The notes under the pieces are model-generated. The model searched no databases, was not told where the DNA came from, and was given only the letters and a program-made list of their open reading frames with translations. DNA of 64,000 bases from the human T2T-CHM13v2.0 reference genome, Homo sapiens. The position numbers and the translations under genes were made by a program. The stretch is from assembly GCF_009914755.1 (NCBI RefSeq), contig NC_060935.1; one strand, 5' to 3'. Of the stretch, positions 1 to 64,000 are shown piece after piece (positions within the stretch are counted from its first letter, which is position 1; the number at the start of each line of letters is the position of its first letter).

Positions 1-160
1 GTAGCTGGGACTACAGATGCATGCCACCACACCAGCCTAATTTTTGTATTTTTTGTAGAGACGGGGTTTTTCCATGTTGCCCAGTACGTCTCAAACTCCT
101 GAGTTCAAACAATCCACCCACCTCAGGCTCCCAAATTCCTGGGAGCCATGGTGCCCGGCC
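1..160 (-). mobile_element. Alu (AluJ/S-like), cut by window start
   Basis: Antisense Alu motifs gtagctgggactacag...ctaatttttgtattttt-gtagagacgggg...cccggcc. Confidence 0.9.
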
Positions 161-174
161 AAGACAAGTGAAAA

Positions 175-258
175 CCAAGGAAGAAAGAAAGGAAGAAAGC
201 AGGAAGGGAAGAAAAGAATGAAAAAGAAGGAAGGAAGAAGTAGAGAAAAGAAAAGAGC
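175..258. repeat. GA-rich low-complexity tract
   Basis: Degenerate GAAA/GGAA run. Confidence 0.7.
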
Positions 259-992
259 AGCAAGCTAGTAGCAGAGAGGGAGCCCCGGTTGGTCAGGGGT
301 GGAGGTTGCAGGCCTGCTCATGGTGGTGTGTATGTCTCCAGTATTGTGTCTCACCCTCTGCTGCTGCCAGGTGTCTCCATAGAACAACATAAGGCTAGGA
401 ATTTAGTCTCTCATTGTAGGAAAAACAAGGATGTCATGCTATACACCGGGTGTGTAATGATAAAGAAATGCAAATGTTTAGAGCAACAAAACGGAAACAT
501 GGTTAAGTACATGTTCTAAATATAAACGACACAATGCCGTAATACAAGTAAAAGAAAGGGAAGGAAAACATAACAATCTGGTGAGGTACAAAAGGGTCTT
601 GTTGTCCCTTAGCTGTGATAAAGTTCTCTCTCCAACCATTTCCTTTTTGTCTTCTTCCTAGCTACATGGTCCAGCCTAGTCTGTCTCAATTTATCCTCAG
701 CTATTAAATGATGTTAAGTGTCTCATTAACACTTCTTGCCACCAGGAGCAATTGTGTCCTAAGCGATTTTCTTAACTTCTCTGGGCCCAATTCATTCTTT
801 TCTATTTCTTTGGAGAACTAGTATCTGAAAAACCTTTCCTCTCTTCCTTTCAGTATGTTTTCCTTTCCTGTTTATCTCCACAAAGTATATGTTTATACTA
901 CAAGTAGGCAATCATATCATTTTTCCTCTGTATTTCTAAGTCTTACTCAGGCCAGCTTCTCTTATTTCAGAGTCAAGTTCAGTATGCTGTGT

Positions 993-1956
<964 letters not shown>

Positions 1957-3270
1957 GTGTCATAGGCTAAACACATGCCACTATTTGGAGTAGCACAGTG
2001 TAAGTCATGTGTCCCATCTCTTCATGTACAGTTGTCCTCTATTCCACTCTCGCCAGCCTTTACCGAGTGTCATCCATGCGGCATTTGACACCACCTTCCT
2101 CCCATTCTACAGAGGCATGCCCAGTGTCCACAGCCTTTGCAGTTTCCCGTGGCTAAGAAACAAGGCATTATATGGTTTGAGTGGTGCTATTTTACCTGGC
2201 AAATGCTCACTGACATTTATTGAAATTGATGCCTTAGTTTTACAAGCCAAAGTGGTCATACAGTCACACTTGCTTAATTAATGCTTCCTAATAAAGAAGC
2301 AAAATCTGTTTGTGCCTGAAATTGTGCTTGGTGCTCCAGGAATAGTCACCATAACAAACACTAGGACCTTGTGATACAAAACCAGAAAAGGGTGAGTATT
2401 AGATGTGGTTATTAGATGGGGGCCAGGCCACCTCAGATATGGTGGCTTAAACAAGATGGAATTCTGTTCCCTTCTCACCTGACAGTTCAGATTATACAAG
2501 AGAAAGAGGCAGTGCATAAATAGAAGGAGCTACAGAATTACTATTCCTATTTATAGCAAGATTGAACCAGATAAATCATAAGTTTCTTGTGTAATGAGTC
2601 CAGCAATACTTCCCAAAGGCAAGTCAATTTGCAGAGGTTGGTGAAACCTGGATCAGAGGTGAGAACGGGACAAATAAGAGGAAGAATTTTGTTTAGCATT
2701 TTAGACTATTTCATCTGCCAATCACTGTTTGCCATTTTTATGTATATGTTTAACAGCTTTATTGAGGTATAACTGATATATAATAAAGAACAAATATTTA
2801 AAGTGTGCAATTTGATAAGTTTTGACATTTCGTGCACATTTGTGCAATCATCACAATGATCATAGTGAACGTATCCATCAATCCAAAAGTTTCCTCATTT
2901 CTTTTTGTAATCTGTTCCTCCTGTCAGCCTCCTTTCCTCCTCCTTCTATCCCCTCCCCCAGCTTCAGGAAATCACTGATCTCCCTTCTGTCACCATAGAT
3001 TCATTTGCATTTTCTAGAATTTCATATATTTGGAATCACACAATATGTACTCACTTTTGTCTGGCTTCCTTCACTCAGTATAATTATTTAGAGATTGATC
3101 CATGTTGTTGCATGTATTAGTAGTTCATTTTTATTGCTGAAAAGTATTCCACAGTATGCATATATCATGTGTTTATGCATTCAATGATTGGTGTACATTT
3201 AGGTTGTTTCCAGTTTTTCATTAGTTAAAATAAAGCTCCTATGAGCATTCATAAACCAGTCTTTGCATGG

Positions 3271-3640
3271 TGTCTTAGTCCTTTCAAGCTGCTGTAACAA
3301 AACATTATTAACAGAGCAGCTTGTAAACAACAGAAGTTGTTCTCACAGTTCCAAAGTTCAAGAAGTCCAAGATCAAGACACCAGCCAATTCACTTACGGT
3401 GAGGACCCACTTTCTGGTTTATGGATGGCACTTTCTAGCTATGTCTTTACATGGTGGAAGGGGACGAACAAGTTCGCCTGGGCCTTTTTTATAAGAGCAC
3501 TAATCCCATTCATGAGAGCTCTGCCCTCATGACCTACCTAATTACCTCCCAAAAGACCCTACCTTCTAATACCATCACCTTGAGAGTTAGAATTCCTTTC
3601 AACATGAATTTTGGAGGGACACAAATATTCAGACCATAGC
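3271..3640 (-). mobile_element. MaLR LTR (MLT1A/B-like)
   Basis: tgtcttagtc...gaagtccaagatcaag...ctaatcccattcatgag...cagaccatagc. Confidence 0.85.
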
Positions 3641-4124
3641 CTAAGGTCATATGGTTTTACTTCTTTTGAGTTACTACCTAGGAGTGGAATAGCTGAATCA
3701 TATCGTAGGTGTATATTTAGCTTTTAAGAAATTCCCTGTTTTCCAAAATGGTTGTACCATTTTTCATTCCCACCAGCAGTATATGACAGTTTAATTTCTT
3801 CCGTATCATTTCCAACTTTGGAATTTTCATCACAGCAATTCTAATTCTGATAGTGTTATCTCACTGTGGTTTTAATTTGCATTTCCCTGATGACTGATAA
3901 TATTCAGCACCTCTTTGTCTGCTTACTTTCCAACCATGTGTCTTTTTTGGTGAAGTGCCTGTTCAAATATTTTCATTGCTTTTCTTTTCTCCATTGACTT
4001 GCTGTATCATCTTTATCAAAAATCAGTTATCTTTGTCAGTATGGATGCATTTCTGAACTCTGTTTTATTTCACTGGCCTATTTTTCAGTATTTATGCTAA
4101 TACGATACTGTTGATTACTAAAGC

Positions 4125-4430
4125 TTTTTGTTGTTGTTGTTGTTGTTTGAAATGGAGTCTCATTATGTCACCTAGTCTGCAGTGCAGTGGCACAATCATA
4201 GCTCTCTGCAGCCTTTACCTCTTGGGCTTAAGCAATCCTCCTGCCTCAGCCTCCTAAGTAGTTGGGACTACAGGCACATACCACTACACCCAGCTAATTT
4301 AAAATTGTTTTCTAGAGATGAGGTTTTCTTATGTTTCCCAGGAGTTTCTTGAACTCCTGGGTTCAAGCAATCCTCCTGTCTCACCCTCCCAAAGTGCTGG
4401 GACTACAAGCGTGAGCCACCTCAATCAGCC
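4125..4430 (-). mobile_element. AluJ with (TTG)n tail
   Basis: Antisense Alu with J-type diagnostics (aagcaatcctcctgcctcagcctcc). Confidence 0.9.
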
Positions 4431-5739
4431 TTTAAACCAAGTCTTCAAATCAGATAGTGGTAGGCCTCCAACATTTTCTTTTTCAAAATTGTTTTGACTA
4501 TTCTGTATCTTTTGCACTTCCATATAGATTTTTAAATTAGCTTGCCAATTTCTACTAAAAAATTTCCTGGTTTTGGATTGAAATTGTATTGAATTTATAC
4601 ATTAATATGGAGAAAGTGACATTTTAACAATATTGAGTCTCATGACTGATTAGTTTAGTATATGTCTCTATTTATATAGGTCTTTAATTTCTTTCACTGC
4701 AATTTTGTAGCCTTCAACGTACAGATCTTGGATATCCCTTGTCAAATTTACCTCTAAGTATTTAAATTTTTAATGACCCTTTTGAATGACATTTTAAACA
4801 TTTCAATTTCACGTTGCTCATTACTAGTGTATAGAAATACAACTGATTTTTGCATAGAATTTCTTGTCTTGTAACAATGCTACTCTTGTTTGTTCTAGTA
4901 GTTTTTATTGATTTCATCAGATATTCTATATGGCAATCAAGTAATCTGCAAATGACAGTTTTACTTCTTCCTTTCCAGCATGAATGCCTTTTATTTCTTC
5001 TTCTTGCGTTATTGTATTAGCTAGATTCTCCAGTACAATGTTGAATAGAACTCATGTGAATGGAGATTCTTGTCTTGTTCCTGATTTCACAGGGAAAGCT
5101 TTCAGTCTTTTATCTTTAGATATGCTGATAGCTGTAGGTTTTCTATACATGCTCTTTATCAGTTTGAGAAAGTTCTCTTAATTTGCTGAGAGGTTTATAA
5201 AAATTAGGAACAGATGTTACAGTTTGTCAAATGCTTTCGTCTTTATTAAGATAATCATATGTTTTTCTTATTTTAGTTTGTTAATATGATGAAGTACATT
5301 GGTTGATTATTTTTAATGTTAAACTAGCCTTGTATTCCTGGGATAGATTACATGGCCCTGATGTATACTTTTTATAGATTTTTGAATTCAATTTACTAAC
5401 AGTATGTTTTTTAGAATTTTTGCATATCTATTTATGGAAAATAATGGTCTGTAGTTTTAGTTTTTCATAATGTCTTTTTCCAGTTTTGTTTTTAAGGTAA
5501 TGCTGACCTTATAGAATGAATTGGGAATTATTCCTTCCTCTTCAATTTTCTTGAAAGAGTTTATATATAGCTGATATGATTTCTTCCTTCACTGTTTGGT
5601 AGCATTTACCAGTGAAGCCAGCTGAGCTTACAAGTGCCTTTGTGGAAGGACTTTTTTCTACAAATTCAATGTGTTTTGGCTCTTGCTCTTAATATCTATT
5701 TGGTGAGATCAGAACAATGTTTACTGTCTGGCCCCATCA

Positions 5740-6600
5740 CTGACACAAGATACTCATGCGTACCCAATTCAATGCCTCATGAATTATTGGGTTAATCAAG
5801 TTTTCCATTCTGTCTGGTAGGAACAGGCAAGCATCCCTGGCCCCGTGTGAGTGCTGGGCACTGTTCCTTCCAATCTTCTGGGAAGGTTCTTTGCCCGGCC
5901 TTTGGGAAGTTTTATTGCACACATGCCCTGATCAGTCCTCTGCTGGATGCTCAAGGGAACCCTCTGCAGATCTCAGGAGTTCTCTGTGCAGATTTCTCCT
6001 CCCCTGGTATTCTATTCTGAGCACTCTAATGTTCTTGATCTTCCAGGGCTTTCAGTTGCTCAACTCTGGGAGTCCTCTAGCCTCCACCTGATTACCTCTC
6101 CCTGCACCACTCCTGGAAATGCTCTCCAGGAAGTCAGCTGGGATGAATGCTGTGCTCCTCTCGTTTTCCATCTCTCAGGAGTAATTATATTTCATTGCCT
6201 GGTATCAGTGTCTTGAAAACCACTGCTTCTAGTGTTTTTGTTTTCAGATTGGGTATCCCTTTGTCCACTGCTTATAGCAGCCTCAGCCTCCCAGGTTCAG
6301 GTCATCTTCCCAGCTCAGCCTCCTGAGTAGCTGGAACTACAGGCACGTGCCACCACACCCGGCTAATTTTTGTATTTTTAGTAGAGATGAGGTTTTGCCA
6401 TGTCACTCAGGCTGGTTTCAAGCTCCTGGACTCCAGCTATCTGCCCGTCCCACCCTCCTGAAGTGCTGGGATTACAGACGTAAGCCCGCGCCCAGTGCTT
6501 CCAGTGTTTTGTCTCTCTTGTTGTTCCTAATCTTGTTGTTGTTTCCAGTGGGAAGGTAATCAGGTCCCTTTTACTCCCTCTTGGTCAGAAACAGAAGTCC
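5740..6600 (-). mobile_element. Probable 5'-end segment of an old L1M
   Basis: Resembles recalled L1M 5' UTR text (gctcaagggaaccctctgcagatctc); continuous with the L1M at 2745-5700; interrupted by an Alu. Confidence 0.45.
6235..6495 (-). mobile_element. Degenerate Alu with internal deletion
   Basis: Antisense Alu; TSD tgcttc(t/c)agtgtttt on both sides. Confidence 0.85.
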
Positions 6601-7439
6601 ACCCTTTGTTCTTGAATATATAAGAAATTGTGCATAAATCCTCCTTGAGAGACAACTGTTTCTCTTGGTCACCTCCATAATGTCAGAGAGAACATTCAAA
6701 GAGAGGGGTGAAGATAGCGCTTCTAAAAAATGCATAGCTGTGAGAGCTGGAATAAAATGTGCAAGGGTCATGAGGAGGTGCTTGTAACAAAAGCAGGAGA
6801 CCCCATAGCCTTGCAGGCTTACTGTGGTAGAGGGAGCAATGCCTCAGGAAGGCCAAGTCAGAGAAATATTGACTTTCTGGATGGTCCTCTGGGTGTTGTA
6901 GGAACTTGACAACAAGCTGTTTCATGCCTGTGATTCCAAGCTAAATGTGCTACATATTTGCTAAGTGTGGAGGCATTTATGAAGGCCAAGGGGACCCCAC
7001 TTATTTTAAGCGTCCTGTTGTGCTCCATCAGTGGTAATGGGGGTTGAGCAGCCAAATCATCATGCATTACCTCCGCTGGGAAATTCACTCTCCAGGATCT
7101 AAGTGGAAAAGTAACAACAGTTTCAACTTTAGGCGAAACTCACAAGGGTGCAAGTTGGAGATAATTGGAAATTACTTTGGTCTGACTGTGCCCAGATGGT
7201 GGACTTCCTTTGTTGCAAGGTGTCATTCTCACACTGATGTTTATGCTCACTACGTGTGTATTTTTGCTGTAAGCTGCCTTAAGATCCTTTGTGGGAGGGA
7301 ATATAGGCCCACCACCCTACAGGTTCCGGGGTTGCTTCCTCAGAGCAAAGAAACCATGATCCAAAAAAGGAGATGGTCAAAACAGGCTACAGATACTACT
7401 GTTTTGCTTGATACCTCTTTTACAAAGCAATTGAAAAGT

Positions 7440-9322
<1,883 letters not shown>

Positions 9323-9410
9323 AAGAAAATAATGCTTGTAAAGCAACAAACACAATGCTTGGCATAAAGAAAATAATGCTTGTAAAGCAACAAACACAAT
9401 GCTTGGCATA
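9323..9410. repeat. Perfect 44-bp tandem duplication
   Basis: aagaaaataatgcttgtaaagcaacaaacacaatgcttggcata x2 (9323-9366, 9367-9410). Confidence 0.95.
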
Positions 9411-11066
9411 CAGTCAGTATCCAACAAATAATAACACATGCAAATATCATTATAATTACTGTCATTATTATTCTTTTATTCATCTGGTCTCTATCAAAAC
9501 CACTGTGTGATTAAATAATGTTCTCAAAGGTTCCGGACCTGTAAACCATCTCACTACACTTAGATAGGGGACTATTCTGCATCTCTAGTCAGCCATTTTC
9601 CCCCAGACCATAATCAGTAAGAGTGAACTATTTGGCTTGCAAAATGGCAGCCTTCCTGTTGCCTGACGGCCAAAAGGCAACTTTTGGTGAGACTGCTTTC
9701 ATATGAACTCGTAACCATAGAACCAGTTTGTCAGGGAATTCTTCAAGCACATAAATGATTGAACACTTACTTTAATTCAGAAACATGCAGAACTCAAGAT
9801 CTTTGCTAATCTCTACGGAGGGTGAAGGAGGAAGATGAAGTTTAATCCACTGATGAGAGTAAGTACGCTGTTAGGGCTTCATTTTCTGCTTTCTGATAGA
9901 TCCTGTTGATGGAGAGGACCACAGTGACAATCACAGTGGAACACTTGGCTCATCCGGAGTAGCTTTAACACACTTGGTGTGAGCTGCAGGGCCACTAGAG
10001 AAGTGACAGCCACAGACACTGTCTCCCATGATGATTAGCTGGCCTGGAACACCAGCTCTTCCTTATCTATTGTTGGTATGGCACAAGTACAAAATATATA
10101 ATATGTATCTTTGATCTCTAACTTTCCCAATGAGAACAGAGTGACCCAGAAACATTGTGTGAAATATCTAAAGTCTCATACTTGGTTCATGGAGAGGAGG
10201 GACCAGATTCCAACTTCTGGGCTGCAATTGATATTATTACTTTCTTATGATTTCCACAGTTACTGCTTTTGTTATTATTTCTTGCTTTTTCAGATGAGTT
10301 AGTACTCTGCACAGACGGGTTAAATGGTGTGCCATCCAGGGCCACATAGCCAGTTGATGGCTGATCTGAGACAGATCCAGTTCTTCTGATCCTCATTTTG
10401 CCGTTCTTTCCACTACACAATGGCAATACAAAAATCCTCCTTCTGGAGTCTAGCCGTTGAAAGTTATGAAGCATTATCTCTGCCGTTCACATCATCCAGT
10501 GGTGTTTTAAGCTTGTTTGCCATGGCAACCATCAACATATTAAGCCCTTCAAAGCAGGGTTGGAAAGGCAACTGCAGCCCGCTATTGTTCCTGATGATGG
10601 ATGGGAGAGTGTAGAGCCAAGGATCAGTTACTACAGATCCTCTTCCGCTCAAGCGATGTAGATTACGCAGCAGCTGGACCAGAATTCAGTCTTCTCCATG
10701 GAGGTTTCCTATATGGTATGTGCAGCATGGAGGGTTTATGTTAAACACGTAGCAAATAAAAACAGAAATAAAGATGGTAAAAGGTCACTCCTTTGTCCTT
10801 CCCTCCCTCCCTTCCTTATTTCCTTCCTTCCTTTTTCTTTCCTTCCATCCATCTTTCTTTCCTTCATTTATTTCTATGCAAAGGATAGCAGAGTCCTAAA
10901 TTCCATGTTAAGAATATGTCAGTGAAGCAGATAAACTTGGGCCATCATCTCCCAAGCATCTAAGAAAACAGACACTAAACTTGATGGGAAATATAACTAG
11001 ATAGTTTGCTTCTTGTGTCTTTCCTTTTTCATCTTGTTTGCCCTCCCCTAATATATTCAACAAAGA

Positions 11067-11185
11067 AGTGTGCATGTGCGTGTGCATTTCTGTGTGTATC
11101 TGTTTGTGTGTGTGTGCATGTGTGTGTGTGTGCATGAGAAAGAGAGACAGACAAGAGGAGAGAGAAAAAGAAAGGGAAAGAGAGA
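11067..11185. repeat. Imperfect (TG)n followed by (GA)n
   Basis: Direct read. Confidence 0.8.
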
Positions 11186-12494
11186 TTTGTAAAGATATTG
11201 CGTCTATCTGCTAAGAAGGCCTAGAGGCCAATGTAATTTCTTTGAACCGAATAAAGAATTCATGGTCATGTGAAGTTTCAAAATAATTTCCCAGTTTACC
11301 GTTCCTTTTCAGGCAGTGCATCTTTTTAAAAAGAGGTTATTCAGAACAAGTCAGAGGAGGGAGGGACAACACTTTTCAAAAACCAGGGCTGTAATTAGTG
11401 CTAAGCAGACACACGTGCTAGAAGGGAGTGCTCAGGTACCTGGGCCACGGCTTTGTTCTCCTGTCCAGATGCTGAGCCAGCTGCAGGGTGGCCAGGGCGC
11501 CTGCACCCCTCACCTTCTCTGCTTGTCTGATACGTAGCTGGAGGCTTCTCTCTTTGTCTGCCCATCTGGCTCCTGGCACCAGGAAGTAAAATTATTATTA
11601 TTTTTTCCAAATGAAAGGCTTTGAATCACAGCTGTTAATTACCAGATGATTATTAAAAACACATATTGCCTACTGAGGTTTGAGAAGACAACTCAAGCGT
11701 GCTGTCTGGCCCTACTCTCAGGGGCTCTCAGCCTCAAGTCATGTACACATTTCTTTAAAGAACACAATGTGGTTTTATTATACCCGCAGACAAATGCAAA
11801 TAAGAACGGAAGTGAGGAGAGCCCAGAACCCTGTTGAAAGTTAATAAAGACTTTTCCCGCTGCACCTCACACCCCAGAATCTCAAGTAGTTTATCGTAGC
11901 CCACTACAGGTCTTGGATTACCTCCATTTCAAAACCCGCAGCCCCTCCGATGGTGCTAAGGCCTGTGCCCCAGTGATGCCTGAGAAAAGAAAGGAACGAC
12001 AAGGCCCGGCAGAAGGGCACTCATAAATTATAGACCTCAGCTGTCATGCTGGGGTGCTGGATCTCGGGTGAAGGACAGATGGAGGCTGCCTGAGCAGGCA
12101 CAGCCTGGGGTGGGGAGAGCAGCCAGTGAGAGGTGGATTCTTTGCATGTCAGGGGAAATGACTGGAAATTATGGCTGGGCAAGGAAAAGGCAGCAGGCTT
12201 GGAGCTTGGACTGTGTGTTGGAGTCAGGGGAGTGAGGGGCTCCGGATGTTCAGGAGCCATGGGGTAGGTTTACTGTCTGGGAACTCAGGTCCAGGGACAA
12301 CAAGTTCAGGCCTATGATCAAGGAGTATCTTGTTCTTCCTGAATTCTCATCGTGTTGCAAGGCACTGTGGGGAAAAAAGACGTCAAAGATGGGGGATGCC
12401 TGTTCATGGGGTTTACAATCTGTTGGCAATGAAGGCCATGATGGATGCAGTACTTCACCAACAAGGGAGGACAGAAACCTTAGTGCTAAACTTA

Positions 12495-13100
12495 CACATT
12501 CAACAAATATTTATTGGATACTCATCACGGCATGTGTGAAGTACTATATTAATGAACAAAATAGAAAAATATAAAATAAAATCTTTGCTCTTTTTGGGCT
12601 TATATTCTAGCACAGTGAGACAGGCAATATACAATTTGAGGAAGTAAAATAGGCCTGATATAGACAAATAAATTCTATGGAGAGAAGTCAGAGAACAGGA
12701 AGGGTAGCCTTGGTGAGGGTGAGCCTGATTAGAAGTAATATGATCAGAGCAGGCTCCAGAGAAGAAATGACTTGAAGGAGGCGAGGGAATGAGCCATGTC
12801 GACATCTCAGATAGAGGAAGCATCCCAGGCAGAGGAGGCAGCCCCAAAAAGGTGTTGAGTTAGAAGGAAAACTTGCAGGTTCCAGAAACATCAAGGACGT
12901 CACAGTAGCTGGAGGGGAGTAAGAGGAAGGGACAGTGAGGGCCACTGGGTCAGAGAGGAAAACGGGGAAGCAATGCACCTATAGGGCCTTGAAGGCTGTT
13001 ACAAATATTTAGCTCTTCGTTAGGAGTGAGATGGGAACACACTGGATGGTGTTGAGCTGAAGAAGGACAGAATCTGACTCTCATTCTAACAAGATGCCTC
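12495..13100 (-). mobile_element. L2 3' fragment
   Basis: cattcaacaaatatttattg...agaggaagcatcccaggcagagg...gagtgagatgggaacacactgga typical of antisense L2. Confidence 0.7.
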
Positions 13101-13109
13101 TGGTTTGCG

Positions 13110-13298
13110 TGATGGCTCTCAAACTTCAGCGTGAATCAGAACCACCTGGAGAGCTTGTGGAGCGACAGACCACTGAGTGTTGAGGCCTCTCGCTAGATTC
13201 AGTGGGTCTAGGGTAAGGCCTGGGAATGTGCGTTACTAACCAGTCTCTGGGGATGATTCTGCTACCAGTCTTGAGGACCACACTTTAAGATTTGCTCT
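13110..13298. mobile_element. MER5A-like hAT-Charlie MITE
   Basis: ctctcaaacttcagcgtgaatcagaaccacctggagagcttg...gaggaccacacttt. Confidence 0.75.
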
Positions 13299-13999
13299 AA
13301 GAGAAACAATAGGAAGCAAAGAGGGATAAAGCATCCTGGACTCCCTCCCAGAGGAGGTAGATTGGTTTGAGGCCCCAAAGAAAAGGTAGGATTTTGAACA
13401 GGAAAAAATTACATGAGAAAAGCAGACTGGTTGTGTTTCTTCTCTCCCACTCTACCTGCTGCTGGAAAGAATATAAAGAGGTCTATACAACATCTATTTA
13501 CACAGTTATCTGCCTAGAGCTCTCTCTAGCGACCCTATCTTTTTTGTGGCAAGTTCTAGCCTCCCTATGCACCTTTTCAAGGTTTACCTCTTCCTATTAA
13601 GCTTAAAAAAATGGTGGTTGCACAAGTCAGTGTCTGTCCTTGGTTCTCCCTGTGGTCCACTTGCTTCCTCTGTCTCCTGGCCCCTCTCACACTTGGATTG
13701 CTGCCATCCTCTAATGGCATCTAGAGACACCAGCCCTTTACTCTACTGGCAAAATAAGCCCTAACCCATGGCTACTGGAAGTGACAGGCTTTTACTGAAG
13801 GCTTGTTGGTTCTGGAGAGTGATCGCACAGCACAGAACAGAAAATGGCTTAAAATTGGCTACCAACCATCACAGCCCTAAAATCTCCTCAGCCATCCATG
13901 ACTCTAGGAATTTCCTTGTTGGCTCCTCTTCCCAAGCCTCAGTTTCCTGCCTTGTAAATAGGCTCATTACGTTTCCAAGAACCCAGTCACCCCATTGCT

Positions 14000-14279
14000 C
14001 TTTTTTGTTTGTTTTGTTTTTGAGACAGAGTCTTGCTTGGTCATCAAGGCTGGAGTGCAGTGGTGCAATCACAGCTCATTGCAGCCTAAACCTAATGGGC
14101 TCAAGTGATCCTTCTGCCTCAGCCTCATTAGTAGCTGGGAATACAGGTGTGCACCACCATGCATGGCTATTTTTTTCCACAGAGACGGGGCTGGTCGTCA
14201 ACTTCTGGGCTCAAGCACTTCTCCCTCCTTGGCCTCCCAAAGCACTGGGATTACAGGCGCAAGCCACAGCACCCAGCCC
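14000..14279 (-). mobile_element. AluJ
   Basis: Antisense Alu, gcaatcacagctcattgcagcc. Confidence 0.9.
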
Positions 14280-15381
14280 ATGCCATTGCTCTTGAAGCTG
14301 ATTCCCCTGTCAACCAGTCAGGCTGCAGCCCCTAACCCCTCTTACACAGCCAAGTGGAGCAGCTCCTCTCTGTTGCCTCCTAACACTTCTTCCTCCAGTC
14401 CATGCCTTTATGGGATTTGCATTTTCCAACCCCAAACAGCTAACAACCTTTGTGTAAGGAAAAGCAGAGTTCTGTTAGGAAGACAAATTGTGTGGTCCTC
14501 TTGGAGCATCTGGCTTCAAAAGCAACAAGTTTATATAGAAATGCTTTCTTCATCCTTCTAATTACACATATGATGTAGCATAATCAAAAGTATTTTAAAT
14601 ATATCTTAAAAGTGGGGGACAAAAGGAAATGAAAGGAGAAAAATAAGGTGAAGCCAATACACAAAGCAAATACCTTTTCATCCCAACAGCTGCTGGGACA
14701 GCTACAAATTTGGCTTTCCCTGGGTTTTCAATTAAAAGGGAGCCTGCTTGTGAACTTGTGAGAGCCGCTTCCTGCAGCAGGAGGAGTAATGCTGATTAGG
14801 TGAGTTAGAGGGGCCAGCCTACCAATATGCCAGGAAAGGAGTTTAGACTAAGTAAGAAAAAACCCATTTAAGGTTTTTGTTCAAAGGCAGACAGTCTATG
14901 ACAACATCTAAGGACAATCACTCTGGCAACAGTCTTCAAGACAGACTGTGGAATGGAGAATATGGAACCAGGAAAGTCAGTCCCAGGCTGACACTGATGA
15001 GAGAATCCAGAAGAGGTCTGCATTGCTCTCCTTTACCCATTTTTTAGGCTAATCTGCTGTCATACAGCTCATTATGCAAAGCCCAGTTTCCATGCAACCA
15101 CCTCCATTGTCTTTCTGACTACCCAAAATGCAAGAAATCCCTCTGTCTTCTGCATGTTTTAGAACATGATATATAGCATGCGTTAAATCCTTATTGTATA
15201 ATTTTTGTAGGTGTTTATTAGAAAATAAGCTGCATGAGAGCAGGGCCAGCTTGTATACCATGTTGCCTAATGTAGAGTCGAGGTCAGAGTAATAACAACA
15301 ATAATGATAGCAGCAAACACTTACTAAGAACTTACCTGCTCAGCCAGGATCCCTCTTTAGGTGTTCATTAGTATAGTGGAA

Positions 15382-16267
15382 TGTAAAGACGTGAGTGGAA
15401 AAAACCAACAAGCAAGCAACCAATTGCACAGCAGACACCAGCTGGGTGGCATCCAATCCAATTTCATTCTGACCACCATCTACCTGGAGATAGAGTCAGA
15501 TCCTACCTGTTGAGGGCTCTCAGTCCCACAAGACTGTTTCCCCACTTCTAATGCCCGTGGCAAGCCTATGCATCTGACCAACCTGCTACAAATCAGGAAT
15601 TCCATGACCTTGTCCTTGGGTTTGATTGTTTTGCTACTATGGCTCACAGAACTCAATGAAACATTTACTTGCATTTACCAGTTTATTATAAAGGGTATTG
15701 CAAAGGATACAGGTGAAGCAATGCATAGGATGAGGTACAGGGGAAGAGGCATGGAGATACCATTCCCTCCCTGGGTGATCCACCCTCCAGGAACATATCC
15801 AGAAGCTCTTTGAACCTATCTTTTTGGATTTTTGTGGAGGCTTCATTACATAGGCATGGCTGATTAAAACCCATTTATGCCAGTGTTCCATTATTGGAAC
15901 ACTAAGCATGTGGGGGTTATTTATGTCCTGCTGCTCAAGGTCATCGCCAAGGCCTGATTTTTCAAATTCGAAAAATTGCAACCTCAGGCATAAATGGGTT
16001 AAGCCATTGGCCAATTCGTGATCAACTTAACCTTGAGCCCCTCTGTCCTTCCCAGAGAAAGAGGGGTAGGGCTGAACGTCCCAACTCTTTCATCCTGCCT
16101 TGGTCTTACAGGTGACAAGTCCCTATACTGAAGCTACTTAGGGACTTCCAACCACCAGTCAACTCATTAGTGTACAAAAAGACACCATTTTGGAGATTCT
16201 AAAGACTTTAGGAGTTGTATGTCAGGAAACAGGGTTGAAGACCAAATATCTATTTTACAATATCACA
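15382..16267 (-). mobile_element. MER21-family LTR, interrupted by MER85
   Basis: Ends gaagaccaaatatctattttacaatatcaca (reverse complement of recalled MER21 start); internal accatctacctggagatagagtcagatcc. Confidence 0.75.
15870..15998 (+). mobile_element. MER85 piggyBac-family MITE
   Basis: TIRs cccatttatgcc / ggcataaatggg; TTAA at 15999-16002 (left side TTAAAA); internal palindrome gttccattattggaac. Confidence 0.92.
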
Positions 16268-16304
16268 AATGATATATGGTATAAGATAATGCATCATAGG
16301 GTTG

Positions 16305-16545
16305 AGATACAGTGTGTAATGATAAGAAAGAACTATTGATTTAGGAGTCAGGCTATATGGATTTGAAATCTAAAATGTCCAGGCATGTACTAAAAATGTG
16401 ACCTTGGGCAACTTATATAACTTCTCTGTCCTGAGTTTTTTTTATCTGCTCAAAGGGATTGCCAATGAAGATTAAATGAGTTAATACACGTAAAAGATGC
16501 CAAAGAGCTTCTGGAATGACCTGAGTGTTCGATAAGGGTTAGCCT
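16305..16545 (+). mobile_element. MIR
   Basis: tgtgaccttgggcaacttatataacttctctg...gaagattaaatgagttaatac. Confidence 0.75.
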
Positions 16546-16709
16546 TAGCCCTCAGGGCCATTAGACACAACGGGTATTTGAGAAATATTGGTACAGTGCA
16601 CTCTGAGTTCACACCTGTGTACCTGGGTTATTGTGGACTGCTAATGAAGATGGGATGTCGAAAACAAGAGTTGTTCTGTGAAAACAAGTTAATTTTCACA
16701 GTATATAAG

Positions 16710-17530
16710 TTTGTTTGTAATTGAGATATAATTCATGCTGCAAAAAACACCCTTTTAAAGTGCATAATATGATGTTTTTTAGTAGTTGCAAAGTCAAGCA
16801 ACCACTACCACTATCTAATTCCAGAACGATTTTTATCACCCCCAAAAGAAACCCTGTACCCATTAGCAATCACTTCCCATTCCCCGTCCTCCCAGCCCCT
16901 GGAAACTGCCAATCTACTTTCTGTCTCTATGGATTTGTCTATTCTGTATATTTCACAAATATGAAATTAATCAATATGTGGCCTTTTGTTTCTGGCTTCT
17001 TCATTTAGCATTTTGTTCATGTTGTAGCATAAAAAGCACTTTTTTTCCTTTTATGGCTGAATAATATTTCCTTGTGTGGATATGCCATATTTTCTTTATC
17101 CATTTATCATCTATCAATTGAAATTGTTATCAGTTGATAGAAATTTGGAATAGTTCTACTTTTTAGCTATCATTAAGAAAGCATCTATGAACATTTACAT
17201 ACAGAGTTTTTTTTTGGATAATGTTTTAATTTCTCTCGGGCATATATGTAGGAGTAAAATTGCTAGGTCAGATGGTAATTCTATATTTAACATTTCAAAG
17301 AACTGCCAATCTGTTTTTCAAAGTGGCTTCACCATTTTGCCTTCCCACCAGCAATGTAGGAGGGTCTCCACATCCTTGCCAGCACTTGTTAGTGTCTGTC
17401 ATCTTGATGATCACCATCCTAGTGGGTGTAAAGTGGTATCTCACTGTGAGTTTGACTTCCATTTCCCTAATGACTAATGATGTTGTGCATCTTTTCATAT
17501 GCTTACCAGCCATTTGCATATCTTTAGCAA
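16710..17530 (-). mobile_element. L1MB-like 3' end
   Basis: ttgagatataattca...ttttatcacccccaaaagaaaccctgtacccattagc; minus ORF 17295-17519 resembles the L1 ORF2 C-terminus (MKRCTTSLVIREMEVK). Confidence 0.88.
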
Positions 17531-17722
17531 TTAATTTTAATATGATGTATTTGAGATTGAGATAGCAGACTTAAGTAAAATTGACTAAGAAGTAATATAT
17601 GCCACATAAAGACATGGACACATATGTGGAGCAGATAAGGCTGGGGTTAGAGATTTTGTAGTAGTGAACATGCAGATGGGCACTGAAGTCATAAAGGGGA
17701 GAAATGTCTAGTAGGAAGACAA

Positions 17723-18030
17723 GGCCAGGTTCGGTGGCTCACATCTATAGCTCCAGCACTTCGGGAGAAAAAGACAGGAGGATAGGTTGAACCCGGGAGT
17801 TTGGGACCAGCCTGAGTAATATAGTGAGTGAGGCCTGGTCTTTAGAAAAAAAATTTAAATCAGCTGGGCACAGCGATGCTTGCCTGTAGTCCCAGCTACT
17901 CAAGAGGCTGAGGCTGGGGGATTGTTCGAGCCTAGGAGCTTAAGGCTGTAATGAGCTGTGATCACACCACTGCACTCCAACCTGGGTGCCACAGTAGACC
18001 CTATCTGTTAAAAGAAGAAGAAGAGAAGAA
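17723..18030 (+). mobile_element. AluJ (diverged)
   Basis: ggccaggttcggtggctcac...gagctgtgatcacaccactgcactcc, GA-rich tail. Confidence 0.88.
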
Positions 18031-18297
18031 GACGAAGAAAAGAGCAGGGAATCTACAAAAGTCAGGAATGGATCTGGGGTGCCTCTTTGAGAGCAAAATT
18101 CGGATTTCAAGGAGTTCTGTTAGAATCAACAACCTGCCCAGGGTCAGTAGTTTCTCTCTGATATAAAACAGTCCATAGAAAGGTCATTGCCAGCTCCAGG
18201 AGCCAGACAGTAAGATCTCACCAAGTTTCACTATAAAAAAAGAATTCTAGTTAGAGGGCTGTTGCCCAATGCTTCAGTGCATAGAACTACGAGGCTG

Positions 18298-19200
18298 CTT
18301 TTTTTTCTTACTCTGATGAAATACTTTTAAGTTTAAGAATATCGAATTGTTTTCTCTTATGATTTTTTATGCTATAAAAACCCTACAATTTGATGGAACT
18401 GATCTGACTGTTGGTTCTAACATTTTGTGTGGCGCACCTCCTCCTCCTCCTCCCGTGTGGGGTCTTCCCTTATCTCTCCACATCCAATCTCTTGACTCTA
18501 ATTTTGCTCTACTTAGAGGACTCAAAAGGAAAATCACAAGCATTGTGTACCTTCTCTTCATTATGTTCACCTGTTTTCTTTAGATCTAACATATGTAGGT
18601 CAGCTCCCATTTTCATATTGCTTAAAATAACTCGTTTAGTCTCCTTGGGCAGGTCAACACTTAGTCTTGATGCTGATCTTCCACTTGTGAGTGAGATCAA
18701 AGCATTTCCTTGTATATGATGTTATTTAATCAGCTCCAAATTCCTCTAGAAAAGGCCTTAAATGCTCCTGTTTATTCCTCTTATTTCAGTTCATTTTATG
18801 CAGCTTCAAACACAACTGACACTCATCCAGGTCCATCAGTGGACAATAAAGGTCATGGCCGGGGCACCAATCATCACCTTTCCAGTCCTCCACGTGGACC
18901 TGGGCCTGCATACGTTAATCTTTTCAATTTTCTTCTTGATTTAGTGGAAGCAGTCAGAGCAAAACTGGCCTGAACATTGGCTGCAAAGCTTCCTCACAGA
19001 AGTTCAACTATAGTGGGCAAGTGGCTGCCTGGACTCCACGGCTCAGTTCACCAAAATCCGTTTACAGGAGAAAGGGCCTCCTCAGCGCAGTCTCAGAGAT
19101 GGAGAATCTCCCTTATGCAGAAAAGACTTCCTGAGCTGGGTATGCTGGTTATTGTTGGCATCTGTTCCATGCATTGGTGCTGCTGGGCGGACCTCTCCCC
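18298..19200 (-). pseudogene. Decayed processed-pseudogene-like sequence, parent not identified
   Basis: Minus-strand frames give continuous protein-like text across frameshifts and stops (QVHVEDWKGDDWCPGHDLYCPLMDLDE...HLRPFLEEFGAD / LTSGRSASRLSVDLPKETKRVILSN...DFPFESSK / KLESRDWMWRDKGRPHTGGGGGGAPHKM...FIA*); no introns; A-run downstream; matches no repeat I recognise. Confidence 0.55.
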
Positions 19201-19249
19201 CAAGCCTCTATCTGTACACGCTATTGTGTATCTGAAGCCCTACTAGTCT

Positions 19250-19500
19250 TGGTAGAGCAGAGTGGTTATGAAGAGGCAGGAGCTTTCAAATTCAACTATC
19301 TCTGGCACTTTTTAACTGGGTGATTGATCTTGGGCGCATTTAACTCAAACTCTCTGGACCCCCACGTATTCATCTATAAACTGAAGATAATTAAAGAACC
19401 TGTTTTATAGGGCTGTCATGAGAATTAATGAGATAAGCTACAGCAAGTTCTTGTTACAATAGAAAGTACAAAATCCAGCTTGCATTTTGTTACTTACTAA
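19250..19500 (+). mobile_element. MIR
   Basis: gagcagagtggttatgaag...catctataaactgaagataat...gagaattaatgagataa. Confidence 0.7.
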
Positions 19501-20279
19501 CCCAATTTGTTATTTATTCACCCAATTGTCTGAGCTAACTTCTGAACCTCTGTAAATATTCGCTTCTCTCTTCATTCCTGCTCTATTTATCTAATTGTCC
19601 CTATTTTCTGTTCATCTTTATCATAGAAAATCTCTGTAATCCATCACCTTTTTACCACTGGGTGGGAATCAGGCCTCACCATGTCTGTGGGTCCTGCCTT
19701 CCACCCTCTACCCCTTCTCTGTCCTGTCTTTCTCAGCCTCATTGGAGTTGTTTTCTAAAACACAGAATTGGTCATGCCGAATTGGACAACAAACTTTCTC
19801 ACTGTGAGATTTCAGAAGGGGAAATTGGAAGGCAATTTACCAATTGTTATTTTGATGAAACGCCCCCAAACTTTTGATTTCCACGGGTGTTTCATTCACA
19901 GAAAGTCTCATTATCTCAAGCCTAGTGTACTACTGTTGGATGCATGTTACCTTTATGTATTATGTTATCCAACAACAATGCACCGGGCTTGAGATAATGG
20001 GTTTTATGTATTCCTAGAGGGTACTGGAGTAATTCTTAGCGGAGTCTATTTGTGTTGACACTTGTCTTTTGCTAGGATACAGAATCTACAGATGAGACAT
20101 ACATTTTCTGGAGTCATATATACTTTCTCACGTGCTTTTGTCATTTGTTCCCAATGATATCTTTCAGTATTTTTATTGATTTTGTTGGTATAATAGAATG
20201 TTTTACATTAATATTATGTCAGTGATTATTATTTATTAATTTATATAATTAGTATGATGTACACATATAATTAGTATGA

Positions 20280-20450
20280 TGCATAATAATCTATCATATG
20301 GATGTGCCATAATTTTTTTAACATTACCATATTGTTGATCATTAAGATAATTTCAGATTACCTGATATTATGATAATGTTGTAAATAGTAGTGTTGTTCA
20401 TAATTTTTTGTCTATGTTAATGATTATTTTCGGAATAACTTATTGACAAA
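20280..20450. repeat. Copy 1 of a ~170-bp direct duplication
   Basis: About 7 differences from 21144-21313 by eye. Confidence 0.95.
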
Positions 20451-20730
20451 TATTAACCAAATATTTAAACCTTGGTTTAATGAAAAAATTATTTCATGTC
20501 AGCTAACAGTCATGTTACTCTCCTAGGTAGAATGTTGATATCCTTTTCATCACCATGAACTAAATCCAGGGCCCATTAACATGGCGTCCAAGGTGTGTTA
20601 TGATGGATAGTCCAGTCCTCTCTTTCATCATTTCACTAACGAGGACTTTTCTTTCTTGTTCATTTCCTGGATTTTCCCCCATTTAACATCATGACATTTT
20701 CCTATGCCATTAAAATTTATTGTAAAATGT

Positions 20731-21123
20731 CTTTTCCTTCCTTCCTTCCTTCTTTCCTTCCTTCCTTCCTTCCTTCCTTCCTTCCTTCCTTCCTTCCTTC
20801 CTTCCTTTCTTTCTTTCTTTCGTTGTTTTTTGATGGAGAGTCTCACTCGGTCACCCAGGCTAGAGTGCAGTGGTGCGATCTCAGCTCACTGGCTCACTGC
20901 AACCTCTGCCTACCAGGTTCAAGTGATTCTCCTGCCTAAGCCTCCCAAGTGGCTGGGATTACAGGCACACGCCACTATGCCTGGCTAATTTTTGTATCTT
21001 TAGTAGAGATGGGGGGGTTTGCCATGATGGCCAGGCTGCTCTCGAACCCCTGACCTCAAGTGATCCACCTGCCTCGGCCTTCCAAAGTGCAGGAATTACA
21101 GGCATGAGCCATTGTGCCCGACC
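20731..21123 (-). mobile_element. AluS with (TTCC)n tail microsatellite
   Basis: Antisense Alu from ~20825 to 21123; (TTCC)n 20733-20820; approximate TSD aaatgt..tttt. Confidence 0.93.
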
Positions 21124-21143
21124 TGAAATGTTATTTTCATAGC

Positions 21144-21313
21144 TGCATAATAATCTATCATATGGATATGTCATAATTTTTTAACATTACCATATTGTTG
21201 ATCATTAAGATAATTTCAGATTACCTGATATTATGATAATGTTGTAAAGAGTAGTGTTGTTCATAATTTTTTGTCTACGTTAATAATTATTTTTGGAATA
21301 ACTTATTGACAAA
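21144..21313. repeat. Copy 2 of the ~170-bp duplication (in L1ME-like context)
   Basis: Direct read; text resembles an antisense old L1 3' region. Confidence 0.95.
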
Positions 21314-23119
21314 CAAATAATTCTTACAATAGCAACTGATGGCAGACTGCAGTGGGGCACAGATGTATCTGACAACAAAGAGACCCTCCAGTGGGGCCAT
21401 GCAGGAGGAGAGACAAGAGAAGACAGGGGACAAGTCTGTGTCAATAGCTTCCCACCCATAATTCTACCCCCTCATCCCCCATCCCTGAAGCTGAGTTCCT
21501 AGGTGAACTGAGGCTGTCCTTTCAGTGGTCACTCCAGAAACGAACCTGGTTTTGGAGTGGCTGAATGGCCGCTGCCATGGTCTCATACTGAAGGATTTGA
21601 TGGGGCCACTGTGAGATCCAGTACATTGCCCTTGACCCTTTCTGACTCTGATTTACATTTTTCTACTTAGTGAGTCTTTTCTTCCTTCCCTTCTTCCTTT
21701 CCTCCTTTTCTGCCTCCTGGTCTCCCTACCCCCATCCTTTTAACAAACATGGACCTAATAAGTGCTTAGCAGTGTGCTAGGTAGAGGAACCCAGATATAA
21801 ATAAGACACAGCCCCTGCCGAGAGGGGTGAGCCTCATCACTGGCAGGACGCAGTCAAGAATGCCTGCTTCCACCCCTGACTCCCAGCTATCCCTGTGCTC
21901 GTATCGCCCTATGTCCTCTTCCTTTGGGGTAGCTACACTATCAATACCCCAGCTCTTCCCCTTTGCTTTACTCCAAGATGAGTGAGTATCCAAGTTATTG
22001 TTGCCACTATGAACATCATTATTAATAAACTAAATAACTATATCAGCATTACCAACAGTGCAATATCCCCCTCTGCCACATCTCACAGTCATTATTATAC
22101 CTCCTTTTATTATTTCTCCACCCAGGAGCTGTTCAGACAATTAAAATCCAGTAATAAGAACAAAGAATAATTAAAATAACACCAAGAACAACAGAAATGT
22201 GATGACAAATACTGAAAAATCTGAGGAAACATAACCAAGGGGCTAACTTCACAGTGACAGGTGCTAACAAGATCAACGAGGAATATGTGACAAAATCCTT
22301 CCTGAGAACTTGAAAATTCTTTCCATCTGACTCAATGGCCTTTTTGCCACTGAGGTCTCCAGAGGTGCTAGATTGTATAACAACTTATTTAGCTGATCCT
22401 GCCAAAAACGTGTTGCAAGGCGGAGGGGGGAAAGATGAGGAAAAGCAAACGTTTTCATAATGAAAGCCAAACTGAAAACTATTTCTCCTCTGGCTAGATG
22501 TTGGCAAAGCTCCAAGGCACTCTTCACAGCTGCCCAGGTCCTGGAGAAAGCTTTGTGGTATTTAAATGGGGTTCCCACTTCATTTCCCCCATCTTCTATG
22601 CTCGCTTATAGGTTTTGACCCTCAGTGCCTCCATCGGAAACATAGATGTAATGTTCAGTATACAGTTCACGAGAAAAGCCAAGTACAATGTGTTTTTATA
22701 TCCAAAATATGCAATAGAGAAGTGACAGTCATTGTGGTGTAGTTAAAGTCATTGTGATGAAACACACAGGTGTGAAAAACCAGGGGGATGTGTGGGGTTG
22801 TATTGTCTGAAACAAAATCAGGTGGAACAAATAAGAAAGAGCTAGAATAGGCTAGTCTTGTTCCACATATGCCCCGACAAAGTGTTTTTGAGTTTGAGCA
22901 AGAATACATCACTGAGTTCTACCTTTGATAGATGCTAAACCGCCACCTGTGTTTCCATGGTGTTCTGTGGTTTTGTTGGGTGCTTCCATGCCCCTTAGCT
23001 CAGTCGCTCTTTCCATGGTTCCTTCAGCAAAGATCGATGTGTCCAGGCCCACACTGTGGTGGAAAGAACACAGGAGTGGGAGTCAGAAGCCTGTGCCGTT
23101 CCTTAGATTTCCATTCATA

Positions 23120-23121
<2 letters not shown>

Positions 23122-23161
<40 letters not shown>
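23122..23161. repeat. (GT)n microsatellite
   Basis: About 20 perfect GT units. Confidence 0.95.
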
Positions 23162-23164
<3 letters not shown>

Positions 23165-23171
23165 AAAAAAT

Positions 23172-23418
23172 ATATGGAGTCTTGCTTTGTCTCACTGCAA
23201 CCTCCACCTCCCTGTTAAAGAGATTCACGTGCCTCAGCCTCCCGAGTAGCTGGGATTAGAGGTGCACACCAACACACCTGGCTACTTTTTGTATTTTTAG
23301 TAGAGACAGGGTTTTGCCATGTTGGCCAGGCTGGTCTCAAACTCCTGGCCTCAAGTGATCCTCCCGTCTCAGTTTCCCAAAGTGCTGAGATTACAGGTGT
23401 GAGCCACCACACCCAGCC
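23172..23418 (-). mobile_element. AluS with a deletion in the right arm
   Basis: gagtcttgctttgtc joins directly to tcactgcaacctcc. Confidence 0.9.
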
Positions 23419-26400
23419 TCATGAGATAAATATTAAGAAACAAAGGCCTAAGAAGGTGACTTGTCCAAAGTCACCTGCCTCAGTGGCCCTGGACTCCCCG
23501 AACCTTCTACAGCTAGTACTAGAATCCAGTGTTAGTTCTACGCCATCAAGCTACTTGGTATCCAAAATGTCATGGAAGTAGTCACAGCTCTCCTTCACAC
23601 AGTCATGGGCACCTCTCCCTGCCTTCCAGTAACCCTCCAGGCTTCTTCTACTGCTGGGGAAAATGTTCACACATTCAAAAGTCCTTAGCAAACACAGTAT
23701 AGTAGGTGCCTCTAAAAACCACATTATCTGTCTGAGGTCCAAACTCTTCTCCACTTACAAAGCTCTGTGGTGCCCGGTGGGAGGCGTAGCCCTTTCTGCC
23801 CTTTCTGCCAATCAGCCCAAATTCAGCTGCTTCTCAAATGGATCTCACTTTCTGTTCCATCTTATTTGACACTTCATCAGCTGGAGATGGCTCAGAGATG
23901 GTTTAATGTTAGCTCCATATCTGCCAAAAACCTCTCACTCCTTGGCAAGGCAGCCAAGGACACAATAAGAGAGAAAAAGAGGTAGATGATGAGCGTAACT
24001 CAACTTTGGTAAAAATAGTGCAGACATTTCCGCAGCTTCTCTTAGGGTGGCATAAGGGGAGACGAGGGAGACAGAAAGGGAAGGATGAATGAGGAGAGAG
24101 GTGTCATCCCTGCTTCCAGCCTGGAAGGAGCTTCATTTATCTGCGTTGAGAATTCAGTGTTGATCCATCACATTTGCACATGTTATTGTCACATACGTTT
24201 ACTTTAAAACATGCCATCCTTAATGGAGGATGACTATGCAGGGAGCAATGCCATTGCAAGAGTCTCATACAGTGACTCTCCTCAGGGGGCTTAGAATCAT
24301 GCCTGCTCCTTCATAGGCATGGCGGTGCTGTACATTTATTTAGCACGCTGCTACTTCTGGATGTCAAGCTGTCAGGCTAATGGTGTCAAGGGCAGGGAGG
24401 GAATGGACAGTTACTGGGTTCTGATGGATCTGGCATCTTGTGAGGCATCCCACATAGAAGAGCTCATTTAACGGAAGAGAATTGGTCTTGTGAGGTGAGC
24501 TCCAACCACTCTGTGCAATAAAGGCTGAGGAAGGAAACAAAGTGGCTGGAATGATTCCAAGTGAATTGGAAGGGTCGAAGCAGAGCCACAGATGCAGGGA
24601 TGGTGGATCTCACCTCTCTGTCTTAAAAGAACCACCTTCAGCCTGGACCACAAGCAGCAGAGATCAAGAAGAACCTTTGTTCTGAAGTTCAGTTAGCACA
24701 TTTGTTCCACTTCCCTTCTCAGTAGAAGAGAAACCATTCATGTTATTTGTTTTACTGTATGTCTATTTTTATCTGGTATAAACTGTGTTGATTTTTCGGC
24801 ATTTTCTTATTTGTTATTTCATTTGCCCTCCAGAACTCAGCAGAGGGCACCAAACATCATTTTACTTCCTCCTCCCTGTTTCTGGGGGAAGATGAATAGA
24901 TCTGGGTTTTGCAATGTCCGTGCTCTCTGCTCCGTCTCCCTTCTCTCTTTCGCCTTCTTTATGTGCCTCTGCCTTCTCGCCTAACCTTGCCTCTGCAAAT
25001 ATCTTCCGCTTGGAATCCGACTCTTGATTTCTGCCCTGGAGTGAGCAGGAGGCAGGATGGGGGTGGGTAGAAAATATTCCCACTCTCCTCAAACTCTGTC
25101 AAAAATATAAATGCCCAGTACAAGGTTGACACCGCGGGCCCCAGGTTGCCATTCTCTATATTTTCCTTCCTTTGTCCTATTTGGTTTCTGAAGTTAAATG
25201 GTCTCTTTTTTGATATGAAAATTAATTTCTGGACAAAAAGAAATATGCCTGCACAGGGGCCAAATTTGTGTTGTCTCCCAGCACGGCTGTAATTACACTG
25301 TAGATCAAACTGACGCCTTAGTTTTCAGTGGCTTTTTTCCCTCTCCGATGTCCCTGAAGTTGCCAGGCTCACCAAGAGCAGCAGTTTTCATTAGCAGCAA
25401 AGCCAGGGGATGGGGATGGATGGCCGGGGCCAGCCCTCACTCCTGGGTTTCTCTCCTCAAATTCTTCTTTTGGATGGACATGTGCAATCCAGGCCAATGC
25501 AGAGAACTGCAGGACTCAGGGTCCTGAGTTGCTTGCCACAGTGTGGGGGTGAATGGCGGTGGCTCTGGGGTACCCCTCATCCTATGGGTTTCACCCTGTG
25601 GAACAGGCACTACCAGGCTTCTCTTTTAAGTGTCAGACACAAGAAGGGTCTCACACATTTCCCATGGTCTCTACACATTTCCCATTACCTTTGTGCCCAG
25701 CAGAAATCTGTGTTCACCTGCTAAAAATGGTCACTGTGAATTAGTATCAAGCTAAGAACTTGTGAAATAGGGCAGAACCAATGCAAAATTTTCCGGAGTC
25801 ATGAAAGTGAAGTGGCTTTTACACTGCATTCAATATTGTGAGTTCTAGAGGAATTTTCAGGGAAACTGTGGCTCCCTTCTTATCCTAACTTTCATAGTCA
25901 ATTCTCGATTGCCCATACATAGCTCCACTATTGTTTGTTGGGTATAATTAGACACTATGTTCTGTGGCCCTCAGGTGGACATCTATGCTTTGCCAATAAG
26001 CCATGAATTACTCCCCAGAGAAGCTTATGTGATTTTGACATCTACAAGGTGAATGCAAACTATTTATTCACAATGTGATGGGCATTCCTTCAATTTCCCT
26101 ATAATATGTTGAATGTAAATGATTTGTACGTGGAGAGAGGAGTGCTTGGTCAGACTTCATATGTCAGAAAGTCAACCTGGGTGGTGTGAACAACTCCCGT
26201 CAAATGAGTCAAAGCCCCAGAATGAGATTCTATGGTCTCTTGGATTGAACTTGGGGCCAAGGGATGTGGGCTTTGATCCCTGCAGCTTTGTCACTGGCCC
26301 TGAGTGGCCATTCATCTAATTTTTCCATCTGCCAAGTGAAGCAACAATCCCTCCCACTGCCAAGCTTACAGTCACATTATAAAGATGATTGAGATTCCAT

Positions 26401-26559
26401 GCCTCAGTGGACTTCAGGAGGAAAAGTGTTACCCTCTAAATCCTTCCTCACACTCCCACACCCACAAGTTTTCTTTTTTTTTTTTTAAAGAGTCCAGTGT
26501 TAATAGTGTTTTGACTGCTTTCAAGATATCAAAACAGCTTTTGTTGGAATGAAATAAAC

Positions 26560-27700
26560 AAAAGAAGATGGGTTTTGGAACAGAGCATTTTAAGGTTCAA
26601 ATTTCAACTTTATCACGTATGAGTATTATAAGTCAGTTACTCACACTCTTGGAACTTTATTTTCCTCATCTGAAAAGTGAGGATAATAATGGCTCCCTTG
26701 AAAGGCCGCAGGGATAATGAGCTGCCATTATTGCATCAGTGCAATTCCAGCATAGTGAGAAAGGTTTGTGTCTCTTAGCTGCTTTCTGACCGGATGGCAA
26801 GCCTCTCCTCACCCCACACTGGCCGCCGTTGGCATACCTATGTGCATGCTCTGTCCTCCGCGGTTCCTGTGGAGAACTCTAAAAGTCAGGGAAGCTCAGT
26901 GCCACGTTTTGGAACTTGTCAGCCATAGAGCAACCTACCTATTTACTTCCAGTGGATGAATGGGAAGGTATTGCTGTATCACATAAGGACTCTCCTAGGG
27001 AGGGCAGTGTTAGCAGCATGAAAAGAGGGACATTCCAGTGTCACACAAAGTCCCAGATGGGAAACGGCAGTTGCCAAAGGCAGCCTGAAGTGCTGCGTTC
27101 TCTTCGCTCTTCAAATGCAGACAGGTCTATAGCAGCAGCTTGAAGATGAAGACCCTGGAAAACCATGAGCAAGGGGGCCTCAAAATGACAGGGAAACACC
27201 AACAATGAGGAGGGAGCTAAACGCACAGTCTCTTACACCCAGGAGTGTGATTATCTGACATTTTGGTTTAATGAAAAAATCAATAGTTTTGGAGCCAAGC
27301 GTGGGTTTGAAGCTTCGCTCTGACACTTTACTGCGCAGATTGCTGAGTAAGTTACTTTGGTCACCGACTCTCAGTTTTCTTATTTACAATACTGGGATAA
27401 TGCCTCACTCGCAGGGCTGATGAATGAGATCACAGTGGTGTGGTGGAAAGCATGGGCTACGTTGTAAGAGTGTATTCAATTCCCAGCCTCACTGGTTACA
27501 CTTCTGGGTCTTTAGGAGAGCTGCCGGCATCCATGTGCCTCGATTTCCACATTGTAAAATAAGGGTAATAACTGTTGCCTGTCTCAAGGGGTGTTGTGAG
27601 GGTTATGTATGGAGCACATAAGGAGTCTAAGGTGCACAAAATGAATACTCACAATGAACGCTCAACAAATAGTTCCATTTTTAAATTAATAAATGGCTGT
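26560..27700 (+). mobile_element. MIR fragments (~26560-26750, ~27280-27430, ~27440-27700)
   Basis: ttcctcatctgaaaagtgaggataata; ctcagttttcttatttacaatactggga; tttccacattgtaaaataaggg. Confidence 0.65.
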
Positions 27701-27865
27701 TAGTAATATTATTATTTTATTAGTTTTAGCTTATTATCCACAAAATAGTTCTTACCTACTAATTGGACAAGGGTAGGACACTAATTAAACGATGTGTGTC
27801 ATTTTTGATGGCTCACACTAAAATCCATAGAAAAGTGTTTATTTTCTTCAATTTTTTTTCTTGAC

Positions 27866-27957
27866 TCTGGGGTTTCTGTCCTTCTAATCCATGAGTCTCT
27901 CTCTGTCTCTGTCTGGGGTTTCTGTCCTTCTAATCCATGAGTCTCTCTCTGTCTCTG
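27866..27957. repeat. Perfect 46-bp tandem duplication
   Basis: tctggggtttctgtccttctaatccatgagtctctctctgtctctg x2. Confidence 0.95.
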
Positions 27958-28158
27958 TCTGTCTCCTTCTTTCCTCTCCATGCAGTAAAACAGAGCTGCA
28001 GGCAGTCAATTTCGAGTCAGTGGGCTGTGAAAAGCAGTTAGAATAATAGTTTATTGACCCTGAATGTGGCAGCTGGAACTGAGGGTCGGCTGGGCTCAGG
28101 CACAGTGTAATGGTCACAATAGAAGTTTGATCATCTTTGATCATTTCCTTGGACTTTA

Positions 28159-28726
<568 letters not shown>

Positions 28727-29051
28727 TCAGATTACCTTTGGAAGCTGGACTTTTCTCCTAAGCACTGCAGTGATATGCCTTCTTATTCACTCTGGTGATC
28801 ATGGATTTTCCGGTAGAAATGTAATTATAAATAAAAAGTACATCTTCAAACTACTTTAATACTTCCATATTAGAAGCAATTTGTTTGTAAGTGGAATTAT
28901 TAATAAAAACATAGTTGAAAGCAGAGACTAAGGAAATTCAAAGAGAAAGAGGAGAACATGAATATATAAATAAAGGATGGCCTATATTTTTACATAATTT
29001 GTGAATTAAAAAATAGAAATGTATTGTCATAGACTGTATAAACTCATGCTT

Positions 29052-29088
29052 CCTTCGATAGCTCAGCTGGTAGAGCAGAGGACTGTCG
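29052..29088 (+). pseudogene. tRNA-Tyr(GTA) 5' exon fragment (37 nt), non-functional
   Basis: ccttcgatagctcagctggtagagcagaggactgtcg is 35/37 identical to recalled human tRNA-Tyr positions 1-37; no 3' half or B box. Confidence 0.9.
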
Positions 29089-29526
29089 AAGACACGGAAT
29101 CAACCTAAACGTCCATCAGTGGTAGATTGGATAAAGAAAATGTGGTACATACGCACCATAGAATACTATGTAGCCATAATAAGGACTGAGATCATGTCCT
29201 TTGCCGGACCATCAATGGAGCTGGAGGCCATTATCCTTAGCAAGCTAACACAGGAACAGAAAACCAAATACCGCATGTTTTCACGTATGAGTAGGAGCTA
29301 AATGATGAGAACACAGAGACACAGAAGAGAACAACACACACTGGGGCCTATTGGAGGGTGGAGGCTGGGAGGTGGGTGAGGACCAGGAAAAATAACTAAT
29401 GGATACCAGGCTTAATACCTGGGTGTTGAAGTAATCTGTACAACCAATCCCCATGACACAAGTTTACCTATGTAACAGAGCTGTGCATGCACCCCTGAAC
29501 TTAAAAGTCAAAAGATAAAAAATAAA
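29089..29526 (+). mobile_element. 5'-truncated L1PA15/16-like 3' end fused to the tRNA fragment
   Basis: ORF2 tail (MVDWIKKMWYI...LEAIILSKLTQEQKTKY), 3' UTR aggaaaaataactaatgg...ccccatgacacaagtttacctatgtaac, A-rich tail, TSD core ataaactca. Confidence 0.9.
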
Positions 29527-31329
29527 AGAATACATAAACTCAAAATGTGTAAATTCTGGGCAAATTTTGTCATGGCCTTTGGAAAACATTTCCAAACAAT
29601 AACTTGTTACTTTATTTTACAAGTCACATGTTTATTTCATTGCTCGTGTTGGAATTTATTCATTTTATGATCCTTTGGTTCTATTTATATTGTGATAAAG
29701 ACTATAAAAATGACTTTTTTTTTCTTTTTGAAAGAAATCACCAATACAGATAAAAAGCATACAAATATCATTTGGTATTTGTAATCTGAATTATGATACA
29801 GTTTTTCTATTGGACTGGAAAAATAACCTTTGTGAATTACATAGAATCTATGATTTTAGGCAAGCTGTTTCCAGTATTAAAGAGCACTTATGTCAATTGT
29901 AATATGTTGTGAGTTATTTGTTTTCATTTAATGTCTTTTTATTTAAAATAGGGAAAGTCTGGTAAACAAGCTGCTCAACTAAAATTAAAAAATTTTCTTA
30001 TTAAATAACCAATGTAAATAGAATCAAATGCTATGGGAGAAACAGAAAGAAAGCATAATGCATTTAAGAAGAAAAGAATCTAGGTGAAGGGCAAGAATAT
30101 AGAAATAAAATCATATTTTGTTTTTCAGAACAACAATGCAGCAAGTGTACACATTAAATCTGCATGAACTGAATGTGGAAACGCTTGTCTACTGAGGAGA
30201 TAAGTGAAGGGGGGCCTCTTAAGGTTGACATGAGCGCCCAATAGATTCAACTTCACTTTTATCAGCTGTTCATGCATTTATGTCAACCACCTGAGGTCTT
30301 TAGCTTTGTTTGATTGTTCAGTTCAATTATTGCAAGAAAGGAGTTCAGAAAATAAGCTTTATTTATTTTTCTCTCTCATAATGTATGCCATTGTCTCAAC
30401 AAAAGTTGGGACTTTAGACATATATTTAACAGACCTGAACACAAAGACTTAACAAGTTGTTTCTTTATTATTAACCCTTTCCTAATTGTGCATTTCACTG
30501 GTTATTGTTAATGGTTTTTTTTTTTTCAAATTTTAGAGATAATAATTCTTGATTAAGATATGTCCATTTCCAGTGTCTGGTAGTTATTTAAGAAATAATT
30601 TTGATAGAGATAATATAGAAGTGGAAATAAAATGTAGAAGCCTATTGTGAAGTTTATCTTTAGAAAGTTTTCATTAAAAAACTTATTTTCCAGAAATCAG
30701 ATGTGGTGTGTTTCTGCAAGAATTATGAAACAAAATAAAACCAAATAAATTATACCACTAGAACCTTCATAGTACTCTTCCTAAAAGGAATAATTCACCA
30801 TGCATATTTTAAAAGTGTTCAGGATCATAGATTCAATTAAATTTAATTGCCATATGTGGAGTTCCTACTAAGTGGTCGGCCAGAATGAAGGCATATCAGG
30901 CAGAGTTATGACTTACCAACTCTGCAAATACACCTGCAAGCTACTGCACCTGTGGCTTTCCTTCCATAGCTCAAGGAAAATAGGCAAAAAGCAATAAGAA
31001 TAGGAGGTCGTGTGAAACAGTGAAAGCAGCCATTCTTATTCTTTTGAAATTGTGTACATCCTTCAGCATAATACAGACAAACTAGAGTTTTGATGTATCC
31101 AGTACTTGGGAGAAGAGCTATTGTATCCAGTACAATTCCCCAATGCATATTTTACCATTTAGTCTATTCATTCTGGAACCTGGACCAAATGTATACTTTG
31201 TGGTTATTTCCATTTTTCTTATGGCATATTGTGATACCAATAATCTATCATCAAATTAGTTCTTAAGATGAGACCCAAATGACCATTTATGCTAGAAACT
31301 CTTGATATTCCAAAATTAGCCCATACTTG

Positions 31330-31520
31330 AGAAGCAGGTCCTATTTTGCTTCCTGTCTTTGGGGACAGCAACTTTCTCTGTAACTTGAAGCATGTCTCTT
31401 AACCTTTCCTGATTTCCCCATCTGTGAATTAGAGGTAATTATTCCTAATTTTAAGGAGCCATTGAGAGGATTAATTTGTTAGTGTTTGTAAAGTACTTTA
31501 GATATGTAAAGTGCTAAGTA
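31330..31520 (+). mobile_element. MIR-like fragment
   Basis: tttccccatctgtgaattagaggtaat...gtgtttgtaaagtacttta. Confidence 0.55.
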
Positions 31521-32826
31521 TTACTAAATTCCATACAAATAATTTGCAATTTAACATCTAAAGGGACTGAATAATTGACTTTATTCTTGTAGACTATATT
31601 CTTATAATATTTTAGCAAATCTGCAAATACATGTTTTTCCCATCTAACATTTGTACAGAGATTATTATTGTTTGTAATACAGAACATGCAAATCAACCCC
31701 TCCTTCCTACTCAAGTTAATAAAAACATAAAAGGAATGACTGTCATTAGAAGCAAAGTATCCTGGGGGAAAGTATCTCCCAATTTTAAAAATTGCTGGCA
31801 ATTCCCTTTTCAAGCAGTCTGCGGAAAAGCTGTCAGGAGAGGTAAAAGGAAGAAAGAAGAAGTCTATTAAGGAATTGGATATGGGTTAGAAAATTAATGT
31901 TTTTTTTAAAAAAAAGATGAATTTCCTAATTGTGTTGTTCCTGGACTCTGAAACAATTTTAGTAAACAAGCACAAGTGTCCTCTGCAGTTATTTAAGGAC
32001 AGACTACATACTTACCCTCAAACCCAGTTTATTCAGGATGCAGGAATAGAATATGGAACTAACTGGACTCTCCTTAGCCCCAAAGATGCTCAAATCCCAG
32101 TTGTTGTGTATTCCTCTGACATAATCCCACCACACCGGTGTGTCAGTGCAGCGTTCGTATCACATCTGAATCGCTGGATACCGACTAAATATTAGACAGT
32201 TGTGGGCTGCTAGCTGCATCTGCATTTACCTCCTGGGCAAATGCAAGCACTTTGAGTGCTGACGCAGAAGGGTTAGACAGAGCTGCAAATGGTGATTCAA
32301 CTGGAGCCGCTTGTGGTGTTTATAAAGGGATGTCAGTCCTAAAACAAACTCTGACACACAGAGGCCTGGACTTCCACTGGGGTTGTGCTGACTTGCTCTC
32401 TGATTGATGGTGCTACCAGAAACCACTTTATGGAGTTATAGCCTTGGGTGACAATGATTATGGCTTGTAATACTGGGGCTGTATTTCCTCGAGCTTTCCC
32501 TGTAGGACTTGGAGGGATTCCTAAAGAGAACAGAATGCCTGTCCCCTACACAGGGAATGAGGAGGTGCCATTCAGGGAGGCTGAGCCGGGACAGGTGAAG
32601 GGCACTGCTCTCAGTCTCCTCATCTTTTAACTGGGGAGGGTTATCAAAACCTGCCTTGCAAGATGAGGCCAAAGTGATGGAATAACTTGGAAGGTGTTGA
32701 AAAGTGTAAAAGCCCTGTGCAAACATTGTAGTATCAGAATCGCTATTTTTGCTTGATCGGAGCCTTTTCCCTGGCTTAGTACAGCTTTCGGCCCCATCAT
32801 TCCGCCCTCATCTTCCTTGGTTTCCG

Positions 32827-33110
32827 AATTACTAGAACAAGGGGTCAGTGACACATATTGAAAGGATCAGAGGACTGGAGTTGAAGTCCTGACTCATCAC
32901 TTCCTGAGTTGCTCTCGTGGCCTTAGCCAAGTCACTTCATCTTAGAAATTCCATTTTGTTACTTGTAAAATTGGGGCAAAATATCTAACCTATAGTAGGT
33001 GGTGAGAAAAAAAAATGAGACAAATGAGACATCTATTTTATTATAAAGCATTATACAAATATGTTAGGATGATTATAAATATTTCTTGGGAAATATTTCT
33101 AGCTCTTAGG
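32827..33110 (+). repeat. MIR-containing segment, copy A of an old dispersed duplication
   Basis: Aligns by eye to 34113-34390, including flanks. Confidence 0.65.
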
Positions 33111-33229
33111 GAAGCTAACTCCTTTACAGAGAATAAGAGAAGTTGTAGCACTAAAATAAATCCTTTTCAGTCTGCAAAAAACCCCTGTTTAATTCACCGA
33201 AAGAAGCATTTCAAGGAAATATGCTCATT

Positions 33230-33780
33230 CTCCAGCCTGTGTCCCTCTTTCTGCTGCCCCCTTTATCACGTGCGCTGGTGGGAGGCTGCCAACAAAAGAA
33301 CAGGGCCCTGTGAGGGGAGGCAGGGGTGTTCCCAACCCTCAGCCTGGCCATCGTCCGTCTGTCCAGGAATGTTTCCTTTACCCTCTTTGTGGGAGTCGTC
33401 ATCCTCTCCTACTGCCATGGATATAATCAGAAGGACCGTGAAGGTAGATGTGGTGGGGAAAACAACAACAAAAATCCTCCCGCCGAAGGTGACTTTCAGG
33501 GCTGGTGAGATTTAATTCATTTCCCTGTGGCAACCATCAGGGACGGACATCTTTCACGGGCTGGTTGGGTACATTTCTTACATGCTGGCGGGATTTGGAC
33601 GCATGCTGTGCCGCTCTTTTTCAACGCCGGAAAAGTAAAACATTGCCCAATGGGGAGCTCTCCACTGACTTGTGTGTAGGAAAATGATGTAGCCAAATTG
33701 GTGTGGCGGAAGTTTTACAGAGAGGAAAGCAGGAAGCGGCAAAGAGAAGGAAGACAGATGCTCATGAATACGTTTTTCCA
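33230..33780. promoter_or_regulatory. Candidate enhancer/promoter (CpG-retaining, ETS/E2F-like motifs)
   Basis: Unique sequence with many CpGs; motifs tggcggga, ccggaaa, gcggaagt, caggaagc, cacgtg. Confidence 0.4.
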
Positions 33781-34112
33781 TTATGTTCCCAGGCACTAAG
33801 TTTGCCTTTCTTGATCCTTACGGTATAATTTTCCAGATCAAGATAAGCATTAAGCATGTTGTCTGTCTCCTCCTGTACAATTTGCAGTTTCAGGTTATGC
33901 TCAGATTGATAGAACTGTGAGTATGCAGAGACATTAATAAGCCTATGCATTTAAATAACCTTTATCTTCCAAGGAGCTCAGTTTTATAAATGATGGGACA
34001 TTGCTATTTTTTTTTCCTGCTTCATATGCTTGGCATTTTTATAAAACTTTGAATTTCAGTATCATCCTTCATGAGTCTAGTGTACCCTCCGAAAAAGGCA
34101 GCGATGTCAACA

Positions 34113-34390
34113 AATTATTATAACAATGAGTCAGTGATACCGAAAAGAATCAGAGGACTGGAGCTGAGGTCCTCACATGTCACTTATCAATTTGCTGTAG
34201 TAGTCATAGCCATGTTACTTAATCTTAGAAACTCAATTTTGATACCTGTAAAATTGGTGTAAAAATATCTAACATATACCTTTGTGGTGAAGAAGAAAAA
34301 TGACATACATATTTTTTAATAAAGCATTCTGTTATACATATATGTTAAGATTATGATAAGCCTTTCTTAGAAGCCACTGCATACCTTAGG
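34113..34390 (+). repeat. Copy B of the old dispersed duplication
   Basis: Shares atcagaggactggag, atcttagaaa, gtaaaattgg, aaaatatctaac and tatgtta with copy A. Confidence 0.65.
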
Positions 34391-34559
34391 AGCAATTTAT
34401 TTTTTATACTAATATGCTAGAGGGAAACTAAGGCACAGATGGAAAATGTGCTTCTCACTACTACAATCTATAAATCAACAACTCCCCAAACTCTATGTGC
34501 AGTCAAACTGTCCTATGAACTTACAACTCACTCTTTGAATTGCCAGCTGAATAACCCAC

Positions 34560-35400
34560 GAGCACCCAAGCTTAGCATCTCTTCTGAATTTCCTCACAAT
34601 CCTCCTCCTCCACCTGAGTCTTTCTGCAGAAGCTGTTCTCTCTTCCAGTTGCTAGCACACATATCTGTGCCTTTGGGTTGTGTCTCCTAAATCTTTCTCC
34701 CATCAGCCTTTTGCTTGCCATTCAAGCTACCAACATCTTAATGAAGTTCCTCCTGTGTCCCTATTAAATGCAATAGCTTTGTAGCTGGACTCTCGGCCTT
34801 CGTTGTTCTCCTTCCATACCCCTGAAATCATCTTCCACATCTGAGATGAGTGGTGTAAATAAAATGCAAAATAAACCATGTTGCTTCTAAATGTCAAACA
34901 GTTCTGTGGGGCCACATGGACCATAGGATGATCTCAAGCTTTTCTGGATCTTGGGATCCAGAGAGCCTTGTATCACATGACTTCTTAAATGTCTGCCACC
35001 GCCAGTCCTGCCTCTCACTGGAACTGCCAGCAACAGCAAGGGAATTTCCTGAAAGCTCCATGCAATTTTTTCATGTCTCTGCCATTGACATTGTATTGTC
35101 TTTGCATAGAATCCCCTCCCCGTGTTCCTTAGCTTGACAAGCTCCTCGTTATCCTGTGATCCCAGGAATGTCTCCACCAGGACACAACCAACACATCACC
35201 ACCGTGTCACCATGACTGACAACAGGCCCTCCACTGTACTCGCCGGGCACCACATAGCACCTGCCATTGTGCATTGTGACTTCAGTATTACCTGATACAT
35301 CTTTCTTAGCAGAATCCATTACTTGTGTACAAGAAGCGTTGATGGTACTGTTCATATGAGATAAAGGTGCCATAAGCTAAATGTGTTCAATTAGGTATTA
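34560..35400 (+). mobile_element. Degenerate L2 fragment
   Basis: Pyrimidine-rich L2-like text (taaaatgcaaaataaaccatgttgcttc). Confidence 0.45.
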
Positions 35401-36469
35401 GAATTGTACATGCTTGGTCATATAGTCGCTCAACCAAGTCTGTTAAGGGTTTACTATGTGCCTTATATTCTAGTAGGTTCTGGGTATTGTAGTGGCAAAG
35501 TGGTTCTTGGTTAGGCGTCCAGGTCATGTATCATGTAGTACATGACGGTGGACACACACTTGCCACGCAGTCACCAGGACTGTGGACATTGTCTGAAAAT
35601 AGTGGCAGAGCAGCAGATAATTCTGGATTCTCACCGGCAGGGGTCAGTGCAGCTAAGCAGACGCCGCACAGCCGGCTAACTTGGAAAGACATTAGGAGCT
35701 TGGTCTTGAATTAATACCATTCTAAACGTTTTCTATTTATATGTGAAAATTCACATTTCTTTGCCTTTTGGGACCAGGCTAGATCTATTCATTCTCCTTT
35801 AATGGCTTTGTAAACACTGTGCCTTCCATGACCTGCCCCCTCCTCCCTGTGCCCATCCACTGCCTCTTACTCCATGAAGTGATTTTATTTTGAATGTATT
35901 CGTTTCCTATAAGAAGAGAGCCTCTGAGTGAATCACACATCGGTTCAAATGACCTTCTGTTTTGAGAATGTTCCCAGGGGGGTGCAATTCTTTTAATTTA
36001 TTTAATCCGATGTGCTTTTTCAGAATGGCTCTCCTCTGCAAAACAGATGGGAGGGGACTGCCTGGCACTACTTCTCTTTCTCTCCACTACCCTGGAGGCT
36101 TGGCCTCTGGGCAGAAAGCTTGCAGGAGTGTATGGGACTGGACGGTTCCCAGTGCCAGGCGGCCCTGCTTTCCTCACAGCATGGGGGCTTTTGACATCAG
36201 AGGGGCCCCGGCTCGGCCTTTCTCTTGGGTGTACCTCTGTGGCCTGCCTCCTCATTTTGTTCACACAGAAAAGAAAGGACATAGAGTAGCATATGTCCTC
36301 AGCACTTAGATCATGACCATTGCACTTAAATAATCAACACTCTTTGGGCACTGTGATAAATCAACAGTTGAAACAGGAGTGGGCACTGGAGAAGCTACAA
36401 CAGATGCAGCCAACTTTACTTCCGGATGAAGTTGTTCTGAATCAACTCAGTACTGGAAATCATAAAGTG

Positions 36470-36720
36470 ATCAGGAGTGTGGCAGTACAGATCACAGGGA
36501 CCTGGGTTTCAACCCTGGCTTAGCCACTTCCTAAGAATGTGAGCTTGGACCGATGAAGATGTATAAGCCACACTTTCCTGGCATGTAATAAGGGAATGAT
36601 ACAGATATCCACTCCCAGGGCTGCTATGAAGAGGAAATGACATAGAGCTTACAAAGTGCTCAGAGCTGTGTCTGGCACAGAGTGAGCATCTAAAAATGGC
36701 AAGAAGAATGCATGTCATTA
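36470..36720 (+). mobile_element. MIR
   Basis: gacctgggtttcaaccctggcttagccacttcc...acaaagtgctcagagctgtgtctggcacag. Confidence 0.75.
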
Positions 36721-36844
36721 TGACATTTACAGGCTATATGCTACAGGCAAATCATTATTTTTCTTTTAATAATTGAAGGAATTTGACTTGTTAGGTGGTC
36801 CCTACCTTGATCCCTTAGCCCCTGGGACACACCTCTGTTGTTGA

Positions 36845-37162
<318 letters not shown>

Positions 37163-37739
37163 TCATCGTTTTATGTAGAGGATACCAGGACATTTCCCTG
37201 TCAGCTGTGCAGGGCAGACACCGAATCTTAAACATTTCTGTGTTTCTCGCATTGGGCAGAGTTCCTGGATGCAGCAGTTGCTCCGAGAATGCCAGATGAA
37301 AGCAAGCTGGGCATGCTGTCTGGGAACCCTGTGAGCCTTGGGTTTCCCCTGACCTTAGGTGGAAAGCCATTAGGCACCTGCTTACACTCAACGGAGAGAA
37401 AGCACTCATCCCCTAACGTTATCATTTCTCTCTAAGTCTGTCTTTCCAAATACTTACCTTGCATTTATTTTAGAGAGAGAACTCTTTTTATTTTATTCCT
37501 GAGATTGGGTGTTGCCACCTTTGTCCAGGATCTACACATCTGTGTGTGGTGTCCCTGGATCCTCCTTGGTGTCTCCTTAGAGACTCTAAGTTATGGCCTT
37601 CAGTCACATGTACATTGCCACATACCCATGTGTTTTCATTGCCAGGCAAAGTGTCATTCTGGCAACAAGCTCCTCACCTCCTTCCCCAGAGCTTGCCACA
37701 CTGGCCTGCCATAACAGTTACTGGAGCCACTGCAGGGTG

Positions 37740-38400
37740 CCTGGTTCCAACCACCATACAGGTCTTTTTTCTCTCCACTTGGTGCCTCCATCAGACCAAT
37801 TGCTCAAGCCAGAGACCAAGTGGCCTCCTGACCACCCCCTTTGCTACAATCCTGGCATCTAAGTCATTATTAAATCCTGTTGATTTCATCTCCAAAATGC
37901 ATCTTGAATTTTTTCATTTCCGCTTTCCACCACAGCCCACCACTTGGTCATTTCTGTGTAACCACAGCAATAGACTCTGACTAGCATCTCACTCTGCCAT
38001 CATCTCAGTCACTCTCATTGCTGGAGCCTAGGTGAGATTTTGAAAGCCTGAATGAGCCTGTGCTTCTCCTGTTTACCTAGCGGTGACTTTCTATTCCACT
38101 TTGGATCCAATCCTAAGCGCTTCCCAGGCCTTGTGGAGCTCTGTGGTGTCCGGGGATGCCTGCTCTCTCTCCTCACCACAGGCCTCCTCCCCTGCCTCGG
38201 TGTTTCCAATCCCAGGGGCCTGCATCCAGGCTGAGAGGACAGCATTAGCCCACCTCCACCCTGAGACTCCCACATGGGGCTTTTTCTCCATCTGGAAGAA
38301 GCCTCCACTCACCCCACGGCCACTTTCTCCCACCCTCCTAATCACTCTTCAGGCCATTTGGGATGCCCTTCTTATTGCCTATCCCCTGATATCCTCTCTC
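37740..38400 (+). mobile_element. L2 fragment (resumes ~39090-39260)
   Basis: L2-like text; 3' piece gattataagctccataacgggc...tgctcaaaaaattgct. Confidence 0.55.
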
Positions 38401-38435
38401 AGTGTGATCTATTTATTTTTTAAATTATACTTATG

Positions 38436-39067
<632 letters not shown>

Positions 39068-39486
39068 TTATTACCATTTGTAGCTATATAATTATACTCA
39101 TGTGTTTGTTTAACATCTGCCTCACACATTTGATTATAAGCTCCATAACGGGCCAAGATCATATCTGTGACTTATATCTGTGACTTGCCATTTTAGACTC
39201 AGTGGCTGTAGTGTGATACCTGACACGACACTGATGCTCAAAAAATTGCTTCATAAATGCAGAAGCCAACATTGACGTAATTTTCCAGAATATTTTAATA
39301 CTCAATTGACCTCAGGGAAATGCAAACCAAAACCACTAAGATACCATTGCACACCTATGATAATGGCTAGAAGTTGAAAGATTGATGGTAACCAACTGTT
39401 GGGGAGGATATAGAGCCACTGTAACTGTCACACACTGATGGTAAGAATGGAAAATGCTAGAACCACTTTGAAAAGTTGTATGTTTT

Positions 39487-41923
<2,437 letters not shown>

Positions 41924-42734
41924 CTAAACACACAACTACCATATAACCCAACCATTTCACATCTTGGTATTTGTCTAAGACAGATAAAATCATATGTCTA
42001 CATAGAGACTTGTACACAAATGTTCATAGCAGCTTTATTTATATTAGCCAAATTTGAAAACAATCCATGTTCATCAACAGATGAGTGGATAAACAATTAA
42101 CAGTAAATCCAAACAATGAAATATGACTCAGCAGTAAAAAGGAATGCGCTATTGATACAAGCAACAATGTAGATGAACTCACACCATCACGATGAGAGGA
42201 AAAGGCCAGATCCAGAAGAGTACAGATGGCAAAACTCTACGATTCCATTTTTATGAAATTCTAGGAAAGGCAAAACTAATCTAAAGTGACAGAAAGCAGA
42301 AATGTGAAGGTCTGGGGCTAAAGAGCCTTGGGTATTGATGGCAGGAAGCATGAGGTAACTTTCTGGGACAGTGAGAGTGTCATTCTGATGAGGGTAGTGG
42401 TTACACAGATGTAATATTCATCAAAACTTATTGAGCCACATCACTAAATGGATACATTTTATTGTATATAAGTTATACAATAAAAATTGGTTTAAAAACC
42501 TCAGTTGAACACAGCATGGCACACAAGTTTTGAGTGTGTATGTATACTGAATATTTATATATGAAAGGTACAATGTTTCACTCTTGGCCTAGCAGGAATC
42601 CCAATGACCCTGGGGGTGAAGACTGGCAAGGGAGTGGAAGGGAGAACAATGACCTTCCCCTTGACTGTATTTTCAGTTTACCAAAGCAAAGTGAAGCTTG
42701 GGCTCAAGACATTAAGATACAGATGGACCGCATG

Positions 42735-42915
42735 CAGGGCCAAAAAATACTGGATGACCAGCTAAATTCTAATTTCTGAATAAACAATAAGTAGTTTTAG
42801 TATAAGTATGTCCCATGCAATATTTGGGACATATATTTTTATTAAAATATTTAGCCATCTGAAATTCAAATTTAACTGGGCATCCTGTATTTTTATTTCC
42901 AAAACTTGGCAACTT
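42735..42915. mobile_element. MER53 palindromic MITE
   Basis: Central tatgtccca-tgcaatatt-tgggacata; outer arms ccagctaaatt.../...aatttaactggg; terminal tggcaac. Confidence 0.85.
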
Positions 42916-43586
42916 TTCCAGCATGGTGTATTATCACCAGGATGTTCAAATTCATGTGTGGAAGGATTTTCTTTTGAACATGTTTTGCATTTTATAAAGC
43001 TATTCACATAGAAAATAGGGAGCAACACTCTATAGTGAAAGTAATGTGGATTTTAGAGTAAATCAGACCTTGATTCTAACTCCAACTTTGTCTCCTAATT
43101 CATTCTGAAGCTTTGGCCAAATTGCTTAACATGTCTGCAAAGTAAGCATAATAACCTCTAACTCAAAATTTTATTCGAGGAGAGGCAATAGAAGCATTAG
43201 CTTCCTTGAATCAGGAGGACTGTCTGTCTCCTTTCCCACTGCTTCTCTGCATTGGCCAGGAGATATCACTGTCCTAACTTCTGGAAACAATTTAAAATTG
43301 TGAGGCCTGGACAGGAGACAAGAGAAGCTCCTTGCCAGCATTGGCTCTAATTCTGAAAGGGCTCCTGGGTTGCATCTGAGCTATCACCATCAATACCCCA
43401 CACTCTCATTGGTGTTAGTGAAGGGCAGGTGTTATGTCAGTGGTGGTAGGAAGGGGGAAGTCATGTCATTTTTACTGTCTGCTAATGCTTCTTAAGGAAA
43501 AGAAAGGAGGCACAGAAGTGAGGAAGAATAGCGGTGGAGGTACTCCAGACAAATTGGAAGGGATCTCCTCTTGTTAAAGAATTGCA

Positions 43587-43990
43587 GGCGGGGCGTGGTG
43601 ACACACCTGTAATTCCAGCATTTTGGGAGGCCAAGGCAAGAGGACCACTTGAGCCCGGGAGTTCAAGACCAGCCTGGGCAACATAGAAAGACCTTGTCTG
43701 GGAGGCTGAGGCAGGTCAATTGCTTGAACTCTGGAGACGGAGGTTGCAGTGAGCCGAGATCACGCCACTGCACTCCAGCCTGGGCAACAGAGTGAGACTC
43801 CATCTCAAAAAAAAAAAAAAATTAGCTGAGTCTGGTGGTATGCACTTGTGGTCCCAGCTACTGGGGAGGCTGAGGTGGGAGGTTGGCTTGAGTCCTGGAG
43901 ATCCAGGCGGTGGTGAGCTGTGATCACAGCACTGCACTCCAACTTGGGTGGTGACAGAGCAAGACCTCTGTCTCACACACAAAAAATTGC
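43587..43990 (+). mobile_element. AluJ with a 5'-truncated AluS right arm (43699-43820) in its linker
   Basis: Three monomer-like blocks; approximate TSD aa(g/a)aattgc. Confidence 0.85.
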
Positions 43991-45738
43991 TATAATCAGG
44001 GATTATCTCATCTCAGGAAAAAGAGGAAATTATGTTCAAGATGAAGAGAGAAAACGGGCTAGTCATCTGATTTACTTTACCTGACCATAACACATAGTCC
44101 TAGGGTACTGGGTGAAATTTATGGCCAGTAAATTCCCAGCTATTAAAAGGAAACGCTTCTTTGTCTGCTATGCAGTTGACCTCCGAGGAAGATCAGTGAA
44201 GCAGAATCAGGGACTATGTTTAGAAACGGGATCCAGCAATTTTATGATTCATAAAAACTTGGCTGATGATGTGGCTTAGAGCAAGGGCCTCAAATGCCAC
44301 CTCAGAGCCCTGAGCCACATCCCATGCCTTCAGCAGGGGCAGCCTGTCTTTGGGATGCTGCTCCTAATTCCATACATTATCTCCTTCAAGGAAAGGGGCG
44401 TCATCTCCGAAACAGCTACATCTCCTTTGTGATTCCAGTTTCCACCCAATAGGCCCAGTGCAGTGACTCCAGCTCCTTCCAGGTAGCTGCAGCTCTTGCC
44501 ACCAGAAAGATCACTTCTTTCTTTGGTTCTTCAGTCTTAGGCCTGATGGAGATGTCCTGTCATTGCTAATCTCTGTGTAGTCTCATCATCTCTTTCACTT
44601 CTCTGGAGGCTTTGTAACCAATTCTCTTACCAAATTCCTTCTACTGGAGTCATGCATGGACTCCAACTGTCTAGCTCTTCAACGATATACCAGGTCACAC
44701 CGTTTTCCCAAGGGGTTTTAACCTGTCACCCTAAATAGGACTGATATGTAGCTGCACAGTCTAGGCAAACATGAGTGAAAGAAGATTTGGGCACTGATTC
44801 TCTTCCTGCCCTTCTAGAACCCATTTCCAGGCGTGTTAGGTCCATATTCAATGCCAGGTGAGACGGGGCTGAGTAAACAGAGGTTTCCATTAGCTCAGGG
44901 GAAGTGGAAAGTATCAAGCCCTGACATCGTCCACTGGAGACACTGATGTGAGTTGAAGTTAAATCCTCAGATGGTTATTATTATTATGTTTGTTTTTTTC
45001 TTAACAGGATGCTATTCCCAAGGTATACATATAAAAGCAGGATTCAAAGTCATCTAATTATTATACAAAGAAACAACCAGAGTAAAAGTAGTGGGATGAA
45101 GATTAGTAAAATGTGCCAGAATTGAGGAAAGAAACCCACCCCAACATTAGAATGCAAAGAACGTTTTAAAAATGCCATTATGGAAAGTATATTCTAGGGA
45201 TAAAATGGATAAGTAGATAAAAGATTTAATGTTTAGCTATTATTCTACTAACTTCAAATTTTCAACAGAACTCCATTGAATAGTCTATGTTTCTAAATGG
45301 AGCATATTTCGAAGAATCTCCAGATGGTCACCGGACACTACAGGGCTCCGCTGAGAGCAAGTAGCCTTACTTAAGCAACAACTAGGGAAGCCCAAGATTT
45401 AAGTTCAACAGAGACTATTTTAGTCAGTTTCACTCTATCCTCGTCGGTGGCCAGTAGTAAGCTTCATTTAAATATATAGCTACAAATCATACCATTCTTT
45501 TCATTTTCTTTTTTGATCCTTTAATACAACTTCTGTCTTCCCCCTCCCCCCCGCCAACCCCGCTAGCTAATTGTAGCAAACTCTGATGATGTGGGCTAGT
45601 GATATGGCCATATTTCATTTCTGGCAAATGGATGTTATTTACATTTGAAAAAGTGAACCATACTTCACTTTCATTATGAAACACTGTCTTCAAAGCAACA
45701 TCCCCAAAGCTCTTTTAATGAGAGAGGAGAGGGAGTGA

Positions 45739-46173
<435 letters not shown>

Positions 46174-47499
46174 CGTCTGCATATTTTCTTAAAGCCTGTA
46201 CCGGCCTAGATGATTCATCAAAGAAGCCGTGACTCTTTGAACATGAGTGGGTCACCCATTTTTACTAAGAGAAGGAACCACCCTCAATAACTCCATTTCA
46301 TCTTTGAGAAGTTTGGTCTAGAGTCATCCAAAGAAAATAAAGCATACACTTCTATGGATATTATTTGGATTAAATTCTTTGAAAACCTTCACACCTTTAT
46401 GATTCCACTTAGAACATGCTGCCATTATGAGAAGGTTGACAGCTGCACACCCCTGTGCATAGGCAGGATTGGAGTCACACATCTTACTGTGCTCTCCATA
46501 CTCTGGTACTGTTCACAGGCATATTTATAAGACCTCTAAAGAACTGCTTCAGGCTTTCAGGGAATGAGAAATTAATTCCGTGTTCATCGTTCCAAGAGAA
46601 GTATTTCTGGGGCTGCAAAACCAATACCACAGAGGATATGATTGCCTGGTGTTCTGGAACCTGAGAGCAAACAAAAGACAATATGCCATTTACACAGCTT
46701 TGCAGAGCTTATTCAAACATGCATTGGGACATGGACATTTTCATTAAGCTTACCAACTTTTCTTTCCTCTCTCTTTCCTTACCTCTTCTCTCTTCCTCCT
46801 TTTTTTTCAACTCATTTGGAGAACACACTAATATTTGTAACAATGCTATTTTCCTGGAGTAAGAAATTCACAACCACATGAAACACACTTGTAAGAGGTT
46901 AGAGAGAAGCCAGCTCTTCCGTGGGAAGCTAGTTGCCTGAAAGTGCTCAAGATTTTTTTTTTTTTTAATGATTTTATTACTTGGCTTGTTAGGGCTTATT
47001 TTCATAGCTGCTACCAAACTTTATAAGAATATTCTTTATCCAGGTCATTAATTTACCTTGCTGAAATTGATAATCTAGGAAGCCAGAATCCATTGAAATC
47101 TTGATCCCAAATGGATTTATCTCTTCAGGAAGGGATCCAAGTTTCATTTTATTTTTAGTGCTTTTTAAGGTATTCTTCACAGGAGGGAGAGAACGATGTG
47201 AGAGTGTTAATGAAAAAACTAAATAACTTTCCTAACATGAACCCATCATCTGAAAAGCAGAACCTAATTTTGAATTATTAAAGGAGGCTGGATCACAACT
47301 CACCACTGAGAAATCGAGGGAGGGAAAATGGTGTTTGGGAAGTCCAATTATTTCTGAACCAGAGACAGTCTTATTAAGTTGGGCAGAAAATTAATTAGGC
47401 TAATTAGAAAACCTCATTGGAATTCAGCAAGGAGTTATGAGAAGAAGCATGACAACACTGGAAGTGTTGATAGAGGGAGAAGGTTCTATGGGAGAGAAA

Positions 47500-48480
47500 T
47501 GAGTTTTTCCGGAAGCAGATGCAGGGTGATTCATGCATATTGCGGTTGATCATTGGGTCACTTCGGATGGAAGCAGCAGCGTTTTTATAGACTTTCTGTT
47601 CCCAGTGGTGGGTCTTCACTGAGTATTAAAAATGATGTCTGGTGTATGTTGTAAGGGAAAAAAGAAAAAAATCCCTGAGATTTATTCCAAGGCTTCAGTG
47701 GGATTTTATATTTATTTTGGTATTTCCGATATGCTGGTTCATCAGCATGGCGCATTGTTAAAAAGTGCTGGGTGGGTGGTTTTTTATCTTCACGGATTTA
47801 TGGAGTCCTTAAAACATCTGTTCCGTTCTGATTCCCCCGCTCAGTACAAAGACGTTAGTCAGGGGAAGCATCTCACACTGCACTGTTTCCACGCACTGAC
47901 GTTGGCAGCGGCTAATAGAGATAACCCTGCTGAGACAGTCAGTGCTGTGTGGGGGCCGGGGAGGGGCCGGGGTTCCATCTCCGGGAAGAATCTCATGGGA
48001 TCTGGGCCCTGCAACACAAGGGCCTTTGAAGTGAGACGAGGAGGAGCCTCAGGAAGGGTCGCCGGGGTGACTAAAGAAACCTGCGGAGGGAGCTAAGGAA
48101 ACCTGTTCCAGGGGACGTTGGAGCGTAGGAAGAGGACTGTGCCCACGATGCTGGAGAATGATCTCCACGTCCCTCCTAAGCCCCTGTGACAGTGACGTCT
48201 TCCTTTCTGGGGCTCTAGGGAAAGGAGGAGCCTTCCTAGCTCCTGGGAGAGAATTATCAGGGCTGCTGTTGTTTTTGAGAAAATAGCTGCAACCCAGCCA
48301 AAACCACCGGGATGGAGGGACTCTTAAATAAGATGTTTCTCATGTGGGGTGGGCAGGGCAGGGGAAGCGGGGAGGACAGAACTCTTGATGAAAACTGGTG
48401 CCAGACTAAATCAGAGACGCCGTGAAAGTGGCAAGAGGCAGGGAGGAGAATCGACTTTGCAGGACCTGTTATGCGTTACG
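47500..48480. promoter_or_regulatory. Candidate promoter/enhancer (CpG-retaining, GC-rich)
   Basis: Unique CpG-rich sequence; G-tract cluster 47951-47972; CRE-like tgacgtc ~48193; ETS-like ttccggaag; GATA-like agataa. Confidence 0.4.
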
Positions 48481-48630
48481 GCTTTTTCTGTGTGAACACA
48501 TCCTATTCCTCACAGCAGTTCAGTGTAGTAGGCTTATTAGTCACATTTTACAGGTGCGGTAACTGAAATTCAGAGGGCTGAAGTCATTTAGGATCCACAC
48601 CTAACAAGAAGCTGAAATTAAAACCCAAGG

Positions 48631-49400
<770 letters not shown>

Positions 49401-50987
49401 CCAGGTTCATTTGTTATCAAAGCCCCAGCACTTTCGGCAGCACCCTAGCGCCTCAGGAGCGCCCTCTTTGGTATCTGAAGGAAATGGACACTCTTTGCCT
49501 AGGTTCCCATGTGGCTCAATAGAAAAATAGTACAAAGAGCCCTTAGAAAAGTTCCTATGGTCCCAGGATTGTGGGAATTGTCTCTGCTTATTTGGAGAAG
49601 GACCCTATTTTCACCCTCTTCTGGGGCAAGATAAAAAGGATCACAGGATTAAAGTTGGGATACCCAGGGGTGGAGACAAAATGACGACAGAGGGTTTGAG
49701 TTCTACATGTTCTTCATCCCCGTAGCATAGGGACATGGACAGATGGGCAGTGTGGGCTGCATGCAGGCCAAGGGCAGGTTGGCGCTGAATACTGGAAAAT
49801 GACGACCCGAGCTGGAGGACCTGAAGCCGGGCAGTCTGCTCCAGCTCCCCAAGTCCAGCAGGTGTGACGGCCCTGTCGCCCTTCCCCTTCCTTGGCGTGG
49901 GCCTCTCCTGAGGCCGTCCTTTTCCAATCACCAGGTTTGCCTGTCAAGTTGAGCCAAGTAACAAGACAGGAGTCAATTTGTTCTCCCCAATAGACTGCTC
50001 CTCTGTCTATTCCCAGACTCCCAGGTGACCCCATTATGATAATGCCCAGCCTGACTGCTCTTAGAACAGGCCTGATGGAGAACTGAGAGCTTCCTTGAAA
50101 TGTGAATCACAGAGAGGCTGGCAGCCCATGGCTCTGTCCCCTGCTGGCTCTGGACAGGAGCCTTCTGCCTCCCCATTGTCACCGCTGAGCGATGCCATGT
50201 GCTTATTCATGCTGCCTGCTGCTGGCAGCCCGGGAATGTCGCATCATGCCATCCATTCAAACAACGGGCTCGGTTCTGCTGACACCCAGGGAGACAGGCG
50301 GATTCAGGGTGTGAAGTGTGTTGCCATCACTTTGGCATCCCAATCTGAACTCAGTCTTTAGAGCAGGGGCTGGTTTTATGGTCCTCAGGTAGGGGATGGT
50401 GCCCCCACACCAGATCTCCATAAACACACCTTTACATAAAACCCAGGCAGCCTGACTGCCAAGCTTTGGTATAAAAAATTAGCAAGTCAGTCAGTCAACT
50501 GGATATTTGATTTAACATCAAATATTTTAGTCTTTCCAAATATTTGGATATGTTAATATTATGATAACCCAACCAAAGAAATGTGGTGATGCAAGATTGA
50601 GTGTCTGAATAATTTTCAAAACAGTAATATTCTCTACCCTGGCAAGAACTCCACCCCACGTGCACCCACTAGTCATTGAATCAATGCAGGTCGTTGAAGA
50701 GTAGTTATATAACACTTAGCCAAGACTAAAGCTAAATTTTGAGATAATTTAAAACACAGAGATTAAATGTATGCCACACATGATAAGCTGTTCAGTTTAG
50801 GGGATTATATTATCCAAGTGATTTATAGCCTTACACAACTTACTTTGTGTTTCGGGAGTGATAAAATCCCTATACATGTCTGAATCTAGAATGGGAAGCT
50901 GAAGAGCTCTGGGTACTACAAACCCCAGGGATCCTCATTCCCAGGCCCATGCTGCTCTGCTTCTTATCCACAGGCCCATCTCTCTCT

Positions 50988-51015
50988 CTTTTTTTTTTTT
51001 TTTTTTTTTTTTTTT
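50988..51015. repeat. Poly(T) tract
   Basis: Direct read. Confidence 0.9.
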
Positions 51016-51769
51016 GGCATTGCTTAATGATTTCCTTTTCCCCTCCATTCTGTACGCTGCTTTATATAGTGCATGTCCCTGTAGTTCCAGGATAATTTAT
51101 TATTTAATTATGTAACCATTACATAATTCTTCAGCTTTAGCCTTCAATGTTTTCATTGTTGTTAATATAACTGCTATCAAGACATGTAAGTTTTATTTAT
51201 CGTTTCCATTGAGGAGCAATAATTATGTAACTCTGCAATTCTGCAACGATTATTTCTATTTGTTTAATTACATAACTATAACAATATTAAACCTCTAAAA
51301 CATTTGGTGATAGATTTATGGTGAAGATGCTAGGAGACAGCAATAATAATGATGTATCAGAGTAATAATAAAACTAAATAATAGCATTAATATTAATATT
51401 AATGGCCATAACAGTAATAAGCGGCAACATTACCACTTGCTTTTTGTTCACACTGTATTTGGTCTCTTTAATAGATTTCTTCCCAAATCTCTGTGGTTAA
51501 TTAGCTATATAACATTTGGTACTCAGCAGTGGGTGCAACTTCATTTCCAGACTTTACCTGGCAAAGCTGTGCTTTATAGAACACCAGATGGAACCGGTCT
51601 CTTTTGTCCTTTTTTATCAGGCTTGGAGAGGGCAGATTTCCTTCTTCCTCATGTCACCTGGGGACTTCCATAGACAGGATACCCTGTGTTGAGAGACACA
51701 GGTGTTGTAGAATCCCAAGAACCCGAGATGTGTTTGGAAAGCAGCTGTCGAACTGTTGGATGAGCCGTT

Positions 51770-52350
51770 ATGGTGGAGAGAGCATGGGGTTTGGATTCCA
51801 ACAGATCTGGACTGAATTTTGGCTCTGCCACTAACTGGGTGACCTTGAGCAAATTACCTAACCTCTGTGGACTACAATTTTCTGATATCAAAAAAGGGGA
51901 TAATTATATAATACAGTAATGTCTGCATTGCAAGACTATTGTGAGAATTAAATACAATCATGTGTGCAATTACATGGGGTATAATTGATGCCTGTTGACA
52001 GCTATGTTTTGGAGCTACCAGTTGATGAGATTAATGGGAGAACATGACTCGAAGTTGCTCCTTCCTATAAATCACCTTGTCCTCACCCTCCCAGGAGCTC
52101 CCTTCTCACAGATGCCCCAGAGACATCATAACAGTTAAAGAGAGCTAACCTCTAACACAATGAGTGATCACTATGTGCTGGACAAGTCACACACATCATC
52201 TGATTAAATCATCACAGCTATCCTATAAGGGAGCTGTGATTATTTCATCCAGGTGAGGCTTGAGAACCAGGAACCTTAGAAGACATGCCAAAGTTCTTGC
52301 CGCTCACTGGTAGTGGAACCCAGCCGGCGCTTCTCCAGTTACACTGTGTA
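51770..52350. mobile_element. Two MIRs in opposite orientation
   Basis: ggctctgccactaactgggtgaccttgagcaaattacctaacctctg (+); tcatcacagctatcctataagg...gtgaggcttgaga (-). Confidence 0.7.
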
Positions 52351-52459
52351 CTCCCTGCAGGCGCACATCCTGAAAGCCACTTAAAGAATGCTCTGTATGA
52401 GAGCCGTCCTCCTGGGACAAATCCACTCCCTGCTTCTCCTGGTGCCCATACCAATCCAT

Positions 52460-53050
52460 TCTCCACAGAGCAGCCAGCCCGATCACCTTAAAATGCAAAG
52501 CTGATGCCATTATTGCCCTTCTTCAACCCTCCAATGGCTTTCCGTTGCTCTGAAAGTAAAACCAACCTCCTAAATCTAAATACCTTTATGATTTGACTTC
52601 TGCATATCAAACTCCCCTCCTCTCACTCTTCATTACAGACCAGGGCGCCACACCTTCTGAGGCTACGCCAGGTTCAACCCCCATCTCTCTAGGGCCTTTG
52701 CACTCAGTTTCCTCTTCCTGGAAATCTTTCTATCTTATCATGTAGTATGTATTTTCTATCTTATCCGCTTATGTATAATCTCTTCTAGGAAAATTCCCCT
52801 CAAAGCTTCATGTAAATCAACCCAGCCCCATGTCCTGTATTCATTAGTACATGTCCTACTTATCTCATGTATAACATGGACCATGTATACAGCCATCTTC
52901 CTTATTCTTCTGATCATTTGGCTTTATGTCTTGTGTCCTTCACCAAAATATAATCTTCATGAGGCCAGGCACCGGGCCCGGCTTCACAGTCATACCCCAT
53001 CCACAGCTCAGCACCTGCAGCAAAGCAGACACTCAGGAAACATTTGCTCA
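52460..53050 (+). mobile_element. L2 3' fragment
   Basis: ccctccaatggctttccgttgctc...agggcctttgcactcagtttcctcttcctggaa...actcaggaaacatttgct. Confidence 0.65.
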
Positions 53051-53444
53051 TGTCAATCTAAAAAGAATTAATCTAAGTAGAGCGTTTACTTGGGCCAAGA
53101 TCGAGGACTGCAACCCCAGAGCATAGAATCAAGAAGCCCTGAGTATACACTCCCATTAGCTGCAGTTACAAGTGGATTCTTAAAGGAAAAGAAGAGGCAG
53201 TTTCTGAGTTGATTACCAATAATTTACATTAAAATAACATAAACTATTGACTAGCTGTACATTGTTCTTTGTATCACAAATTCTAGGGACCTGAATATAA
53301 TGGGTGAGGCAGCTGGTTAGGAACAAAATGACTAAACAATTGCCCTGGGCATGGAGGGGGCTGACTGAGGTCCCATACTCTTGTCTTTTTAGACCTGCAT
53401 ACCTCACACAGCTCAGACGGCAGCCAGCTGTTTCTCTTTCCTCA
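53051..53444 (-). mobile_element. Solo ERV LTR (LTR47/MER49-like; family uncertain)
   Basis: TG...CA termini; approximate TSD ctca/ctta; gcatacctcacacagctcagac. Confidence 0.65.
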
Positions 53445-54555
53445 CTTAAGGGAAGAATGACCACTTGCTCTCATGTGTCCATATATGCCCTTTGGGTTTA
53501 AATAGTTCCTGTGTGATGGGAAGCAAAGCAGGTTGCATTTTCACTTGAGGAGTTGATGACCAGCATCCAAGTGACATAGCACCCATCTCCAGAAGCTTAG
53601 GTCTGATGCTGGGTGTTCGGGGATCAGGGGCCAGGAGCTGAGAGTGCAGCAGGACTAGGCTGTAGTCAGCCCAGGTGCAGAGGGCGATGCGACAGAATGG
53701 CAGCAAAATCAGATGCACCGAGGAGCGAGGGAGAGCCAGCTTGTCACCTCGCCACACACGGGAGGTACGTCAAGGCTGTCATTATAAACTGGTATTTGAG
53801 CAGGAACTCTGGGGCTCATTCATAACACTGACATTTCCAGGGGTCACACAGCAGGCCCCCCCCTTCTGCTGAGAATCTTTCATTTGTACAATTATCAACC
53901 GCAGAACTCAGACAGAGCAGCCTCCATTATTCCACCTGTCCTTGAGTTATTATTATTTTATTGAAGCATTTTCCTTCCTTGGGTTATATATATGTGTGAT
54001 TTTAAAAATATAAATGACATTATTTATAGCAAGGCGTTCTCTCTCCTTTCCACTGACGATTTTCCTTTTCAATCAGATTCTCTTCATTCTTACACATCCC
54101 ATTTGAGTCACTGCCACGTGAGTAACGGGGCCCGTAAATATTCAGCCACAGCCTCTTGATCCCTTTCTTAATCCCATTTTTCTCCTCACTTCACCTTCAC
54201 TAGGATATTTCCCGTCCTTTTTTCCCAGTGGCTTTGTTACCACAACCATATCTTTTTTGCTTTGTCTTAGCGCCTATTTTTTAATGTTTAAATTATTCAC
54301 TAATATAACCAAGTAAATGTCAGTTAAATATTTCAGTCATCTCTCTGTGTGTGTCTGCTTTTGTACCTAGAACTCTGGACAAGGCAGTAAGTAAGTCTCA
54401 TGTAAGGATCAACAGTTCAGGCTCCAGATTCCCGATTTACTAAATTCTCAAAGACAAATTACTTAACCAAATATGGTTTCTTCAAATCCAAAAAGAGTTA
54501 AACAATCTTACCTCATAGGATTGTTGTAAGAATTAAACAAGAATATCCATGCTTT

Positions 54556-54690
54556 GGCCAGGCACAGTGGCTCATGCCTGGAACCCCAGCAGCTTGGGAG
54601 GCTGAGGCAGGAGGATTGCATGAGGCCAGGAGTTTGAAACCAGTTTAGGCAACATAGCAAGATCCTGTCCCTACAAAAAGAAAAAAAGAA
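54556..54690 (+). mobile_element. FLAM / free left Alu monomer
   Basis: Single monomer with A tail; approximate TSD aagaa.atc..catgct. Confidence 0.85.
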
Positions 54691-55034
54691 AATCTACATG
54701 CTGTGGACTACATATTTGTGTCTCCCCCAAATTTATATTGAAACCCTAACCCAACCCCCAGTGGGAAAGTCTTAGGAGGGGGACTCTGGGAGGAGATTAA
54801 GTTTTGATGAGGTCAAGAGGGAGAAGCACCCATGGCAGGATTTGTGAGTCATAAGAAAAGACAGAGGTTAGAGCAATGTGAGGACACAAAGGAAAGAAAA
54901 GCCTCTGCAAACCAGGAAATGAGTCCTCGCCAGACACAGAATCCACCGGCACTGTGACCTCAACTTTCCAGCATCCAGAACTGTGAGAAACAAATTTGGG
55001 AAACAAATTTTCTTCTTTTAAGCCCCTCAGCCTT

Positions 55035-55960
<926 letters not shown>

Positions 55961-58900
55961 TAAGCCCATGGTATCTTGTTATAGCAACATGAACTAGGTG
56001 TCACGTAAAATGCTTCGCAATGTCTTGATACATGGGAACTCTATTGTTATTATTATTCGTTGCTATAGCAAAAGTGGAAGCATTTATGCCACCAATAGCA
56101 CCAGTAGAGAGTAAGCCATGACTTCTAATCCGTGGGTCCAGAGTCCAGGCCAGTGTAGACTGGACAAATAATATGCCCTAGACATTTTTGTATTACTTTT
56201 GAAAATGTGCAGTTGCCATTATGTTTAATAGTATAAAATGATTTAAGTGCTATTGATATTATCAGATAATAGTAAACCTTAATAGGGGAGGTATAGGGTC
56301 TTCATGTCTGTAAAAGCAGGTAAACATTGACCTGAATTACCATCAAGTATGAAGACCAGGCATAGAGCATGTGCTGCAGGCAGTTCCCTCCCAGGGCAAC
56401 AGGCTATTAAGCATCCATTGGCTTCTTTTCTGATGCCCCTGCACTTACCTCACAGAGATTATCTCCTAAGGTTTTCCTAGGTTTAACATTTTATTCCCAC
56501 CTCAAAATCCATTACTTTGTTTTCCTCCATTCTTTCAGTTCTTATTTTATTCTCTAATGATTTGGTTTTCTCATTTTTTTTTGAGGCTAAAATATCTCCT
56601 ACTGAAGCTACTCTTTCAATTAGGGAGAAAAGCACTCAAAGCCTCTTCAAGCTTCTGCCTCTGAAACTGCTAGCAGGGAAACTCCAGTGCAAAAAGATGA
56701 GAGTGGATGCAAACAGGGAGGAAAGAAAAAGAAACTAAAGAACAAAGAAGGAAAATAAGTGTTCATGAGGAACTAATTATTCTGGTATTTATAAAGAAGT
56801 TATTGTTTCGTTTCCTTTTTTTTCTGGAAGATCAAAATATGTGTATCTCATTAATCACAGACATTTGGATAATGCTGTCCTGCATGAGCTCCACACAATC
56901 CTGCCTGTGGAGCAGATAGCATGAGCTCGCTTTTACAGACGAGGCAACCGGGAGATTCAGAGCATTGGTGAGAAGCACACAAGGCGGCACAGCCAGTGAC
57001 TTGGATCAAGGCCTTTGGTGTCAAATGCTGTGCTTTTTCCACCTCTCCTTGAGGGAAGGCTTGAGGAGAAAGAAGCACTTAGCACACATCTCTGCCTGCA
57101 TATTCCAAACCAATGGAGAAACACACCAGGAAGCCACATGAAGGATGACAACATCAGCTTTGCCGCTGGTAATGAATAGTATCTATTCCAGGCCCTTCTT
57201 TCATTGGCAGGCTGCTCGCCACCTTTTGCCTGAGCCCTGGACCTCACATGCTCAGGAAGTCCCCCAGGCTGACCAGTCAGGCAGATCTCTCCTTCCCTCT
57301 GAAGAAGAGCCAGTGAGAGGGAGAAGAGGGCCAGTGTATGTTTCCAACTCACATTCTTTCACTGACATAGGAGGGCTGATCAACAGGTTCCTCCCAAACC
57401 ATCCATGTTACTGTTTTGTGTGCTCATTTGTTTTATTAAATCCTTTATCCAGCTAACCAGGTAGCAGGATTCTAGTCACTCGATTTGCCTGTCCCCTGAC
57501 AGAGGAGACCAGAAGTCCCCGCTGAGCAGCCCAGACCTTTGCTTTCTTCTCCTTTTACAAAAAAGGTGGAAAACTCAGGGTGTTAATGTCAAAGGGAAGA
57601 CGAGGAGCTGTAGCTCTAGACCTAGTGTAGGCTTAGAGAGCTGGAGTCATCAGCACAGTTGACTTTGTCTCTTCCTTCTATCAGCCACAAAAGTACTCAC
57701 ATTTCAAATGACAAAACACAAGTCTCAGGCTTCCAAGAGCAGTCACTTCAGCTATCCTGCCTGAGTTCTTAGGCAAGTCTGAGAGGAATTAGGTGTTTCC
57801 TTTCCAGGCACCAGGGTTATGACCACTTCAGAGCCTTGCCTTCACTGAGTTATAAAATTTTTTTAATAAGAAATGTCTGGTAAATTAAATCAACAGTCTG
57901 TTGATGAAGATGATAGCTCCCACGTGCAGAAATCCCTAAATTCTGAGCTTCACGAAACTGAGCTAGATCTGTTTGAAGTCTTCCATTGTTTTTTTCTCTC
58001 TCCCAGTTGGGAACACTGGCACTTCCCGAATTTGCTTTACAGTTTCAACGTCAGCCTCGTTAGCATCACCACCAGCTTCCTCACTCTCATTTGCCACTGT
58101 TTCTTGAGTCAACTGGATCAGAAACATCAATCATTGAACAGACACCCTATGCGTCTGTCCCTGTTTTCAAAGTCTGCAGCTTTTGGTGTGGTGCTGTTGC
58201 TCTTTCTGCTGCTCTTCTGTGACCCAAACAGTGGTTTTTTGCAGATCTTCAGATTCAGGATGATGTCGCCTTTCACATTTACCGTAGCACTGGTGACTCA
58301 CAAGAAAAGTCCTCTAAGCATATGCCTAGAAAAACTTGAGATCCACCTCTCAGAATGAGCTGTAAAATGCAAACACCACAACCGTAAAACTTATAAAAAA
58401 AAAGTTCGGCCATAAAAAAAATATAGTCTCCTGATCCATGGCATCTTGGAAATTCTCAAACTCCTGCCTCCATCTCACCATAAAGCTTTTATCAATTATG
58501 TTATTCTTGTTCATGACTGCAGTAAAATGCAGTTTGGTTTTTATGCAATTCTGTAAGTGTACTGCTGGATGGGAAGGTCTCAGGCTTTGTGCTTTGTTCT
58601 GTGTCCATTACACAGATGATAGGTTTGGAAATGAAGATGCCAGGGTTTTAGTCATAATTGTCACAGAATATGTGACAGAATATTGTGGCTAATACCACAA
58701 TCTATTCAGGTACACCATTCAGGATTTAAGGGAGCATGTTCTGGGCCTTAATCATCTTCATCATCTGATTAAACCCAGTAGCAGCTTAAGGTTACCAGGC
58801 CTCCTTTGGGCCCAAATCTGTATTTTAGAGTCAGAAATTTTCAGTATTTTCAAGAACGGTGAAGCTGTGATTGAATCACTAAAAGTGATTGTCTCAGATC

Positions 58901-59519
58901 CAGCCATGCCAAGCACCAGCTGTGTACACACTGGATCTCAGTGTTCTCCTCCTCAGAGGTCTTCCTTAGCTCCTCCTCTCTCCTGTGGAACACACTTGGA
59001 GCTCTGTGACCAGGAGGGAGTACAGTATAGAGCCTGATCCCTGCATTTCTGAGACAGTCAGGTTGTTTCTCTTTGATTTAAAATGATATCAGAAGAAATT
59101 TAACAGTCTATTGGTAGTAGTGTGAAATAGTACATGCTTTATGAAGAAGTCTGGATGAAACATGACAAGCTGAATTGGCCCCATCGTGAGAAGACGTCAT
59201 CCATAATTCCCAGGATTTTTTCCCCTTCCTTTTTCTATCTTCTGATGCCATTTTCAAATCTATTTTTCATTATTCCTCCCAACCTAATCCCAAGTTTCAC
59301 TGTTGTTTGTTTATGTTGCTTTTCTACTGCCATTTAACTTAAAAGTTATTGAATTTCTACTATATTTTGAGCTCATGCTAGTTGCTGATTATCAAGCTCC
59401 TGATTTGAGTAGACACAGTCTCTGCCCTCAGGGAGCTTGTGATCTGAAGAGACTGTGTATGCATGCATATTTTCTAGCCACAATAGACATGGGGATATAA
59501 CACACGTTCATTGTTATAG

Positions 59520-60086
59520 AGTATAGGAGGCCGAATTCTAAGATAACCCTCTAGTCCATCCGCCTACCCCTGTATACACCCTGTATAATCTCCCCAACTT
59601 GAATGTGGGAGGCACCAACAAGCGTCATGAGATATCACCCCTGTGACTAGATTCCTAATCAATTGCCTTTAATCAAAAAGGAGATTATCCTGGGTGGGCC
59701 TGACCTAATCAGGTCAACCCTGTTAAAGGGGAGGTATCAGAGAGACCTTCTTCTGCTGGCCTGGAAGCAGCCTATGGGAAAGGACCACATGTCTAGAACT
59801 GAAGGACAACCAGCAAGAAAACAGGACTTCAGCCTTGCAGGTGCAAGGAAATAGTTCTGCCAGCAGCCAGAGGGAGCTTGAAAGCAGATACTTCCTTACT
59901 TCCAAGTCTCTAGATGAAGATGTGGCCAGCTCACACCTTGACTTTAGCCTTGTGAGATTCTGAGGAGACCCCCCAGCCTGAACATAAGGACTCCTAATCC
60001 ATGGAAACTGCGAGATAACAAATTTGTGTTGCTTTAAGATGTTAAATTGGTGATAATTTGTTTTGCAACAGTATAAAGTTCACACA
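59520..60086 (+). mobile_element. MaLR LTR (MLT1E-G-like)
   Basis: gggagattatcctgggtgggcctgacctaatcagg...gaaactgcgagataacaaatttgtgttgctttaag. Confidence 0.8.
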
Positions 60087-60307
60087 TGGAATTTAAACCA
60101 AATGCAAGAGGATGAGAAAGGAGGAAACAGGTCATTCTATCTGAGAAGTGGTGGAAATATGATAGAGAGGAAGGCATTATCTGAGGTGAGACTTAACTGA
60201 TGAGTAGACATTTTTTAGACAGACAAAGAGAAGAGACATTTATGGCTGCGACATCATCCACAATATGTTTGTAGAACTGATGTACTGACATAAATAAAGG
60301 ATAGGCA

Positions 60308-60682
60308 TTTTAATCTGTCCCTGATGTTAGAACAAAATATCATAGACTGAGTATCTTATAAATAAAAGAAATTCATTTCTCATAGTTCTGGAAGCTGGGA
60401 AGTCCAAGGTCAAGGTGCCAGCAGGTCAGTGTCTGGTGAGGACCTGGTCTCTGCTTCCAAGGTGGTGCCTTGTTGCTGTGTCCTCCGGAGGGGCCAAGGC
60501 TGTGTCCTCACATGGTGTAAGGGATGGTGGGGCAAAAAAGGGCCAAGCACCTTTCTGAAGGCTCTTTTGGAGCCCTCGTGAACTAATCACATCCCCAAAG
60601 CCCCACTGCTTAATACCATTATTTTGGTGATTATGTTTCAATACATACAGTTGAGAGTGACACATATGTTCAAACCATAGCA
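60308..60682 (-). mobile_element. MaLR LTR (MST/MLT1A-like)
   Basis: atttctcatagttctggaagctgggaagtccaagg...ttcaaaccatagca. Confidence 0.85.
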
Positions 60683-63429
60683 CTAGGGTGCCTATACTTA
60701 CATTTCTTTTTCCTTAAGACAACAGTTTTAAAATTTTATTTATGAACTTTCCGTGGGTAAAGAAGTGAAGTGAGCCTTTCTTAGTTTCCCATATCATTAA
60801 TGGCCCCCATATATGTTGTTGTCCAGCATTTTCTGTAGCTCCTTTTCAGCATTAGTCTCATATTGATGCATTTTTAAATCAGAAATAAATTATGAATGCA
60901 CACAGCAAAAAGTTGAATGGATTTCTTTGCCATATCTTTTAACATTTTCTTTTCTTCCTGACTGCTTACATTCTGGTATGGCTAATACGTTGCTTCAAAC
61001 TCATAACCTAGCCATCTAAAGTCACATACTGTCTTGTGAAATACAATGTCTTTATCCAGGAGTGGTTAGTAACCTGACTGTGTTCCAACTTCATTTTGCC
61101 CTGCACTTTCACTTAGGGTGACTAAGCAGCGCATGATCTTCCATCGTTTTATTGCATGGTCTGGGTCCTTGTGCATCATTCTGTCAGCTACGACTGCTGG
61201 ACTCACTGTACAATTCCCACAAGTGTGTTAAAGCCCAAATCCAATAGTGTTAAGGACCTCCAATTCCTGACATCTTCCGTCGTCTCATTTTTAAACAAAA
61301 TAGTCAATAGCCTTGGTGTCATTGACTTTGCCTTCCTCTGTTGTTCCAATGTTGTTCCAAAATTGCTCTGAAACCTTCCACCAAGCTTACAGTACTTAAT
61401 CATCAGCGAATTCTTCATAAATGTCAGTGGGAAACCCATCAGCTCTAAGAGATTTTCTTTATCTCCATAGCCTTTATGAGGCTTCTTACCCCTCAGGCAC
61501 TGATTTTTGCCCCTTACAACCTCAATTTCTTCTTCTTAGTAGCATCTCAGGCAGAACAGGGATGGGCTTCTCCATTTCTTCTTTGCTCCTCATGTCTGTC
61601 TTCCCCTTGGGGAAGCCCATTCTTATCATTCACAGTAATCCTTGACTTTTCACACAATTAACATACTTTCTTAGGGAGCTGGAAAAATCACTGTCAAAAG
61701 TCCCTTTGCCATAATTCTTTTTGGTAAAATAGTACACATTTTTGTATTGTTTTCTTTCTGAAATAGTCTTCTCCACTGTGTATCATTCCACCTAGGTCAA
61801 TTGAGCATCTATTTGTCAGAGATTTATTGATGGCATGCGGAATACATGAGGAGTGTAAGATTTTTTGGCTCCAAATATAATTTTTCTCCTTGTTTTAGGC
61901 AATTGTGAGGTCACAAAAAATTGTAGAAAGAGTTTATTCTACAACTTGCCATTAAGGGATGCCCTCAGAGCAGTTCTCTTTGTGGTTTCCAGGAATGCAT
62001 TAAGCTTAAGGTGAAGATAATCTGCCTCAGCATTCAATATAAGAGTATCATTAACACTCTGAGTGCTGCTGTGGGCTCTTCCTAGATGCATGTGCCTTTC
62101 AGAACAGACTGGGATTTCAGAACTGCTGAGAGAACCTCAGGCTGCTGGAGAAATTCTGTAATGTCTCATGAGAAACAGAGTGCACAAGCTCCTTTCCCCT
62201 TTCTCTTCCTCTCCGTTCCCTGCAGTGGTTTCCCTAGGTTCAGCAAATGCACATCTCTCTGGGAGTTTTGTTTCCATGGGAGTTGAAAATAAGCACTCCA
62301 AAGGTGAATGCTCGCCCAGTTTACAGTCAGTATGACCATTGCTTCTATTCAAATATCCCTAGATAATAATAATTCAGCACAGGGCTCCTCCAGGGGAATG
62401 CTGTGCTTCCAGCAAATCTGTAATTTACAAAACAGTCACCTGAGTTTTAAAAAGATAATTTGAAAATATTCAGAAAAACGATGCCTGTCTCCCACAAATG
62501 TTAGATTTGGAGCATTACAACTCATCTGTGCTTGGTGCCTTTATTTAGTTTACTTGGTTTAGTTTACTTATTAGTTCATTTGTTTTAGTTTAATAACTAA
62601 TAATAACTACTTATTCACTTGGTTTTCGTTTTTGCTGTGCATATCACTTGCTTAACAAGGAAAAAGATTATGTGTCTCCTTCCTGGAAGTGGACTTCTCT
62701 GCCAGGCAAAGATGAGATGACATTTTGGGTGATTTTTAGACAGCAGAAATCAACATGACTAAAAATTTGGTCATTTTAGTTGCTCTTATTTAATAAATCC
62801 CCAAAGAGAAAACATTAGTTCCTGCATGTCCCTCTTCCCTCTGTTGACACCATTTATAGGTAGTCATTTAGGGAACATCTCTTCTGGATACTAGTTTTGA
62901 TAATTTCTTCCATCCAAAAAGAGTAGTCCTTAAGCAATTCTTGGTATATGGTATATCCTGTAGCTCTGTCTGACTTAGGAACAGCATGAAAAAAATTGTA
63001 TATACTTGGTATATTTATTCTAGGAGCTTTTAATTCAAGATGTACAGTAATGTAAGAAACTCAGTCAACATGATATCTATGGCTAAATGAAGGCTTCTCT
63101 GCCAAAACACAATGGTAATGTGAGATTAATGTGGAGCCGGTGCAAGTTGGGAGAGTAGCTATGCATAATAAGTGACTATTTGGGATAGTGCATTTATTAG
63201 GGCAGACTAAGTGCTTTGACAAAGATAACCCACACTGCTCATTGTGTTTCCAGCATCCACGGGCCAGGAAACTCAACAGAAGTTCTTTCCTGGAACAACT
63301 GTGGGGCCTGCTTTATTTCTCTGCATATATCTCTGGCCCCTGTGTCTCTCTCTGTCAAGGTGATGCTGAGAACCTTGAGGCTATCTGGAATAATAATCCT
63401 GTGTGGAAGCTCCACTCTTAATTAGGTTC

Positions 63430-64000
63430 AAACTACAAAGCTCTGCCACTTTGCTTAACTGAGAAATTTTAGTAGACATTTGTGGCTCAAAGGCTTTTAA
63501 AGTCTTATTTCACATTGTCCTCCAGAATCTGTTTCCAACCTGTGCGACTCCAAATTTCTGATACTTTAATTCTGTTTCTTTTTGTGTGCAAACCAGCTAA
63601 TTTTATCTTGAACTCATCTTTCTTGCAATACCTTGCCAAACACAGTGAGGGAAGAGCAACATATGCTAGCATTCTGGCTCTTTCCTGCTACTTCCCTGAG
63701 AAGCACGGGCTCAGTAGGCACTTGGTCTGCCTTCCACGTTAACAAGGGTGACAGTTTTACCAAATGTTTCACTACAGCAGAGCAGCAATTTCCAGCTTGC
63801 TAGGCCTGTTTCCTCAGTGTCTACCACAAAACTGCTAAGCTGGTGTCAGATATTTTAGACATTTTTTTTTTTTTGTCAGCATCTACTTCAAGGCTTTGAC
63901 TTCTGTATTGGTTAGGGTAACGTTAGCTGCTGCAACAAACAAATTCCAACATTGAATGGCACAACAAAACAAATGTTTATTTTTCCCTATACATAAATTC
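63430..64000 (-). mobile_element. MaLR internal segment plus LTR, cut by window end
   Basis: Junction-like ttctgtattggttaggg ~63900; ggcacaacaaaacaaatgtttattt. Confidence 0.5.

What the first reader, a model, noticed from the sequence alone, without database searches (positions are those of the whole stretch)
29031..29542. Pre-tRNA-Tyr 5'-exon / L1 chimeric retroinsertion: candidate fossil of TSEN/RTCB ligation to L1 RNA
Seen in sequence: left TSD agactgtataaactca (29031-29046), then a 5-nt spacer tgctt, then 37 nt matching tRNA-Tyr(GTA) positions 1-37 (29052-29088, 2 mismatches, one a CpG decay). An L1PA15/16-like ORF2 tail, 3' UTR and A tail follow with no gap, then the right TSD agaatacataaactca (29527-29542, 13/16 identical). 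Both parts lie inside one TSD pair, so they inserted together. The tRNA stops one base after the anticodon (1-nt ambiguity with the next A). Established: human tRNA-Tyr genes carry an intron at 37/38; TSEN leaves the 5' exon with a 2',3'-cyclic phosphate; RTCB joins such ends to 5'-OH RNA; RTCB has been shown to ligate U6 to L1 RNA, producing U6/L1 chimeras. Inference: a tRNA splicing intermediate was mis-ligated in trans to an L1 RNA fragment and retrotransposed. This would extend the U6/L1 pathway to RTCB's canonical substrate. I cannot verify that it is undescribed.
Basis: partly seen in the sequence, partly recalled or inferred. Interest (0 to 1): 0.88.

Follow-up and report, generated by a model that had tools for sequence, protein, structure and literature searches.

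The report
Pre-tRNA-Tyr leader-exon fused to L1
An old jumping-gene insertion in a human intron joins the first half of an unfinished tyrosine tRNA to the tail of an L1 element; the locus is already in a published catalogue, but its sequence shows that the tRNA piece is a tRNA-splicing intermediate, which makes a mis-ligation origin testable.

Summary
Window 29047-29088 is a 5-nt leader plus the tRNA-Tyr-GTA 5' exon, fused in sense to about 440 nt of L1 3' end. Similar direct repeats flank the whole. The "spacer" tgctt is identical to the 5' leader of one tRNA-Tyr gene (T2T chr14:14,880,383), so the source was an unprocessed pre-tRNA.

The locus is not undescribed. Law & Burns (Cell Genomics 2026, Table S3) list it as a tRNA/LINE-1 chimera that arrived as one unit. 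They explain tRNA chimeras by tRNA halves and twin priming. In the passages I saw, the pre-tRNA origin is not mentioned.

- A second chimera (chr8, L1PB4) has the same leader and the same exon end.
- 9 of 10 L1-free retro-copies of pre-tRNA-Tyr keep 6-17 nt of intron; the chimeras keep 0-2.
- In the published table, all 3 sense-oriented half-tRNA chimeras come from intron-containing families, against 1 of 18 others (p=0.003).

Limits:
- The junction can be read at nt 35 or nt 37.
- Sequence cannot separate RTCB ligation from ORF2p template switching onto the same fragment.
- The numbers are small.

Verdict: a real, already catalogued chimera. Splicing-intermediate origin is likely; ligation is plausible (about 0.45) and unproven.

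The parts
29031..29046 (+).
   Evidence: Law & Burns Table S3 gives a 9-bp TSD (G/A)TAAACTCA for this locus.
29047..29051 (+). 5' leader of pre-tRNA-Tyr (tgctt), not removed by RNase P
   Evidence: Identical to the 5 nt before the tRNA-Tyr gene at T2T chr14:14,880,383 (L019). This is 1 of 14 full-length tRNA-Tyr loci compared. BLAST with that gene aligns the window from leader position -5 (query 11-50). See alignment A1.
29052..29088 (+). tRNA-Tyr-GTA 5' exon, nt 1-37 (G26A, A36C). In the alternative reading only nt 1-35 (to 29086) are tRNA
29089..29301 (+). L1 ORF2 C-terminal tail: 70 codons plus a TAA stop at 29299-29301. It starts at AAGACA, where L1 copies read ...aatagca|AAGACA
   Evidence: Translation. 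L1 copies aligned. RepeatMasker label L1PA13. The Pfam scan of the 70 aa found nothing.
29302..29509 (+). L1 3' UTR
   Evidence: Aligned to 9 other L1 copies over about 420-440 nt.
29510..29526 (+). Short degenerate A-rich tail (aaaagataaaaaataaa)
29527..29542 (+). Right target-site duplication (13 of 16 identical to the left copy; exact core 29534-29542)
   Evidence: Table S3.

Best explanation
Shown. This is one L1-mediated (target-primed) retro-insertion of two RNAs joined head to tail in sense. The first is the 5' leader plus 5' exon of pre-tRNA-Tyr-GTA. It was transcribed from the ancestor of the gene now at T2T chr14:14,880,383. The second is the last roughly 440 nt of an L1PA13-type RNA.

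Inferred, step 1 (about 0.75). The tRNA piece is the 'leader-exon' product of the tRNA splicing endonuclease TSEN. It was cut at the 5' splice site (G37) before RNase P had removed the leader. It would therefore carry a 2',3'-cyclic phosphate.

Inferred, step 2 (about 0.45 overall). Instead of being joined to its own 3' exon, this end was ligated by the tRNA ligase RTCB to a 5'-OH end of a broken L1 RNA. This is the reaction shown experimentally for U6/L1. ORF2p then copied the chimeric RNA from its poly(A) end through to the Pol III start site of the leader.
For: 1. Pre-tRNA origin. The 5 nt before the exon equal the leader of 1 of 14 full-length tRNA-Tyr loci. The same (g)tgctt/gctt leader heads a chr18 L1-free copy and the chr8 chimera.
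2. No intron bases at the junction: window 0, chr8 0-2. In contrast, 9 of 10 resolved L1-free retro-copies of pre-tRNA-Tyr keep 6-17 nt of intron before their repeat. Fisher p=0.045 for the two clean chimeras and p=0.014 with chrX added. The chimeras therefore used a cut exon, not the unspliced precursor.
3. None of the 17 non-gene hits runs from the exon straight into the 3' exon, so mature spliced tRNA was not the template.
4. Published catalogue of 21 tRNA/L1 chimeras. The 3 sense-oriented half-length ones are Tyr, Tyr and Arg-AGA (anticodon TCT), all intron-containing families. Among the other 18, only 1 (Ile-ATA) is. Fisher p=0.003, or p=0.016 without the window locus.
5. No filler and no microhomology at the window junction in either reading.
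6. Leader-exon fragments of tRNA-Tyr are a real RNA species. They accumulate when RTCB is knocked down or oxidised (passages of bioRxiv 10.1101/2022.04.28.489951). TSEN leaves a 2',3'-cyclic phosphate on the 5' exon (PMC10485636).
7. RtcB joins U6>p to 5'-OH L1 RNA in vitro and in extracts. Its authors suggest the same for other small RNAs cut by cyclic-phosphate-forming nucleases (PMC6789731).
Against: 1. DNA sequence cannot tell ligation before reverse transcription from template switching during it.
2. The junction is ambiguous. The C at 29087 fits L1 and the G at 29088 fits the tRNA. RepeatMasker ends the tRNA at nt 35.
3. In the same catalogue, antisense halves of intronless tRNAs (Val, Thr, Gly, Met, Asp, Glu, Lys) also break at nt 36-39. 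Such halves also carry cyclic phosphates, yet none appears in sense. A cyclic phosphate alone therefore does not predict the outcome.
4. The chr8 junction allows 2 nt (TA) of overlap between the source gene's intron and L1.
5. The numbers are small and the half/sense grouping of the table was made after seeing it.
6. The Arg-TCT locus was taken from the table only; I could not fetch its sequence.
7. The direct repeat by itself is not significant.
Confidence: 0.45

Rival explanations
1. Template switching. ORF2p copied a 5'-broken L1 RNA to its end. It then jumped onto the free 3' end of a TSEN-cut pre-tRNA-Tyr leader-exon and copied it to the Pol III start. There was no RNA ligation.
For: This is the classical model for small-RNA/L1 chimeras. 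Law & Burns offer it beside ligation for sense-oriented chimeras and Moldovan et al. keep it for other small RNAs. L1 RT clearly reaches pre-tRNA-Tyr: 10 L1-free retro-copies exist. The chrX locus reads L1 - tRNA exon - L1. That layout is easier to get with two jumps than with RTCB, which needs a 5'-OH on the tRNA. The chr8 junction allows 2 nt of microhomology.
Against: It gives no reason why sense-oriented halves come only from intron-containing families, while abundant halves of intronless tRNAs appear only in antisense. There is no microhomology or filler at the window junction. From recall only, not checked here: a 3' phosphate on the acceptor RNA inhibits template switching by a group II intron RT.
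Confidence: 0.35
2. The tRNA piece is not a splicing intermediate. An end-extended Tyr precursor, spliced or unspliced, was cut in the anticodon region at nt 35 or near nt 37/38. The nuclease would be of the anticodon-loop type (angiogenin, RNase T2 or RNase L). The fragment was then joined to L1 by either route.
For: RepeatMasker ends the tRNA at nt 35 and the C at 29087 matches L1. An A-to-G transition in L1 is a commoner change than the A-to-C transversion needed for the nt-37 reading. Anticodon-loop breaks at nt 36-39 are the rule in the antisense chimeras. A preprint reports that splicing precedes end-processing, so leader-bearing spliced tRNA exists. The A at 29089 could be A38.
Against: The chr8 and chrX copies run cleanly through G37 (...TATAG...TGTAG). 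Established knowledge, not tested here: in the unspliced precursor the anticodon pairs with the intron. The family bias towards intron-containing tRNAs stays unexplained.
Confidence: 0.12
3. Two separate events, or a copy of a transcribed master. Either a tRNA fragment landed beside an older L1, or the locus is a daughter of a chimeric master element of proto-SINE type.
For: The flanking repeat alone is weak. For a master: a second L1 on chr6 (T2T 164,695,844, minus strand) is 5'-truncated at the same AAGAC. It carries the same 4 nt GTCG between its own 13-nt repeat and the L1. The motif CTGTCGAAGACA... has only 3 hits in the genome.
Against: The published alignment analysis scores the tRNA piece and the L1 as arriving in the same interval. 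The tRNA piece has no repeats of its own. The two L1 parts share only 2 derived sites in 358 columns, fewer than other pairs of copies. A half tRNA lacks the B box needed for Pol III transcription (established knowledge).
Confidence: 0.06

Closest known systems
tRNA/LINE-1 chimeric insertions (Law & Burns, Cell Genomics 2026, PMC13174262; Table S3, tRNA sheet)
   Same: This exact locus is a row of the table: hg38 chr11:131741770-131741804 (tRNA-Tyr-TAC 1-35) plus L1PA13 at chr11:131741805-131742245. It has a 9-bp TSD, an EN motif and contemporaneous arrival.
   Different: The paper treats tRNA chimeras as halves of tRNAs cut by angiogenin, RNase T2 or RNase L, mostly antisense and made by twin priming. 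This locus is sense-oriented, carries a pre-tRNA leader and stops at the splice site. In the main text 'Tyr' has 0 occurrences and the shown 'intron' passages concern mRNAs (12 of 23 places shown).
U6/L1 chimeric pseudogenes made by RtcB ligation (Moldovan et al., PNAS 2019, PMC6789731)
   Same: A Pol III small RNA whose 3' end carries a 2',3'-cyclic phosphate is joined in sense to a variably 5'-truncated L1 inside one TSD pair.
   Different: For U6 the ligation was shown biochemically; here it is inferred. The partner is a half molecule, a splicing intermediate, not a mature full-length RNA.
Tailless retropseudogenes of processed and unprocessed tRNAs (Schmitz et al. 2004, recalled and not held; Noll et al. 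2015, PMC5322556, passages)
   Same: The source is the same RNA, pre-tRNA with its leader. Ten such pre-tRNA-Tyr copies exist in this genome.
   Different: Those copies have no L1 part and no A tail. They end inside the intron, and their repeats overlap the RNA 3' end (internal priming). The window element ends at the exon and continues into L1 with an A tail.
5' leader-exon fragments of pre-tRNA-Tyr seen when RTCB or CLP1 function is impaired (bioRxiv 10.1101/2022.04.28.489951, passages; CLP1 mouse papers seen only as references)
   Same: The composition is the same: leader plus 5' exon, without intron.
   Different: Those are RNAs in living cells. This is a DNA fossil of such an RNA joined to L1.
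tRNA-headed SINEs with LINE-derived tails
   Same: The layout is a tRNA-derived head, a LINE 3' tail and an A tail.
   Different: Only the 5' half of the tRNA is present, so there is no B box. There is no family of copies, at most one truncated sibling.

Membership tests
L1-mediated chimeric retro-insertion (small RNA/L1) | Both parts lie inside one pair of target-site duplications | tested here: met
   13 of 16 identical with a 9-nt exact core, directly outside the leader and directly after the A-rich tail. Statistically weak on its own (166 of 2000 and 268 of 5000 shuffles).
L1-mediated chimeric retro-insertion (small RNA/L1) | The 3' part is an L1 3' end with an A tail | tested here: met
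   The L1 part aligns to 9 L1 copies over about 420-440 nt. It has an ORF2-like tail of 70 codons and a 17-nt degenerate A-rich tail. Pfam found nothing.
L1-mediated chimeric retro-insertion (small RNA/L1) | Both parts arrive at the same time in species comparisons | not testable with these tools
   No primate genomes are held. Law & Burns score it as contemporaneous (method).
RTCB-ligated chimera of the U6/L1 type | The 5' partner is in sense and ends at a natural 2',3'-cyclic-phosphate terminus | tested here: inconclusive
   Sense orientation is met. The end is at G37, the TSEN 5' splice site, in one reading and at U35 in the other. It is clean at G37 in the chr8 and chrX copies. The end chemistry cannot be read from DNA.
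RTCB-ligated chimera of the U6/L1 type | No microhomology or filler at the junction | tested here: met
   Window 0 nt in either reading; chr8 0-2 nt.
RTCB-ligated chimera of the U6/L1 type | The chimeric RNA forms without reverse transcription and depends on RtcB | not testable with these tools
   This needs RNA and biochemical experiments.
Pre-tRNA splicing intermediate (leader-5' exon) | A gene-specific 5' leader is present; intron and 3' exon are absent | tested here: met
   The leader tgctt equals that of the chr14:14,880,383 gene, 1 of 14. The next bases are L1, not that gene's intron tactta.
Tailless tRNA retropseudogene | No A tail and no LINE part; the 3' end lies in a loop and overlaps the TSD | tested here: not met
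   The exon is followed by 440 nt of L1 and an A-rich tail.
Antisense tRNA-half/L1 chimera (twin-priming type) | The tRNA half is antisense to the L1 and derives from mature tRNA | tested here: not met
   Same strand as the L1 and a leader is present.
Functional tRNA-Tyr gene | A complete cloverleaf with a 3' exon | tested here: not met
   ARAGORN found 0 genes in 28000-30500. Rfam gave no tRNA hit in 28500-30000.

The most novel reading that the evidence does not exclude
Sense-oriented half-tRNA/L1 chimeras are a class of their own. They would be fossils of the tRNA ligase complex joining its own canonical substrate, the TSEN-cut leader-5' exon of an intron-containing pre-tRNA, to broken L1 RNA in trans. 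The joined RNA was then retrotransposed. Three extra features may apply:
- One tRNA-Tyr gene was a repeated donor (window, chr8, chr18).
- There may be a preferred L1 acceptor context, GCA|AAGA (window and chrX).
- One chimeric RNA species may have inserted twice (window and chr6:164.7 Mb).
Probability: 0.4. Interest if true: 0.7.

Novelty: new variant of a known kind. Interest (0 to 1): 0.5.

Why it matters
If the ligation reading is right, RTCB-made chimeric RNAs are not a peculiarity of U6. They would also arise from the enzyme's everyday substrate, and tRNA splicing intermediates would leak into the germline genome through L1. That would give a genomic read-out of failed tRNA exon ligation. 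Failed ligation is the state linked to CLP1/TSEN neurodegeneration and to oxidative inactivation of RTCB. It would also split the published 'tRNA/LINE-1 chimera' class into two kinds with different mechanisms. Even if template switching is the true route, the leader and the exon-boundary end show that L1 reverse transcriptase met a TSEN product. This bears on where in the cell L1 RNPs and tRNA splicing meet.

Tried and rejected
- ARAGORN and Rfam at E up to 10 do not see the half tRNA. This is uninformative.
- The Pfam scan of the 70-aa ORF2 tail found no family.
- L1 variant test. I asked whether 'GTCG' before AAGAC is an L1 subfamily variant, which would turn the junction into a GT microhomology. 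The pattern has only 3 hits genome-wide and one is a canonical L1 with two changes. Eight L1 copies read (a/g)(g/a)c(a/g)|AAGAC, with no TG forms. Rejected.
- Shared master test. The window and the chr6 sibling share 2 derived sites in 358 columns, fewer than other pairs. No support.
- chrX:115,877,670 as a third clean chimera. It is L1 ORF2 - aagat - exon 1-37 - L1, with about 730 nt of L1 missing between the two L1 parts. It is tripartite or an insertion with deletion, so I did not count it as clean.
- Other intron-containing families. I tried to fetch Arg-TCT, Leu-CAA and Ile-TAT genes in order to scan for their exon/L1 chimeras and to inspect the chr14 Arg-TCT chimera. An 8-kb guess held only a tRNA-Ser-AGA. 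Those families and intronless controls were not scanned.
- Literature searches for a printed account of tRNA-exon/L1 ligation: (full-text terms RtcB / LINE-1 / chimeric / U6 snRNA; tRNA exon / LINE-1 / RTCB; pre-tRNA / LINE-1 / chimeric / template switching). None was found. The 2026 tRNA-ligase review names only U6/L1 (passages).
- Schmitz et al. 2004 is not held.
Full report
**1. What is in the sequence**

- agactgtataaactca at 29031-29046
- tgctt at 29047-29051
- ccttcgatagctcagctggtagagcagaggactgtcg at 29052-29088
- L1 sequence from 29089, a short degenerate A-rich tail at 29510-29526, and agaatacataaactca at 29527-29542

The frame from 29089 reads 70 ORF2-like codons ending at a TAA at 29299-29301. 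A Pfam scan of these 70 residues found nothing. The stretch nevertheless aligns over about 420-440 nt with nine other L1 copies of the genome. ARAGORN and Rfam do not report a tRNA here, as expected for half a molecule.

**2. Is the tRNA match real?**

The window's own assembly (T2T-CHM13, G000) can be searched.
- A 35-nt pattern of the tRNA piece with up to 3 mismatches has 26 hits in 3.1 Gb, against 0 for the reversed control.
- A CpG-tolerant version has 31 hits against 0.
- Of the 31, 12 are intact tRNA-Tyr-GTA genes with an intron and a 3' exon, and 2 are diverged full-length copies.
- Against the genes the window piece has two differences, G26A at a CpG and A36C.
- The 79-nt junction-spanning stretch matches over its full length only at this locus (1 of 40 scored matches, 169 candidates).

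**3. The spacer is a pre-tRNA leader**

The 5 nt before the exon (tgctt) are identical to the 5 nt before the tRNA-Tyr gene at T2T chr14:14,880,383 (L019...ccgtgctt|CCTTCG). None of the other 13 full-length loci has this leader. BLAST with that gene aligns the window from leader position -5. Alignment A1 shows it. With 14 leaders to match, a 5-nt identity has a chance of about 14/1024. The source RNA therefore still carried its 5' leader and came from that gene's ancestor.

**4. The locus is already in print**

Law & Burns (Cell Genomics 2026, PMC13174262; bioRxiv 2025) list 21 tRNA/LINE-1 chimeras. Their Table S3 (supplement read) holds this row: L1PA13 chr11:131741805-131742245 (+), tRNA-Tyr-TAC 1-35 at chr11:131741770-131741804 (+). 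The row gives a 9-bp TSD (G/A)TAAACTCA / ATAAACT(C/T)A, EN motif yes, and detection both by proximity and by alignment timing. Their method calls a chimera when the L1 and the adjacent 5' insertion arrive in the same interval of a 447- or 470-species alignment.

It also matters because the flanking repeat alone is weak by my shuffles: 13/16 was reached in 166 of 2000 and an exact 9-mer in 268 of 5000.

The paper explains tRNA chimeras as tRNA halves made by RNase T2, angiogenin or RNase L, mostly antisense and formed by twin priming. For sense-oriented small RNAs it names ligation or template switching in general (passages). 'Tyr' does not occur in its main text, and the intron passages I saw concern mRNAs (12 of 23 places shown). 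The pre-tRNA origin is not stated in what I saw.

**5. Where exactly is the junction?**

Eight L1 copies read ...aatagca|AAGACA at the point where the window reads ...ctgtcg|AAGACA. Base 29088 (G) fits tRNA G37 and not L1 (A). Base 29087 (C) fits L1 (C) and not tRNA A36. Two readings each cost one substitution:
- tRNA 1-37 with A36C, followed by L1 from AAGAC
- tRNA 1-35, followed by L1 from CA with an A-to-G change (RepeatMasker's choice)

In neither reading is there microhomology or filler. The source gene's intron starts tactta.

**6. Sibling loci**

(a) chr8:123,246,467 (L063) is the paper's chr8 row (tRNA-Tyr-TAT 1-37 / L1PB4).
- It has a repeat aaagatttaagacta / aaaaacttaagagta (about 13 of 17).
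- It has the leader gctt and exon 1-37 (G34A, ...CTATAG).
- L1 then starts at TAGCC, where six other L1 copies read ...tatttt|TAGCC.
- This is a second, independent event from the same gene with the same architecture. It runs cleanly through G37, with at most 2 nt (TA) shared between intron and L1.

(b) chrX:115,877,670 (L031) has exon 1-37 (...CTGTAG) followed by L1 AAGATTTCA.
- L1 ORF2 in the same orientation also lies directly upstream, with about 730 nt of L1 missing between the two parts and aagat before the exon.
- It is tripartite or an insertion with deletion, so I do not count it as a clean case.

(c) Eleven hits (ten events, one duplicated on chr17) are L1-free retro-copies with their own repeats and no A tail.
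- Each consists of leader, exon and part of the intron.
- They match the known 'tailless retropseudogenes' of unprocessed tRNAs (Noll et al. 2015, passages).
- The distance from G37 to their repeat is 6-17 nt in 9 of 10 and 2 nt in one.
- The chimeras carry 0-2 nt. Fisher p=0.045 for window plus chr8 against the ten, and p=0.014 with chrX.

(d) Three hits stayed unresolved (L033, L061, L062).

(e) None of the 17 non-gene hits continues from the exon straight into the 3' exon. Spliced mature tRNA-Tyr left no such copies.

**7. The published table re-read**

Of the 21 rows, 16 are antisense. These are Val, Met x3, Thr, Lys x2, Glu x3, Arg-CGY, Gly x2, Ile-ATT, Asp and Ile-ATA. Two rows are sense and full length (Glu). 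Three are sense and half length: Tyr 1-37, Tyr 1-35 (this locus) and Arg-AGA 1-38.

RepeatMasker names tRNAs by codon, so Arg-AGA is anticodon TCT. Pre-tRNA-Arg-UCU and pre-tRNA-Tyr-GUA are the intron-containing substrates used for the TSEN structures (passage). Thus 3 of 3 sense halves come from intron-containing families, against 1 of 18 others (Ile-ATA). Fisher p=0.003, or p=0.016 leaving this locus out.

**8. Mechanism**

Shown: one retro-insertion of pre-tRNA-Tyr leader-5' exon joined in sense to an L1 3' end.

Likely (about 0.75): the tRNA piece is the TSEN product.
- It has the leader, no intron and no 3' exon.
- Such 5'-leader-exon fragments of tRNA-Tyr accumulate when RTCB is depleted or oxidised (preprint passages).
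- TSEN leaves a 2',3'-cyclic phosphate on the 5' exon.

Inferred (about 0.45): RTCB joined it to a 5'-OH L1 fragment. This reaction has been shown for U6>p. Its authors suggested it for other small RNAs cut by cyclic-phosphate-forming nucleases, and they list the tRNA splicing endonuclease among possible sources of 5'-OH L1 ends.

The main rival (about 0.35) is ORF2p jumping from the end of a broken L1 RNA onto the 3' end of the same leader-exon. It predicts the same DNA. The family and orientation bias, and the lack of microhomology, lean towards ligation. The chrX tripartite structure and the possible TA overlap at chr8 lean towards jumping.

A smaller rival (about 0.12) is a cut by another nuclease at nt 35 or near nt 37/38 of an end-extended tRNA. 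Separate insertions or a transcribed master copy are unlikely (about 0.06).

**9. Unexplained observations**

- The L1 acceptor sites of the window and of chrX share the 7-mer GCA|AAGA at different places in L1. This 7-mer occurs at 10 of 12,240 positions in eight L1 stretches, and AAGA at 135 of 12,240.
- An L1 at chr6:164,695,844 (minus strand) is 5'-truncated at the same AAGAC. It carries GTCG, the window's last four tRNA-side bases including the odd C36, between its own 13-nt repeat and the L1. CTGTCGAAGACA... with up to 2 mismatches has only 3 hits in the genome. This suggests a second, truncated insertion of the same chimeric RNA species. However, the L1 parts share only 2 derived sites in 358 columns.

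**10. Verdict**

The object is a catalogued member of a recently described class. The sequence shows something the catalogue does not say in what I saw: the tRNA part is a leader-bearing splicing intermediate from one identifiable gene. My full-text searches found no printed account of tRNA-exon/L1 ligation. The 2026 tRNA-ligase review names only U6/L1.

Noticed in passing
L005 = T2T chr6:164,694,323-164,697,370 (minus strand; junction at chr6:164,695,844-164,695,870): An L1 is 5'-truncated at the same AAGAC as the window element. Its own 13-nt TSD is agaatcaggtgct. Four extra bases, GTCG, lie between the TSD and the L1. They are identical to the window's tRNA-side bases 34-37, including the unusual C36. 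Only 3 hits genome-wide match the junction motif. It may be a truncated second insertion of the same chimeric RNA.
   Followed up: partly
L031 = T2T chrX:115,876,170-115,879,204 (exon at chrX:115,877,670-115,877,706): The tRNA-Tyr 5' exon (exactly nt 1-37) sits between two same-sense parts of one L1 ORF2. About 730 nt of L1 are missing between the parts and AAGAT lies on both sides. The downstream L1 starts in the same GCA|AAGA context as in the window. The locus is not in the published tRNA/L1 table.
   Followed up: partly
Loci L021, L024, L025, L026, L029/L030, L034, L035, L036, L060, L064 (T2T chr2, 6, 9, 18, 17, 6, 11, X, 2, 12): These are ten tailless retro-copies of pre-tRNA-Tyr, each with leader, 5' exon and 2-17 nt of intron. 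Each has its own TSD and no A tail. Their leaders and introns point to different source genes. The chr18 copy shares the window's leader gtgctt.
   Followed up: yes
Anticodon position 34 in retro-copies L035, L060, L063, L064 (also the full-length pseudogene L032): Four of 17 non-gene tRNA-Tyr exon copies carry the same non-CpG change, G34A (CTGTAG to CTATAG). Position 34 of pre-tRNA-Tyr receives queuosine before splicing, according to the title of PMC12313893 (seen in a search listing only). Whether this is a reverse-transcription signature was not tested.
   Followed up: no
All 31 tRNA-Tyr 5'-exon hits in G000: No retro-copy of spliced, mature tRNA-Tyr was found. Every non-gene copy derives from a precursor or from a cut exon.
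   Followed up: partly
window 29089-29300: The L1 part keeps several CpGs (acacgg, aacgtcc, tacgca, gccgga, accgca, cacgta) at sites where other copies mostly read TG or CA. It differs from the majority of eight related copies at 35 of 358 columns.
   Followed up: no
L020/L042 (T2T chr2:27,092,469): ARAGORN labels this intact tRNA-Tyr-GTA gene as tRNA-Asp(gtc) because it places the intron 2 nt early. This is an annotation pitfall for intron-containing tRNAs.
   Followed up: no
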